A stretch of 64,000 nucleotides of DNA. Origin: Alphaproteobacteria bacterium (lineage in GTDB: Bacteria > Pseudomonadota > Alphaproteobacteria > Rickettsiales > UBA8987). The position numbers were made by a program, and so were the translations under genes. Below, one piece after another: positions 1 through 64,000 of this stretch (its first letter is position 1; each line of letters opens with the position of its first letter). The stretch lies in the NCBI GenBank assembly GCA_031426355.1, contig JANPLD010000010.1:14968-78967 (forward strand), in the 5' to 3' direction. The notes beneath the pieces are model-generated. The model did no database searches, was not told where the DNA came from, and saw only the letters and a list, made by a program, of their open reading frames with translations.

Positions 1-670
1 CAGATATGGCTGGGTGAAAGATTATCAGGGCAAATATCATTGCACATTATTCATTCAGAATGGGCGCTTAAAAGGCAAGCAGAAAGAAGGTCTGGCAGAA
101 ATAGCGAAAATTCTGAAAGGTGAATTCCGCATGACTTGCAATCAGAACGTAATTATCTCAAATATTGATGAGAAGGATAAACCGCAAATAGAAAAAATGC
201 TTAAAGACTATGATCTTGATTCTTTCGATCAATCCGGCCTCCGTCGCAATTCAATGGCTTGTGTTGCGCTTCCGACCTGCGGTTTAGCGTTAGCTGAAAG
301 TGAGAGATATCTTCCTGATCTGGTAACCGAGCTTGAAGGTGAATTTGAAAAAGCTGGCGTTGGGCAAGATGATGTAGTTATAAGAATGACAGGGTGCCCG
401 AACGGTTGCGCCCGCCCATACCTTGCAGAAATTGGCCTTGTTGGTACAAACCCGGGTAAATATAATTTATATCTGGGTGCTGCACATGATGGCTCCCGTC
501 TCAACAAGATTTACAAAAAAGATATCGAAGGTGTAAAGGTTAAGGAAGCCCTTTCTCCTATCATTCAGGCTTATGCAAAAGAAAAAAGTAAAGATGAACG
601 CTTCGGCGATTTTACCATCCGCAAAGGTTATGTGAAGGCAACTACAGCAGGAAATAATTTCCATAATTAA
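1..670 (+). CDS. cysI: Assimilatory sulfite reductase hemoprotein, C-terminal part (5' end lies outside the window)
   Basis: The frame is open from nt 2 (RYGW precedes the listed GTG at 14). The motif TGCPNGCARPYLAEIGLVG..YNLYLGA matches the siroheme/4Fe-4S cysteine-cluster region of sulfite/nitrite reductase hemoproteins. Confidence 0.8.
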   Translation, partial: RYGWVKDYQGKYHCTLFIQNGRLKGKQKEGLAEIAKILKGEFRMTCNQNVIISNIDEKDKPQIEKMLKDYDLDSFDQSGLRRNSMACVALPTCGLALAESERYLPDLVTELEGEFEKAGVGQDDVVIRMTGCPNGCARPYLAEIGLVGTNPGKYNLYLGAAHDGSRLNKIYKKDIEGVKVKEALSPIIQAYAKEKSKDERFGDFTIRKGYVKATTAGNNFHN

Positions 671-681
671 AGTTCTACAGT

Positions 682-1065
682 ATGCCGGCAGAATTAATGA
701 AATACCTACAATTTGCTCCGCTTGTTACGATTATTTTGGGTTATTTTTTTTATAATTCATATCTAAATGAAAAAGAAGCAAAAGAAGCTATTAAGAATTA
801 TATTAATAAAACAAAATACAAATTAATAAAAATTGAAAAAGTTGGTTTTTTCGATAAAGAATGCCCTTTTCCGCAGTTCTCAATAACTAGCAAATCCCTC
901 ATAAGAACGCCAATTGGAAATAGTTATGATGGATGTTCAATTAGTAAAAAAATTACTATAAAAAAGGGAAATTCGGAAGAAAAAATAGTTTACGCTAATT
1001 ATGATTTGAGTGGCTCAGGTATTTTTAAAAAACCGCAACTATACTTTGTTCCTTCTGTAGATTAA
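682..1065 (+). CDS. Hypothetical protein with one N-terminal hydrophobic segment
   Basis: ORF only. It has the hydrophobic stretch FAPLVTIILGYFFY, is more AT-rich by eye than its neighbours, and matches no family I recognise. Confidence 0.4.
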   Translation: MPAELMKYLQFAPLVTIILGYFFYNSYLNEKEAKEAIKNYINKTKYKLIKIEKVGFFDKECPFPQFSITSKSLIRTPIGNSYDGCSISKKITIKKGNSEEKIVYANYDLSGSGIFKKPQLYFVPSVD

Positions 1066-1069
1066 TAAT

Positions 1070-1855
1070 ATGACACTTCCGGTATTTTTCATTTCCCACG
1101 GTGCGCCAAACCTAGTTCTGGATGAAAATAATAATGCCGCTAAATATCTTAGGGAAAGTGAAGTTTTCTCAAAATTAAAACCAAAAAATATCCTGATAGT
1201 TTCAGCTCATTGGGAGGCAGAAATATTAAGTATTACAGGTTCCGATAAACCAGAGCTAATATATGACTTTCATGGGTTCCAGGAGGAATTATATCAAATA
1301 AAATATCCTGTCTCAGGTAGTAAAAGTTTGGCAGATAAAGTCAATAAATTGCTGAAAGATAATCACTGCCAGTCAAAGATAGATGAGGGTAGGGGTCTTG
1401 ACCACGGTGTCTGGGTTCCTTTAAAATTGATGTTTCCTAATGCCAATATTCCTATAGTTCAGTTATCCCTTAAGTCTCACCAGTCACCAAAATATCATTA
1501 TGATCTCGGCAGGTTATTTAAAAGCTCATTTGATGAAACCCTTATAATAGGTTCAGGTTCTGCCACCCATAATTTGCGGGAGATAAAAAGCTTCAATCAT
1601 GATTCTGAAACTCCTGAATGGGTTTCAAGCTTTGCTGAATGGATGGAGCAAAAAATTGCAGAAGGAGATATAGAATCACTTTTGGAATATAGAAAGTTTG
1701 CACCTCATGCTGTTAAAAATCACTCAACTGAAGATCATATACTGCCATTGTTTTTCGCTCTAGGTGCTGCTGGATTCCCTGAAAAGAAAATGGAAAGGAT
1801 TCATGCTTCCTATAATTTCGGTGTTCTAGCTATGGATATATACGGTTCTATTTGA
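1070..1855 (+). CDS. ygiD: Class III extradiol dioxygenase, 4,5-DOPA dioxygenase (YgiD/LigB) family
   Basis: 261 aa with FISHGAPN near the N-terminus, then SAHWE, YDFHGF, RGLDHGVWVPL and GSGSATHNL, which is the typical YgiD-family pattern. Confidence 0.7.
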   Translation: MTLPVFFISHGAPNLVLDENNNAAKYLRESEVFSKLKPKNILIVSAHWEAEILSITGSDKPELIYDFHGFQEELYQIKYPVSGSKSLADKVNKLLKDNHCQSKIDEGRGLDHGVWVPLKLMFPNANIPIVQLSLKSHQSPKYHYDLGRLFKSSFDETLIIGSGSATHNLREIKSFNHDSETPEWVSSFAEWMEQKIAEGDIESLLEYRKFAPHAVKNHSTEDHILPLFFALGAAGFPEKKMERIHASYNFGVLAMDIYGSI

Positions 1856-1857
1856 GC

Positions 1858-2376
1858 TTAGAACGGTATATCATCATCGATCATATCGTTGGAATTATTT
1901 TGCGGATAATTGTTTTTTGAGACGCCTTTATTTTCGCTTCTTCCGCCGCCGTTACCACCGCCATTTCCTCCATAATCATTATTGTTGCTGTATCCACCGC
2001 CACCGCCAACTGCGCCTTCACTTGCAGTTCTATCAAGCATTGTGATGTTACAGTTGTAGCCTTGTAATATTATTTCGGTAGAATATCTGTCCTGACCGTT
2101 CTGGTCCTGCCATTTTCGTGTCTGTAATTGTCCTTCAACAAAAACTTTACTACCCTTCTTCATATAATTTTTTATTACCCCAACCAGTCCTGGGTTAAAG
2201 CAGGCAACTCTGTGCCATTCTGTCTTTTCTCTTTTTTCGCCGGACTGCTTATCTGTCCAGCTCTCATTTGTTGCAACTACGAAATTTGCTACTTCCCTGC
2301 CATCACCTGTTGTGCGTATTTCCGGGTCTTTACCGAGATTACCAATTATCATTACTTTATTAAGACTTCCTGACAT
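1858..2376 (-). CDS. ssb: Single-stranded DNA-binding protein
   Basis: OB-fold N-terminus ([23 protein letters not shown]), Gly-rich linker and the canonical acidic tail DDDIPF. I chose the internal ATG at 2376 (MSGSLNK) because GAGGG lies 5-9 nt upstream; the listed ORF start at 2412 is less likely. Confidence 0.9.
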
Positions 2377-2482
2377 ATTTCCCTCTATTATATAATTTAA
2401 GGAACAATACATTCAGGTTTTTGCGAAGTAAATAAATTAAACCATTTCGGTTTTTTTATTTTATTTTGATTTATCCCTGTGC

Positions 2483-2851
2483 TTAGTTTTCTTCAGTGAT
2501 AATGGAGCGCAAAAGATTTTTAACCGCATCCATTTTATTTTTACTAATATTTGAAAGCAACAAGGCAATCTCCTCGGAGTCTTCCGAGATATAATTTTTA
2601 CCATCTTCCCTTAAGACACTTTTTACATCTAAATCATTATAGAAATAATTGATATCCACTTTTAAGATTTTAGATATCTCACTCAGGCGTGATGCGGTGA
2701 TTCTGTTTATTCCATTTTCATATTTCTGTAATTGCTGGTGAGTAATGTGTAATTTATGTGCAAGATCCTTTCTTGTAAGGCGTAATGCCTTTCTTGCTTT
2801 CACTATCTTTTCCCCAATAGCTATGTCTAACTCAGTAATAGTTTTTGCCAT
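2483..2851 (-). CDS. XRE-family helix-turn-helix transcriptional regulator
   Basis: HTH_3-like segment LRLTRKDLAHKLHITHQQLQKYENGINRITASRLSEISKIL in the N-terminal half, followed by an uncharacterised ~50-aa C-terminal tail. Confidence 0.8.
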   Translation of the reverse strand: MAKTITELDIAIGEKIVKARKALRLTRKDLAHKLHITHQQLQKYENGINRITASRLSEISKILKVDINYFYNDLDVKSVLREDGKNYISEDSEEIALLLSNISKNKMDAVKNLLRSIITEEN

Positions 2852-2890
2852 ATATAATTAAAAGTTAAATTTCCCTTAATTTTATTATAA

Positions 2891-2905
2891 GCTTTCTTGG
2901 TGCCA
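2891..2905 (-). promoter_or_regulatory. Candidate sigma-54 (-24/-12) promoter upstream of the XRE gene
   Basis: The minus strand reads TGGCAC-CAAGA-AAGC. The -24 box is perfect and the GG-N10-GC spacing is correct, but the -12 box is weak. The element ends 40 nt upstream of the ATG at 2851. Confidence 0.2.
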
Positions 2906-3120
2906 AATTTTATTAAGAGATAACCCATTGATTAATATGGGTAGAAAAAAGTTAAAATTTTAATAAAAGTAAATTATTTCACACTTCTGTTCGAAAATGC
3001 ATAACTGCAAGTTATTGCATGTTCTACTTTGGGTTAATTACCAAAATGAGAAATTCATTTTGGTTCAATTAATATAGGTTGTAATTCTTTTTTAAAAAGA
3101 GCCAGATTAGGCAATATATT

Positions 3121-3149
3121 AAAAGGCTGGGAACAAATCCTAGCCTTTT
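3121..3149 (-). terminator. Hairpin directly downstream of serA (A/T-flanked, potentially bidirectional terminator)
   Basis: AAAAGGCT (3121-3128) pairs perfectly with AGCCTTTT (3142-3149), plus an inner GG/CC pair. It lies 12 nt past the serA stop. Confidence 0.45.
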
Positions 3150-3161
3150 GAATATTAAAAA

Positions 3162-4739
3162 TTAAAACTTTAAAGCTTTAGCTTTAAGAACATTAGGAAG
3201 TTCAGCAAGCTTTTTAACTGTTTCAGCAGATACATCATTATCAACTGCAACAAGCGCAACCGCCTGACCGGACTTTTTATCATTCCTGCCTAAATGGAAG
3301 TTTGCGATATTAACTTTATTATCACCGAGGATTTTACCAATGCCACCAATAAGGCCTGGTTTATCTTCATTCTCAATATAAAGCATAGTAGGAGAGAATG
3401 ATGCTTCAAGGTTCATTCCGCCAACCTGCGCTATACGCGGCTCACTATTAAATATCGTTCCTTTGAAAACAAATTTTTGTCCGCCGGCTTCAAGTGTTAC
3501 TGTAACAAGTGTTTCATAATGTGAGGCAGATGAATTTTTGCTTTCCGTAACTTTGATGTCGCGCTCTTTAGCAACAACAGGCGCGTTAACCATGTTTACA
3601 GTTTCAACAAAGTTCTCAAGTATACCTTTAAGTATTATACTTGTGATAGGCTTAGTGTTAAGCGCCGCAACCGTACCTTCATATTCCAGCGTAATTTTAT
3701 TTATTCCACCTTCAACTATCTGCCCTGCTAATTTGCCAAGTGATTCACCAAGTTTGAGGTAAGGATTTAATTTTGCCGCATCTTCAGCCGATACCGATGC
3801 AACATTCACCGCGTTAGTGATGGAACCTTTCGTAAGGAAATCACAAATTTGCTCAGCAACCTGAACAGCTACATTTTCCTGCGCTTCTGCAGTTGATGCA
3901 CCTAAGTGAGGGGTACATACAACTTGCTCTAATCCAAAGAGTGGGTTTGTAGTCGCTGGTTCAGTTTCAAATACGTCAAAACCTGCGCCTGCTATATGGC
4001 CGGATTTTATAAGTTCTGCCAATGCCGCTTCATCAACTAGGCCGCCGCGCGCGCAGTTAATAATATAAACGCCTTTTTTGGTTTTAGGCAGAGTATCTTT
4101 TGAAAGTATATTTCTTGTAGAATCATTTAATGGAGTGTGAAGGGAAATGAAATCCGCTCTTTTGAGTAGATCTTCAAGTGAAACTTTTTCAAGGTTAAGG
4201 TCTTTCGCTTTTTCATCAGAAAGATATGGATCATAAACCACAACTTTCATTTTAAGGCCTTGCGCCCTGTCAGCTACTATAGAGCCTATATTACCGCAAC
4301 CGATCAATCCCAATGTTTTAAACGCCAGTTCAGAACCCATGAATTTATTCTTTTCCCATTTACCTGCATGGGTAGATGCACTTGCTGCGCCAAGTTGACG
4401 AGCCGTTGCGAACATAAGCGCTATTGCATGTTCAGCTGTAGTGATGGAGTTACCAAAAGGTGTATTCATCACGATAACACCTTTAGCTGTTGCAGATGGT
4501 ATATCAACGTTATCAACGCCTATGCCAGCTCTTCCAACAACTTTAAGTTTTGTCGCCTTTTCAAGTACTGCTTTAGACACTTTAGTTGCAGAGCGTATTG
4601 CCAGACCATCATAATCACCGATGATCTCAAGAAGTTGCTCAGGGGTCAGGCCTGTTTTAACATCAGCCTGTACGCCATTTTTATCAAAAATTTCCTTCGC
4701 TTGTGCAGACAGTTTGTCAGATATAAGAACTTTAGGCAT
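3162..4739 (-). CDS. serA: D-3-phosphoglycerate dehydrogenase (long form with ACT domain)
   Basis: 525 aa with the NAD-binding motif GLIGCGNIGS and the 2-hydroxyacid dehydrogenase signatures (NCARGGLVDE, TPHLGAST). The C-terminal ~130 aa look like intervening plus ACT domains. Confidence 0.9.
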   Translation of the reverse strand: MPKVLISDKLSAQAKEIFDKNGVQADVKTGLTPEQLLEIIGDYDGLAIRSATKVSKAVLEKATKLKVVGRAGIGVDNVDIPSATAKGVIVMNTPFGNSITTAEHAIALMFATARQLGAASASTHAGKWEKNKFMGSELAFKTLGLIGCGNIGSIVADRAQGLKMKVVVYDPYLSDEKAKDLNLEKVSLEDLLKRADFISLHTPLNDSTRNILSKDTLPKTKKGVYIINCARGGLVDEAALAELIKSGHIAGAGFDVFETEPATTNPLFGLEQVVCTPHLGASTAEAQENVAVQVAEQICDFLTKGSITNAVNVASVSAEDAAKLNPYLKLGESLGKLAGQIVEGGINKITLEYEGTVAALNTKPITSIILKGILENFVETVNMVNAPVVAKERDIKVTESKNSSASHYETLVTVTLEAGGQKFVFKGTIFNSEPRIAQVGGMNLEASFSPTMLYIENEDKPGLIGGIGKILGDNKVNIANFHLGRNDKKSGQAVALVAVDNDVSAETVKKLAELPNVLKAKALKF

Positions 4740-4801
4740 TTTTATGTGTATTTTTGTTATGCGCGCTTTATAAAACTTATTAAAATATTTTCAAGTATTG
4801 A

Positions 4802-7702
4802 ATGCTATTACCAAACCCTGCAAACCAAGACCTTCTAAAGCTTAATTTCGGTGAGCTTGAAAAAAGCGTTTCAGCTAAGCCTGAACTAAAACAGAAATTA
4901 TTCTCCGAAGTATCCAAAAAAATACTAACATCAGTATTCGGGAACAGCCCTTATTTAAGCTCTGTAATTCTATCCTTCCCTGAATTCTTTATAGAAATAA
5001 TTGAATCAGGTTTTGAAAATGCATTTCGGAAATTAGTAGGTGAGATCAATGCAATAAGCTTAGAAAATAAAGAAAAACTTTATTCAGATCTAAGGCTCTA
5101 TAAACGTAAGTTTGGCCTTCTGATTGCCCTTGGTGAAATAACGCATGAGATGAGCGGTGCCGAGGCAATGGAAAAGCTTTCGCAGTTCGCAGATATTTGT
5201 GTGGAGCTATCATCAAAATATCTCCTCCTTAAATTTCATAACGCCAAAATTATAAAACTTAAAAATGAAGTAAACCCTTTTGAGGGTTCGGGCCTTGTTG
5301 TTATCGCGATAGGTAAACTTGGTTCGTATGAGCTTAACTATTCCAGCGATATAGACATTTCCGTCTTTTATGAAGATAACAAAATTGAATATCTCGGCAG
5401 AAAAACCCCACAGCAATTCTACATAGAATTCGCTCAAGAATTAACTGACATATTATCCCGCCGCACTTCCGATGGTTATGTGTTCCGCGTGGACATGAGA
5501 CTCCGCCCGGATCCCGCATCAAACCCTCTGGCAGTATCATTGGAAAAGGCAGAGAAATATTATTTCACTGTCGGCCAGAACTGGGAACGCGCCGCGATGA
5601 TAAAAGCTCGTCTCATTTGCGGTGATGTTGAATCAAACGCAGAATTTTTTTCCTTCATGGATAAGAACGTCTGGCGTAAATCTCTGGATTTTGAAACCAT
5701 TGAAGACATACACTCCATAAAACGCCAGATAGATACAAGGCAAGGCATGCACCCTGATAATCTATATGGATATAATCTTAAAATAGGCAGGGGCGGCATT
5801 CGCGAAATAGAGTTTTATGTACAAACCCAGCAATTGATCTGGGGCGGCAGAAAGCCGATTTTAAGAGAAAAGAAAACCGTTTCAGTTCTGTATATTCTGC
5901 TTGAGCTTGGCGAAATTAAAAAAGAAACTGCCGATGAGCTTGCTGATGCCTATAACTTCCTCCGCAAGGTAGAACACCGCCTGCAGATGATAAATGATGA
6001 GCAGACTCACAAACTCCCAAATACACGGGATAAGATGGAAGCCCTTGCAATATTCTGTAATTTTGATGACGAGAAAGAATTTGTAAACGAGCTGCTTTTA
6101 AAAATTGAAACTGTCAGAAGCCATTATTCAAAATTATTTGAAACCTCGCCATCACTTGCCTCTGATCTCCCCGATGCGATAGGCAGCCTTATCTTTACCG
6201 GTGCGGAGAATCACCCTGATACTATCGAAACCCTATCAAAAATGGGTTTTTATGATGCCAATATGGTTTCAGATATAGTGCGTGGCTGGCACCATGGCAG
6301 ATATAATTGCACTATGAAAAAGCGCTCGCGTGCTGTCCTTACAAAATTAATGCCAGCGATCATTTCCACTTTTGCAAAGTCACCTGATCCGGACATGGCC
6401 TTCATCCGCTTTGATAAATTTTTAAGCCGCCTTCCGGAAGGCAGCCAGATATTCTCAATGCTATATGTTAACCCCAGCATTATGGAACTTCTCGCAGAAG
6501 TTATGGGCGGATATCCTGAAATAGCCGAAAACCTTTCAAGAAATACTGCGCTTCTCGATTACGTTCTCGCACCTGAATTCTATGATACCCTACCTGACCT
6601 TGAAGACCTTGAAGATAAATTACAAAACCACATTGCAAATATTGAAAGCCTTGATGAAATAATTGAGGCGGTAAAAGATTGGGCAAACGACCGAAAATTC
6701 AGGGTAGGGGTTCAATTCATTAAAAATGAGCTTTCGTCGGAAGATCTATTCCTCGCACTTTCAAACATTGCAGAAGCAGTGATAAAAACCCTTATAAAAG
6801 AAGTAGGTAAAGATTTTGAGAGGATATACGGCAAAACAACAGGCGGAAAATTTGCCTGTATAGTTCTAGGAAAATTCGGCTCCCGTGAGCTTACTTTCCA
6901 GTCTGACCTTGATATATTCTTCATCTATGATTTTTCTGAGGAAGAGGAATTCAATTCCAATATTGATGCCGCTACTTATTATATCAGGCTCGCCAATAAA
7001 ATAGTTTTTGCCCTTTCAGCCATTACCAGAACCGGCAGATTATATGAAGTTGATCTTCGCCTAAGACCACTCGGTGAAAGCGGGCCGATCGCAACATCAT
7101 TCAAAACTTTTGATGAGTATTATAACCCTAATAAAAAAGAAGGCTCTGCCTGGGTCTGGGAATATATGACACTCACCCGTGCACGCGTTATTTCTGTTAA
7201 TGAAGATTTTCAGTCCGACGTTTCAAATTTGATCACCAAAAAACTCACCCATAAATGGGATAGTGATTTCCTGCAGAAAGAGGCAGGGTTCATATACAAA
7301 AAGTTCCGTGAACATCGTAATAAAAAGAAAACCGGAAAGCTCGATGTAAAAAATTCCACAGGGGGGATATTCGATCTGGAATTTATGTTAAGGTTTTTGC
7401 AGCTTAAAAATATGTTTGAATATCCTGATATATATTCACCCTCAACTGTTCAGGCGATAAAAAGCCTTGGTGAAAAGAATGTTATAAATGATCAGGAGTT
7501 ACAAGAGCTTCAAAAAGCTTTCAATCTACTCACAAATGTTCAGAATATCCTGCGTATTACCTCTGAAAGCAAGGTAACCGGCTATACCGAAGATGTACTA
7601 TGTAAAATAACATCTTCGCAAAATATGCTTGATCTAAACAAAAAACTTGAGTTTGCCATGACAACAGTTAAAAATCTCTTTAATAAATACCTTAATTTTT
7701 AA
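4802..7702 (+). CDS. glnE: Bifunctional glutamine synthetase adenylyltransferase / adenylyl-removing enzyme
   Basis: 966 aa with two nucleotidyltransferase modules (GKLGSYELNYSSDIDISVFY..FRVDMRLRPD and GKFGSRELTFQSDLDIFFIY..YEVDLRLRP), which is the characteristic GlnE duplication. Confidence 0.85.
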   Translation: MLLPNPANQDLLKLNFGELEKSVSAKPELKQKLFSEVSKKILTSVFGNSPYLSSVILSFPEFFIEIIESGFENAFRKLVGEINAISLENKEKLYSDLRLYKRKFGLLIALGEITHEMSGAEAMEKLSQFADICVELSSKYLLLKFHNAKIIKLKNEVNPFEGSGLVVIAIGKLGSYELNYSSDIDISVFYEDNKIEYLGRKTPQQFYIEFAQELTDILSRRTSDGYVFRVDMRLRPDPASNPLAVSLEKAEKYYFTVGQNWERAAMIKARLICGDVESNAEFFSFMDKNVWRKSLDFETIEDIHSIKRQIDTRQGMHPDNLYGYNLKIGRGGIREIEFYVQTQQLIWGGRKPILREKKTVSVLYILLELGEIKKETADELADAYNFLRKVEHRLQMINDEQTHKLPNTRDKMEALAIFCNFDDEKEFVNELLLKIETVRSHYSKLFETSPSLASDLPDAIGSLIFTGAENHPDTIETLSKMGFYDANMVSDIVRGWHHGRYNCTMKKRSRAVLTKLMPAIISTFAKSPDPDMAFIRFDKFLSRLPEGSQIFSMLYVNPSIMELLAEVMGGYPEIAENLSRNTALLDYVLAPEFYDTLPDLEDLEDKLQNHIANIESLDEIIEAVKDWANDRKFRVGVQFIKNELSSEDLFLALSNIAEAVIKTLIKEVGKDFERIYGKTTGGKFACIVLGKFGSRELTFQSDLDIFFIYDFSEEEEFNSNIDAATYYIRLANKIVFALSAITRTGRLYEVDLRLRPLGESGPIATSFKTFDEYYNPNKKEGSAWVWEYMTLTRARVISVNEDFQSDVSNLITKKLTHKWDSDFLQKEAGFIYKKFREHRNKKKTGKLDVKNSTGGIFDLEFMLRFLQLKNMFEYPDIYSPSTVQAIKSLGEKNVINDQELQELQKAFNLLTNVQNILRITSESKVTGYTEDVLCKITSSQNMLDLNKKLEFAMTTVKNLFNKYLNF

Positions 7703-7707
7703 TTTAC

Positions 7708-8193
7708 ATGGCTCAGGATACAGAACTCAAAGAAGGCAATTTCGCCCCGGATTTTACATTAGATACTGATGGTTACGGTAAAATGACCCTTTCATCCTTC
7801 AGGGGCAAAAAATTCGTCGTACTTTATTTTTACCCTAAGGATGATACTCCAGGTTGTACTTTGGAAGCTAAGGATTTTTCAGATAAAATAGTCCAGTTCG
7901 AAGGTAACGATGCTGTCGTGATCGGCGTTTCGAAAGACCCTGTTTCTTCCCACGATAAATTCAAGGAAAAATACTGCCTTTCATTCACCTTGGCTTCTGA
8001 TGCCAATTCAACTGTATGTGAAGCCTATGATACATGGGTTGAAAAAAGCATGTACGGTAAGAAATATATGGGCATCCAGAGGGATACTTTCCTCATAGAT
8101 AAAACCGGAAAGATCCGCCGCATCTGGCGCAAGGTTAAAGTTGAAGGGCATTGCGATGAGGTTCTTAACGCGGTAAGGCAACTCCGCACTTAA
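7708..8193 (+). CDS. bcp: Thioredoxin-dependent peroxiredoxin, Bcp type
   Basis: 161 aa with FYPKDDTPGCTLEA, the peroxidatic-Cys motif of Bcp/PrxQ. Confidence 0.85.
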   Translation: MAQDTELKEGNFAPDFTLDTDGYGKMTLSSFRGKKFVVLYFYPKDDTPGCTLEAKDFSDKIVQFEGNDAVVIGVSKDPVSSHDKFKEKYCLSFTLASDANSTVCEAYDTWVEKSMYGKKYMGIQRDTFLIDKTGKIRRIWRKVKVEGHCDEVLNAVRQLRT

Positions 8194-8220
8194 TTTACAA
8201 ATATTAATACATAGTCTTTA

Positions 8221-9570
8221 GTGTCTAAACTTTTTGGAACAGATGGTATCAGGGGAATGAGCAATATATTCCCGATGGACGCAGAAACTTCACTCCGCGT
8301 TGGTATGGCCGCAGGTGCATATTTCACTAATGGTGAACATAAGCACAGGGTTATAATCGGTAAAGACACCCGCAGATCAAGCTATATGATAGAATATGCC
8401 CTGGCCGCCGGGTTCACTTCTATGGGGATGGAAGTTTTCCTAGTTGGCCCAATGCCAACTCCTGCTGTTGCGCTTATTACAAGAAGCATGCGCGCTGATG
8501 TCGGTGTTATGATATCAGCCTCCCATAATCCATACCACGATAACGGCATAAAATTATTTCAGACCAACGGTCTCAAACTTTCTGATGAGGCGGAAAGTGA
8601 AATAGAAAAACTGGTGAATTCTGATCTCTCAAAATACAAAGCCACACCTGAGAAGATCGGCAAAATAAAAAGAATAGATGATGCTCCGGGCAGATATATT
8701 GAATTCGTCAAACAAACCTTCCCGAAAAAAAGTCGCCTTGATGGCCTTAGGATAGCCCTCGACTGTGCCAATGGTGCCGCCTATAAAATCGCTCCGGTGA
8801 TATTATGGGAGCTGGGCGCTGAAGTTATTCCATTCTCAATAAATCCTGATGGTTTCAATATTAATAATGATTGCGGTTCCACCCACCCGCAAAACTTAAG
8901 TGAAAAAGTTCGTGAATTAAAAGCTGATATCGGTATCGCGCTTGATGGTGATGCAGACAGGCTTATAATTGCCGATGAAAAAGGCCGCATCATAGATGGT
9001 GACCAGATAATGGGCGCAATAGCGCAGAACTGGCAGGGTAGGGGAATGATAAAAGGCGGCGGTATAGTTACTACTGTTATGTCCAATATGGGTTTGGAAA
9101 AACATATGGAGTCTATTGGCCTAAAAATGCACCGCACAAAGGTTGGTGACAGATATGTTATGGAAAAAATGCGCGAGATCGGCTGTAATTTAGGCGGCGA
9201 GCAAAGCGGACACATAATATTTAATGATTACACTACCACAGGTGATGGCCTGGTCGCAGCGCTTCAGGTACTTGCTGCGATAGTTGAAAGAAAGGAGCCA
9301 GCAAGCAAAGTTCTGGACGTATTCAAACCCTACCCGCAAGTTCTCAAGAACGTAAAACTCACAAACCAGCCCGCAGACATACTTGAACGTGATGAGATAG
9401 TCAGATCAATAAAACAATCAGAAGACGAACTTGGAAATGAAGGCCGCTTGATAATCAGGAAATCAGGCACCGAGCCACTGATCAGAATAATGGCCGAAGG
9501 CAAAGATTCCATAAAAATAGAAAAGGTCTCAAACACCCTCAAAAAACAATTCGAAGAATTCGCCGCTTGA
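8221..9570 (+). CDS. glmM: Phosphoglucosamine mutase
   Basis: GTG start. N-terminus LFGTDGIRG, phosphoserine loop [13 protein letters not shown], metal site DGDADR, and GEQSGH. Confidence 0.9.
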
Positions 9571-9628
9571 TTTTAAGGTGAGTATAAATTCGAATTGAAA
9601 TTGCAGCCAAAAACGAGTATTTTAAATC

Positions 9629-10603
9629 ATGAATAACTCTCTGACACCAAGCGCAGTATTGACTCAAGCATATCTTGAATCTCCTTTAAGTCCTAAATTT
9701 GCCATTTTACAAATGGAGTTGGGGCATTATTATGATAATTCCACCATTCAAAATGAATCAATAATAGCATTATTTGGCATTAGATCTGAGTTAATTAAGC
9801 CCGCTAATTCGGTCAGTGACTTTGAAAAGGTAAAAGGAGTTTATGAATTTCTGGTAGCTGAGATTTATGAAGATTTTAATAAGGTTCCAATAAATGAAAT
9901 TCCTAAAAAAGATCTTATTGAATATTTGTTAGATAAGAAAGGTCCTAAGCCAATAAACAGAGACGAGTTTTTTTCCGACCTTTTATATTTTGATAGGTTT
10001 GAAGGATTACACCGCGCTTTATATAAAAATTTGGATCCCTATTATAATATAAATTCCCTTCTTGAAAGGAACTCATTTAGAGAGGTAGCTTTAAATGGCT
10101 CTGATTCAAAAGTTAACGCATCACGCCATTTTATTTTGGGAGTATTTAAAGATTTAGCCAATGTACTAAAATATGAAAAAAATAAAATAAAATCTGAAGG
10201 TTCAGAATATAAGAATTTTGACACAGATGAATTTGAGCAGATGAAAAAGATTGAACTAGCAACCTCCAAATTAAAAGATATTTACTGGTTAGCCCTAAAT
10301 CCTATCTTTATTCAATTATATAAAGTTAAGGCTAATCTTATAGAAGGAGCCGTAGATTATTTAGAAAATAAAGCTCCAAAGATTTTAAGTCTTAATAACA
10401 AAATACTTGAGCCAACTAAATATGAAGAGCTAAAGATGGGTAAGTTGAATAAAACATTCTCCGATGCACTTGGTATAGTTTTTGAAAGAAGAGGGGTTGA
10501 TAAAGAATCACCTGAAGCTCAAAAAATGCTAAGTAATGTTAGCCTTGCGGTGGAGGGTTATTTTAAAATGAATTCCCTGCGAAGAAATATCATATCAAGA
10601 TAA
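9629..10603 (+). CDS. Hypothetical protein (orphan)
   Basis: Long ORF of 324 aa. It has no signal peptide or TM segment, no motif I recognise, and is more AT-rich by eye than its flanks. Confidence 0.5.
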   Translation: MNNSLTPSAVLTQAYLESPLSPKFAILQMELGHYYDNSTIQNESIIALFGIRSELIKPANSVSDFEKVKGVYEFLVAEIYEDFNKVPINEIPKKDLIEYLLDKKGPKPINRDEFFSDLLYFDRFEGLHRALYKNLDPYYNINSLLERNSFREVALNGSDSKVNASRHFILGVFKDLANVLKYEKNKIKSEGSEYKNFDTDEFEQMKKIELATSKLKDIYWLALNPIFIQLYKVKANLIEGAVDYLENKAPKILSLNNKILEPTKYEELKMGKLNKTFSDALGIVFERRGVDKESPEAQKMLSNVSLAVEGYFKMNSLRRNIISR

Positions 10604-12127
10604 TTATTTAATCCTTCTAAGCCTTTTTCTATCCGCTGAGGTCGGGATATGCATTGCTTCACGGTATTTCGCAACGGTTCTGCGGGCAATACCAATGCCT
10701 TTTTCTTTTAAGATATTTGCGATCTCATCATCGGAAAGTATCTTTTCTTCTGCATCAATTGCTTGCCTGATCATATTCTTCACACTTTCTGACGACACAT
10801 CATTTTCACTTGCGGTCGAGGAAAGCGAATTGGTAAAGAAATAACGAAGCTCCAGCACCCCACGCGGTGTAGAGATATATTTATTCGCAACAACCCTTCC
10901 AACAGTGCTTTCATGAAGCTCAACCACGTCGGCAATCTGCTTCATAGTCATAGGCTTTAGATAATTGATACCCTTATCAAAAAAATCAGTTTGTGAATCA
11001 ACTATTGCTTTTGCAACTCTCAGAATTGAATCATAACGCTGGCTGATCGCCCTTATAAGAAAGTTTGCAGTATTAAGGTTTGAACTTAAATATTCCTTAT
11101 GTTCTTCTTTTATCTTACCGCTTTTAACTTTCTGGTAATAATCTTTTTTAACGCGCAGGCGCGGCATGATCTCATAATTGAGTTCAATATCCCATATCTT
11201 GCCTTTCTTTACTAAATAAAGATCAGGTATTTTTGTTGCGGCATTTTCTTCCGAAAAATTAGAAGCAGGGCGTGGATTAAGGGATTTTACTTCAGCTATC
11301 ATCAAAGTTAGGTCTTCCTCATCAACCCCGCATATCTTCTTTAATTTCTGTGTCTCGCCTTTTGCAAGCAGTTCCAGATTCCCGATAAGTTTTTCCATCG
11401 CCGGGTCCAGCCTATCTAGCTCCTTAAGCTGGATACGCAAACACTCCTGCAGGCTTCTTGCAAATACTCCTGCCGGATCAAGCTTTTGCAGTTTTAAAAT
11501 TACTTTTTCAATATCCTCTAAATTGGATCCGAGTTTTGTAGCAAGTGCGTTAATTTCTTCCTCATAATTCGCCTGCGCCAGATATCCCTTTGCATCAAGA
11601 AAATCCAGCAAATGATTGGCTATGATAGTTTCCGCATTATCTGAAAAATCCAAAGTGATCTGGTCAGCGATATGTTCGCGCAGGGTTTTTTCCTGAGAGT
11701 AATTTTTCTCTATTACCGATCCTGCATCAATATCGTCATGACTCTTGGAATTATTGGTGCGGTATTCATCATAATCGCCTGAATTAGCAACAGCAAAATC
11801 CCCTTCGGACTGGTCATTATCAAGCGGGGAAGCTTCATTTTCTGAAAATTTATCAGAGCTTAGATTTTCAAAGGAATCTTTTTCAATTGTTTCTGAATTA
11901 TCCTCCTCACTCTCGCTACTTTCAACATTTTCATTATCAGTTTCTTTCGCTTCAGAATTTGCTTCATCTTCTTTTTCAAGAAGTGGGTTTTGCTCAATTT
12001 CAGTTTCCAGAAACTCATTGAGGTCAAGCGAAGATAATTGCAGTATCTTCAACGATTGCTGCATTTGCGGCGTAAGCACCAGCTGCTGCGCCTGTTTTAA
12101 GACAAGTGATTGTGATTGATTAACCAT
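10604..12127 (-). CDS. rpoN: RNA polymerase sigma-54 factor
   Basis: Gln/Leu-rich region I (LKQAQQLVLTPQMQQSLKILQ), acidic region II, and a C-terminal HTH plus RpoN box (ARRTVAKYRE). Confidence 0.9.
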   Translation of the reverse strand: MVNQSQSLVLKQAQQLVLTPQMQQSLKILQLSSLDLNEFLETEIEQNPLLEKEDEANSEAKETDNENVESSESEEDNSETIEKDSFENLSSDKFSENEASPLDNDQSEGDFAVANSGDYDEYRTNNSKSHDDIDAGSVIEKNYSQEKTLREHIADQITLDFSDNAETIIANHLLDFLDAKGYLAQANYEEEINALATKLGSNLEDIEKVILKLQKLDPAGVFARSLQECLRIQLKELDRLDPAMEKLIGNLELLAKGETQKLKKICGVDEEDLTLMIAEVKSLNPRPASNFSEENAATKIPDLYLVKKGKIWDIELNYEIMPRLRVKKDYYQKVKSGKIKEEHKEYLSSNLNTANFLIRAISQRYDSILRVAKAIVDSQTDFFDKGINYLKPMTMKQIADVVELHESTVGRVVANKYISTPRGVLELRYFFTNSLSSTASENDVSSESVKNMIRQAIDAEEKILSDDEIANILKEKGIGIARRTVAKYREAMHIPTSADRKRLRRIK

Positions 12128-12167
12128 ATATGAAAGAGTATCTATTTACTTAAAAAAATCAAGAACC

Positions 12168-12626
12168 ATGCCAATAATTGATCTTCAAACTGCAAAAGAA
12201 TTTAAAAACTCTAGCAAGGCGTGTTTATGCCTTGATCTTGGAGAAAAGAAAATAGGTGTAGCAAAATCGGACGCTGGATGGTTTTTAGCAAGTCCGCTTA
12301 AAGTTCTGGATGCAAAAAAGTTTTCCATAATTGCAAACGAGATATTTGAAATAATTAAAGAAAACCAGATCATTTTATTAGTTATCGGTCTGCCGCTGAA
12401 TGCTGATGGCACGACTAACACAAAAACACAGTCAGCCCAGCAATTCGGTAGAAACCTCACTAAGATAAATGATATAAATGTATGTTTTGAAGATGAGAGA
12501 TTCTCAACTGTCGTTTCCCATAAATCATTGGATGGCCTCAACTTAACCGAGGGCATGAAAAAGAAATTCATCGACAAACTCGCCGCCGCGCAGATACTTC
12601 AGGGGTTCTTGGATAAAATAAAATAA
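12168..12626 (+). CDS. ruvX: Putative pre-16S rRNA nuclease / Holliday junction resolvase-like protein YqgF
   Basis: 152 aa with LDLGEKKIGVA near the N-terminus, GLPLNADGT and DERFST, which is the YqgF/RuvX pattern. Confidence 0.85.
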   Translation: MPIIDLQTAKEFKNSSKACLCLDLGEKKIGVAKSDAGWFLASPLKVLDAKKFSIIANEIFEIIKENQIILLVIGLPLNADGTTNTKTQSAQQFGRNLTKINDINVCFEDERFSTVVSHKSLDGLNLTEGMKKKFIDKLAAAQILQGFLDKIK

Positions 12627-12627
12627 G

Positions 12628-13329
12628 TCAGTTATTCAAAGCCTTTAGTATTTCTACAAAATGCTTGTGATCATTTATTTTCCCGATCTTTGTTTTTGAA
12701 AAATAAGGCGTAACATCCGCATCACCAAATATAACAGGCAGGCAATTGGCACTTATGGCTGCTTCAATATCCGTTCTGCTATCGCCAACCATCCATACAT
12801 TTTGTGGGTAATCATCCTGATGTATATTACTTGCGTGAAGCGCCATATATAAAGGCTCCGCATGTGGTTTGTCTTTTTTTGCATCAGTTGCGCCTATTAT
12901 CTTATGAAAATAATGGTCAATTTTTAAATGGTTAAGCTCATCACGCAAATATTGCCCCGTCTTATTACTCACTATCGCAAGGTAGATATTAAGTTTTTTA
13001 AGCTCCTCCAGTGTTTCCTGCGCGCCATCAAGTAGTTTTATCTCATCTAAATGAACTGCCAGAAAATTTTTGTAATATATCTCTTTTGCCTTTTCCCAGT
13101 GTTCGCCAAATATTGCCGGAAAAGATTCGCGAAGCGAATGGTGTATCTTTTCCCTGCCATTTATAACATCTTCATAACTCCATTCATCCTTACCCATCTC
13201 TTTAAAAGTAATGTTCAATGCGCGGAATATTATCGGCCAGCTATTTGCAAGCGTATTATCCCAATCAAGCAATATTGCCTTTGGTTTGCCGAACTGCTCA
13301 ATTAATTTTTCTATGGAGATGGTAGACAT
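12628..13329 (-). CDS. HAD-superfamily hydrolase (phosphoglycolate phosphatase-like)
   Basis: HAD motif I LLDWDNTL, motif II VSNK, and motif III/IV K..P and VGDSRTDIEAA. Confidence 0.7.
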   Translation of the reverse strand: MSTISIEKLIEQFGKPKAILLDWDNTLANSWPIIFRALNITFKEMGKDEWSYEDVINGREKIHHSLRESFPAIFGEHWEKAKEIYYKNFLAVHLDEIKLLDGAQETLEELKKLNIYLAIVSNKTGQYLRDELNHLKIDHYFHKIIGATDAKKDKPHAEPLYMALHASNIHQDDYPQNVWMVGDSRTDIEAAISANCLPVIFGDADVTPYFSKTKIGKINDHKHFVEILKALNN

Positions 13330-13369
13330 ATATAGTTATTGATCCGCCTTTATAAGGTGATAGGTCGTG

Positions 13370-13723
13370 TTATTTCTTAAGCTTAGAAGTTTTTTTCTTT
13401 TTCTCTTTCTGAATTCTCGCGGCTTTCTCATCAAGGCCTGAGATTCCAAGCCTTTTCTCAAGCTCCGCAAGAACTTCATCTGGCTTTATTTTCTTGGAAT
13501 ATAAAAGGACAAGTAAATGAAATAATAGATCGGCAGATTCGCTGACTATCCTGTCTTTACTTTCAGTAAGCGCCGCGATTATCGTTTCAGCAGCTTCCTC
13601 ACCAACTTTCTTCGATATTTTTTTTGCGCCGCCTTCAAGTAATGAAGCAACGTAAGATTTTTCAGGGTCAGCAGATTTCCTGCTTTCGATAACCTTATAT
13701 ATTTTGTTTAATGTCTCATTCAT
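13370..13723 (-). CDS. hisE: Phosphoribosyl-ATP pyrophosphatase
   Basis: SYVASLL..G..KI.KKVGEEAAETIIA...LV.ESADLLFHLLVLL pattern, with a short Lys-rich tail. It sits directly downstream of hisF. Confidence 0.85.
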   Translation of the reverse strand: MNETLNKIYKVIESRKSADPEKSYVASLLEGGAKKISKKVGEEAAETIIAALTESKDRIVSESADLLFHLLVLLYSKKIKPDEVLAELEKRLGISGLDEKAARIQKEKKKKTSKLKK

Positions 13724-13726
13724 ATT

Positions 13727-14488
13727 TTAAAGTCTAACCTCAATTCCCTCATTTCTCATATATTCTTTTACCTGTTTAATAGTAAACTTGCCAAAATGGA
13801 AAACAGATGCGGCAAGAACAGCACTTGCTTTACCTTTCTGAATACCTTCCGCAAAATGCGGTAGCTCCCCAACGCCGCCGGAAGCAATTACCGGAATATT
13901 TACCGCGTCAGATATCGCAGATGTTAATTTGCAATCAAACCCTTGCTTGGTACCGTCCCTATCCATGGAGGTAAGCAATATTTCTCCGGCTCCAAGTTCT
14001 GCCATTTTCTTCGCCCATTCAACAGCATTTATCCCTGTTTCCTTCCTTCCGCCATGTGTATAAATTTCATAAAAGCCGCTATTTGGGTTCATCTTTGCAT
14101 CTATCCCGACAACTATACATTGGTTCCCGAATTTTTGTGATGCTTCCTTTACCAGTTCAGGGTTAGTTATCGCAGCTGTATTGATTGATACTTTATCAGC
14201 TCCGCTATTTAGTAGTTTCCTTATATTTTCAACGGTTCTGATCCCTCCGCCAACTGTAAGCGGCATAAAACATGTCTCAGCTACCTGTTCAACTATATGG
14301 TAAATATTTTCACGGTTCTCATGGGAGGCCGTAATATCAAGAAAACACAGTTCATCAGCTCCCTGCGCCTCATAAACTTTGGCCTGTTCCACCGGGTCAC
14401 CCGCATCAACAAGGTTCACGAAATTGACGCCTTTTACCACTCTTCCGGCGCTTACATCTAAACAGGGGATTACTCTGGCTTTTAACAT
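13727..14488 (-). CDS. hisF: Imidazole glycerol phosphate synthase, cyclase subunit
   Basis: [37 protein letters not shown] and ASGG are all characteristic of HisF. Confidence 0.95.
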
Positions 14489-14549
14489 TTAAATTGTAAC
14501 CTATATATTATTATCAACGAAGTATTCAGTAGAAACGAATATTAAATTT

Positions 14550-15044
14550 ATGAAATATACAGCAATTTTAATAATGATTTTAGCGGGGTTATCAATAATA
14601 ACCTCAAACGCATATTCACAAGTCAATAAAACGGAGGTTAATATGAAAGATATAAACCAGGCATTGGACTACGCCGCTCACCTTACAGAAGCGCAGCATA
14701 AGGTAATGTTCTGCTCGTCTACCGAAAGGCCTTTTTCAAGTGAGCTTCTGAAAGAGCACCGTAAAGGCAAGTTCGTTTGCGCCGCTTGCGGGCAGGTTAT
14801 ATTTGATTCTAACACCAAGTTTGATTCCGGCACCGGCTGGCCCAGTTTCTATGATGCCGTTCCGAGAAGTGTCATCACCCAGCCAGATCATGAATTAGGC
14901 TCTGAAAGGACAGAATTCCACTGCTCTAAATGCGGCGGGCATTTCGGCCATATCTTTGACGATGGCCCCGGGCCAACAGGTAAAAGATACTGTACCAATG
15001 GCGTTGCGTTAAAGTTTATCCCTGATGAACAGGAGAAAAAATAA
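14550..15044 (+). CDS. msrB: Peptide-methionine (R)-S-oxide reductase with predicted N-terminal signal peptide
   Basis: SelR domain with two CxxC pairs (CAACG, CSKCGGHFGHIF) and GWPSF. The N-terminus MKYTAILIMILAGLSIITSNA/YS looks like a Sec signal. An alternative internal ATG at 14643 is preceded by GGAGG (14633-14637). Confidence 0.85.
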   Translation: MKYTAILIMILAGLSIITSNAYSQVNKTEVNMKDINQALDYAAHLTEAQHKVMFCSSTERPFSSELLKEHRKGKFVCAACGQVIFDSNTKFDSGTGWPSFYDAVPRSVITQPDHELGSERTEFHCSKCGGHFGHIFDDGPGPTGKRYCTNGVALKFIPDEQEKK

Positions 15045-15045
15045 T

Positions 15046-15639
15046 ATGAAGAAACTTTTCTTAACAATAATAACATTATTCTTTTCTATGAACTCTCAAG
15101 CTCAAAATAATAATCAGAAAAATGAATTGGCAACCTTCGCAGGTGGCTGCTTCTGGTGCATGCAGCCAGTATTTGACGAAATGCCGGGAGTTATTTCAAC
15201 CAAAGTTGGTTATTCCGGTGGTGATAAGCCAAACCCTACATATGATGATGTTTCCAGTGGTCAGTCTGGCCATTTTGAGGTTATTCAGATTGAGTTCGAC
15301 GCTAAAATCATTACTTTTGAAGCGCTACTTGATAAATTCATAAGGAACATTGACCCGATCAACCCTGAAGGTCAGTTCTACGATAAAGGGCCGCAATATC
15401 AAACCGCAGTACTTTATCATAGTCAGGAGCAGAAAAACATATCTGAAAGCTATTTCAAAAAACTGAAGGAATCAAAAGTTCTTAAAGGCGAAGTCGCAAC
15501 TGCCTTGATTCCTTTCAAAGCCTTTTATGAAGCCGAAAATTACCACCAGAAATACTACCAAAAAAACGCCGTCAGGTATGAACTCTATAAGATCGGTAGC
15601 GGCAGGAAGAAAAAGCTTCATGAGATATGGGGAGAGTAG
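15046..15639 (+). CDS. msrA: Peptide-methionine (S)-S-oxide reductase with predicted N-terminal signal peptide
   Basis: Active site GGCFWC. The start at 15046 (MKKLFLTIITLFFSMNSQA/Q) has AGGAG at 15031-15035. There is no Met between the signal-like segment and the active site. It lies 1 nt after the msrB stop. Confidence 0.85.
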   Translation: MKKLFLTIITLFFSMNSQAQNNNQKNELATFAGGCFWCMQPVFDEMPGVISTKVGYSGGDKPNPTYDDVSSGQSGHFEVIQIEFDAKIITFEALLDKFIRNIDPINPEGQFYDKGPQYQTAVLYHSQEQKNISESYFKKLKESKVLKGEVATALIPFKAFYEAENYHQKYYQKNAVRYELYKIGSGRKKKLHEIWGE

Positions 15640-15648
15640 TTGGTATAA

Positions 15649-16503
15649 TTACTCCTTCTGTACTATCTCATGCCCCATCGCTCGCTCGAAAAAGTAATTA
15701 AATTCTGCGCCAAATATATAAATAACCGCTAATACGTAAAAGAATATCAAAGTAACTATCAAATTCGCCAAGCTTCCATAAACTATATTTAGTTGCCTGT
15801 AGTGGTTGATATATTCCGCAAATATATAGGCAGATGTAAGCCATAATACCAAAACTACTAATGCACCCGGGACAACATTTATCCAGCTCTGTTTTATATT
15901 TGGTAATACCCAGTAACTTACTGAAACAGCAATGAATATTGCAGCAGATGAAATGTAAATTCGTAGTGAGGTGAATATCGGGTCAAGCTCAAAGCTGAAC
16001 GACAATTGGTATTGAAGAAAATCCCACAGATTAGGCGCAAAGGTAAGGAAGAACATTGCAACAATAACAATGAACGTAAGTATAATTATCTCAAGCATGC
16101 TCATAAGCCTGCGGAAAATATATTTTGGCGGGTTATCCACCCTGTAAGCGCGGTTAAGTATGGTTCTTATGCCTTCAACAATTGAAGATGATGTCCATAT
16201 TATACCAATAACAGCGAGCGTAAGAAGTCCCTGCGGTGGCCCCGTGAGTATCTCGTCTATCCGTGGTTCAAGCGTATAAAAAACGTCATGTGGAAGGAAG
16301 TTCCTTATCTCATCAATAAAATTACTACCGATTTCCTGCCTCCCCAAAGCTCCCGCGATCGAGAATACAAAAACAAGAAATGGAAAAAGTGATAATAACG
16401 CAAGGAAGGCCAGATATCCCGCATGCTCAATGCCATCATGCATCACCGTATAATAACCGGAATTATAGAAAACCCTGCCGAGCCTTTTTAATTTTTTATT
16501 CAC
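15649..16503 (-). CDS. YihY/BrkB-family inner-membrane protein
   Basis: 284 aa and polytopic. The N-terminal AGYLAFLALLSLFPFLVF and the C-terminal GAEFN are typical of the YihY (formerly RNase BN) family. Confidence 0.8.
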   Translation of the reverse strand: MNKKLKRLGRVFYNSGYYTVMHDGIEHAGYLAFLALLSLFPFLVFVFSIAGALGRQEIGSNFIDEIRNFLPHDVFYTLEPRIDEILTGPPQGLLTLAVIGIIWTSSSIVEGIRTILNRAYRVDNPPKYIFRRLMSMLEIIILTFIVIVAMFFLTFAPNLWDFLQYQLSFSFELDPIFTSLRIYISSAAIFIAVSVSYWVLPNIKQSWINVVPGALVVLVLWLTSAYIFAEYINHYRQLNIVYGSLANLIVTLIFFYVLAVIYIFGAEFNYFFERAMGHEIVQKE

Positions 16504-16607
16504 GTATCTATCAAATTATTCTTGAAGCCATTATAAACGATAATTATTGATATCTCATAGAAACAAAACTAGATATATAAAGCAAGAAGTCTAAAAATTT
16601 AAATCTG

Positions 16608-17549
16608 ATGTCAAAACACACTAAAGTTCTAATTATCGGTTCAGGTGCAGCTGGTTGTACGGCGGCAATATATACAGCTCGCGCGAATTTAAAGCCAATT
16701 CTGGTTCGCGGTATGCAGCCCGGCGGGCAAATGACCATCACTACAGATGTTGAAAACTTTCCAGGCTTTGCTGACGTTATCCAAGGCCCATGGCTTATGG
16801 AGCAGATGGAAAAACAGGCGGAGAACGTTGGCACAGATATAATAAATGACCATATCATCGAAGCTGACTTCTCTAAAAAACCTTTTACTTTCAAAGGGGA
16901 TTCAGGAGAAGTTTACACGGCGGATTCAGTTGTTCTGGCAACTGGCGCGTCGGCAAAATGGCTGGGCTTACCAACTGAAAAGAAATTCCAAGGCTATGGT
17001 GTTTCTGGTTGCGCTACATGTGATGGCTTCTTTTTCAGGAACAAACCCGTCATAGTTATCGGGGGCGGTAATACCGCGGTTGAAGAAGCTTTATACCTCA
17101 CAAACCATGCATCAAAAGTTACGCTCATTCACCGCCGCGATACTCTGCGTGCTGAAAAGATCATGCAGAAAAGATTGTTCGAACACCCGAAAGTAGAAGT
17201 TATTTGGGATTCCGCTCTTGAAGAAGTTATTGGAACGGAAAACCCGCTTTCAGTAACGGCCGCAAAGATAAAAAACCTTAAAACTAACCAGATAACTGAA
17301 ATTCCGGTTGAAGGAATATTTATCGCAATAGGCCATAAACCTAATACAGATATATTCCAGAGCAAGATCGACCTTGATGAAGAAGGCTATATAGTTACAA
17401 AACCTGGCACCACAAAAACCAATATTGAAGGCGTATTTGCCGCAGGTGATGTTCAGGATAAAATTTACCGCCAAGCAGTAACAGCCGCAGGTTCAGGCTG
17501 TATGGCGGCTCTGGACGCAACTAAATATATTGAACTGCTGGGACATTAA
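16608..17549 (+). CDS. trxB: Thioredoxin-disulfide reductase
   Basis: FAD motif IIGSGAAG, redox-active CATCDG, NADPH motif GGGNTAVEEA, and C-terminal GDV.D..YRQA.TAAG.GC.AA. Confidence 0.9.
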   Translation: MSKHTKVLIIGSGAAGCTAAIYTARANLKPILVRGMQPGGQMTITTDVENFPGFADVIQGPWLMEQMEKQAENVGTDIINDHIIEADFSKKPFTFKGDSGEVYTADSVVLATGASAKWLGLPTEKKFQGYGVSGCATCDGFFFRNKPVIVIGGGNTAVEEALYLTNHASKVTLIHRRDTLRAEKIMQKRLFEHPKVEVIWDSALEEVIGTENPLSVTAAKIKNLKTNQITEIPVEGIFIAIGHKPNTDIFQSKIDLDEEGYIVTKPGTTKTNIEGVFAAGDVQDKIYRQAVTAAGSGCMAALDATKYIELLGH

Positions 17550-17561
17550 CCGGAAATTATA

Positions 17562-18116
17562 ATGCTGATAGCAGGTTTAGGAAATCCCGGGGACAAATAT
17601 GATAATACCCGCCACAATATCGGGTTCGATATTTGCTATAAGATAATTGAAGATTATGATTTTCCAAACCCGGTAAAAAAATTCCGCGGATTATTTACTC
17701 AAGGTAAGATCAGCGGTGAAGATGTAAAAATATTAATGCCGCAAACTTACATGAACAATAGCGGTATCTCAGTTTCCGAAGCGGCAAATTTCTACAAAGA
17801 AAAATTGGATAATGTAATAGTTATCCATGATGATCTTGATCTTGCCTTCGCCAAGCTCAAAATAAAAATAGGCGGCGGCGCAGCAGGCCATAACGGCCTC
17901 AAATCAATTGATGAGCATCTCGGGCAGGATTATAAAAGGCTTCGGGTTGGCATAGGTAAGCCTGAATTTAAAGAGCAGGTACATTCCTACGTTCTTAATA
18001 GGTTTTCCCCTGACGAACAAAAACTGGTGGAAGAATACGTTAAAAAAATAAGCAAATTATTCCCGCTGCTTGCTGAGAAAAAAGATGCATTATTCCTCAC
18101 AAGGTACGCTGAATGA
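17562..18116 (+). CDS. pth: Peptidyl-tRNA hydrolase
   Basis: GLGNPG..Y..TRHNIGF, MNNSG, DDLDL, and GG.GHNGLKS. Confidence 0.9.
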   Translation: MLIAGLGNPGDKYDNTRHNIGFDICYKIIEDYDFPNPVKKFRGLFTQGKISGEDVKILMPQTYMNNSGISVSEAANFYKEKLDNVIVIHDDLDLAFAKLKIKIGGGAAGHNGLKSIDEHLGQDYKRLRVGIGKPEFKEQVHSYVLNRFSPDEQKLVEEYVKKISKLFPLLAEKKDALFLTRYAE

Positions 18117-19591
18117 AATTCATGGATCTTACATATACGCTTGATAATCTGATGATACTGAACCCTATGAATTTTGTAGTGTCAGGACTTTACACCGATT
18201 CAAGAAAAGTAAAGCCTGATTCCATTTTCTTCGCATTAAAAGGTGAAAAGTTTAATGGCGAAAATTTCATCGAGGCCGCAATCGCAAATGGCGCCAAAGC
18301 AATTGTCGTTTCTGAAAGCTTTAATCAAAAGCTCCCAAATATCTCCATTATAAAAACCAAAAATATAAATAATATCCTCACTAACTGCGTCAGAATTTTT
18401 TATAAAGATAATCTCCCGGAAAATATTTATGCGGTCACCGGAACTAACGGCAAAACCTCAGTTGCTAATTTTACCGCGCAGATATTATCTAAATCAGGCA
18501 GACCTTCAGCTTCCGTTGGAACGCTTGGAACCCTCATCTCCGGCAATTTTGATAATTGCATCAGCGATAACGGTATGACAACCCCAGATATTGTCACCTT
18601 ATTTCAGGATCTGCAGGAGCTAAAAAATAAAAACATTGAAGATGTCGTAATGGAAGTCTCAAGCCATGGCCTGCATCAGAAAAGGCTCGGGCATTTAAAA
18701 TTCAATTCTGGCGCCTTCACCAACTTCACGCAGGATCATCTAGACTATCACCAGACCATGGAAGAATATTTTTCTGCCAAACTAGAATTACTTTCGCATT
18801 ACATTACTGAAGATGGCTACGCCGTGATCAATTCCGATATTCCCGAATACCAAAAGATAATTGATTATTGCACGCTTTATAAAAGAAAAGTTTTTGAATT
18901 CGGCAAAAAAGCAAAAGACCTCAAAATAAAAAATATTGATCTTCAGGAGACTGGTATTCAAATCAAGTTTGAATACCAGGGCAGAACAAGATCAGTTCAG
19001 ACAAACCTGATAGGCGAATTCCAGGCTTATAATCTGGCCTGCTCAATTGCATTGCTGCTTACGCAGAATTATGATTTTGAAGAAATTTTATCAAGATCCG
19101 AAGGCTTAACATCTGTAAAAGGCAGAATGGAATTAATTCCGCTTCTAAATGGTAAAGCTAAGGCTGTGGTCGATTATGCCCATACGCCAGATGCCCTTGA
19201 AAAAGCAATAAAATCAGTTCGCCTACACACTTCAGGAAAAGTAATTCTGGTTTTTGGTTGCGGCGGTGACAGGGACAAAACAAAACGTTTATTAATGGGT
19301 AAAATATCCGCTGAACTTGCAGATATAACCATAATCACTGATGATAACCCACGTACTGAAAGCGCAGAAAATATCCGCTCAGAAATTGCTTCCGCAAACC
19401 CCAAGGCTCTTAATATTGAGGGCAGGGAAGAGGCAATTAAAAAAGGTCTGGAAATCCTAAAAGAAGGTGATTCCTTACTCATAGCAGGCAAAGGCCACGA
19501 AGATTACCAGATAATCGGAACCCAAAAAAACCATTTCTCTGACCAGGAAGTTATAAAAGCCAATATTCCGCTAGTGTCATTGCGAGCATAG
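18113..19591 (+). CDS. murE: UDP-N-acetylmuramoyl-L-alanyl-D-glutamate--2,6-diaminopimelate ligase
   Basis: Mur ligase P-loop TGTNGKTS and the DAP-specific DNPR motif (TDDNPRTE). Its ATGA overlaps the pth stop. The last 5 codons plus the stop are encoded by the left repeat at 19574-19606. Confidence 0.9.
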   Translation: MKFMDLTYTLDNLMILNPMNFVVSGLYTDSRKVKPDSIFFALKGEKFNGENFIEAAIANGAKAIVVSESFNQKLPNISIIKTKNINNILTNCVRIFYKDNLPENIYAVTGTNGKTSVANFTAQILSKSGRPSASVGTLGTLISGNFDNCISDNGMTTPDIVTLFQDLQELKNKNIEDVVMEVSSHGLHQKRLGHLKFNSGAFTNFTQDHLDYHQTMEEYFSAKLELLSHYITEDGYAVINSDIPEYQKIIDYCTLYKRKVFEFGKKAKDLKIKNIDLQETGIQIKFEYQGRTRSVQTNLIGEFQAYNLACSIALLLTQNYDFEEILSRSEGLTSVKGRMELIPLLNGKAKAVVDYAHTPDALEKAIKSVRLHTSGKVILVFGCGGDRDKTKRLLMGKISAELADITIITDDNPRTESAENIRSEIASANPKALNIEGREEAIKKGLEILKEGDSLLIAGKGHEDYQIIGTQKNHFSDQEVIKANIPLVSLRA

Positions 19592-19606
19592 CGAAGCAAT
19601 CCAGGA
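19574..19606. repeat. Repeat copy 1 (GTGTCATTGCGAG..AGCGAAGCAATCCAG), left flank of the GIY-YIG ORF
   Basis: gtgtcattgcgagcatagcgaagcaatccagga. It is inverted relative to 19899-19935 and direct relative to 19948-19976. Confidence 0.85.
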
Positions 19607-19610
19607 TAAT

Positions 19611-19892
19611 ATGGTAATAGCAATTTACATTATAACTAATAAAAGAAATGGAACGCTTTATACAGGTGTTACATCCAATATACATAAAAGGATTTACCAG
19701 CATAAAGAGAAACAATTTGATGGTTTTAGTAACAAATATGATTGTGATATACTTGTTTATTATGAAATATTTGACAATATTGAATATGCAATTATGCGGG
19801 AAAAGCAAATTAAGGCTGGTTCAAGAAAAAAGAAGTTGGATATGATAGAAAAATTAAATCCAGAGTGGGAAGATTTATATTATAAACTGTAG
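19611..19892 (+). CDS. Small stand-alone GIY-YIG nuclease-domain protein
   Basis: 93 aa with IYIITNKRNGTLYTGVT (GIY..YIG), then HKRIYQH and AIMREKQIK..SRKKK, the pattern of short URI-domain (YhbQ-like) proteins. Confidence 0.85.
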   Translation: MVIAIYIITNKRNGTLYTGVTSNIHKRIYQHKEKQFDGFSNKYDCDILVYYEIFDNIEYAIMREKQIKAGSRKKKLDMIEKLNPEWEDLYYKL

Positions 19893-19898
19893 TTAGTT

Positions 19899-19976
19899 CT
19901 GGATTGCTTCGTCGCTTTGCTTCTCGCAATGACACCTAATGGGAGACGTCATTGCGAGTATAGCGAAGCAATCCAG
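19899..19976. repeat. Repeat copies 2 (inverted) and 3 (direct), forming a long imperfect hairpin
   Basis: ctggattgcttcg..ctcgcaatgacac (19899-19935) and gtcattgcgagtatagcgaagcaatccag (19948-19976). The outer 13 bp and inner 11 bp are complementary. The element ends 15 nt before the murF ATG. Confidence 0.85.
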
Positions 19977-19990
19977 AAAAATTTATTTAA

Positions 19991-21334
19991 ATGCCAATGC
20001 CTTGGAACAATAAAAACATATCTGAATATCTTGGGGTGGAGATACCGTTTTCCTTCGAGGCTAAAAGGATAAGCATTGATTCCCGCTCTATCCATAAAGG
20101 CGATCTTTACATTGCCCTTAAGGGTGAAAATCATGATGGTAATAAATTTGCAGAAGATGCCATAAAAAAAGGTGCAGTTGCCGTTATCATTGATAATCCT
20201 GAATTCAAAACGGCAAAAAATTCTATATTTGTAACAGATTCACTCCAAGCGCTACAAAGGCTCGCATATAAAAAACGTAGGAATTCCAAAACGAAATTTA
20301 TAGCGATCACTGGCAGTGTTGGTAAAACAACTGCAAAGGAATTACTCGCTCAGATACTTTCAAAATATTACCGCACCCATGTCACCCAAGGTAATTTAAA
20401 TAACCATATTGGCGTTCCGCTTACTATCGTTAATATGCCTGAAGATTCACAATATGCGGTGATTGAAATGGGCATGAACCACTCCGGTGAAATAACTGAT
20501 CTCTGCCGTATTGCCCACCCGCATATATCTGGCATTACATGGGTTTCAGAGGCGCATATCCAGAATTTTGAAGATGGCATTGAAGGCATAACAAGGGCTA
20601 AAGCGGAAATATTTGAATTCCTTATTCCTGATGGCGCAGTTTTTATTCCCGGCGATAATGATAACTACAGCCTGCTTGAAGAGCTCGCCGAGGCTAATGG
20701 CGTAAGTGACATTATTTCTTTTGGAAAACTTTCCAACGAATATGAGGATATCGGCGAAAATATCTCTGCAATAATAATTGATCAGAAAGTTTCTTTCCCA
20801 AAAATACTATGCGAAAGGTTCGTTGATAATAATATCCTGTTCGCGCTTAATATCGCAGCTTATATGAATCTGGATCTGGACGATGCCGTTGCTTCCATGC
20901 TGGAACTTCAACCAGTGAAGGGCAGGGGCGCAGAAATAAAACATAAGTCAGGCGCTCTTATTATTGATGATTCCTATAATGCCAGCCCTGAAAGTATGAA
21001 AAAAGCACTGACCAATCTCAGAAATAAAAAAACCTCCGGCAGGAAGATCGCAGTTCTTGGTGAAATGAAAGAGCTTGGTAAAAATTCAAAGAAATATCAT
21101 GAATCTCTAAGCGAATATTTGGAAGGGGTTGACCTTCTTATCACTAGTGGAAAAGATATGGAGTTCTTGCATAAAAAAGCAAAAGCCAAAGTCACCAAAG
21201 CAGAGCATTTCGACGATCACCACAAAACAGGCGAAGCCCTTAAATCGTTGCTTAAAAAAGATGATACAGTCCTTATCAAAGGTTCCCACGGTAGCAATAT
21301 GTGGAAATTAGTTGAGTTTTTAATGGTTTCGTAG
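19991..21334 (+). CDS. murF: UDP-N-acetylmuramoyl-tripeptide--D-alanyl-D-alanine ligase
   Basis: DSR.I..GDLYIALKGE..DG, P-loop TGSVGKTT, and DDSYNASP. Confidence 0.9.
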   Translation: MPMPWNNKNISEYLGVEIPFSFEAKRISIDSRSIHKGDLYIALKGENHDGNKFAEDAIKKGAVAVIIDNPEFKTAKNSIFVTDSLQALQRLAYKKRRNSKTKFIAITGSVGKTTAKELLAQILSKYYRTHVTQGNLNNHIGVPLTIVNMPEDSQYAVIEMGMNHSGEITDLCRIAHPHISGITWVSEAHIQNFEDGIEGITRAKAEIFEFLIPDGAVFIPGDNDNYSLLEELAEANGVSDIISFGKLSNEYEDIGENISAIIIDQKVSFPKILCERFVDNNILFALNIAAYMNLDLDDAVASMLELQPVKGRGAEIKHKSGALIIDDSYNASPESMKKALTNLRNKKTSGRKIAVLGEMKELGKNSKKYHESLSEYLEGVDLLITSGKDMEFLHKKAKAKVTKAEHFDDHHKTGEALKSLLKKDDTVLIKGSHGSNMWKLVEFLMVS

Positions 21335-21389
21335 TTGCATATCATAATAATAAATTTAAAAACCGTTGCTAACCCTGCTTTGAACAAAC

Positions 21390-22478
21390 ATGCTCCATTA
21401 TTTTTTATTGCCATATGTAAATGAGTTCAATTTTTTGAACCTGCTTAACTACATTACTCTTCGTACCGGAGCTGCCATTTTTACCTCTCTTATTTTCTGT
21501 TTTGTATTCGGTAATAAAATAATCAACTGGCTAAAATCCCTCCAGCCTGATGGCCAGCCTATAAGAGATTGCGGCCCAGCAAGCCACTTACTTACCAAGA
21601 AAGGCACGCCAACAATGGGCGGTGTTATGATCCTCCTTTCCATAATGTTTTCAAGTCTCCTGTGGTGTGATCTTACCAACAAATTTGTGTGGATAATCAT
21701 GTTTGTAACAGTTGGATTTGGCTTCATTGGGTTCGTAGATGATTATAAAAAGCTTACAAAAAAGAGTCATGGCGGCCTGCGCGGAAAAGCTAAGCTTGCC
21801 GCGCAGATGGCTATTAGCTTAATTGCTGTTTATGCCATAACTATTAACCTTCCGGAAAATCTAAACACTCAATTAGCTCTACCTTTCTTTAAAAATACTT
21901 TGGTAAATCTATCGGTCTTCTTTTATGTTTTTGCCTGTTTTGTAATAGTGGGTTCATCAAATGCGGTTAATTTGACAGATGGCCTTGATGGGCTTGCTAT
22001 AGTTCCGGTCATGATAGCCGTATGCTGTTTTGCGCTTATTGCCTATCTTGTCGGGCACGCAAAATATAGTGAATATCTCCAATTACACGCGGTGCCCAAT
22101 AGTGGCGAGATAGCAGTTATCTGCGGCGCAATACTAGGCGCCGGCCTTGGGTTCCTTTGGTATAATGCCCCTCCCGCGCAGGTTTTCATGGGTGACACGG
22201 GAAGCCTCAGTTTGGGCGGTATTTTAGGCGCCATTAGTATCATCACTAAGCACGAGATAGTTCTTGCGATAATTGGCGGCCTGTTTGTTATAGAAACGTT
22301 ATCCGTAATAATTCAGGTTACATATTTCAAGCGAACGGGAAGGCGTATATTCCTTATGTCGCCTATACATCACCATTTTGAAAAATTAGGCTGGAGTGAG
22401 CCAAAAATTGTGATAAGGTTCTGGATAGTTGCGGTGATATTCGCCTTAATTGGTCTCAGCACCTTGAAGTTAAGGTGA
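21390..22478 (+). CDS. mraY: Phospho-N-acetylmuramoyl-pentapeptide transferase
   Basis: Polytopic, with [35 protein letters not shown] and HHHFE. Confidence 0.95.
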
Positions 22479-22541
22479 TTTTTATCCCTTCCGTGTTTTA
22501 TATGTGAAAGTAAGTTTACAGGTAACCAACCCTTTGTAATT

Positions 22542-23474
22542 ATGAAAGAAGAAAAGATAACTGCCGAGAAAAAGAAGTCGGTAAAAAAGAAAAAGACAGC
22601 TATGCCGCAAAACGATTTGTTTGCCCCGCAAGAGCAGGCAGGTTTAATTGAGCCTGATACCGAATCTATTACGGTCACTGAATCTAATGAAGCCAATTCA
22701 GGCAAACGCCTTGCTACTGAAAAGCACCCGACCATTGAATCTGTGGTCAACGGCCTTTTCAAATTCACCAACATGGAAGATGCGGTCGCAAAATTAAATA
22801 CTATTAAAGAGCATTTTGTCATATCTGCGAAATTACCTAAAGATGAAAACGAGAATACTGTAAAGCTTTGGATACGCGGATTTCAGATTGATGATGAAGA
22901 AGAGAAAGAAGGCTTCTTAGGAAATTACGCGCTTATAAAGATAAAGGAAGAAGATAATAAATTCTCTCTCATCGCAGAAAAGCAAAAAATAGCATTAAAA
23001 TACCATCCTCAAAGGAAGCGCCCGAAACGCAAGCATCCGGACTGGGGTCACCCTTGCATGCGTGTCATTAAAAAAGGGACAGTTTTTGAAAATACCGAAG
23101 CTGCACAAAAAGTTTTAAACCAGCTTCATGAAGAACATCCTCTGGTTTCAATTCCTGCGGTGAATAAATTATATGTGATACTTTACAGCAAAGCCTATAA
23201 TCCACCAATAAAGAAATTTGTTCTTGAGATAAAACCAGCTGAAGGCGGTTTTATTATTGAATCAAAAGAAAATAATTACGTTAAGAAAGATCAGACCGAC
23301 GTAAAACCTCAAACTGAGGAAAAACCAAAAAATACTTTTGTAAAGAATAACGATAAAACTGTTTTTTCTAAAAAGCCAGATTCAGATAAAGCTAAGAGTA
23401 AACAGGCCAAGCCCCAGCATACCGCAGCGCAGGTGGGTAATTTTTCTAACAGGATAACTATTCCGACTCAATAA
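22542..23474 (+). CDS. Hypothetical Lys-rich protein (orphan)
   Basis: 310-aa ORF with very basic, low-complexity N- and C-terminal parts (KKKSVKKKK, KPDSDKAKSKQAKP) and a central region with no motif I recognise. Confidence 0.5.
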   Translation: MKEEKITAEKKKSVKKKKTAMPQNDLFAPQEQAGLIEPDTESITVTESNEANSGKRLATEKHPTIESVVNGLFKFTNMEDAVAKLNTIKEHFVISAKLPKDENENTVKLWIRGFQIDDEEEKEGFLGNYALIKIKEEDNKFSLIAEKQKIALKYHPQRKRPKRKHPDWGHPCMRVIKKGTVFENTEAAQKVLNQLHEEHPLVSIPAVNKLYVILYSKAYNPPIKKFVLEIKPAEGGFIIESKENNYVKKDQTDVKPQTEEKPKNTFVKNNDKTVFSKKPDSDKAKSKQAKPQHTAAQVGNFSNRITIPTQ

Positions 23475-23486
23475 TATAATAAATCA

Positions 23487-24170
23487 ATGTCTCGCATTCT
23501 CTATCATTACCCAATGTCCCCATTTTCACGAAAAGTGAGAATGATGCTTGCGGAGAAGGGTCTTGATTTCGATCTTAAAACAGAAAATTTCTGGGAGCGC
23601 AGAAGGTCTTTCTTGGCGATGAATCCAGCAGCGCAGGTTCCAGTTCTCATAGAAGATAATTATAATAACGCTCCCATATTACTTTCTGAAAGCACAGCGA
23701 TTTGTGAATATCTGGAAGAGAAATATCCGGAGCCGCAACTTATCGGTAGTGACACATTGGAGCGTGCAGAAGTTCGCAGGATAGCCGGCTGGTTCAATAA
23801 TAAATTCTATTATGAAGTAACAAAATATATCCTTGATGAGAAGGTTTATAAATTTCTCCGCCGTCAGGGTGAGCCAAATTCAACCTTTATCAGGGCAGCT
23901 AAAGCCAATGTTACTGATCATCTGGATTATATTGCGTTCCTTCTTAAAACCCGCAAATGGCTTGCTGGAGAAAAATTTAGTCTGGCAGATATAACTGCTG
24001 CTTCTCAACTATCAGTTCTGGATTTTCTCGGTGATGTTCCTTGGGAATATAATAATGATGTTAAGGAATGGTACTGCCTGATCAAATCCCGCCCGTCATT
24101 CCGCCAGTTTTTCGATGATTATATCTCAGGCTTAGAGCCTTCAAGATACTACAAAATGCTGGATTTCTAG
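23487..24170 (+). CDS. Glutathione S-transferase family protein
   Basis: Thioredoxin-like N-domain (SPFSRKVRMMLAEKGL, VPVL, ESTAICEYLEE) and a helical C-domain (FSLADI). Confidence 0.8.
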   Translation: MSRILYHYPMSPFSRKVRMMLAEKGLDFDLKTENFWERRRSFLAMNPAAQVPVLIEDNYNNAPILLSESTAICEYLEEKYPEPQLIGSDTLERAEVRRIAGWFNNKFYYEVTKYILDEKVYKFLRRQGEPNSTFIRAAKANVTDHLDYIAFLLKTRKWLAGEKFSLADITAASQLSVLDFLGDVPWEYNNDVKEWYCLIKSRPSFRQFFDDYISGLEPSRYYKMLDF

Positions 24171-24171
24171 T

Positions 24172-25413
24172 CTATCTCTCCAGCTCAAATATCTCAGATA
24201 TTTTTTGCTTCCTGCGTATCACTTTGAATTTCTTTCCGTCAACCAACACTTCAGGCGTGAGCGGTCTTGTATTATAATTACTGCCCATTGAAGAGCCATA
24301 AGCACCTGCATTCATTATCGCAAGCAGGTCACCGGCTTTAAGGTTAAAGAATTTTCTATCACGTCCAAAAATATCTGATGATTCACATACAGGCCCAACA
24401 ACATCATAGCTTGATTTATGTCCCTCCCTGTCTTTCACTGGAATTATATCATGATACGCGCCATAAATAGCCGGGCGTGCAAGGTCATTCATTCCCGCAT
24501 CAAGCACTGCAAATTGGCGTTCAGAAGTTTTTTTGATGAACTGAACTTCTGTAACCAATATTCCCGCATCACCGCATATCCTTCTTCCCGGCTCAAGAAA
24601 TAATTTTAATTCTAGAGGTTTGATTATATTGATAATGGTTTTTGCATAGGCTTTAATATCAATAACTTCTTCATTTTTATATTTGATCCCGACGCCACCA
24701 CCAAGGTCAAGCCTTTTAAGTTCAAAGCCCCTTTTGATAAGTGCCGTCGCAAGTTCAGCGATTTTTGTGAAGGCCGCCTTATAAGGCTCTATCTCAGTAA
24801 TCTGGCTTCCTATATGGATTGCCACCCCTTCAATTTTTATATATCTCAATTTTGAAGCGGTCTCATAGAATTTCTTTGCCTCATCAATAGGTATTCCGAA
24901 CTTATCTGATTTTTTTCCTGTTGATATTTTCTCATGTGTTTTTGCATCAATATCAGGATTTATCCTCAATGAAACTTTAGCTTTCTTACGAAGTTGCTCT
25001 GCGATCCTGTTAATTATTTCAAGCTCTTCTAAAGATTCCGCATTTATCTGCCCGATATTTTTCTCTAGCGCGAATTTTATTTCTTCCTTAGTTTTTCCAA
25101 CGCCTGAAAAAACTATTTTTTCTGGTTTGATGCCAGCTTTCAGTGCCCTGATTATCTCACCTTGTGATACAGTATCCGCACCACTTCCAAAGCTTGCCAA
25201 AAGTTTAAGTACATGAATATTAGGGTTTGCCTTCACTGCAAAACAGATGGTGGTCGGGTAATCAGAAAACGCCTGCTTGAATTCAAGGTAATTATCTTCC
25301 AGCCTGTCTGTGCTATAGCAATAGAAGGGCGTTCCAACCTTTTTGGCAATATCCGTTACAGGTACTGCTTCAGCATTAAGGGTAGAATTTTTATAGTCAA
25401 AATAAGTGCTCAT
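24172..25413 (-). CDS. lysA: Diaminopimelate decarboxylase
   Basis: PLP lysine region FAVKAN, LDLGGG.GI, EPGR, GP.CES.D and GAY. Confidence 0.9.
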   Translation of the reverse strand: MSTYFDYKNSTLNAEAVPVTDIAKKVGTPFYCYSTDRLEDNYLEFKQAFSDYPTTICFAVKANPNIHVLKLLASFGSGADTVSQGEIIRALKAGIKPEKIVFSGVGKTKEEIKFALEKNIGQINAESLEELEIINRIAEQLRKKAKVSLRINPDIDAKTHEKISTGKKSDKFGIPIDEAKKFYETASKLRYIKIEGVAIHIGSQITEIEPYKAAFTKIAELATALIKRGFELKRLDLGGGVGIKYKNEEVIDIKAYAKTIINIIKPLELKLFLEPGRRICGDAGILVTEVQFIKKTSERQFAVLDAGMNDLARPAIYGAYHDIIPVKDREGHKSSYDVVGPVCESSDIFGRDRKFFNLKAGDLLAIMNAGAYGSSMGSNYNTRPLTPEVLVDGKKFKVIRRKQKISEIFELER

Positions 25414-25607
25414 TCGCTTCTAATTTCCTCTTCGGTTTCTTCTCTCATTTCTTTATTTTTCTCAGCATCTGCCTTTTTTTCAAGTCCCTCCTGCGCTTGC
25501 TCTCTAGGCGGAAGCGTTAAAGCGCGTCTCATTCCGCAAGCAGAAGTAGTTAGAGCAAAAATAACTAAAAAAAGTAAAAAAACCGAAGGTTTATAATTCA
25601 TGTTCAT
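25410..25607 (-). CDS. Small putative lipoprotein upstream of lysA
   Basis: Hydrophobic N-terminus ending in the lipobox-like LTTSAC, then an acidic/Lys-rich tail. Its ATGA overlaps the lysA start. The start (25607 or 25601) overlaps the thiL 3' end by 11-17 nt. A small lipoprotein gene next to lysA is a common arrangement in proteobacteria. Confidence 0.5.
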   Translation of the reverse strand: MNMNYKPSVFLLFLVIFALTTSACGMRRALTLPPREQAQEGLEKKADAEKNKEMREETEEEIRSE

Positions 25608-26565
25608 ATCCTGTTTTATCATAAGAGATTATTTTACCCGCTTTATCAATGATCGTAATATATTGGGATTTTCTAGAAGGTTTAGAGTTTTTTGTTTGAA
25701 TTTTACCTATTAGGCTTATTTTTATTCCAAGCACTTTCGAAATCGCCTCTATTTTAGCTCTGCTTGAAGGTTTTGCCGTAAAAATTAATTCATAATCATC
25801 ACCGCCTGATATCTGCTCCTGAAAAAATCTATCCTTTAATGAAACCGGTATATTCTCTTTTTTTATCTCTGCGCTAACATCTGATGTTACGCATATATTT
25901 TCCAGATCCCTAAGCAAACCATCTGAAATATCAGTGCAGGAATTAACAATTCCAACTAACTCCTCTCCAAGACTAATGCGCGGAGTAGGGGAGTTATATC
26001 TGCTGATGAAATAGCGTTTATCTTTTGAAGATAAATTTTTGATTTCTTCATTTAGGGTTTTAAGACCAACCCATCCATCACCAATATTTCCGCTTACATA
26101 TATATCATCACCTGATTTCGCATTAGAGCGTAACAAGGCTTTCCCTTTCTTTACCTCACCTATCAAAGTGAGGGAAAAAAATAACTGTGAAGATGTTTTT
26201 ACCGTATCACCGCCAATAAGATGTATCCCATATTCTTTATTTATTTCTGCCAGTTTTTTTGAAAAAGATTTAAACCATTTTTTATCCAGGCCTTTCCTTA
26301 TTGAGCCCGTAAGCAGATAAAATTTAGGCGTTCCGCCGCATGATGCAATATCTGAAAGGTTCGATGCAAGCAGCCTCGAAGCAATAACATCCGGCGCGCA
26401 GTCTTTAGGAAAATGAACGCCCTCAACCATGCCGTCCGTTGTAATTACATAATCATGCGGTTTATCTTTAGGTATTATTGCTATATCATCTTTTAATGAA
26501 AGAGCGCCTTTGAAACCCTGTGCAAGCGGGCGGAAATATTTTGATATGAGTTCAAATTCTTTCAT
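25591..26565 (-). CDS. thiL: Thiamine-monophosphate kinase
   Basis: DDIAII, TTDGMVEGVHF, NLSDIASCGG, GGD, SD.L..DL, and GGDDYEL. Confidence 0.85.
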   Translation of the reverse strand: MKEFELISKYFRPLAQGFKGALSLKDDIAIIPKDKPHDYVITTDGMVEGVHFPKDCAPDVIASRLLASNLSDIASCGGTPKFYLLTGSIRKGLDKKWFKSFSKKLAEINKEYGIHLIGGDTVKTSSQLFFSLTLIGEVKKGKALLRSNAKSGDDIYVSGNIGDGWVGLKTLNEEIKNLSSKDKRYFISRYNSPTPRISLGEELVGIVNSCTDISDGLLRDLENICVTSDVSAEIKKENIPVSLKDRFFQEQISGGDDYELIFTAKPSSRAKIEAISKVLGIKISLIGKIQTKNSKPSRKSQYITIIDKAGKIISYDKTGYEHEL

Positions 26566-26629
26566 TTACTAAAAGAGATATTATGCTTAAAAGTATATTG
26601 TTGTCACACTAAACACTAATTAGAAGTTA

Positions 26630-28326
26630 ATGTCAAAATACCAGGTACTTGCACGCAAATATCGTCCCAGAAAACTCTCTGAGCTTATCGGGCAGGATGT
26701 GCTGGTGCAGACATTATCAAACGCAATTTCGCAAAACAGGATTCCTCACGCATTCGTTCTCACCGGTATCCGCGGTGTCGGTAAAACTTCCACCGCCAGA
26801 ATTATCGCGCGTTCACTTCTTTGTATCGGCGCTGATGGTAAAAATGAAAATCCAACTGTTGAGCCATGCGGCGTTTGCCCTAATTGCCAGTCCATCACTA
26901 ACGATAACCATGTAGATGTTATTGAGGTAGATGCTGCCAGTAGAACAGGCGTTAATGATATCCGCGAGATAATTGATCAGGTGAATTATTCCCCGGTGAT
27001 GGGCAGATACAAAATATATATCATCGATGAAGTGCACATGCTTTCAAAAAGCGCTTTCAACGCGCTTCTCAAAACTTTGGAAGAACCGCCTTCGCACGTT
27101 AAATTTATTTTTGCGACTACTGAGGTCCGCAAAATTCCAGTAACTATCCTTTCAAGATGTATGCGTTTTGATCTTCCACGCGTTCCGCAGGATATTTTAA
27201 TTACGCATTTTGCAAAAGTAGCAAAGCTTGAAGAAGCTGAGATTGACGATGAAGCCATAAAAGTCATTTCTGATGCTTCTGAAGGTTCAGTTCGTGATGG
27301 CCTTTCCCTGCTTGATCAGGCGATAGTTGTTAACCTTGGCACAAAAGTTACTTCCGAAAGGGTTCGCCAGATGCTTGGTCTTTCAGATAAGGAAAAAGTT
27401 TTTGATCTGGTTTCAAAAATGCTGGTCGGCAGTTTTGAGCCTTCTCTCAAAATACTTTCTGAAATATATAATAGTGGCACTGATGCTGCAACTATCATCA
27501 AGGATATGCTAGATGTTACGCATAAGCTTTTAATCTATAAAGCCAGCCCAAACCTGCTTGACCCTAAGTTGGTTAGCGAAGCTGAAATAACAAAATGCAA
27601 AGAGATATTAAAAGATACTTCTCTGCCAAAACTTGCCCGCATGTGGCAGGTGCTGAATAAATCTATTGAGGAATCCAAATATTGTCCGAACGCCTTAATG
27701 GCGGCAGAAATGGCCGTTATCAAAAGCGCCTATACCGCAACTCTTCCAACACCTGAAGAAATAATTAAAGGCACCGCATCAATACCTGAAGCAAGTAGAA
27801 CGGAAATAAAAGAGAATAACGTTCAGTCTTTAAAGCAAAATATCCAGACCCCACCTGAAGAAGAATTATTCGACTCAGAAAAAAAAAGCCTTCTGATCTA
27901 GATTCTGGTTCTCTGGCAGTCACTCATGATATCCCTTCCACTGAAGGCCTAATGATATCAAGTTCCTTTGAGGAATTTGTTTCGCAGATTAAAAATGGTG
28001 GTGAGAACCTTATTGCTTCATGGTTGCAAAATATAAAGGTCGCAGAATTTAATACTGAAAAGCACATTATTAAAATTATAATGCCGGTCGATTTTTCATT
28101 TTTCTCACAAAAGGAATTTGTCGAGAAAGTTCGTGTTGTAACCGGCAATAACTGGGTTTTAGATGTGGTCGACCCCGGTTTTGTTACCAACGCAGATGCG
28201 GTGATTTCTATAAAAGAAAAGAAGCTGATTGAGATTGAGAATCGTAAAAAAGAAGCTATAAATAGTCCTATTATTAAACAGATATGCAATGAATTCAAAG
28301 GCGCAGAAATTATTTCCGTAGCTTAA
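26630..28326 (+). CDS. dnaX: DNA polymerase III subunits gamma/tau, interrupted: the 0 frame stops at 27901 and a -1 frame from the A9 run continues to 28326
   Basis: Walker A GIRGVGKTS, Zn module CGVCPNCQS, DEVHML, and sensor TILSRC. ORF 27952-28326 (-1 frame, open from 27859) has the shape of an alphaproteobacterial tau C-terminus (..FEEFVSQI...VRVVTGNNWVL). ybaB follows, as it usually does. Confidence 0.85.
27879..27887 (+). promoter_or_regulatory. A9 homopolymer: candidate -1 frameshift / transcriptional slippage site (or the site of a homopolymer sequencing error)
   Basis: The 0 frame reads GAA AAA AAA AGC, which contains the X_XXY_YYZ-type heptamer A_AAA_AAA. It is the only slippery sequence inside the 40-nt interval (27859-27898) where both frames are open. 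Confidence 0.5.
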
Positions 28327-28365
28327 TTCTAAACTCTAAATACTAACAACTAAATTCTAGATCAT

Positions 28366-28686
28366 ATGAACATCCAGCAATTAATGAAACAAGCGCAGCA
28401 GATGCAAAAAAAACTTATGGACGCGCAAGCACAGGTTGAACTGCTTGAGATCGAAGGCTCTGCAGGCGGCGGAATGGTTAAAATAACCATCAATGGCAAA
28501 GGCGCTGCAAAATCTATCTCTATTGACCCTAAACTTATGGATCCTAGCGAAAAAGAAATGCTTGAAGACCTTATCGTTGCAGCTATAAATGATGCTAATA
28601 CTAAGAAGGAAGATGAATCCAATAAGAAAATGGGCGATCTTACTGGTGGTATGAACCTCCCGGCTGGCTTTAAATTACCTATGTAA
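28366..28686 (+). CDS. ybaB: Nucleoid-associated protein YbaB/EbfC
   Basis: 106 aa with MMKQAQQMQKK..AGGGMVK...G and the conserved position after dnaX. Confidence 0.9.
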   Translation: MNIQQLMKQAQQMQKKLMDAQAQVELLEIEGSAGGGMVKITINGKGAAKSISIDPKLMDPSEKEMLEDLIVAAINDANTKKEDESNKKMGDLTGGMNLPAGFKLPM

Positions 28687-28734
28687 TCTATTGCATGTTT
28701 CTGCAAATCTTGCTATCACGCACGCAGAAATCAT

Positions 28735-30273
28735 GTGGAATCTATGTATCATTTTAAGAACAAGCTCCAATCCTCTCCCGCCCGCAATCTATCACCTATA
28801 AATCAGTTCGTTTCCCCATATGAGGAATGCGGCGTATTTGGCGCTTGCGGAACTCTTGATGCTGCGGCGCATACTGCGCTAGGCTTGCACGCTCTCCAGC
28901 ACAGGGGTCAGGAAGCCGCAGGGATAGTATCTTGTGAAACAAATTCTGACAGGTCACTTTCGAATCTTCACCACCATCATGCGATCGGTAAAGTTGGTGA
29001 TAACTTTGGTGATGGAGTTATCATAGCTAAGTTAAGAGGTTTTTCTGCGATCGGCCATAACAGATATTCAACAACTGGTGGCTCAGTAAATGCCGCAAAT
29101 ATTCAGCCTTTAATAGCGGAGCTTAGCTTTGGAGCGCTTGCGCTAGCTCATAACGGTAACCTCACTAACGCCGCAATCATCAGGAAAAAACTTATTTCTG
29201 AAGGTTCAATATTCCGCACTACTATGGATACCGAAGTTGTTATCCATTTAATGGCACGCTCCGGCAAAAATAATATTAAAGATGCCCTTATAGAGGCCCT
29301 TAAAAAAATTGAAGGTGGTTATTCCTTAATAGTCCTCGATAAAGATTATCTTATCGGTGCCCGCGATCCATACGGTATAAGGCCGCTAATGCTCGGCAGG
29401 TTAGGGGATGCCTACTTCCTTGCTTCTGAAACCTGCGCTTTTGATATAATCGGCGCGCAGCACGTTCGTGATATTGCTCCCGGCGAGATTATCATAATTG
29501 ATAAAAAGAAGGTTCATGAGCAGAAGCCGAAAAAAGAAGCAACCGAATCACTTTTCCCATTCCCGAAAGTGAATCCAAGATTCTGTATTTTCGAATTCGT
29601 ATATTTTTCCCGCCCAGATTCGCAGATCGAGAATAAAGATGTTTATGCCGTCCGTAAAAGAATGGGCGCAGAACTTTCCCGCGAGAACCCTATTGAAGCT
29701 GATATAGTTATCCCGGTGCCGGATTCCGGCGTTGCCTCCGCCCTTGGTTATGCTGAAGAAGCAAAATGCCAGTTCGAACTTGGAATAATCAGGAACCATT
29801 ATGTCGGCAGAACTTTTATCGAACCAACTGACCAGATCAGGAATCTCGGTGTAAAGTTAAAGCATAATGCTAACCGTTCAGTTATTGAAGGCAAAAGGGT
29901 CGTACTTGTTGATGACAGTATTGTCCGCGGCACTACTTCCAAAAAGATAGTTGCCATGGTGCGTGATGCCGGCGCAAAAGAAGTTCACATGCGTATAGCG
30001 AGCCCTGCAACAACCAATGCTTGTTTTTATGGTATTGATACCCCCTCAACTGAAAAGCTTCTGGCATCTCACATGACCACTGAAGAAATTTGCAAATTTA
30101 TCGGCGCAGATTCCCTTGCTTATCTTTCGGTTGATTCATTATACCGTGCGGTAGGTGAGGCAAAAAGAAATAATGAGATCCCTCAATATTGTGATGCATG
30201 CTTTACTGGCGATTACGCGGTGGAACTAAAAGATAAAAATGCCGGGCTGGTAAATAAAGGTTACGATTGCTAA
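28735..30273 (+). CDS. purF: Amidophosphoribosyltransferase
   Basis: Ntn-type CGVFG after a ~30-aa propeptide, then GHNRYST.G, HNGNL, the PRTase motif VVLVDDSIVRGTT, and C-terminal Cys residues. GTG at 28735 or ATG at 28744. Confidence 0.9.
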   Translation: MESMYHFKNKLQSSPARNLSPINQFVSPYEECGVFGACGTLDAAAHTALGLHALQHRGQEAAGIVSCETNSDRSLSNLHHHHAIGKVGDNFGDGVIIAKLRGFSAIGHNRYSTTGGSVNAANIQPLIAELSFGALALAHNGNLTNAAIIRKKLISEGSIFRTTMDTEVVIHLMARSGKNNIKDALIEALKKIEGGYSLIVLDKDYLIGARDPYGIRPLMLGRLGDAYFLASETCAFDIIGAQHVRDIAPGEIIIIDKKKVHEQKPKKEATESLFPFPKVNPRFCIFEFVYFSRPDSQIENKDVYAVRKRMGAELSRENPIEADIVIPVPDSGVASALGYAEEAKCQFELGIIRNHYVGRTFIEPTDQIRNLGVKLKHNANRSVIEGKRVVLVDDSIVRGTTSKKIVAMVRDAGAKEVHMRIASPATTNACFYGIDTPSTEKLLASHMTTEEICKFIGADSLAYLSVDSLYRAVGEAKRNNEIPQYCDACFTGDYAVELKDKNAGLVNKGYDC

Positions 30274-30286
30274 TCATATTATATTC

Positions 30287-31465
30287 ATGAAACAGTTTGA
30301 TGTAATAATTATCGGTGCAGGCGCAGCAGGCCTCATGTGCGCTATTGAAGCAGGAAAACGCGGCCGCAGCGTTCTAGTGATCGACCATTCAAAATCTGTT
30401 GGTGAGAAGATTCGTATCTCCGGCGGTGGCAGATGCAACTTTACCAATATCAACACTACACCTGAAAATTTCCTGTCAGAAAACCCACGGTTTTGTATCT
30501 CTGCATTAAAGCGCTATACCCAGTTTGATTTTATAAACCTGATAAAAAAACATAATATTTATTTCCACGAAAAAACTTTGGGACAGCTTTTCTGCGATGA
30601 ATCTGCCCAGCAGATAATTGATATGCTTCTTGAGGAATGCCGAGCAGTAAAAGTTCAGCTAACCTTAAATACTGCAATTTCTGATATATCAAAAAGCGGT
30701 GATAAATTTGAATTCAAAAGCGAAAATGAAAATTTCAGATGTAGTTCATTAGTAATCGCATCCGGCGGTCTTTCAATTCCAAAAATAGGCGCAACTCCTT
30801 TTGGTTATGAAGTTGCAAAACAGTTCGATATAAAAGTTGTTCCGCCAAGGGCAGGGCTTGTTCCATTCACATTCAGCGAGGAAAAACTTTTAAGATATAA
30901 AGACTTGGCCGGTATCGCGCTTGATGTTGAAGTTTCCTGCAATGGTAAAAGCTTCAGGGAAGCCATGCTATTCACCCACCGCGGTCTTAGTGGCCCGGCA
31001 ATATTGCAGATATCTTCCTACTGGAAAAATAATGACGATATCATAATAAACCTGCTTCCTGATATGAACGCGTTCGAATATCTAGAAGAGGGCAGGCTGG
31101 AAGCGCCAAGGATTGAACTCTATAACGCGCTTTCAAATATCTTCCCGAAAAGATTCGCCCAGTTTATTTGTGAAGAGAATTATTTCAATGGCAGGTTATG
31201 TGATTTCTCTAACTCCCAGTTCCAGATAGTCGCCGATACTCTTCATGGCTGGAGAATTAAACCTGATGGTACCGAAGGTTACCGCACTGCAGAAGTTACC
31301 TTAGGCGGAGTTTCCACTGATGAATTATCTTCCAAAACTTTTGAAGCAAAAAAAGTTCCCGGCCTATTTTTCATCGGCGAGGTCATGGATGTAACCGGTC
31401 ATTTAGGTGGCTACAACTTCCAGTGGGCATGGTCTTCAGGCTACGCCTGCGGACAGTTCGCCTAG
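30287..31465 (+). CDS. NAD(P)/FAD-dependent oxidoreductase, HI0933/BaiN-like family
   Basis: [26 protein letters not shown], and the C-terminal [21 protein letters not shown]. Confidence 0.8.
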
Positions 31466-33675
31466 TTATCCATCAACTTCGGCAAAGTTCCACTATAAGC
31501 TTTCTGCAATTCGATAAGCGAAACTTCTTCCTTGCCGAGCTTAAGTGACATACCGCCAGTATCACCAATAACAGTAGCTGAAACACCCATTTCAGGCGCT
31601 TTAGTAAGTATCCTTTCAGCTGATTCCTGGGGCGCGGTAATTATATATCTTCCCTGGTCTTCACCAAATGCACGCGCGTAAGTTACGGAAATATCAATGG
31701 TCGCACCTATGTTTCCAGCCATTGCCATTTCAGCGATAGCAACTAATTGCCCACCATCAGATATATCGTGGCATGCAGATATCCAGCCTTGGTCAATACA
31801 GAACAAAATAAAGTCCGCATTGTTTTTTTCAATGTTAAGATCAACATAAGGTGGTGCATATCCTTCTTTTATTCCAAGTATTTCCTCAGCAAAAACTGTA
31901 GCGCCAAGATGCCCTATCATATCACCAATACGGATAATAACATGGCCTTCTTTTTTAAATGTTGCCGTTATAGTCTTAGAAATATCTTCAATTAAACCAA
32001 CTCCGCCAACAGCAGGTGTCGGTTTGATGGATTTACCTAAAGTATCATTGTAAAGTGACGCATTACCCGAAACAACAGGGTATGAAAGCGCTTCACATGC
32101 TTCCGCCATTCCAGCTAAAGCCCCAACTATCTGTCCCATGATCTCCGGCTTTTCCGGGTTACCAAAATTGAGACAATTTGTTATCGCAAGTGGTTTCGCG
32201 CCAACTGATACTAAATTCCTGTAGCTTTCTGCAACGGCCTGTTTTCCGCCTTCTTGAGGGTTTGCATAAACATATCTTGGTGTGCAGTCAGTCGTGATTG
32301 CTATTCCTTTTTTAGTTCCATGAACTCTCACCACAGCCGCATCTCCGCCCGGCGCCTGAATTGTATCATTCATCACGCGATGGTCATACTGTTCCCATAT
32401 CCATTTTTTTGAACATATATTTGGTGATGCCAGAAGTCTTTTTAACACGTCGAAAAGGTCTTTCTCAACCGCAGGCTTTTCATAATTAAAATATGGTTTG
32501 ATCTCGGTTGGCTTCCATGGCCTGTCATAAACAGGTGCATTTTCTGAAAGCGGAAGTATCGGCAGATCGCATTCTATTTTGCCATGATGCTTAAGTATTA
32601 ACCTTCCAGTATCTGTAACTTTCCCGATTATCGCAGAATCAATATCCCATTTATCAAAAATACTATGGGCAAAATCTTCTTTGCCTTCCTTGATAACAAT
32701 TAACATGCGTTCTTGTGATTCAGATAGCATCATCTCATAAGCGGTCATGTTCTCTTCACGCTGCGGAACATTATCTAAAATAAGTTCAACCCCGGTACCG
32801 CCTTTTGCCGCCATTTCAAGTGATGAAGATGTTAACCCTGCTGCACCCATATCCTGTATCGCAACAATCGCATCACTCTGCATAAGTTCTAAGCACGCTT
32901 CAATTAATTTCTTCTCTGCAAATGGGTCTCCTACCTGAACCGTTGGGCGTTTCTCTTCAGACTTCTCATCAAACTCAGCTGATGCCATGGTCGCGCCATG
33001 GATACCATCGCGCCCTGTTTTTGAACCTGCATAAAGAATCGCCGCTCCAACCTTGCTGGCAGCCGAATAGAATATCTTATCTTTCTCAGCAAGCCCAACT
33101 GCCATTGCGTTCACTAAGATATTTCCGTTAAAACTTTCATCAAAATTTGTCTCGCCACCAACCGTCGGAACGCCAACGCAGTTACCATAACCACCAATAC
33201 CGTTAACAACTCCTTTAAGAAGGAATTTAGTTTTTGGATGGTTCATCGAACCAAAGCGTAGAGCATTCATTAATGCAACCGGCCTTGCGCCCATTGTGAA
33301 TACGTCTCTTAATATTCCGCCAACACCTGTCGCAGAACCTTGGTAAGGTTCAATATATGAAGGGTGATTATGACTCTCCATCTTGAATATCACCGCATGG
33401 TTATCACCAAAATCAATAACGCCTGCATTTTCACCCGGGCCGCAAATAACCTGCGGGCCTTTCGTCGGGAGTTTTTTAATATGTTTGCGCGTAGACTTGT
33501 AAGAGCAATGCTCACTCCACATCACTGAGAAAATACCAAGCTCAACCATGTTAGGTTTGCGTCCTAATATCTCAAGTATCTTCGCATACTCTTCATCGGT
33601 CAGTTTATGGTTTTTTAGAACTTCGCTATCAATAACAAAATCCTGTCTTCCCTGCTTTAATGCTTCTTGTGCCAT
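31462..33675 (-). CDS. purL: Phosphoribosylformylglycinamidine synthase subunit PurL (small form)
   Basis: 737 aa with SEHCSYK, ESHNHPS, and the duplicated AIR-synthase-like halves (DMGAAGL, DISDGG). Confidence 0.95.
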
Positions 33676-33781
33676 CTTAAAATATAATTAGAAATTTGCG
33701 GCTTTATTAGCAGAATAATTGAGGGTTTACTAGAAAAAATAAGCAGTAATTTACGGGTAATTTTTAGTAATTAATGGTTAT

Positions 33782-33937
33782 TTAAAAATCTGACACTCTG
33801 CCTTTAACACTCCAGTCACCATGTTTTGTAGTGCCTTCTTTCGGCCCACCAATTTCCTTTATCTTTGAAAGTATCTCTTCAAGCTCTTCATTATTTTTAG
33901 GATGCGGTACCTGATTTTCCAATTTAATTTCTGTCAT
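33782..33937 (-). CDS. DUF1674 / SDHAF4-like small protein (51 aa, below the ORF-track cutoff)
   Basis: Hand translation gives MTEIKLENQVPHPKNNEELEEILSKIKEIGGPKEGTTKHGDWSVKGRVSDF. The C-terminal GGPK...GDW..KGR.SDF matches the family signature as I recall it (eukaryotic SDHAF4 ends ..[23 protein letters not shown]). Confidence 0.65.
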   Translation of the reverse strand: MTEIKLENQVPHPKNNEELEEILSKIKEIGGPKEGTTKHGDWSVKGRVSDF

Positions 33938-33944
33938 AATGTAA

Positions 33945-34643
33945 CTATAACTTTAGCTTTTGAAGTGATGTTTTAATTCCTTTTGAAATTTCAGATTTTA
34001 TTAAGATTTTAATATTTTCCAATTCGTTAGCAGTATAATCTTTTGGGTTTTCCTTCCAGATTATATCACATTTTAAAGGAGTATCATCAGTAAAACCCCA
34101 TTCCCAAGCAAGCTCTCTTTCTTGGGTGGTATCAAATACATAAGTAGAAAATAATGAATACGGGCAGCCACCATCGCTAAATAGATTAACTCTTTTAAAT
34201 AATCCATACCCGCCTTGCATAAGGGGCGCGTTATCATAAAGCGTTGGCCTGATCCATATTAAAGTATCCGCCCCTGCTTCTCTTGAAAGTTTAAAAACCT
34301 CAGTAATATCGTCTAGATATTCCACCTGTTTTTTAGGATTATTTGCTTTTCTGACAATTTTAATATTAGCATTAGGCTTAGATTTTTTTAATTCTGAAAG
34401 TGCAATATTTTCTGAGAAATCTCTTATTCCAAATTCAGGAACACTTAATGTTTTTTCTTCATTCCCAAAGATTGTAATGCCAATAAAAGTATGGTTCATT
34501 TCTTCTGTAAAGCCTGAATAAACAGCTATATTTTTGATCTTGGCCTGATCTTCTGTAGAAACTGATCTTTTTATTCCAAGTGCTGTACAGCTACAAAGTA
34601 ATAGGGTAATAAAAAGTACACTAAGGTGTTTAATAAATTTCAT
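33945..34643 (-). CDS. Hypothetical lipoprotein
   Basis: Signal peptide with the lipobox LLLCSC. No other motif recognised. It abuts the rpe stop. Confidence 0.5.
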   Translation of the reverse strand: MKFIKHLSVLFITLLLCSCTALGIKRSVSTEDQAKIKNIAVYSGFTEEMNHTFIGITIFGNEEKTLSVPEFGIRDFSENIALSELKKSKPNANIKIVRKANNPKKQVEYLDDITEVFKLSREAGADTLIWIRPTLYDNAPLMQGGYGLFKRVNLFSDGGCPYSLFSTYVFDTTQERELAWEWGFTDDTPLKCDIIWKENPKDYTANELENIKILIKSEISKGIKTSLQKLKL

Positions 34644-35330
34644 TTATCCTCTTAAAATATTGATATTTTTTTCATAATTCTCCTGTTTGCCATCAAATAC
34701 CGCGCTGCCTGCAACAATAGTATCTGCACCTGCATCTAATATTTCTTTGATGTTATTCGTATTGATACCGCCATCAACCTGAAGCATTATATCCTTCCCA
34801 GTCTTATCGATCATCCTGCGCAAATTCCTTATTTTTTCAAGTGAATATGGAATAAATTTCTGTCCGCCAAATCCCGGATTCACTGACATAATTAATACTA
34901 TGTCAATATCTGCTAGCACATATTCAAGCTCCTTTTCAGAGGTTGATGGAACAATTGAAACTCCCGCTTTAGCACCTGTTTCCTTTATCTGGCTAATTGT
35001 TCTGTCAAGATGAGGACACGCTTCTAAATGAACAGTTATAATATCAGAACCCGCTTTTCTAAAGTTAGAGATATATTTCTCCGGCTTAACTATCATAAGA
35101 TGCGTATCAAACGGCAGTTTCGTTATTTTTCTGATTGATGAAATAACTACCGGCCCGATAGTAATATTAGGCACAAACCTTCCGTCCATAACATCAATAT
35201 GCACCATGTCCGCACCTGCAGTTTCAATCGCTTTTATCTCCTCTCCAAGTTTCGAGAAATCCGCTGATAAAATTGAAGGAGCTATTTTGATTTTTTGGTT
35301 CATTGGATTGGTAAATATATTTGTTATCAA
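34644..35330 (-). CDS. rpe: Ribulose-phosphate 3-epimerase
   Basis: IAPSILSADF, HIDVMDG.FVPN, H.MV, NPGFGGQ.F and VDGG. An alternative start at 35303 (MNQKIKI) is possible. Confidence 0.9.
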   Translation of the reverse strand: MITNIFTNPMNQKIKIAPSILSADFSKLGEEIKAIETAGADMVHIDVMDGRFVPNITIGPVVISSIRKITKLPFDTHLMIVKPEKYISNFRKAGSDIITVHLEACPHLDRTISQIKETGAKAGVSIVPSTSEKELEYVLADIDIVLIMSVNPGFGGQKFIPYSLEKIRNLRRMIDKTGKDIMLQVDGGINTNNIKEILDAGADTIVAGSAVFDGKQENYEKNINILRG

Positions 35331-35388
35331 TATAACAAACCAAAATCACCATTGCGAGTGAATATTCATATTTTAAACATTAGCTATT

Positions 35389-36168
35389 CTATACATGAAG
35401 GTTTTTTCCATTTATGTGTTGTAGTTTTTTTCCTGATATATATTCTGTCGGCGGTTTAATTTTTTGCTCATGGCCTATGTTAAAATTCTTTCGCAATATC
35501 TCTATACTATCTAAAGTAATGCCGCCTGACTCAAATTTGTTGACTTGGTTTTCAAATATTTTCCAATCTTTTGTTAACTTATCACAAGAAGAAAGTTCAG
35601 AATGGTTCTCTGTTCGAGAATTTTCATTAGGTTTTACACTAGCAGCGGTTTTTTTAGGTTCTGTTTTTGGATTTTGGACATCTTTTTGCCTTTTTTCTTC
35701 GCATACATAACCATCAAAAATATTTAAAATCTGTTTTGCCTTTGGATCATTTGATAATTCTGAACTATCAATATACTGTTTCAGTTTTTGTTCAGCCTGT
35801 TCAGGGCTTAGAATATAAGTAGTAGTTTCAGGAGGGAATTTAATAGATTGAAATTGTTTACTGTTTACCTCAGTAACTATAAAAGAGCATTTTTCTTTAT
35901 CAAGCTTAAAGACCAAACTTTGAGATTCTACTTCTTGTGTAGGGAATCTAAAATCTTTTGTAACTATGTCAGTGATTTTAGCTAGTCTAGTGTCATGTTT
36001 AGGATAAGTGGTTGTTACTTTTTTATAATTTATTCCCAAAGAATCAAAATCATTAATTGAAGTGCTTTTTTTATTACGTTTTAAGGAAATATCAATTTCC
36101 TGTTCTGTTTTTACATCGCCCTTACCAGGTCCTTCAGAATTTTCTTTATGTACCGTTATATCTTCCAT
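35389..36168 (-). CDS. Hypothetical protein (orphan)
   Basis: 259-aa ORF that is AT-rich by eye, with no signal peptide and no recognisable motif. Confidence 0.45.
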   Translation of the reverse strand: MEDITVHKENSEGPGKGDVKTEQEIDISLKRNKKSTSINDFDSLGINYKKVTTTYPKHDTRLAKITDIVTKDFRFPTQEVESQSLVFKLDKEKCSFIVTEVNSKQFQSIKFPPETTTYILSPEQAEQKLKQYIDSSELSNDPKAKQILNIFDGYVCEEKRQKDVQNPKTEPKKTAASVKPNENSRTENHSELSSCDKLTKDWKIFENQVNKFESGGITLDSIEILRKNFNIGHEQKIKPPTEYISGKKLQHINGKNLHV

Positions 36169-36221
36169 GTATAGGATGAATTAATTTTTTGCCATTTTAT
36201 CATTAAATAGTTAACAAAAGA

Positions 36222-36249
36222 TTAATGCACCAATTTAATAAAATACTTT
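36222..36249. repeat. Direct repeat, copy A: a duplicate of the uvrD start region
   Basis: ttaatgcaccaatttaataaaatacttt matches 36852-36879 at 27 of 28 positions. It retains ATG CAC CAA TTT AAT AAA ATA CTT (MHQFNKIL) and then stops after 2 more codons. Confidence 0.9.
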
Positions 36250-36797
36250 TAAGCTAAGGTAAAGCCAGAAGGTTTCTTTTCAAAAGTTATTGGTTCAGAT
36301 AATTCTGACCCTTTAGGAAGTTCTTTTATATTGTGAATTGGATTCTTTAGAATTTCTCTTAAACTTTTTATTGTATCTCTAATTTCCGGATCATTAAGTT
36401 CATGTCTTTTCTTAATTATGGCTATTATGAAAAGCATCTTCTATTTGCTTATCCTGAAATCTAAGCTTTTCATTATCCGGGATATTATTTTCTTCTATAG
36501 GGGCATTCTGTCCATTTTTTTCTTCTTCTTTTAAAACATCTCTCCATGGATCGGTATCATTTACTGGAGCTATTAATTTTTGCAGATAATGGTCAAACTT
36601 GCCAAATTCTAATTCTTTATTTTGATTATATTCGGGAGCTTTAGGAGTACGCATATCCTCTAATTGATTTTCGTAAGCTCTTTTATATTTTTCTAATTCC
36701 TCATCATTTAATTTTTTTAATTCATCTTTTATCTGCTGTGGGTTTTCATATCGCCCATCAATAAATCATTTAATTGTTTTAAAATTTCGTCCCTCAT
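36249..36797 (-). pseudogene. Frameshifted ORF of unknown function (three consecutive overlapping frames)
   Basis: Minus strand: ATG at 36797 gives a 22-aa ORF stopping at 36729. A second frame is open from 36765 to 36412 (..IDGRYENPQQIKDELKK..MRTPKAPE..). A third frame runs 36437-36249. The pieces read through smoothly if two 1-nt indels are assumed. Confidence 0.35.
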
Positions 36798-36851
36798 AAT
36801 ATAACCCCTTTAATTATAAATATATTATACTATCTAAAAGTTAATTTTCTC

Positions 36852-36879
36852 TTAATGCATCAATTTAATAAAATACTTT
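36852..36879. repeat. Direct repeat, copy B (contains the functional uvrD start codon)
   Basis: ttaatgcatcaatttaataaaatacttt, the partner of 36222-36249 and 630 nt from it. Confidence 0.9.
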
Positions 36880-39062
36880 CTGAACTTAATCCTGCTCAGC
36901 TGGATGCCGTAAGCCATACCGAAGGCCCGCTTTTGGTGCTTGCCGGCGCAGGAACGGGGAAAACCAAGGTTCTTACCACGCGTATCGCCTATATATTGCA
37001 GAATCAGTTCGCCTGGCCAAGCCAGATTCTCGCCGTAACTTTCACTAACAAAGCCTCTAAAGAGATGGAGCACCGCATCCACCAGATGGTAGGTGATATT
37101 TCCGCAGGTCTGTGGCTTGGAACTTTCCACTCGATATGTTTGAAAATGCTCCGCAAGAATTATGGGTATGTTAACTTAAAAGAGAATTTTGCCGTAATAA
37201 ATTCTGATGACCAACTTCGCCTCGTAAAACAGATCATGCAGGAGATGGGAATTGATGATAAAAAATTTAATCCTAAAGGTGTTGTCGCGCAAATAAACAA
37301 ATGGAAAGATAGGGCGTTAACCTCAGAAGAAATATCAGATAAAGAAGATCTCACCGCTCAAGTTTACGATAATTACCAGAAAAGATGCGAAAGCCTTAAT
37401 GTCATAGATTTCGGCGATATAATTCTGAAAACCATAACACTTTTAAAAAAGAATTCTGATATTCTTGCCGAATATCAGAGGCGTTTTAAATATATCCTCG
37501 TTGATGAATATCAGGATACCAACGTATCCCAATATCTCTGGCTCCGTTTACTGGCACAAGGCTATAGTAATATCTGCTGCGTGGGTGACGATGACCAATC
37601 CATCTACGGCTGGCGTGGTGCAGAAGTTGGAAATATTTTACGGTTCGAAAAAGATTTTCCGGGTGCAAAAGTAATTCGCCTCGAAACAAACTATCGCTCA
37701 AGCACGGAAATTCTTAACGCTGCTGACTCCGTTATCGCCAATAATAAAAGTCGTTTAGGTAAAACACTCCATTCACATAATGGTTCTGGTGAAACGGTAA
37801 AACTGGTTTCTCTGTGGGATGATCGTGGCGAGGCAACTTATATTGCTGATGAGATCGAAGCACTCCAGCAGATCCAAAAACACCGCCTTGATAATATGGC
37901 AATTCTTGTTCGTGCTGGTTACCAGACGCGCGCTTTTGAGGAATGTTTCATGCGCCGCGCTATACCTTACCGCATACTCGGCGGTCTTAGGTTTTATGAA
38001 CGTATGGAAATTCGTGATGCAGTTGCTTATATCCGCTCCGCTATAACTCCTGAAAATGATCTGGCGCTCGAAAGGATAATTAATCTCCCTAAACGTGGTC
38101 TTGGTGAAAAAACCATTGATGATCTTAAATTTCAGGCGCGCCAGCAAAATATTTCACTAAGTGAAGCAATTCTCAGGGCAATTCAGAATAAAACCCTCAA
38201 GCCAAAAATTTCCGAAACGCTTAAAAATTTAATGTCTGATATCGCAAGCTGGAAGCAGAGCTTTTCTCATATGAACCATGCCGAGGCCGTTGAAAGGATA
38301 ATCAGTGAGTCAGGATATCAAGCCATGTGGGAATCTGAAAAAACCGTTGAAGCCAAAGGACGCTTGGAAAATTTGAAAGAACTTATAAGCGCCCTTACGC
38401 AGTTCCGAGATATCTATGAATTCCTTGAGCATGTAAGTTTAGTAGCAGATGCAGATGACAGGCCAGCCGAAGACATGCTTTCAATAATGACCATCCATGG
38501 CGCAAAAGGCCTCGAATTCCAGACGGTATTTTTACCGGGTTGGGAGGAGGGTTTATTCCCGAGCCAGCAATCCATGGATGAACTCGGCAAGGAAGGTCTA
38601 GAGGAGGAAAGGCGGCTTGCTTACGTTGCAATTACGCGTGCAAAACAAAAGCTTACCATAAGTTTCTCATCCAGTAGAATGGTTTTCGGGAATATCATAA
38701 CTTCCATCCCTTCACGCTTTGTTGATGAACTTCCGCAGGATGCAGTCGAAGTGGTAAACCGCACCGGAATGGGCGCAAATTACCGAGGCCGCTTCAGGTC
38801 ATCACTTGATAATTTCAGTAAAGATGAAACTCCTAACTTAAAAGAAAAAGCCGGAAGATTTGAAATACCATCTCTTGAAAATAATTTCTCCACCACAAAA
38901 AACAAAACCGAAGGTTCAAAATTCACTGTCGGTGATAAAGTCATTCATCCGGCTTTTGGCGTCGGCAGAGTTCTGAAAGTCAGCGGCAAACATATTCAAA
39001 TAGTTTTTGAAAAAGCTGCAATAAAAACCCTGCTTGAAGATTTCATCGAAAAGGCTGCCTGA
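36855..39062 (+). CDS. uvrD: ATP-dependent DNA helicase, UvrD/PcrA/Rep family
   Basis: SF1 motifs AGAGTGKT, VDEYQDTN, YRS, and TIHGAKGLEF..VAITRAK. The C-terminal Tudor-like tail is GDKVIHPAFGVGRV. Confidence 0.85.
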   Translation: MHQFNKILSELNPAQLDAVSHTEGPLLVLAGAGTGKTKVLTTRIAYILQNQFAWPSQILAVTFTNKASKEMEHRIHQMVGDISAGLWLGTFHSICLKMLRKNYGYVNLKENFAVINSDDQLRLVKQIMQEMGIDDKKFNPKGVVAQINKWKDRALTSEEISDKEDLTAQVYDNYQKRCESLNVIDFGDIILKTITLLKKNSDILAEYQRRFKYILVDEYQDTNVSQYLWLRLLAQGYSNICCVGDDDQSIYGWRGAEVGNILRFEKDFPGAKVIRLETNYRSSTEILNAADSVIANNKSRLGKTLHSHNGSGETVKLVSLWDDRGEATYIADEIEALQQIQKHRLDNMAILVRAGYQTRAFEECFMRRAIPYRILGGLRFYERMEIRDAVAYIRSAITPENDLALERIINLPKRGLGEKTIDDLKFQARQQNISLSEAILRAIQNKTLKPKISETLKNLMSDIASWKQSFSHMNHAEAVERIISESGYQAMWESEKTVEAKGRLENLKELISALTQFRDIYEFLEHVSLVADADDRPAEDMLSIMTIHGAKGLEFQTVFLPGWEEGLFPSQQSMDELGKEGLEEERRLAYVAITRAKQKLTISFSSSRMVFGNIITSIPSRFVDELPQDAVEVVNRTGMGANYRGRFRSSLDNFSKDETPNLKEKAGRFEIPSLENNFSTTKNKTEGSKFTVGDKVIHPAFGVGRVLKVSGKHIQIVFEKAAIKTLLEDFIEKAA

Positions 39063-39066
39063 CTTA

Positions 39067-40329
39067 CTATATTTTCAATTGTCCTTCTTTAGATTGAGGG
39101 ATTTGAATATGAAAATTTGTAGCAAATCCCGGCGATAAGCATCTATCTTTATCAATATTTGAAAATCCTGCGCTGAAAGTTAGCACCGGAACATTACTTT
39201 GCTCAAGTAACTCATCTAGTCCAAAACCAGTTGAGCCGGAACGTAAATGTAAACTTCCAACTTTAATATTTACTTCTGGGGCTTTTCTATCTTTTGTATA
39301 TTGTTCAATATATCCCGTGCTGAAATCATAGGGTTTCCCGGTTATTAGATCTTTCCAATATAGGTTGGTTGGAATTGTACATTCGTTAAAAAATTGCTCC
39401 GGGGTAATTTCTTCTTCGATTTTATTACCTGTAAAAGATATTATATTTTCATTCTGCAATTTACTTAAATCTATCTTTCTTTTGCAATAATGTAATGAGC
39501 CATCTTCGAATCTTTCTTTTAAATAAAGAAAATTAGGATTCATCCCATAATTTGCTGGGTTACTATAATTTATATTAGGCAATGGCAATATGACTGAACC
39601 ATTTTTTCTTGCGGTATATATTTCTATAAAATCCTCTAATGAAAAATTCCCATTTACTTTTTTTGGCGGAATATCATCTGTAAAATTTGCAAAACTGGCT
39701 CTATCAATGCAATAATATATAAGATTCTTTATCATCATTCCCTGATTTAACTGTAAAGCTTCTTTTAATTCTTGGTCCTTTAATTTATCTCCGGTTTTTG
39801 ATTCATATAGGTTTTTAAATTGTTCTAACTCCTCTTTCCAAAAATTATGGTTTGGACTATCTCTATCTGTGGAATTTAAAAGATCCTGAAAAACTTGATC
39901 ATCAGTACTGTTTAAAAGATTTAATGCTAGCCTTGAAGTTTCATTGGAATTATTTAGACCCTCATAAATTGAAATAAAATTTCTGCCGTCTTTTTTTGCC
40001 TTTTCAGCTTTTTGGGGAATAATATATTCAACCGCAACTATTTCTTCAGCTGTTTTATCATGCCTGTCTGCAAATATTGAAACAAGTGGAGAAGCTAGAT
40101 TAAATATTTCATCTTTCCTTTCTTCAGGAGAACCCGGATTTTCTGGCGCAATTAAAACTTGGTTGAAAACCTGATCTAAATATGTCCAATTCTCATAATT
40201 TATATTTCTATATTGCTCTGTTTCATCAAGTGGCGGTAATATAGGCTCTTCCATCGTTTTTATAGATTTTAACTCATTAAAATCTATATCCCACTTTCTG
40301 AAATCTTTTAGTTCAATTAAGCCTGCCAT
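39067..40329 (-). CDS. Hypothetical protein (orphan), downstream of the sigma-54 activator gene
   Basis: 420-aa ORF with no signal peptide or TM segment and no motif I recognise. It is AT-rich by eye and lies 57 nt after the activator gene on the same strand. Confidence 0.5.
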   Translation of the reverse strand: MAGLIELKDFRKWDIDFNELKSIKTMEEPILPPLDETEQYRNINYENWTYLDQVFNQVLIAPENPGSPEERKDEIFNLASPLVSIFADRHDKTAEEIVAVEYIIPQKAEKAKKDGRNFISIYEGLNNSNETSRLALNLLNSTDDQVFQDLLNSTDRDSPNHNFWKEELEQFKNLYESKTGDKLKDQELKEALQLNQGMMIKNLIYYCIDRASFANFTDDIPPKKVNGNFSLEDFIEIYTARKNGSVILPLPNINYSNPANYGMNPNFLYLKERFEDGSLHYCKRKIDLSKLQNENIISFTGNKIEEEITPEQFFNECTIPTNLYWKDLITGKPYDFSTGYIEQYTKDRKAPEVNIKVGSLHLRSGSTGFGLDELLEQSNVPVLTFSAGFSNIDKDRCLSPGFATNFHIQIPQSKEGQLKI

Positions 40330-40386
40330 TTCTTTAAGGTTTTGTTATACCTAAAGAATAAAGTAAAAAAGTTAAGAAACCGTTAA

Positions 40387-41859
40387 CTATTCATTCACTT
40401 TCCTATAATCATCCATCTCCTCAACAATCCCTTCTTCAAGGCCGTATTCTTTCATTTTGCGGTAAAGAGTAGAGCGTCCGATTCCCAGAACTTTTGATAC
40501 TTTAGAGATGTTATTATTGTGATAATGAAGGACCTTTTCAATAATGTCCCTTTCGTACTCGCTCATATTCTTGAACTTTCCGTTAGATTTATTGAATGCG
40601 CTTATCTCTTCATCAGTTGAACTAAGCCTATGTGCAACTTCACTTTTTTGATGTGTACTTGCATAACTTGCAGATATCGCTTTCAGGATATTCTCAAAAT
40701 CATCAAGCTCAAGCTTACTGCCATTACTCATTATTATTGCGCGGTAAATGGAATTTTCTAACTGCCTTATATTTCCCGGCCACCAGTAATCTGACAGTAT
40801 TTCTGCAAGCCTGTCATCATAAGTGATTATTGCTTTGCCTTCTTTAGCGCAGATTTTCTCAATGAAATAATTTATCAGCTCAGGTATATCTTCCTTTCTA
40901 TCTCTAAGTGGTGGCACCGCTATCGGGAATACATTTATTCTGTAAAGAAGGTCTTCCCTGAATAATCCATTTTTTACAGCTTCATCAAGGTTTTTATTAG
41001 TAGCTGAAATTACCCGTACATTTACTTTTACAGCTTTTCCTGCACCAATAGGTTCCACTTCAAAATTCTGCAATATGCGTAACAATTTTGACTGTGCTTC
41101 CAGTGGCAATTCTCCTATCTCATCTAAAAAGATAGTCCCGCCATCTGCTTCGCGGAATTTACCAAGTGCCTTATCAACAGCTCCTGTAAAAGAACCTTTC
41201 TCATGCCCGAACAGAGTGCTTTCCACCAGATTCTCCGGTATAGCAGAGCAGTTCACCGCAATAAATGGTTCCTTATGTCTCTCACTATTGCTGTGAATAG
41301 CACGCGCGAAAAGTTCCTTACCAACCCCGCTTTCACCTGTAATAAGAGCCGGTATATTTGAATTTCCCGCCCTCGATGCAAGGTTAATAGCCTTCTTAAG
41401 CGCGCGACTATTACCTATAATATCGGTAAAATCATATTTGTTCTTATTGAAATTATGAAGTTTCTGAACCTGTTTATTAAGACCTGAGCGCAGTTTTGCA
41501 TTCTCAATACAAACCTTCATTCTTTCAGGGCCATCTTTCTTTTCGATGAAATCAATGGCTCCCCGTTTAAGTGCAGCAACCGCCTTACTTACGTCGCCAT
41601 GTGCAGTATTTATTATGATCGGCAGTTCCGGCCTGTTAGGGCAAACCCTGTCCAGAACCTCAAGCCCTGATACATCCGGCATTTGCATATCCAGTATAAC
41701 CAGATCTATCTCTGACCCTTTGGGTGAAAGCAAAAATTCAACCGCTTCCGCGCCGGAATTTATAGCCGTTGCTTTATAGTTAAGCAGTTTCTCCATCGCC
41801 AGCTGAGTGGTCTTCAGTTGAAACTCATCATCATCTACTACAAGAATGTGAAATGTCAT
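40387..41859 (-). CDS. Sigma-54-dependent response regulator (NtrC/NtrX-type: receiver + AAA+ + Fis HTH)
   Basis: Receiver domain (ILVVDDD, DLVILDMQMPDVSG), AAA+ Walker A GESGVGKE, the GAFTGA-loop variant GSFTGA, Walker B FLDEIGE, and the C-terminal HTH GIGRSTLYRKMK. Confidence 0.85.
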   Translation of the reverse strand: MTFHILVVDDDEFQLKTTQLAMEKLLNYKATAINSGAEAVEFLLSPKGSEIDLVILDMQMPDVSGLEVLDRVCPNRPELPIIINTAHGDVSKAVAALKRGAIDFIEKKDGPERMKVCIENAKLRSGLNKQVQKLHNFNKNKYDFTDIIGNSRALKKAINLASRAGNSNIPALITGESGVGKELFARAIHSNSERHKEPFIAVNCSAIPENLVESTLFGHEKGSFTGAVDKALGKFREADGGTIFLDEIGELPLEAQSKLLRILQNFEVEPIGAGKAVKVNVRVISATNKNLDEAVKNGLFREDLLYRINVFPIAVPPLRDRKEDIPELINYFIEKICAKEGKAIITYDDRLAEILSDYWWPGNIRQLENSIYRAIIMSNGSKLELDDFENILKAISASYASTHQKSEVAHRLSSTDEEISAFNKSNGKFKNMSEYERDIIEKVLHYHNNNISKVSKVLGIGRSTLYRKMKEYGLEEGIVEEMDDYRKVNE

Positions 41860-42045
41860 ATTTAACTAAGGATTTAATTAACCGCTTCTAATACAACTCT
41901 AAGTTTAAAGAAAAAGCAACTAACAAAAATCCATATCCCCCAAAAATATTGTTTTTTTTAACCCCAAGACCGATCAGGATACAACAAAAGTATTAATGGA
42001 AGATTAATAGATGATAAAATTTGAAATGATTTAGTGTTTGGTTTT

Positions 42046-42720
42046 TTATATCCTGAAAGCAAAAGCGCATTCAGCAAGTTCGCTTTCTTCCTTATATTCA
42101 CCGCTTAAATAGCAGGTGGAGTTTTCCTGTTTCTCAGCCCTTAATATGCCCGTTTCAGGATAACCATCATCAACCATAAGGTCCAGTCTCATTGCTTCCT
42201 CAGGTGTAAGGGCAGGGGTAGTAGTAATGCCGCTTTTATTTGGCAGGCCTGAATATCCTATATAATTGAAATCTTCTTCCTCATTATAATTGAAATAAAA
42301 TACGGCTTTGTGCCTTTTATCAAAAGGTGAGTTATAATCCGCTATCATCCATTGCGGTTTCTCGGCCTTCCACTTACCCGATAATTTCACCGGGCTCTCA
42401 AGCAATTTCGCCAGTTGCAGATGCTGCCACGCCAAAATGCCTTCGCCTTCCTCAAAAGATATCTTTCTGTCATTATTACCGTCAGATGTAACTTCCTTCC
42501 AGTAGAACGTTGCTTTATCCACATCACCCGGCAGGCCGTTATATATATTATTGAATGAGAGCGCTGAGTATTTATATTTCTGCAGATTACCTGCAAGTTC
42601 CCTTATCTTGAACTCCTTATTAACATTTTTCGTTATTATTACAGCGAATATCACCATCCCGAATAATACAATTAATGTAAATATCTGGAGGAAATTAAAA
42701 TTCTTGAAACTTCTTTGCAT
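42046..42720 (-). CDS. Hypothetical protein with an N-terminal membrane anchor (weakly pilin-like architecture)
   Basis: N-terminus KNFNFLQIFTLIVLFGMVIFAVII followed by a ~190-aa soluble part that includes ..LDLMVDDGYPETG.. No canonical prepilin G/FTLIE motif. Confidence 0.5.
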   Translation of the reverse strand: MQRSFKNFNFLQIFTLIVLFGMVIFAVIITKNVNKEFKIRELAGNLQKYKYSALSFNNIYNGLPGDVDKATFYWKEVTSDGNNDRKISFEEGEGILAWQHLQLAKLLESPVKLSGKWKAEKPQWMIADYNSPFDKRHKAVFYFNYNEEEDFNYIGYSGLPNKSGITTTPALTPEEAMRLDLMVDDGYPETGILRAEKQENSTCYLSGEYKEESELAECAFAFRI

Positions 42721-42763
42721 AATGGAAAATTATATTTCAACTTTTATAACCTGCGTAATCTAT

Positions 42764-43807
<1,044 letters not shown>

Positions 43808-43826
43808 CTAAGCTTTAGGGATAATA

Positions 43827-43845
43827 TTGGAAGTTTCAACTTCAA
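43827..43845. repeat. Short GGAAGTT/AACTTC hairpin downstream of cheD
   Basis: ttggaagtttcaacttcaa has a 6-bp stem (gaagtt/aacttc). The motif is shared with the larger element at 57679-57737. Confidence 0.3.
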
Positions 43846-43873
43846 ATTTCAGCTTGGGGATATGCAGGTGAGC

Positions 43874-44458
43874 CTAATTATAATTATCCAGATGCTCTTT
43901 TTCACTATCAAAGATCATAAGATCTTCTTTTCTTTTTAGTTTTCTAATTAAAGCCCTGCCAGTATCTGCAAAATAATGAACCCTTCTTGGGAACTCACCT
44001 TCAATATCTTCCGCTTTTAAAATTATATTCTCACTTTTAAGAAATTCTTTCACGAATTTAATATTATTATTCCTTATTGCCGGATATCCCACCGCGCCGC
44101 CAAATATCTTGGCTTCAAGATTTTCCTTTTCAGCGCCGTATAAAACTAATTTATTTACCAGCTGTCTTAAAACAGGCGTGCCGACCTTTGATGCGTTGAA
44201 CTCCGGAAGTATTATATGGCACATGCCGCCAATATGCTTAACCGTATCATTAAAGCAAACCGCAACACATGAGCCAAGTATCGTAACCAGCATTTCGCGC
44301 GGTTCCGTGCTTACATAAAAATCACCCGTAACTAATTTCACTACGGTCATTTCCATATTCTGGTCGTAATATCTCTTTACGCCGTCATAAAGCCCGCCGA
44401 TCTGGATCTTCTCCGTATCTGTTCTTCTTATCGGGATTTTATTCTGCGCTGCCGCCAT
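43874..44458 (-). CDS. cheD: Chemoreceptor glutamine deamidase CheD
   Basis: ILGSCVAVC..D....IGGMCHIILP is the CheD signature. Confidence 0.8.
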   Translation of the reverse strand: MAAAQNKIPIRRTDTEKIQIGGLYDGVKRYYDQNMEMTVVKLVTGDFYVSTEPREMLVTILGSCVAVCFNDTVKHIGGMCHIILPEFNASKVGTPVLRQLVNKLVLYGAEKENLEAKIFGGAVGYPAIRNNNIKFVKEFLKSENIILKAEDIEGEFPRRVHYFADTGRALIRKLKRKEDLMIFDSEKEHLDNYN

Positions 44459-44462
44459 ATTA

Positions 44463-44981
44463 TTAGAGCCTTTGAAAATTTTTTAACTGGTCAGCATCAA
44501 TAACTAATAATTTTTTATTTTTATACTGGATAATTCCGGTAATTGATTTTTCCAATTCAGTATTTGCAGGTTTTATTTCTGCTTCCTCAATAGTCAAGAT
44601 TTCTGAAACACCATTTGCAAGAAGGCCGATTATTTTTTCCTTTACCTGAATTACCAGCACAATATTTTTATCATCAGCAGGCGTAACTCCCTGGCCAAAA
44701 TATTTGTTAAGGTCGATCAGTTCATTACTGGTATTCACCCAGCTTTCTATCTTGATAACACTCATAATATCAATCGCATACTCACTTTTTTCCACATGGA
44801 AATTTATGAATTTTTTTGTAGTTTCGATCTTCTGTTCTAGAACTGGTTTTTTCTTTTTTTCAATAACCGCTTTCGGCGCAGCCTTCACTATGGAAATTGT
44901 TCTGCGACTACCTTTAGCGGCTTCCTTAAGCATTTTAAGGTCTTCTTTGATTGAGGCTTTTGCAATGGTTTTTCTTGGCAT
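44463..44981 (-). CDS. cheW: CheW-like coupling protein with a ~50-aa Lys-rich N-terminal extension
   Basis: The C-terminal ~120 aa follow the CheW-domain pattern (F.VEKSEYAIDI..V..I, IGLLANGVSEIL, LLVIDADQL). The start lies 1 nt after the era stop. Confidence 0.7.
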   Translation of the reverse strand: MPRKTIAKASIKEDLKMLKEAAKGSRRTISIVKAAPKAVIEKKKKPVLEQKIETTKKFINFHVEKSEYAIDIMSVIKIESWVNTSNELIDLNKYFGQGVTPADDKNIVLVIQVKEKIIGLLANGVSEILTIEEAEIKPANTELEKSITGIIQYKNKKLLVIDADQLKNFQRL

Positions 44982-44982
44982 A

Positions 44983-45885
44983 CTATTCTTTGAATTCGAT
45001 TTGCGAAACTAAATATGGTTCTCTTCTGTCATACCAATTTTCTCTCACTTTAACAAAGAGAAATAAATGAATTTTTTTTCCCAGTATATTTTGCAGATCC
45101 TTGCGGGATTGCTCGCCTATTTTTTTTATCATTGAACCTTGCTTGCCCACAATTATACTTTTGTGCGATTCTGTAGATGTATAAATTGTCTGATGTATCT
45201 TTATATCTTTCTTCTCTTCATAAAGTTCCGTTTCAACATAGAGAGAGTAGGGAAGTTCCTCATTCAAATTCATGAATAGTTTTTCCCTCGTTATTTCCGC
45301 CGCTAAAAATCTTGCAGGCGCATCTGTTATCTGGTCTTCCGGGAATATCCAGTTACTATCAGGTAAATTATCTTCAAGATATTTCTCAAGGTCAGCAACA
45401 CCACCGCCTTTTAAGGCAGATATCATGAAGGTTTTTTCAAAATTACATTCTTCATTTAATTTCTGCGTATTCTCCAGAAGCTTTTGTTTATCAGCCTTAT
45501 CAACTTTATTAAGTACCAGAAGTTTTTTGCTTTCTATATTCTTTATATAATTAAGCACCAATTCATCATTAGGCTTAATGGGCTTACTCGCATCAACAAG
45601 GAAAATTATAAAGTCAGAACCTTCGATCGAGTTTTTCGCTGTTTGCACTATCGACTTATTAAGCTTGTTTTTTAAATTATCCTGAAGGCTGAAAATACCC
45701 GGCGTATCAACAATTATTATCTGTGAGTCACCCGATATTTTTATCCCAGTTATCCGGCTTCTAGTAGTTTGCGCCTTTGGTGAAACAATACTTATCTTCG
45801 CCCCTGTTATATAATTGGTAAGCGTTGATTTTCCGCTGTTAGGCGCACCTACGATAACCGTAAAACCGCATTTTCTTTTATTCAT
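44983..45885 (-). CDS. era: GTPase Era
   Basis: G1 GAPNSGKST, G3 DTPG, G4 NKVD, and a C-terminal KH domain (VGKQGSMIKKIG). Confidence 0.95.
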   Translation of the reverse strand: MNKRKCGFTVIVGAPNSGKSTLTNYITGAKISIVSPKAQTTRSRITGIKISGDSQIIIVDTPGIFSLQDNLKNKLNKSIVQTAKNSIEGSDFIIFLVDASKPIKPNDELVLNYIKNIESKKLLVLNKVDKADKQKLLENTQKLNEECNFEKTFMISALKGGGVADLEKYLEDNLPDSNWIFPEDQITDAPARFLAAEITREKLFMNLNEELPYSLYVETELYEEKKDIKIHQTIYTSTESHKSIIVGKQGSMIKKIGEQSRKDLQNILGKKIHLFLFVKVRENWYDRREPYLVSQIEFKE

Positions 45886-45905
45886 TTTATACCTAAGATT
45901 TGGCT

Positions 45906-46595
45906 TTAGAGAGCCAGTTTGTTAACAATTTCTTCAGCTGCAAGTCGTTCTGCATCTTTTTTAGAGTAGGAAGTTTTTGTAGTGTTCATATCCGCAACGC
46001 TAAGCGCTATGGTAATTTCCGGCTGGTGAGCAGGCCCGGTGATTGAAACCACATCATATTTAGGTAGTGGATGCCCATTTTTCTGTGCCCATTCCTGCAA
46101 TTTCGATTTAGGATCTTTCGGAGCATCTTTATGATCAAAAATATATGGCGCCAAATTCTTCTCAATAAATGCCCTTGCTGCTTCCAGCCCGCCATCAATA
46201 TAAAGCGCGCCGACTATGGCCTCAAAAACATTTTCCAGATTTGCTTTATTTGTGCGACCGCCAGTTTGCTCTTCCCCGCTACCAAGTATTATATATTCCC
46301 CAAGCCCTAGCTTGGCTGAACAATCTGAAAGAGTTTCTTTTGAAACCGTCATCGCCCTTCTTTTGGCTAAGCTTCCTTCATCCTCATTAGCAAAATGCAC
46401 GAATAATATTTCACTTATCAGAAGTGACAGAACTGAATCCCCAAGGAATTCAAGCCTTTCATAATCTTTGTTAATACCGGAATTCTTTTTCGTGCTCGGA
46501 TGTGTAAGCGCCTGTATCAATATATTGCTGTTGGTGAATATATGCCCAACAATTTCCTCTATCAGTTTTATTTTATTATCAGGGATTCTTAACAT
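45906..46595 (-). CDS. rnc: Ribonuclease III
   Basis: ERLEFLGDSVL signature plus a C-terminal dsRBD (PKSKLQEWAQ.. AEE). Confidence 0.95.
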   Translation of the reverse strand: MLRIPDNKIKLIEEIVGHIFTNSNILIQALTHPSTKKNSGINKDYERLEFLGDSVLSLLISEILFVHFANEDEGSLAKRRAMTVSKETLSDCSAKLGLGEYIILGSGEEQTGGRTNKANLENVFEAIVGALYIDGGLEAARAFIEKNLAPYIFDHKDAPKDPKSKLQEWAQKNGHPLPKYDVVSITGPAHQPEITIALSVADMNTTKTSYSKKDAERLAAEEIVNKLAL

Positions 46596-46597
46596 TG

Positions 46598-47341
46598 CTA
46601 TTCTTCGTTCCTAAGGTTCTTCAGGAATCTTTCTCCACGGAAAGATTTTACCCAATCCCATAGTTTAATGAAAGAAGATTTATTTGAAAAGAACAACATA
46701 TCCGCTCGCCCGATAAGGTTCACATCTGGCACATAACCTATTGATATCCTGCTATCTGCTGAATTATCCCTGTTATCACCCATGAAGAAATAATGCTTTT
46801 TTGGCACTACAAAAATATCAGTATTATCAGCCGGGCCTTCCTCTATCTCATCAAGGATGGTATAACTAACACCATTTGGCAAAGTTTCCTTATATTGTTT
46901 TATCCTTGAGTCGGTATTATCAGGCTGATCATCATAAAAATCCTCAACACGTTGGGTCGCCAGTTCCTCACCATTGATGGATAACTTCCCATGCTTCATC
47001 TGTATCACATCGCCAGGCATGCCTATCAACCTTTTGATATAATCAGTATCAGGCTGAGTAGGAGGGCGGAATACAATTATATCACCGCGTTTTGGCTTTT
47101 CGCCACCAATCCTTCCTTCAAAATATTTTATTACATAACCAAACGGCAGATCAACAGAGCTGTAGCCGTATGAGAATTTTGATATGAAGATATAATCGCC
47201 TATGAGCAGGGTCGGCTTCATGGAGCTTGATGGTATATGCCTTGGGGAATATACGAACGCCCTGAACATAACAGGCAGTACTATGCAGACGAGGATAACG
47301 AATGTCCAGGTCTCATAGAATTTGATTTTTTTAGTGGTCAT
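46598..47341 (-). CDS. lepB: Signal peptidase I
   Basis: IPSSSMKPTL (catalytic Ser), KRLIG.PGD (Lys box), and GDNRDNS.DSR. Confidence 0.9.
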   Translation of the reverse strand: MTTKKIKFYETWTFVILVCIVLPVMFRAFVYSPRHIPSSSMKPTLLIGDYIFISKFSYGYSSVDLPFGYVIKYFEGRIGGEKPKRGDIIVFRPPTQPDTDYIKRLIGMPGDVIQMKHGKLSINGEELATQRVEDFYDDQPDNTDSRIKQYKETLPNGVSYTILDEIEEGPADNTDIFVVPKKHYFFMGDNRDNSADSRISIGYVPDVNLIGRADMLFFSNKSSFIKLWDWVKSFRGERFLKNLRNEE

Positions 47342-47423
47342 TTTATGGGTATGAGAGATTAGCTGTAAATTATAGATTATTTCTTTGTAATATTACTCAT
47401 GCATTATATAGCAAGAAAATTTG

Positions 47424-48275
47424 TTACTTCTGCGTTCCTTGTTCAACCTCTACAAATGTAGGCCTTACACCTGTCGGTATGGCTTTTCTCGCAAACTCTA
47501 CTGAAACTGCCGGCGCATTACCCTGCACATGCGCAAGTAACCCTTGTTTTACGCATTCATAGTATTTACTTTCCTCATTGAAATAATTCCCAAGAAATGC
47601 TCCCATCGGGCCGATAATACCATAGCATAGTAATACCCCGAGAAATGTTCCAACTAGCGCGGCGCCGATAAGGCCACCAAGTATTTCCGGTGGTTCTGCA
47701 ATTGAACCCATTGTAATTATAACTCCAAGAACCGCTGCAACTATACCAAGCGCCGGGAATGATTCCGCAAGTAATGTTACCGCGTGGGATATCACATGCT
47801 GTTCTTTATGATGTATCTCAAGTTCGGCATTCATCATATCTTCAAGAACATATTTATCATCAACACCCATGGTCATTACACGTATATAATCACAGAAGAA
47901 ATCAACAGCATGGTGATTATGAAGGAAATGCGGATATTTCTTGAATATCTCGCTTTGTTCAGGATTCTCAATATGTGCTTCTATCTCAAGCATACCTTTA
48001 GTTTTCATCAACTTAAATACTTCATACTGGAAAGAAAGAAGTTCCAGGTAATTTGCCTTGGAGTAAACATACCCACCCTTGAAAAGATATTTAAAGGAAC
48101 CCAAAGTTTTTTTGATTACATAAGAAGGGTTAGAAATAATGAACGCGCCCACGCCTGCGCCACCAATGATAAGATATTCTGTAGGTTGATACAGAACAGC
48201 AATGTTACCATGGTGAAGTACATATCCCCCTATCACGGAGCCGCATACAACTATTAAACCAATGATATATTTCAT
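47424..48275 (-). CDS. motA: Flagellar motor stator protein MotA
   Basis: 283 aa with four TM segments, an N-terminal G.V.GGY..HHGN...L.QP.E.LIIGGA, and a C-terminal ..A.VEFARK pattern. There is no motB beside it. Confidence 0.85.
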   Translation of the reverse strand: MKYIIGLIVVCGSVIGGYVLHHGNIAVLYQPTEYLIIGGAGVGAFIISNPSYVIKKTLGSFKYLFKGGYVYSKANYLELLSFQYEVFKLMKTKGMLEIEAHIENPEQSEIFKKYPHFLHNHHAVDFFCDYIRVMTMGVDDKYVLEDMMNAELEIHHKEQHVISHAVTLLAESFPALGIVAAVLGVIITMGSIAEPPEILGGLIGAALVGTFLGVLLCYGIIGPMGAFLGNYFNEESKYYECVKQGLLAHVQGNAPAVSVEFARKAIPTGVRPTFVEVEQGTQK

Positions 48276-48369
48276 AAAAGATTCTGAAAATGAAAATTCC
48301 TAACGCGAAGGGCTACAAAATACTTCCTTGTATACGCTCTAGTCAACCAATATTAAAATGGATGGAATG

Positions 48370-49206
48370 TTAGTGTGTCGGAATTGTCAGATCAGGTGCA
48401 TTTTCGTCTTTCATGCCGATAACGTGATAGCCCGCATCAACGTGAAGTGTTTCACCTGTAGTTCCCGCGCCAAGGTCACTCAGCAGGAAAACCGCAGATC
48501 CGCCAACATCCTGAAGTGTGATATTTCTTTTTAGTGGGGAGTTATATTCATTCCATTTGAAGATCAACCTGAAATCACCAATACCCGAAGCCGCTAAAGT
48601 TTTAACAGGGCCAGCAGATATAGCGTTCACCCTTATATTCCTGTCACCCATATCTTTCGCAAGATATTTCGTGCTCATTTCCAGCGCAGCTTTTGCAACG
48701 CCCATTACGTTATAATGCGGCATAACTTTTTCACCGCCATAATATGTAAGCGTAAGAAGGCTACCGCCGTCAGGCATCATATCATATGCATGTTTCGCAA
48801 CTTCAGTAAAAGAGAAGCACGAAATATGCATAGTGTTCAAAAAGTTCTTGAGGGAAGTATTAAGGTATTTCCCACGCAGCTCATTTTTGTCAGAATATCC
48901 GATAGCATGAACTATATAATCAAGTTTGCCCCATTTCTTTTTTATCGCATCAAATAACGCTGTAACAGATTCAGAATTGGTAACATCACACTCAACAAGG
49001 AATTCGCTTCCGATTTCCTGTGATAAGGGTCTTACTCTTTTTTCCAAAGCTTCGCCTTGGTATGAGAAGCAAATATCCCTTCCGCCTTGTGCGTAAATTG
49101 CCTGAGTTATCCCCCAAGCGATGGATTTATCATTTGCAACGCCCATGATAAGCCCTTTTTTACCTTCAAACAAATTACCTTTTGTGTATCCTTCTAGTTC
49201 AAGCAT
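48370..49206 (-). CDS. fabI: Enoyl-[acyl-carrier-protein] reductase (NADH), FabI type
   Basis: GLIMGVAN..SIAWGI, the Y..MG.AKAALE catalytic Tyr/Lys region, NAISAGP, and HVDAGYH. Confidence 0.9.
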   Translation of the reverse strand: MLELEGYTKGNLFEGKKGLIMGVANDKSIAWGITQAIYAQGGRDICFSYQGEALEKRVRPLSQEIGSEFLVECDVTNSESVTALFDAIKKKWGKLDYIVHAIGYSDKNELRGKYLNTSLKNFLNTMHISCFSFTEVAKHAYDMMPDGGSLLTLTYYGGEKVMPHYNVMGVAKAALEMSTKYLAKDMGDRNIRVNAISAGPVKTLAASGIGDFRLIFKWNEYNSPLKRNITLQDVGGSAVFLLSDLGAGTTGETLHVDAGYHVIGMKDENAPDLTIPTH

Positions 49207-49253
49207 CTTTAGTGTTTTTATTAGTTTAGATTATTATAATTATTTCAAAAATA

Positions 49254-49778
49254 TTAGCTTGTTATTTTCCAGCTGCCATCAGGTTGTCTGCAGGCATTAC
49301 CGAACGCTTTTTGAGATTGTCCGCCAACCATAACTGTCTGGCTGTATTCCCTGCAATAACTTCCACCTTGTGTCTGGTAAGTTCTTGTAGGGGTTATAGT
49401 TCCGCTGTTACCAGAATCAGGGTTAACCCATTTTGTAGTTACGCCAGATGCATTCCTTTCAAGTGCAGCTTGTGAATTGCTTTGTATGTATTGCATGTCA
49501 GCTCTGTCAAGTGACTGGCCAACTGAATTTCCAAGTAAACCACCGAGTATCGCGCCGCCTATAGTTGCAACAGTTTTACCTTGGCCTTTACCAACCTGGT
49601 TTCCAAGTATACCGCCGCCAACGCCACCAAGCACCGTACCGATCTGCTGTTTGTTTATACCAGTTCCGCCAACGCCGTTATATCCGTCGTTTGAACCATA
49701 TCCACCAGGGCCATATTGTGGTGTACAAGAAGCAACAGCAAGTGAAACTAAAGCAATTATTGAGGCTAATTTTTTCAT
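49254..49778 (-). CDS. 17-kDa surface-antigen-family lipoprotein (glycine zipper + C-terminal antigen domain)
   Basis: Lipobox LAVASC and a Gly-zipper ([32 protein letters not shown]). The C-terminus [34 protein letters not shown] closely parallels the Rickettsia 17-kDa antigen as I recall it (..[31 protein letters not shown]). Confidence 0.75.
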   Translation of the reverse strand: [174 protein letters not shown]

Positions 49779-49821
49779 ATATTCTCCAAGGGTTATAGTG
49801 TTACCGTTATTTCTCTAAAAT

Positions 49822-50319
49822 TTACATTTTGTCAACGTCTATATAGTCATTCCCGCCTTTACTCACTGATGGGTAAATAACTATCTCAGCATTTTTATTG
49901 AAATCAAAACCGATCTTTGTCAATTCTTCCTTAAGGGAAATAACCCTGTTCAGCGCTTTTTGTCTGGTCAGTTGCGGATTTTCTTCCTGTGATGCAAAAG
50001 ATTTAACTTTTAAAGATTTTATTTTGTTCTGCTCAGTTATTTTTAACATTGAATTGAGCGCCAGCTTGTCATCGTCGTTAAGGGAAACTGATTCCTTAGT
50101 ATATTTAATCCTGATAAGGTTATTATCATTCTTCTGCGGGTCAGATTTGCTGTCCCATGAAAGGTCTTTGTTATCCATTACCACAACGTCAATTTTCTTA
50201 ACTGGTTCAGGAGGTGTAACATCTTCAGCCTGGTTAACCAGCGCTGGATCTATTTGCAATTCCTGCGCAGATGCACTTAAAGCAAAAAAAAGTAAAAATA
50301 ACGTTGTTATTTGTAGCAT
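49822..50319 (-). CDS. Secreted hypothetical protein (possibly a minimal OmpA-like C-terminal domain)
   Basis: Signal peptide LFFALSASA/QE. The C-terminal half loosely follows the OmpA_C spacing (..SVSLNDDDKLALNSM...LKVKSFAS...LTRQKALNRVISLKEEL...G). This assignment is weak. Confidence 0.4.
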   Translation of the reverse strand: MLQITTLFLLFFALSASAQELQIDPALVNQAEDVTPPEPVKKIDVVVMDNKDLSWDSKSDPQKNDNNLIRIKYTKESVSLNDDDKLALNSMLKITEQNKIKSLKVKSFASQEENPQLTRQKALNRVISLKEELTKIGFDFNKNAEIVIYPSVSKGGNDYIDVDKM

Positions 50320-51098
50320 ATGGAAACTCTTTTTCTAAGTTCTTCAAATAGGGAGTTATTAGCCGCAATTATAGAGCCGGTATTAAGGAAGTCAGTGCCA
50401 CCGTTTATCTCGCTTACCATACCTCTTGATTCCTGAACAAGCAATACTCCTGCCGCAAGATCCCATGGTTTTAGGTGATTATGCCACATACCGTCAAGCT
50501 TTCCTGCCGCAACAAATGCAAGCTCTAAAGCCGCAGAACCATATATGCGGGCATTTACTTTGACTTTTTGAACAGTATCAAGGTCTTTTTGCCTGTAGTC
50601 CTGATTATGTTTCGCAACATAACATGCAAATAGCGATTCTTCAATATTATCACGTGCCGAAACCTGAAGTCTTCTGTTATTACAATAAGCTCCGCCGCCT
50701 TTCTCAGCTATATACATTTCGCCAATTGCAGGTGCGTAAGTTACGCCAAGCATGGTCTGTTTTTTACCGTTGATATTTTCGATCAAAGCGCCTGAAATAC
50801 AGAAAAATGGTAATCCATGCATGAAATTCGTTGTGCCATCTATAGGGTCAAGAATGAACTGCATCTTGCTGTTGGTGCCTTGTATAATACCAGCTTCCTC
50901 AGATAATATACCAATTGTAGGATACGCTTTCTGAAGTTCCTCTATGATTATCTGCTCAACCTTTAAGTCAGCCGAGGTAACGAAATTTCCCGGCCCTTTG
51001 CGTGAAACCTGCAGATTCTCTATCTCTCCATAGTCCCTTGATACTACTTTACCGGCTTTAAGAATAGTGGTCTCCAGAGTTTTTAATATACCCTTCAT
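50307..51098 (-). CDS. suhB: Inositol monophosphatase family protein (SuhB-like)
   Basis: Metal-binding motifs SEE..., LDPIDGTTNF and WDLAAG. Confidence 0.85.
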   Translation of the reverse strand: MKGILKTLETTILKAGKVVSRDYGEIENLQVSRKGPGNFVTSADLKVEQIIIEELQKAYPTIGILSEEAGIIQGTNSKMQFILDPIDGTTNFMHGLPFFCISGALIENINGKKQTMLGVTYAPAIGEMYIAEKGGGAYCNNRRLQVSARDNIEESLFACYVAKHNQDYRQKDLDTVQKVKVNARIYGSAALELAFVAAGKLDGMWHNHLKPWDLAAGVLLVQESRGMVSEINGGTDFLNTGSIIAANNSLFEELRKRVSICYK

Positions 51099-51154
51099 TG
51101 ATCCTCAATTTTACGATTTCCGCCTGTTTACTCTTGGATTTCATTAAATTCCAC

Positions 51155-51183
51155 TAAAAAAGAGGTTTTGCATATAAAAACCT
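51155..51183 (-). terminator. Intrinsic-terminator-like hairpin on the minus strand inside the efp-suhB spacer
   Basis: Stem AGGTTTT (51163-69) / AAAACCT (51177-83) with a 7-nt loop. On the minus strand it is followed by CTTTTTT (51155-61). It lies ~350 nt downstream of efp and ~60 nt upstream of the suhB ATG. Confidence 0.4.
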
Positions 51184-51479
51184 GAAAAATAACAATAAAT
51201 TGTCACTGAATTTTTTAACAAAGGTACTTCCGCACCTGAATATTCATATTTATGTTAAGTATATGAGAGCTTTCAGAATGACTATAGTTTGGGTATTACC
51301 CTTAGGTTAACTCGTCATAAGTAATTATTTAGCTAATAATTCTCTTTATTAAAAACCTTAGAAATAGATTTCTGTAATAGGAAATATAAGTAAAAGTTTA
51401 CGTGGTGTTTCCTTTTACTTAAAAAGCCAAAATATATTGCAGAGGTTTATTGGTGGCTTATCCGCGATTTAAAATAAGC

Positions 51480-51493
51480 AAGTGCGCGCACTT
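51480..51493 (-). terminator. Short GC-core palindrome just downstream of efp
   Basis: AAGTGCGCGCACTT is a perfect 14-nt palindrome 36 nt past the efp stop, followed on the minus strand by GCTTATTTT. The stem is short. Confidence 0.3.
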
Positions 51494-51528
51494 AAATTAA
51501 ACTAACGACTATAACTAAAAACCAATGA

Positions 51529-52092
51529 CTATTCAGCCCTTCTGACATAAGTAGAATCAGCAGTTTTAACTACAACCCTATCTCCGGTTGCTACGAACTG
51601 CGGCACCATTACGCGTACGCCGTTCTCAAGTATCGCTGGTTTGTTAGAGCCTGACGCCGTCTGGCCTTTTACAACGCCTTCTGCTTCAGTGATGGTGAGC
51701 GTAACTTCCGTTGGAACGTTCGCTGATATCATCTGGTCTTCAGCAATTTCCATTATAACTTTCATACCATCTTGCAGGTAAATGTCTGTGCCATGGAAAA
51801 GGTCTTTGTTAACTTCAACCTGTTCATAATCTATACTGTCCATCAACGTTATCATATTCCCGTTGGTGAAAAGATATTGGTAATCTTTCACTTCAAAGTG
51901 AGCTACATCAATAGTTTCTTCCGAGCGGAAACGCTGGTTGAGTTTTGTTCCTGCTTTTAGCTCTTTCATTTCCATCTGCACGAACGCGCCGCCTTTACCA
52001 GGTTTTACGTGTTCGGTCTTAAGAACCTTCCATAGTTTTTTCTCATGGATAATAATATTTCCAACTCTTATATCATTTGCTATTTTAGACAT
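51529..52092 (-). CDS. efp: Elongation factor P
   Basis: KPGKGGAFVQ loop and a three-domain length. I chose the start at 52092 (MSKIANDIRVGN) because AGGAG lies 8 nt upstream, rather than the listed 52128. Confidence 0.9.
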   Translation of the reverse strand: MSKIANDIRVGNIIIHEKKLWKVLKTEHVKPGKGGAFVQMEMKELKAGTKLNQRFRSEETIDVAHFEVKDYQYLFTNGNMITLMDSIDYEQVEVNKDLFHGTDIYLQDGMKVIMEIAEDQMISANVPTEVTLTITEAEGVVKGQTASGSNKPAILENGVRVMVPQFVATGDRVVVKTADSTYVRRAE

Positions 52093-52157
52093 ACCAATAT
52101 CTCCTGAAATTTTAAATTTTTCCTTCAATTACTCACTCAAGCTATAACAATCAACAA

Positions 52158-53348
52158 TTATTTCAGTGCTGACTCCAAATCACGAATAAGGTCATTAGCA
52201 TCTTCCAGCCCGACAGATAGGCGGAGTAAATTATCAGTTATGCCAATTGAGTTTCTTTCAGATTCTGGAATATTTGAATGTGTAGTTGTCGCCGGGTGAG
52301 TGATAAGCGATTTCGCGTCACCAAGGTTATTCGATATATCAACCACCTTCAGATTATTAAGCAGGTCAAAAGTTTTCGTTTTGCCTCCCTTAACTTTGAA
52401 CGCCACCATCGGCCCGCCATTTGCCATCTGCTTTTTAGCTATATCATATTGCGGGTGAGATTTTAATCCCGGATAGAAAACCCTTTCCACATTCTTATGG
52501 CCTTCCAAAAACTCAGCAACTTTAGCCGCGTTCTCGCAATGTTTTTCCATTCTTAGTTTATAGCTCTCAAGCGCTTTCAGAACAACCCACGCATTGAACG
52601 GGCTTAGGGCAGGGCCGGTATGCCTGTGGAATGGCACCAGAACTTCTGTTATAAATTGTTTCGAACCTAAAACTGCTCCTCCAAGAGTCCTTCCATGCCC
52701 ATCCATATGTTTGGTGGTGGAATAAACCGTAACATCCGCGCCAAGCTCAAGCGGGCTTTGCAGTAGCGGGCCGGCAAAAATATTATCCAATATAAAACGA
52801 GCGCCAACTTTCTTGGTAAGCTTTCCAACCTCGGCAATATCAGTTAAACCTAAATTCGGGTTTGCAGGCGTTTCAACAAATACATATTTGGTATTTTCAT
52901 TAATGGCCTTTTTCCACCCCTCGATATCATCGCCATCAACAAAGCTAACCTTTGCGCCAAGGCGTACCAGAATATTATTTATTATATAATGGCATGAGCC
53001 AAACAGAACCTTGTTCGCAACTATATGGTCACCCGGTTTAAAATCGCACATGATGGAAGCAAATACCGCGGCCATTCCGCTAGCGACAACGCAGCAATCC
53101 TCAGCACCTTTCTCTAAAGTTATAAGCCTTTCCTCAAGCATTCTGAGTGTTGGGTTGGAATATCTCGAATATACAAACCCCGGGGCAACGCCATTAAATC
53201 GGCTTTCCGCCGTTTCAGCATTCTCATAGCAAAATCCTGAATTGAGAAAAAGCGCTTCACTAGTCTCGCCAAATTCAGAGCGCACCGTGCCACCACGCAC
53301 CAATTGCGTTTGCTGGGTAGTGGCGGTTAAGTCCTGTTTTCTAGGCAT
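52158..53348 (-). CDS. metZ: O-succinylhomoserine sulfhydrylase (Cys/Met-metabolism PLP enzyme)
   Basis: TQLVRGG..RS.FGETSEALFL.SGF.Y..AE.AE.RF, YSRYSNPT, and the PLP-Lys region STTKHMDGHG. I prefer the start at 53348 (MPRKQDL). Assignment within the family (MetZ versus MetB/MetY) is from memory of the N-terminal pattern. Confidence 0.7.
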   Translation of the reverse strand: MPRKQDLTATTQQTQLVRGGTVRSEFGETSEALFLNSGFCYENAETAESRFNGVAPGFVYSRYSNPTLRMLEERLITLEKGAEDCCVVASGMAAVFASIMCDFKPGDHIVANKVLFGSCHYIINNILVRLGAKVSFVDGDDIEGWKKAINENTKYVFVETPANPNLGLTDIAEVGKLTKKVGARFILDNIFAGPLLQSPLELGADVTVYSTTKHMDGHGRTLGGAVLGSKQFITEVLVPFHRHTGPALSPFNAWVVLKALESYKLRMEKHCENAAKVAEFLEGHKNVERVFYPGLKSHPQYDIAKKQMANGGPMVAFKVKGGKTKTFDLLNNLKVVDISNNLGDAKSLITHPATTTHSNIPESERNSIGITDNLLRLSVGLEDANDLIRDLESALK

Positions 53349-53492
53349 TTTTACAATTTTTAGTGTTAATGTTTTTTTATAGATACGATTTACTTCGATA
53401 GCCGCAAATGTCAATATTTTATAAGAAATCCGCGTTTGTTAACGGTTAATTAACTATCCTTTGATATGATATATTAAATAAAATATTAAAAT

Positions 53493-54125
53493 ATGCCTAA
53501 TGAAATAAAAAATTTTATAACTTTATCTTATACGGATAATAGGGGAATTATTATTCAGCATGAGATGACTCTTTATGTTGATAATAAGGGTGAAATAAGT
53601 TCTTTATGTATAAAAAGAGAAGATACAAACAGGTTGTCAGGTGATTTCCTTATTACAATAACTAATATAGGAAATGGAAAATTTGAAATTATAGATAGTG
53701 GATTGGATAAAGTTTTTGAAAAAGATGCTGGAGATATAATGCCAATAGTTTTTGAGCATTTAAAGGGCGATGTATTTGTTAAAGGTCGTGGTGAATTAAA
53801 TGGTGAAGAAGCTGATTGCCTGAAAGCTGAATTTTTGAGTAATGTAAGTGCAGCAATTTTAGTCGGAAATAAGTCAGTAGAAATAGATAAAGTAAGAATA
53901 AATGATTTGATGACTCTAGAAGCAGGCATTTCAGAAGCTGAGGCTAAATTTATTTTAACACTCAAAGATCAATTCATAAATCCTGACGATCAGACAAAAG
54001 AACAGATCCGCCAAGTTTTAACCATGTTAAAAGATATTGACGTAAAAACTGAAGAAGATTTTAAATCAGTAATACAGAATCCTGTTTTTAATAATGTACG
54101 TGAAATATTCGGCTTTAATAAATAA
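53493..54125 (+). CDS. Hypothetical protein (orphan)
   Basis: 210-aa ORF that is AT-rich by eye, with no signal peptide and no recognisable motif. Confidence 0.45.
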   Translation: MPNEIKNFITLSYTDNRGIIIQHEMTLYVDNKGEISSLCIKREDTNRLSGDFLITITNIGNGKFEIIDSGLDKVFEKDAGDIMPIVFEHLKGDVFVKGRGELNGEEADCLKAEFLSNVSAAILVGNKSVEIDKVRINDLMTLEAGISEAEAKFILTLKDQFINPDDQTKEQIRQVLTMLKDIDVKTEEDFKSVIQNPVFNNVREIFGFNK

Positions 54126-54146
54126 CATTAATTCTGACAGGATAGC

Positions 54147-55781
54147 TCAAGCTACTTTCGCAGTTTCCCAAGGTTTGGAAACTTTAGGTGCGCCAAAATA
54201 ATAACCCTGCATCAAATCTACACCCATTTCTATGAGTTTTTTGGCCACTTCACCTGTTTCCACACATTCGGCAACGGTTTTAAGGCCGTAAGATTTGTTG
54301 AAATCAACAAGGCTTCGGATGAATATCAGGTTTTCCTTATTTTCCTCTAAGCCTAGAATATAAGAGCCATCAATTTTTACAGTATCAACTGAAAGTGAGC
54401 GCAGCTGGCGGAAAGAAGTATACCCAACCCCAAAATCATCAAGCGCAACAGTGCATCCTAAATTCTGCATGGTCGCTGTAAAATATGCAGTTTTACGAAG
54501 GTCTTTATTAGCCGCAGTTTCAGTTATTTCCATTGATATACGGCGCGAAATATCAGTATCCTTTAATATCTGGCTACATAATTTAAGCCAGTTCTCACTT
54601 CCTGTAGTAAGGTTGGAAATGTTAAGGCATAATTTAACATTCTTGCTTATTTTAAGTTCCTCAACAACTTTCCTGAGTACATATTCGTCGATCGCTTCAA
54701 CCGTTCCCATTTTCTCAGCGATAGGAATAAACCGCCCCGCGGAATCATATCTGCCATTGCCATTATTTATGCGAAGCAGGCATTCATAATATTGTACGCT
54801 GCCATCTTTCGCGGAAACTATCGGTTGGTATGCCAGAACAAGGCGGTTACCATTATACGCTTCCTGAAGATAGTGCAGCTGGGTCATTTCATTCTGCGCG
54901 TCTATATGTTCTCTTCTCGCATCTTCAAAATCACAATAAAACTCATAAGTTTTACCTTTCGCATGCGTTAACCCAAGGAATGCTTTGTTTATCGCATCAT
55001 AAGCATCTTTAACACCAAGGGGAAAGTGAACTGAGCCAATTGAAAGTCTTAAGTGAACCGTATCTTCAAGGTTATGGTTTTTATAGAGGCTTACTATTCG
55101 GCTAACTTCAGTAGTGATCTGCTCAACTTCACTGATGATAGGGTTTTTTAGTATAATTGCAAATTGCTCATTTTCTATCCTGTGAAAAATCGCGGAATCA
55201 GGAAGCGCCGCTTTTATTTTGCGGCTAAGATCTTCCATAACTTTGTTAGCAATATATTCGCCATGCCAGCTGATAATCATTGGCAGATTATCAATAGATA
55301 CTAATAATAGAAGGTAGTTATATTTCTTGTCGTGGCCTTCGGTAAAGCATTTGGAAAGGCTTTCAAGAAGCGCGCCATCATACTCTCCGGCAAGTATATT
55401 CTTACTCGAAAGATTATATTTACCTTTTCCGGCTTTTAATTTCGTTTCATTTTGTACTGCTATCATACCGTGGAGGAAATCTTCACCATCAGATGTTTCC
55501 CTGATCGCATGCTCCTTTATCATAAGCTCATGGTCTTTCACCGTGATCTTATATTCAAAGGAAACTTCTTCAGCATGGGAGTTTATATTCGCTTCGTAAG
55601 TTTTTTTGTCTGATTTACTTAAGAATTCTAGATACTTATCTTTAGAAGAAAGATCACTTTCCTTAATGCCCAGAACCGTTTTAGTGTCGCCATACCATGT
55701 CAATTTATCGGAGTTCAAATTATGAATATAGAAAACTGCGTTTCCCTGGCCTTTTGAAAATTTCCTTTTTGCGAATGACAT
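54147..55781 (-). CDS. Signalling protein: N-terminal sensory (PAS-like) region + degenerate GGDEF + EAL phosphodiesterase domain
   Basis: The EAL domain has ECLLR, NISN, EITE, ALDDFGVGYTSF, KIDGSYI, AECVET and QGYYFG. The GGDEF position reads RIENEQFAIIL (ENEQF instead of GGDEF/GGEEF). Confidence 0.8.
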   Translation of the reverse strand: MSFAKRKFSKGQGNAVFYIHNLNSDKLTWYGDTKTVLGIKESDLSSKDKYLEFLSKSDKKTYEANINSHAEEVSFEYKITVKDHELMIKEHAIRETSDGEDFLHGMIAVQNETKLKAGKGKYNLSSKNILAGEYDGALLESLSKCFTEGHDKKYNYLLLLVSIDNLPMIISWHGEYIANKVMEDLSRKIKAALPDSAIFHRIENEQFAIILKNPIISEVEQITTEVSRIVSLYKNHNLEDTVHLRLSIGSVHFPLGVKDAYDAINKAFLGLTHAKGKTYEFYCDFEDARREHIDAQNEMTQLHYLQEAYNGNRLVLAYQPIVSAKDGSVQYYECLLRINNGNGRYDSAGRFIPIAEKMGTVEAIDEYVLRKVVEELKISKNVKLCLNISNLTTGSENWLKLCSQILKDTDISRRISMEITETAANKDLRKTAYFTATMQNLGCTVALDDFGVGYTSFRQLRSLSVDTVKIDGSYILGLEENKENLIFIRSLVDFNKSYGLKTVAECVETGEVAKKLIEMGVDLMQGYYFGAPKVSKPWETAKVA

Positions 55782-55862
55782 TACAATAAATATTTAGTCT
55801 TGAATTAGAATCCAAATCAACTAGCATTCACCAGAGCCTTATTCAAAATAATATGTCATATC

Positions 55863-56474
55863 ATGTTTGGTTTCAATGAATATTTATTTTTAGCTATTGC
55901 TTATTTGCTTGGCTCGATACCATTTGGTGCAGTTTTGGTTAAAATGCTTGGGCTGGGAGATATAAGATCCCAGGGTTCTGGCAATATCGGCGCAACAAAT
56001 GTTGTCAGGGTCGCAGGTAAAAAAATAGGCGCCGTGGTTTTCCTGCTGGATTTTATAAAAGGCTTCCTGCCGGCATTCATGTATATGAATTGCTGCGGCG
56101 AGGAAAATTCAGCCAGATTCTTCATCGCATTCACTGCCGTGCTTGGCCATGTATTTCCCATATGGCTGAAATTCAAAGGCGGGAAGGGCGTCGCAACCGG
56201 TTTTGGCGCAATATTATCTATAGATTCCACCTTATTCTTTATTGCTGTTTCTTTATGGGTCATTACTTATCTTATAACTAAAACCTCTTCTCTATCGGCT
56301 CTGGTCTCATACGGGTTACTGCCATTCATCTCATTTTTTATCTATTCCAATAATACTCACCTGTTCATATTTTTAGCCGCTCTATCGCTACTAATATTCT
56401 TTCGCCATATTGCTAATATTAAAAGATTGCTTAACGGTGAAGAAAGATCCTTCAAAAAGAACAGGTCATCTTAA
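55863..56474 (+). CDS. plsY: Glycerol-3-phosphate acyltransferase PlsY
   Basis: YLLGSIPFG, GSGNIGATNV, FKGGKGVAT, and a polytopic profile. Confidence 0.9.
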   Translation: MFGFNEYLFLAIAYLLGSIPFGAVLVKMLGLGDIRSQGSGNIGATNVVRVAGKKIGAVVFLLDFIKGFLPAFMYMNCCGEENSARFFIAFTAVLGHVFPIWLKFKGGKGVATGFGAILSIDSTLFFIAVSLWVITYLITKTSSLSALVSYGLLPFISFFIYSNNTHLFIFLAALSLLIFFRHIANIKRLLNGEERSFKKNRSS

Positions 56475-56476
56475 GT

Positions 56477-57679
56477 TTGCTTATGACTATAAATAGATTT
56501 GCAAATAAAGAATTCTGTAATGATAAGAATCTGGTAACCACCATAAGACTCGCCCGAACCAGAAATGTCGGCCCTATAACTTTCCTGAAACTTCTTTCAA
56601 AATATAAAACTCCTGATAACGCGCTTAATGAAGTGCAGAATATTTTAAAGGGAAAAAATATTACCGGTGAATTGTATTCGCAAACTCAGGCAGAAGAAGA
56701 AATTTCACGCACACAAAAATTTGGCGGAAACATAATTTCCATCTTCGATGAAGCCTATCCATATTTATTGTCTGAGATATATGACCCGCCGATCATGATA
56801 TCCTATCGCGGAAATTTGGGGATAACTAAAAATAGGTCAGTGGCGATCGTCGGAGCCAGAAATTCATCTAATAACGGTGTCAGCCTTACTTATAAATTTT
56901 CTTCTGAACTTACGCAGGCCGGATATACAATAACTTCCGGCCTTGCAAAAGGCATTGATGCTGCAGCCCATAAAGCTGCGATCGATGCAAAAAACAAAGC
57001 TTCAACAATCGCAGTTATCGCTGGCGGCATAGATAATATCTATCCCAAGGAAAATAAAAAACTCTATGAGGAGATATTTGAAAAAGGTCTTGTCATCTCT
57101 GAAAATCCTTTTGGATCATTACCAAAGTCGGAATCTTTCCCGCGGCGCAACAGGATAATTTCTGGTCTGTCTCTTGGTGTTCTGGTAATCGAAGCTGCTA
57201 TCAGGTCAGGCTCACTTATCACTGCAAGGTTTGCCAGTGAGCAGGGCAGGGAGGTTTTTTGCATCCCCGGCTTCCCGCTTGATCCGCGGGCAGAAGGCCC
57301 AAATGACCTTATAAAAAAAGGCGCAATGCTGGTAACTGATTCAACTGATATAATTTCTTCCTTAAGGGATTTTACCGAAGAAAAAATAATAGACAGGAAG
57401 CAGAGCAACCTTCTTTTTGATTCAGAAGATAATATTGATTTTGATATTGCCAATTATGAATCTAAAATTCCTGATAAGGAAATTATCGAAATTGAAGAAA
57501 CTAAAATATTTTCCGCTGACAATATAATAAAGAATCTTTCTTATACCCCAACTGAGATCGATGAGATAGTTCGCCAGACAAAACTTTCATCATCACAGCT
57601 AAACTCAATATTGCTGGAGCTTGAAATAGCCGGGGAGATAATGCGCCACCCGGGCAACAGGATATCCCTTGCGGGATAG
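56477..57679 (+). CDS. dprA: DNA-processing protein DprA (Smf)
   Basis: Rossmann-like core VAIVGARNSS..G, SGLAKGIDAAAH, ENP.GS.P....FP.RNRIISGLS, and a C-terminal winged-helix-like tail. TTG at 56477 or ATG at 56483. Confidence 0.85.
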   Translation: MLMTINRFANKEFCNDKNLVTTIRLARTRNVGPITFLKLLSKYKTPDNALNEVQNILKGKNITGELYSQTQAEEEISRTQKFGGNIISIFDEAYPYLLSEIYDPPIMISYRGNLGITKNRSVAIVGARNSSNNGVSLTYKFSSELTQAGYTITSGLAKGIDAAAHKAAIDAKNKASTIAVIAGGIDNIYPKENKKLYEEIFEKGLVISENPFGSLPKSESFPRRNRIISGLSLGVLVIEAAIRSGSLITARFASEQGREVFCIPGFPLDPRAEGPNDLIKKGAMLVTDSTDIISSLRDFTEEKIIDRKQSNLLFDSEDNIDFDIANYESKIPDKEIIEIEETKIFSADNIIKNLSYTPTEIDEIVRQTKLSSSQLNSILLELEIAGEIMRHPGNRISLAG

Positions 57680-57737
57680 TTGGAAGTTTAAAGTTGGAAG
57701 TTCGAAGTAAAATTTCTTCCAACTTCAAACTTCCAAC
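57679..57737. repeat. Long hairpin built from four copies of a GTTGGAAGTT-type unit (two forward, two inverted)
   Basis: gttggaagtttaaagttggaag (57679-57700) and cttccaacttcaaacttccaac (57716-57737) are complementary at 21 of 22 positions, with a 15-nt loop. Neither side has a flanking U-tract. It starts at the last base of the dprA stop codon. Confidence 0.6.
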
Positions 57738-57780
57738 TAAAAACTATTCAAACGGCTCTTTCTTTTCCCCATATTTATGC

Positions 57781-57786
57781 TATAAT
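57781..57786 (+). promoter_or_regulatory. Candidate -10 box (TATAAT) for the tmRNA gene
   Basis: Perfect TATAAT ~8 nt upstream of the inferred start of the acceptor piece. I see no convincing -35 box. Confidence 0.3.
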
Positions 57787-57793
57787 ATCTATG

Positions 57794-58126
57794 CCTCGCA
57801 AGAGGATATGGTGATAAACGCTTTCTCGTAATAAGCACATTGGACCCGGGGGCGGTACCCGGCGGCTCCACCACCAGAAGATAATATTTGTCTTCTGCTG
57901 ATGGGGTCGAAATAGGCTTGACAGTTGCAGTAAAGGTTTAAGTTTTGCCCGGCGAGATATAGCCGCTAAACGTTTCGAAATCATAAATGCAAACGACAAT
58001 TTTGCAGTTGCAGCAAACGACAATTTTGCTGTAGCAACTCTTAAAGCTGCCTAGTTGATCCTCAATGAGGATCTAAAGGTGTTTTAGGAAAGGGGCCCGC
58101 GGGGGGCCTAGCAACAGAACCCCCGC
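57794..58126 (+). ncRNA. ssrA: Two-piece (circularly permuted) tmRNA gene: acceptor piece ~57794-57873, intervening hairpin 57874-57902, coding piece 57903-~58126
   Basis: The T-arm is CCGGG/GGCGGTA/CCCGG followed by CGGCTCC-ACCA (ending at 57873). GGGGTCG at 57903 pairs with CGGCTCC and includes a G3:U pair. The tag frame GCA AAC GAC AAT TTT.. (ANDNFA..) runs 57989-58051 with TAG at 58052. Next comes helix GATCCTC-AAT-GAGGATC, then the terminal hairpin GCGGGGG..CCCCCGC plus a T-rich tail. Outer boundaries are approximate. Confidence 0.8.
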
Positions 58127-58151
58127 ATATTTTCCATCTATAAAAACAATC

Positions 58152-58580
58152 ATGACAATATTAATCTCTATCATTTTATCACTGGTATTTGCAGTTCTGA
58201 ATCTAGAATCTGCGGTAATATTTTTTCTTTGCGGATATATCCTTGCAAAAAATCTTCCTGAAAATTCATCTGGAAGCATAAAAGATAAAACCAGAATTCT
58301 TCTCCCCGCTATTGCCGTAACAGTAGTGATATTGGGAAGACATTTGAATACATATCTTCATGGTTCTTTCCCAGCATCTTTTTGGCTCTCGGTTTTTGCT
58401 ATATCTTTAAATGTTTTTTTATTTGGTTTTCTATTCCTTCAGCTTGAAAAAATCTCAGTAAAAAATTCTTTTGAAATAATTTTAAAGAAATTTTCCGTCA
58501 TCATGGCTGTCTGCCTGGTGATAAAATTATTTTCTATTTTTTATAATTCATTTCATATGAATTATTATCCGTTCAATTAA
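58152..58580 (+). CDS. Hypothetical integral membrane protein
   Basis: 142 aa with ~4 hydrophobic segments and no recognisable motif. Confidence 0.45.
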   Translation: MTILISIILSLVFAVLNLESAVIFFLCGYILAKNLPENSSGSIKDKTRILLPAIAVTVVILGRHLNTYLHGSFPASFWLSVFAISLNVFLFGFLFLQLEKISVKNSFEIILKKFSVIMAVCLVIKLFSIFYNSFHMNYYPFN

Positions 58581-58869
58581 CATTTGCTGTTTATCATTTT
58601 AAAAAAATAACGTTTCCCACCTAAGTTTTTGAAATGAAGTTTTATGTTTGATACACGGAAATTTTTTTAAAAATTTCACAAAATTTTTTGTCAGGCTTTA
58701 CGCCATAATTTTCTGTCAACACAAATACTTTTATAAAAGATTTTTATTTCTGTTTACCTCCCCGCGTTTTTTTGTAGATTCACATTCCACCTTTTGATGA
58801 TTATTCGAGATTGGCTTTTGAGGCTGATTTCGCTTAGTAGTTGAAAATTTGATACAGGCAAAATTTATT

Positions 58870-59286
58870 ATGGAAAACTTTAAGAATATCTCTGCTAAAC
58901 AAGCGTTTGATGTTCTAAAAAATGAAAAAAATTCTTACCTGATTGATGTAAGGACTTTACCGGAATGGAATTTTTGCGGCATACCAAATTTATCATCAAT
59001 CGGTAAGGAAGTTATTTTAATTTCGTGGATGTTTTATCCGCGTATGGAATTGAATAATGAATTTTGGGATCAGGTTGAAAAAAACATTCCTGATAAAGAT
59101 TCAAAGATTTTTTTCCTTTGTAAAGTTGGTGGCAGGTCAGCTGATGCAGCAATTAATATGTCAGAAAGGGGATATAATAATTGTTACAATATAGTTGCCG
59201 GTTTTGAAGGTGATAAAAATGAAAACGGTTGCAGGGGTAAAATAAACGGCTGGAAGGCTGAAAATTTACCTTGGTATCAAAATTAA
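58870..59286 (+). CDS. Rhodanese-domain protein (single domain)
   Basis: Active-site loop CKVGGRS, plus DVRT..E and GW. I prefer the ATG at 58870 (MENFKN) over the listed TTG at 58849. Confidence 0.75.
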   Translation: MENFKNISAKQAFDVLKNEKNSYLIDVRTLPEWNFCGIPNLSSIGKEVILISWMFYPRMELNNEFWDQVEKNIPDKDSKIFFLCKVGGRSADAAINMSERGYNNCYNIVAGFEGDKNENGCRGKINGWKAENLPWYQN

Positions 59287-59307
59287 AATTTTAGGTCTTA
59301 TATATAA

Positions 59308-60726
59308 ATGTCATTATTAAGCGTACATACTGAAACAGATAACACCTCAGGAACAATTGCAGAATTGTGGAGCAGGGTATGTAATAAATTTGCGGAGCTT
59401 CAGGGCAACGCGGTTTATAACAACTGGCTTAAGCCACTCACTCTGGATTCTATTGAGAACGGCTTTGCTATCATGTCTAGCCCTTCAAGGTTCATTAAAG
59501 ACTGGGTAATATCAAACTACACTTATGCTTTAGGCAGGATACTTGCTGAAGAAATATCCGGCTTTAAAGCATTTGATATTCTTGTTAGGAAAAGTTCTCC
59601 GGCGCATATTAATAATGCAGGTTCCGCAGTTATCAGGTCTAATGAGATTAAGCAGCAGGCTCTGGATCTGGGGGAAGTTAAGCAAAATAAATTCACTGAC
59701 CTTCTTGCTAACAGGCTTGATTCAAAATTCTCTTTTGACAATCTTGTTATCTGCGAATCTAATATTCTGGCTGGTAACGCCGCGATGAAAATTGCTGACA
59801 ATGATGATTGTGATTCACTTTCACCTTTATTCATTCACAGCAAAGTGGGAATGGGCAAAACCCATATTATGCAGGCTGTTGCTAACAGGGCAATGCAGAA
59901 TAAATCTTACGGTAAGATATTATATCTCTCAGCTGAAAAATTCATGTTCTCTTATGTGCGCGCGCTAAAAGAGAATTCCATGATAGACTTTAAAGATTTC
60001 GTACGCTCGGTAGATTTATTGCTGATCGATGATATCCAGTTCATTTGCGGTAAGCAGAACTTTCAGGAAGAGTTTATCCACACGGTAAGTGCAGTTATTG
60101 ATGCTGGCGGTAAAGTTATACTCTCTGCCGATAAATCCCCTAACAGGATGGACGGCCTTGATGATAGGATCAAATCCCGTCTGGCTGGCGGTCTGATAGC
60201 TGATATAAAACCTTATAACCCTGAAGATATATTCAATATCCTTAAATCAAAAGCAGATATTTCCAAAACCCATATCGCAGAAAATATCCTGAAGCTGATC
60301 GCTGATAATGTTTCTGAAAGTATCAGGGAAGCAGAGGGTGTACTCAATAAAATTATCCAGACCTCAAAGCTTACCAATAAAGAGATCAATATGGATCTTG
60401 GTGTTTCGATAATAAAATCAGCCTATGTTTCTGCTAAAAAAGAAGTTACGCTTGATGATATTAAAAAGCTTATCTGCCAGAAATTCTCCCTTACCCAAAC
60501 AGAGATAGAATCTGCAACAAGGCTTAAAAAAATATCTGAAGCCCGCCAGATAGCAATGTACCTTGCGAAGAAAACCACCACTAAAAGCTTCCCTGAGATA
60601 GGCAGGTTCTTTGGTGGTAAAGACCACGCAACTGTTATCCATGCCGTAAAGAAGATCGAAAAGATGATAGCGGAAAACCCTAACTTCGAAAACCTTGTTT
60701 CCAACCTCTCTGCTGGTTTAGTATAA
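59308..60726 (+). CDS. dnaA: Chromosomal replication initiator protein DnaA
   Basis: AAA+ Walker A GMGKTH, Walker B LLIDDIQF, domain IV (SEARQIAMYL.K..T..S.PEIG..FGGKDHATV.HA..KI), and the N-terminal W....L domain. Confidence 0.95.
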   Translation: MSLLSVHTETDNTSGTIAELWSRVCNKFAELQGNAVYNNWLKPLTLDSIENGFAIMSSPSRFIKDWVISNYTYALGRILAEEISGFKAFDILVRKSSPAHINNAGSAVIRSNEIKQQALDLGEVKQNKFTDLLANRLDSKFSFDNLVICESNILAGNAAMKIADNDDCDSLSPLFIHSKVGMGKTHIMQAVANRAMQNKSYGKILYLSAEKFMFSYVRALKENSMIDFKDFVRSVDLLLIDDIQFICGKQNFQEEFIHTVSAVIDAGGKVILSADKSPNRMDGLDDRIKSRLAGGLIADIKPYNPEDIFNILKSKADISKTHIAENILKLIADNVSESIREAEGVLNKIIQTSKLTNKEINMDLGVSIIKSAYVSAKKEVTLDDIKKLICQKFSLTQTEIESATRLKKISEARQIAMYLAKKTTTKSFPEIGRFFGGKDHATVIHAVKKIEKMIAENPNFENLVSNLSAGLV

Positions 60727-60799
60727 AATTAACTGTAGGATTTCTGTTGTAATAATGATGTTTTTCTTACATCTTGTTCCCGCATCTATACCTGTTTGA

Positions 60800-61525
60800 A
60801 TGTTTGAATTACTGAATAAGCGCGAAGAGAATAAAGCCCATAAACCTCATTTTCTGGGGCATCGTAAGCGTTTAAAAGAAAGGTTTTTGAACGCTCTTAC
60901 TACAAATTCGACTTCATCCATTGCCGATTATGAGATATTGGAGATCGTATTATTTACCGCTTTCCCAAGACAGGATGTAAAGCCACTTGCAAAAGAAATT
61001 CTCGAAAGGGCAGGTTCCATCGCAAAGCTCATATCACTTGAACCTATCGTTCTTGAAAAGCAATATAAACTCAACCAGTCTGCCATAACTTCTCTAAAAG
61101 CAGTTTATGAATTATCACTCCGCGCTTTAAAGGAAGAGGCTAAAACAAAACCGGTACTTCAAAGTTGGAAGGCACTTTTAGATTATTGCAGGCTTGCTAT
61201 GGCCAGCTCCCAGAAAGAACAGTTCCGCCTTTTATTCCTGGATAAGAAAAATAAATTACTAGCTGACGAAGTGCAGCAGACCGGCACTGTAGATCAGACA
61301 CCGATATATCCGCGCGAAGTAGTTAAACGCGCTCTAGAGCTTGGTGCATCGGCGCTTATCATGGTTCATAACCACCCTTCAGGTGATCCTACGCCTTCAA
61401 AATCTGATATTGAGATGACTGAGGGTGTTGAGAAAGCTCTTCAGGCAGTTGATATTAACCTTCACGATCATTTGATAATCGCTGCTGATGCACATTTTTC
61501 TTTTGCGGGGAATGGACTGCTTTAA
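60800..61525 (+). CDS. radC: RadC-family JAB-domain protein
   Basis: GHRKRL N-terminus, an HhH-like middle, and the C-terminal JAMM motif HNHPSGDPTPS..D. Confidence 0.9.
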   Translation: MFELLNKREENKAHKPHFLGHRKRLKERFLNALTTNSTSSIADYEILEIVLFTAFPRQDVKPLAKEILERAGSIAKLISLEPIVLEKQYKLNQSAITSLKAVYELSLRALKEEAKTKPVLQSWKALLDYCRLAMASSQKEQFRLLFLDKKNKLLADEVQQTGTVDQTPIYPREVVKRALELGASALIMVHNHPSGDPTPSKSDIEMTEGVEKALQAVDINLHDHLIIAADAHFSFAGNGLL

Positions 61526-61530
61526 TTTGT

Positions 61531-61602
61531 CTGGGATTAGGACTAGGGAATTCTTTTGGGGGGAGAAGTGAACTTCTTTGAATTCCCTAGCCGTAATCTC
61601 AG
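61531..61602. terminator. Long nested hairpin between convergent radC and the autotransporter gene
   Basis: ctgggattaggactagggaattc (61531-61553) and gaattccctagccgtaatctcag (61580-61602) are complementary at 20 of 23 positions. There is an inner gaagt/acttc stem and a T-rich stretch after the left arm. Confidence 0.5.
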
Positions 61603-61656
61603 ATTACACCATAATGGTTAAATAAAGGTTAAAATATAACATTTATTTTAATAAAA

Positions 61657-64000
61657 TTAAAATTCGTGTTTTATCATTCCAAGTACAGTGTAACCAATGC
61701 CGTTTGTAGCAGTATGGTTAGGGTTTTTAACCGCTTCACCTGATACTATAACATCTGTATCCTGATTAACCTCTTTAGCATATGAAGTATGTAATTTTAC
61801 AGTTCTTGAGCTAGGAGCAAGGGATTCAGCAAAACTGTTTCTGGTTGCCACGCCGCCTTCTTCCATTCCATAAGTCATTCCTCTAATAGTACCACTTTCA
61901 ACTTTTAAAGGTTGGCTAAGCGCCATAGTTATACGGTCATTACCAAATACTTCTTTTCTGGTAAAACCAAGGTTAAATGAGCTTGATACTATATTGCTTG
62001 CTTCTGAAAATGCTGCATCCTGTGAAGGGGTTGTTTTACTGAATCCTGCATAACCTTCCGCAAAGAAGCTCCATTTATCATTAGCATCATAATTCATGCT
62101 AAGGCCAGTGAACATAGTGCTGGAATTGTTGTTCGTATCAAAGATACCGCCAGTTTGAACGCCGAATAGACTGTCATTTTCCGCTATGTAACCTTGTTTA
62201 AGGCCAAGAGTTAATTTGCTTGAAGGTTTGAAATTTAGTTCAGCCATTCCACCTGCGTAATCAAGGCCATAATCATTTTCTGCAATAAAGGCTGTAAAGG
62301 TAGAATTAACGTTATCAGATATCCTGAATTTCATTTGTGATGCAGTTGACTGGATATTTTTTACATAAGCAAAATATGGGATAGAAAAATCTTCAGAGCT
62401 TATGAATTCATTTGAACTGAAAGACCTGTCATTATTAGTGAATAGATTATTGAGGTCTGAAGTCAGACCTGAAGTTCCCGAAATATTCTTACTAAGCTCA
62501 TAAGTTCCAAGTGCAACTATAGGCATACCGCCAGAGATAGCCTGGGTATTATCTGTCTGAACTGCTGCAAGTGTAATATCATCAAACTTAAGGGTGATCT
62601 TGTCAGATATTGATGCTTGAAGTAATTTTTCTGAGGCAGGGTTTTTGAAATTTTTATAATTGGTAACCAGATCATCTTTGAATCTTGCAACTGGCGCCGC
62701 ACCAATATCAAAATACCTGCTAAGGTCATCAACCATCATAACTGAAACACCTTCTTTTTCTGCTGAGCCGCTGTAGCTATCACCAAAGGCAGACATAGTA
62801 GAAGATGTTGTAACATAGCTTGGTGTGAACGCGCTGGTGAATGCTCCGCTACCAGTTAACACCGTTGGGTTAGTATCTCCTTTTGTTGGGTCAACCATGA
62901 ACTGAGCTTGCGGAATACCCCATCCGTAAATTTCATCAACTCCTTCTTCCCCAATATCTTTTGAGAATTTTTTGGTAATATTAAGAACCTGCCTTGTGGT
63001 AAGTGTTGGCCATAAACTCCAGAAAGCTGCGAAGAATCCTTGCGCCGCAGGTGCTGCATATGAAGTTCCTCGTAAACTTGGTCCCACTTGTCCTTCTACT
63101 GGCATTGCAAAACATTGATCTTTTGTTGAGCCGCAAATCTGCGCATATGGTGCTCTGGTAAGGGAATTTGGATCAATAGCAGTAACTGCTACAACATTGT
63201 TACTTGAGCTTGCAAACATGGCAGGATAACCTGGCCTGGTAGTTATTCCTTCATTTTGATAACCATTTCCTGTTGCTACCGTTATAATGGTTTGAGCCCT
63301 GTTATATAAGCTTCCAAAATCTGCTGAAGGAGACCCATTAGGAGTGTTTGTCCCTAAGCTATAATTTACGACAGCCGGTTTACCAGCGGTAAGTTTTGAA
63401 GCAACGAAGGTAGAGGCACCTCCAACCTGTGCTCCAGAAAATGTTGAAGAGAAAATAAATTTATCGGCCCCTGGCGCGGCGCCCATCATTGTGCCATCAT
63501 CGTCTATTCCACCTGCAACTACCATGGTACTTGCGCCATGATGCATATTCTTTATGCTGCCATCAGGTAATCTTACGGGAATATAATCATGCCTGATATC
63601 ATCTTTAAAAGAATGGCAATCACCATTGGGAGTTAAGCTACTCCAAGTGCAGTTTGAACCTTGGGGAACTGAGTTTTGTGTATTATATCTACCAATAACT
63701 TTGCTTGAATCTATAACGCTGCCTATTTGTGATATCATATTGCCTTGGCTATTTGGACCCCAGTCAACTGTTCCAAGTTCAACTCCACGCCCTATTTCTG
63801 CGTTGTTTGAAAATTTTGCAGCAATATATTTGAACTGTGTTATTCCTAAATAATTGCCGTTTGAATCATCAAGCCCAGATATCGAATTAGGGTTCCTTTT
63901 ATCAGCTATAGGCTGCCTGCCATAAGTTACATCTGAACCGCTATTTGAAGAGCCACCTGAGGTATTAGATGAACCTGAGGTATTAGATGAACCTGAGGTA
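61657..64000 (-). CDS. Autotransporter with subtilisin-like (S8) serine protease passenger; the 5' end lies beyond the window
   Basis: By hand translation the frame stays open upstream of the listed ATG (63738) to nt 64000. S8 motifs are present: Asp region VELGTVDWG, His region HHGASTMVVAG, Asn region VVNYSLG, ATGNG, and Ser region GTSYAAPAAQG. The C-terminal ~270 aa alternate in beta-strand fashion and end in an aromatic residue (..MIKHEF), typical of an autotransporter barrel. Confidence 0.8.
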   Translation of the reverse strand, partial: TSGSSNTSGSSNTSGGSSNSGSDVTYGRQPIADKRNPNSISGLDDSNGNYLGITQFKYIAAKFSNNAEIGRGVELGTVDWGPNSQGNMISQIGSVIDSSKVIGRYNTQNSVPQGSNCTWSSLTPNGDCHSFKDDIRHDYIPVRLPDGSIKNMHHGASTMVVAGGIDDDGTMMGAAPGADKFIFSSTFSGAQVGGASTFVASKLTAGKPAVVNYSLGTNTPNGSPSADFGSLYNRAQTIITVATGNGYQNEGITTRPGYPAMFASSSNNVVAVTAIDPNSLTRAPYAQICGSTKDQCFAMPVEGQVGPSLRGTSYAAPAAQGFFAAFWSLWPTLTTRQVLNITKKFSKDIGEEGVDEIYGWGIPQAQFMVDPTKGDTNPTVLTGSGAFTSAFTPSYVTTSSTMSAFGDSYSGSAEKEGVSVMMVDDLSRYFDIGAAPVARFKDDLVTNYKNFKNPASEKLLQASISDKITLKFDDITLAAVQTDNTQAISGGMPIVALGTYELSKNISGTSGLTSDLNNLFTNNDRSFSSNEFISSEDFSIPYFAYVKNIQSTASQMKFRISDNVNSTFTAFIAENDYGLDYAGGMAELNFKPSSKLTLGLKQGYIAENDSLFGVQTGGIFDTNNNSSTMFTGLSMNYDANDKWSFFAEGYAGFSKTTPSQDAAFSEASNIVSSSFNLGFTRKEVFGNDRITMALSQPLKVESGTIRGMTYGMEEGGVATRNSFAESLAPSSRTVKLHTSYAKEVNQDTDVIVSGEAVKNPNHTATNGIGYTVLGMIKHEF
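63953..64000. repeat. 18-nt tandem repeat (at least 2.7 units, continuing off-window) in the 5' part of the autotransporter gene
   Basis: ccacctgaggtattagat / gaacctgaggtattagat / gaacctgaggta.. encodes Ser/Gly/Thr/Asn-rich (TSGSSN)n on the minus strand. Confidence 0.8.

Follow-up and report, generated by a model that had tools for sequence, protein, structure and literature searches.

A conserved A9 run at the gamma/tau boundary of dnaX in uncultured Alphaproteobacteria is a recoding site with tau out of frame, probably acting by transcriptional slippage

The dnaX gene analyzed here contains a real, conserved recoding site that is of a known kind but new for its lineage, and it involves no new mechanism. 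Its sequence suggests that a conserved site of programmed slippage lets this one gene specify two products, and RNA polymerase slipping on a run of nine A's (A9) is the probable means. A short, gamma-like clamp-loader subunit would be the default product, and tau would be the product of slippage. The window (the whole 64-kb stretch of DNA that was analyzed) has a GC content of 38.8%. The A9 run at positions 27879 to 27887 is its sole homopolymer of any base (A, T, G, or C) of at least 9 nucleotides, and dnaX is the only one of its 44 long open reading frames (ORFs; 16,725 codons) to contain such a run. The presence of an A9 run in dnaX exceeds chance.

The first ORF (423 amino acids [aa], 26630 to 27901) ends with ...GAC TCA GAA AAA AAA AGC CTT CTG ATC TAG, in which an A_AAA_AAA heptamer, in 0-frame phase, spans the third base of GAA and the two AAA codons. 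The ORF at 27952 to 28326 lies in the -1 frame relative to the dnaX 0 frame. The -1 frame is closed by a TGA at 27856 to 27858 and is open from 27859 to a TAA ending at 28326, and the two frames overlap by 43 nucleotides (27859 to 27901) that include the A9 run. Since the -1 frame is closed until 27859, continuous reading requires a change of frame within 27859 to 27898. The features of the locus are as follows.

26630 to 27901, + strand: dnaX 0-frame ORF, a 423-aa gamma-like clamp-loader subunit with domains I to III (by Pfam), predicted from the unslipped A9 mRNA.
27856 to 27858, + strand: upstream TGA that closes the -1 frame (by frame inspection), placing any frame change at or after 27859.
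27879 to 27887, + strand: A9 slippery run, the putative recoding site, starting at codon phase 1 (G AA AAA AAA A GC), with columns invariant in 12 aligned loci.
27880 to 28326, + strand: tau-specific -1-frame segment (linker and DUF3646-type C-terminal domain, 148 codons plus TAA), which would be reached through A10, A7, or A13 mRNA or through a -1 ribosomal shift.
27894 to 27896, + strand: +1-frame TGA that would end the products of A8 and A11 mRNAs (421 and 422 aa, ending ..EKKAF and ..EKKKAF).
27899 to 27901, + strand: 0-frame TAG, the stop of the gamma-like product, four codons past the AGC that carries the last A of the run.
27952 to 27954, + strand: ATG taken by mechanical ORF calling as the start of a 124-aa ORF; comparison with relatives indicates that it is not conserved.

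The first ORF contains the clamp-loader AAA+ domains I to III of an alphaproteobacterial-type DnaX. Pfam matches comprised PF13177 at residues 22 to 184 (E value of 3.7e-42), the lid domain PF22608 at residues 192 to 234, and PF12169 at residues 240 to 380 (E value of 7.9e-36), and the ORF scored 431 bits against TIGR02397 (dnaX_nterm; cutoff of 250). Insertion of one A gives a 565-aa fusion containing ..SEKKKPSDLDSGSLAVTHDIPSTEGLMISSSFEEFVSQIK.. and ..VRVVTGNNWVL... This conceptual A10 fusion matched NF006585, the NCBIfam equivalog for alphaproteobacterial DnaX, over residues 3 to 564 with 625.3 bits (cutoff of 604), and an end-to-end DnaX match including the tau C-terminal domain was obtained solely with the conceptually fused product. 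The C terminus of the fusion aligned with positions 4 to 114 of the 114-position Pfam profile PF12362 at 20 bits, below the gathering score of 30.2; the C-terminal ORFs of relatives match PF12362. No second dnaX was found in the 64-kb window by tblastn. Tau is known to act as the physical connection between clamp loader and polymerase, a role that a free C-terminal domain could not fill. Reinspection of the sequence bore out the coordinates and the split at A9 given in an initial annotation of this DNA, and the NF006585 match agrees with its claim that a -1 shift or one extra A restores the tau C terminus. The A_AAA_AAA heptamer that it described is present, but its rendering of the site as G AAA AAA AGC drops two A's.

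Relatives of the locus were then compared. In a protein search, the nearest relatives of the fused protein were all short (396 to 456 aa), and DNA was examined for P0002 to P0005, P0018, P0019, P0022, and P0023. The split lineages other than the window (n = 9; L001 to L004, L085, L087, L088, L089, and L066) were drawn from Logan, NCBI, ENA, and JGI assemblies. In all nine, an A run occupies the homologous junction, a 0-frame stop comes 1 to 5 codons past the run, and the -1 frame encodes the tau domain. The run is A9 in L001 to L004, L085, L088, and L089, A10 in L087, and A12 in L066. With the window included, every split lineage (10/10) needs one additional A to join the frames, and none needs one fewer. 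Protein identity of the split relatives to the window is 46 to 87%, and the run is still present where the linkers can no longer be aligned. Two independently assembled loci, L089 and L090 (ENA ERZ761610 and JGI 3300014832), are identical in sequence. Further short-form clusters (P0020, P0024, and P0036), compared at the protein level, also end just after KK. Alignment of dnaX from related genomes had been proposed in the initial annotation, and in that alignment both the split and the A run are conserved.

Other searches added little to this set. An exact lookup of the 423-aa protein gave no match, and a single-sequence search of protein representatives gave 9 matches, 6 of which are short orphan C-terminal ORFs. 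A contig scan with the fused protein was dominated by the universal YIIDEVHM motif and recovered only distant Alphaproteobacteria (later including L045 and L066), which were reused as a control set. Scans of metagenome contigs with an alignment of the C-terminal domain (A1) gave nothing new, and those with an alignment of domain III (A2) found the L089 contig again and no other. One relative has a name, the metagenome-assembled genome GCA_033762595.1 ("Rickettsiales bacterium"), so the placement of the clade is loose.

Comparison of the split loci indicates that translation does continue from the run into the downstream part. In 9/9 loci (the split loci other than L066), no stop interrupts the -1 frame over the 27 to 77 codons that separate the run from the conserved domain, and this frame closes 17 to 38 nucleotides upstream of the run across the split loci. 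The joint probability of these open frames is about 1e-13, a value that is overstated because related loci were treated as independent, although their linkers are divergent. The start codon used in ORF calling has no such conservation. In L001, the nearest relative, the counterpart of ATG 27952 is an Arg codon, and the first ATG does not come until codon 68, which already belongs to the domain; the -1 ORFs of L003, L004, and L085 lack ATG codons altogether; and called starts of the orphan C-terminal ORF are spread over more than 100 codons among relatives. ATG 27952 to 27954 is thus probably not a true start codon. No promoter or terminator scored above background in a scan between the two ORFs. 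When the window is compared with L001, codon differences number 8 synonymous and 7 nonsynonymous in the linker between the run and ATG 27952 and 42 synonymous and 22 nonsynonymous in the C-terminal domain, a pattern indicating that the -1-frame domain is under purifying selection.

These comparisons bear on explanations that do without recoding. If the A9 run were a homopolymer error of sequencing or assembly, the true gene would have A10 and be a plain single ORF; one extra A does fuse the frames, and homopolymers are error prone on some platforms. However, nine other lineages, sequenced in separate projects, show the out-of-frame state (one of them in two independent assemblies), full-length relatives carry A9 rather than A10, and the remaining ORFs of the window are intact, including those of era and ybaB with in-frame A8 runs. 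The independent assemblies of nine lineages effectively refute an error at A9, and the initial annotation, which had offered a miscall as the trivial alternative to recoding, is upheld in its main reading by the same split in these lineages and by purifying selection on the -1-frame domain. A truly split gene, making gamma and a free C-terminal domain as two polypeptides from ATG 27952 or its equivalent, is very unlikely. ORF callers predict separate DUF3646 ORFs (68 to 173 aa) in relatives, and in the window a weak GAAGG lies upstream of the ATG, but the start is not conserved (three loci lack an ATG, and the first in L001 is inside the domain), in all loci the -1 frame can be read back without a stop as far as the run and is closed just upstream of it, and a physical link between clamp loader and polymerase is what tau must provide. 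The ratio of 8 synonymous to 7 nonsynonymous differences in the linker also fits translation, weakly, as few codons are involved. Almost as improbable, if marginally less so, is that the tau part is a dying remnant or that A9 and A10 alternate in subpopulations by DNA-level phase variation. Reduced genomes gather poly-A frameshifts, as in Blochmannia dnaX (PMC3017870), and long A runs also slip in replication. Against decay, conservation of the C-terminal domain in the -1 frame persists where the upstream halves are only 46% identical, with more synonymous than nonsynonymous differences, and all other genes of the window are intact; against phase variation, the consensus within each split lineage is always out of frame and never fused. 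A pseudogene and an independently translated C-terminal ORF were both rejected on the grounds of domain conservation and unconserved starts.

The next relatives (P0006 to P0017) are full length, at 531 to 628 aa and 48 to 56% identity, and all have EKKT at the aligned site. These proteins were compared mostly at the protein level, with DNA for L091, L092, and L093, the nearest full-length loci. All three have the same A9 run in the same codon phase (G AA AAA AAA A CT), with tau in frame. Stops in alternative frames follow within 1 to 2 codons, after KKNS in L092 and KKNSA in L093 (-1 frame) and after KKKL in L091 (+1 frame). In L092 and L093, neither alternative frame stays open beyond 12 codons, but in L091 the -1 frame extends for about 30. 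In a neighbor-joining tree of the N-terminal 375 residues (200 bootstraps), the split forms never formed one group (0/200), and full-length P0014 grouped with split P0018 to P0020 in 200/200 replicates. The P0001 to P0005 and P0022 to P0024 groups were each recovered in 200/200. Since the split forms are not monophyletic, polarity must have flipped at least twice around a fixed run. L085 departs from the in-frame type in its phase upstream of the run and the window group departs downstream, which argues that the flips were independent and that both arrangements must be viable. On balance, we lean toward the view that the A9 run is an old, fixed device that gives tau and gamma by slippage across a clade of low-GC uncultured Alphaproteobacteria and that indels before or after the run have switched the gene at least two times between an in-frame tau and a tau needing one more A. 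Such switching would be tolerated because slippage yields substantial amounts of both frames.

To characterize the junction, 12 loci were aligned (the window, 8 split relatives, and 3 full-length loci, with L087 contributing one extra A). Apart from the nine A's, the only invariant column is a C that lies two bases downstream. In the 12 junctions, RNAalifold predicted no consensus pairs, and folds of the 60 nucleotides downstream had z-scores of -1.7 to +1.25 relative to shuffled sequences, with no common hairpin. No Shine-Dalgarno (SD)-like motif recurs upstream of the run among the aligned junctions. In the 0 frame, the residues beside the Lys pair vary (E or Q before, S, T, or N after), but their codons always extend the run to nine A's, and AAG never interrupts it, yet AAG makes up 23% of the Lys codons in the window. 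Varying flanks with run-extending codons and the absence of AAG indicate selection on the nucleotides. All nine A's are invariant where a heptamer needs 7, and no stimulatory elements are conserved; these features favor transcriptional slippage over -1 ribosomal frameshifting, and we consider it the likelier mechanism. A9 is the length at which slippage by bacterial RNA polymerase becomes efficient, and it is the demonstrated signal in Thermus dnaX, with slippage of about 50%, although in AT-rich genomes the polymerase may slip less on A9 (PMC1088944).

Programmed -1 ribosomal frameshifting on A_AAA_AAA, in which the mRNA is a faithful A9 copy and some ribosomes slip one base back on the two Lys codons, is a credible but distinctly less probable account of the same junction. 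The heptamer is a valid -1 slip site at every locus, including L085 (phase 0) and L087 (A10), which counts against a purely transcriptional reading, and E. coli dnaX uses -1 frameshifting. A reversed-polarity candidate in Chlorobium has E. coli-like stimulators (Atkins et al. 2016). The uniform need for one more A, equivalent to a shift of exactly -1, in 10/10 split lineages is as ribosomal frameshifting predicts, but it also fits an insertion bias of RNA polymerase. However, neither a downstream hairpin nor an upstream SD-like element is conserved here, A_AAA_AAA is far less shift prone than A_AAA_AAG in E. coli (PMC5009743) and AAG occurs in no lineage, invariance extends to the two A's beyond the heptamer, some runs are A10 or A12, and A9 is retained in relatives with tau in frame. 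The emphasis that the initial annotation placed on the ribosomal heptamer is accordingly not borne out, as transcriptional slippage is better supported by the nine conserved A's and the lack of stimulators. Ribosomal frameshifting may nevertheless contribute alongside transcriptional slippage. The main tau product is identical under both mechanisms (..EKKKPS..), and the junction peptide ..EKKKPSDLDSGS.. is common to both. Transcriptional slippage, unlike ribosomal frameshifting, would in addition give junction variants differing in Lys number: EKKKKPS (A13), EKKKSLLI (A12), and EKKAF (A8).

Under transcriptional slippage, RNA polymerase would slip on the A9 run and produce mRNAs that differ in their number of A's. 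Unslipped A9 mRNA, as well as A12 mRNA, would encode the gamma-like subunit of 423 or 424 aa, ending in the case of A9 at TAG 27899. From A8 and A11 mRNAs, a variant of 421 or 422 aa stopping at TGA 27894 would result. In A10 mRNA, and also in A7 and A13 mRNAs, the upstream frame would be joined to the -1 frame to give a tau of 564 to 566 aa with the C-terminal domain. We infer both the occurrence of the slip during transcription rather than translation and the proportions of the products.

A dnaX gene with this arrangement has precedents. The initial annotation held the reversed polarity, with the short form as default and the long form requiring recoding, to be undescribed, but it had already been reported by Antonov et al. 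2013 (NAR 41:6514; PMC3711429) and was repeated in the review of Atkins et al. 2016. According to the accessible parts of the former, there are 17 two-ORF dnaX genes in 12 genera, of which 12 have a poly-A run of 7 to 10 (nine of them A10, the others A9, A8, or A7); transcriptional realignment is proposed, and recoding is stated to be required for tau. Genera listed in its Figure S3, as far as accessible, include Chlorobium, Flavobacterium, Cytophaga, Capnocytophaga, Coraliomargarita, and Prosthecochloris. Like these genes, the window has an N-terminal gamma ORF and an adjacent second, tau-specific ORF in a -1 relation, a poly-A run within the 7 to 10 range in a short frame overlap, a 0-frame stop directly after the run, and a position and direction of the frameshift that are conserved, here in 10 lineages. 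In both, gamma is the default and tau needs recoding, and the flank is similar to one in the accessible part of that report (AAAAAAAAAGCC..TGA). The genera placed there belong to Chlorobi, Bacteroidetes, and Verrucomicrobia (9 of the 12 genera) and mostly have A10, whereas the present clade is uncultured, alphaproteobacterial, and mostly A9. In addition, the run is retained by sister lineages in which tau is read in frame, a sign of repeated polarity flips; such flips do not appear in the accessible parts of Antonov et al. 2013 and Atkins et al. 2016.

The site also resembles that of Thermus thermophilus dnaX (Larsen et al. 2000), where a sense-strand A9 just after domain III gives two DnaX forms from one gene, with nearby stops in alternative frames. 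In Thermus, however, tau is read in the 0 frame and gamma comes from slipped mRNAs. The window is reversed, and the full-length loci L091 to L093 as well as that of Marinicaulis (L045) match the Thermus layout. In E. coli dnaX, tau is read in the 0 frame, the heptamer is A_AAA_AAG, an SD-like element lies upstream, and a stem-loop follows; the window shows none of these features. In Buchnera and Blochmannia, poly(A) frameshifts are rescued by polymerase infidelity, with full-length protein presumed to come from slipped transcripts (about 30% reported), and slippage is likewise presumed to restore the frame of the dnaX genes of Blochmannia vafer and floridanus, which are disrupted at a poly-A tract (PMC3017870). 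There, as here, a poly-A tract that puts an essential gene out of frame has persisted in evolution. The endosymbiont effect is genome-wide, arising from AT bias and drift in many genes, and the dnaX site there is inside the tau-only region. In contrast, dnaX is the only affected gene in the present 64 kb, and its site falls precisely on the gamma/tau boundary and has been retained under both polarities, which suggests a regulated device for making two products. Many poly-A/T-disrupted genes, as in the type described by Tamas et al. 2008, were not found within the 64-kb window. Caulobacter crescentus, another alphaproteobacterium, also makes tau and gamma from one dnaX, but its gamma arises by partial ClpXP proteolysis of tau and its gene has no slippery run, whereas here the two forms are proposed to originate during transcription or translation.

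No paper on a reversed poly-A dnaX in Alphaproteobacteria was found in the literature, and the present gene is apparently the first. It extends the reversed-polarity design to this class, for which gamma production had been known only through ClpXP proteolysis, in Caulobacter. If the device is real, it would be the first proteolysis-independent route to gamma in Alphaproteobacteria. If it is also old and fixed, it would demonstrate from natural evolution the reversal of polarity considered possible by Atkins et al. 2016. Close relatives with both polarities around an invariant A9 form a natural comparison set, of use for asking what slippage efficiency an essential product needs and whether selection maintains the tau:gamma ratio. 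For annotation, the locus is better entered as one dnaX with a slippage exception than as a "gamma/tau" ORF followed by an orphan DUF3646 ORF, the form in which the latter was called separately in all relatives with a called C-terminal ORF. Elsewhere in the window, the ORFs are intact and densely packed, and the A8 runs of era and ybaB are in frame and undisturbed.

The dnaX genes of the nearest full-length relatives of the window carry an A9 run at the homologous site, with tau in frame (L091, 2583-2591; L092, 1856-1864; L093, 3675-3683). Stops lie near the run in at least one alternative frame in each of these three loci, and in both alternative frames in L092 and L093. This layout, in which an A9 run read in frame for tau is accompanied by nearby alternative-frame stops, resembles that of Thermus dnaX. 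No earlier description of a Thermus-like dnaX design in Alphaproteobacteria was found in the literature searched.

Among the other loci with a split dnaX, the run varies in length. In L087, an A10 run (3693-3702) replaces the A9 run of the window, and its first A is overlapped by a -1-frame TGA. L087 has A10 yet still requires one further A for tau, indicating that run length can drift while the need for one additional A persists. The dnaX gene of L066 (JBJLFU010000015.1, labeled "Paracoccaceae bacterium LRMED-264") is also split, at an A12 run (3804-3815) longer than that of the window; the 0 frame ends at a TAG one codon past the run, and the tau C-terminal domain is encoded in the -1 frame (3805-4176). 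The GC content of this locus is 37%, which is unusual for the Paracoccaceae label. In two further split loci, toxin-antitoxin genes are inserted between thiL and dnaX, of the PIN/UPF0175 type in L002 (2143-2885) and of the PemK type in L003 (2526-2912). The thiL-dnaX gap of the window is 64 nt and lacks such an insertion.

In-frame A9 runs were also observed in dnaX of other Alphaproteobacteria. In a Marinicaulis sp. MAG with a GC-rich genome (locus GC, 56%), the run (3658-3666) falls at residue 386. Tau is encoded in frame there, and a stop closes the -1 frame after KKKP. This run is likely an independent slippage site for gamma production. Bartonella tamiae dnaX contains an in-frame A9 run (KKK; 3998-4006) at about residue 500, farther downstream than the A9 site in the dnaX of the window. 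In a Pelagibacteraceae SAG, dnaX (2468-3739) encodes only 423 aa, the linker and C-terminal domain being nearly absent. It is followed directly by ybaB, and the adjoining recR gene has an in-frame A9 run at 4176-4184.

Two other features of the window were recorded:

44983-45885, minus strand: era GTPase gene, ORF intact
57755-58129, plus strand: alphaproteobacterial tmRNA gene of the permuted, two-piece type (193.7 bits against Rfam RF01849)

ARAGORN detected no tRNA or tmRNA genes over the whole 64 kb. The RF01849 match, to the alphaproteobacterial tmRNA family, supports an alphaproteobacterial origin of the window. The sense strand of era carries two A8 runs, both in frame (45072-45079 and 45120-45127; T8 on the plus strand).
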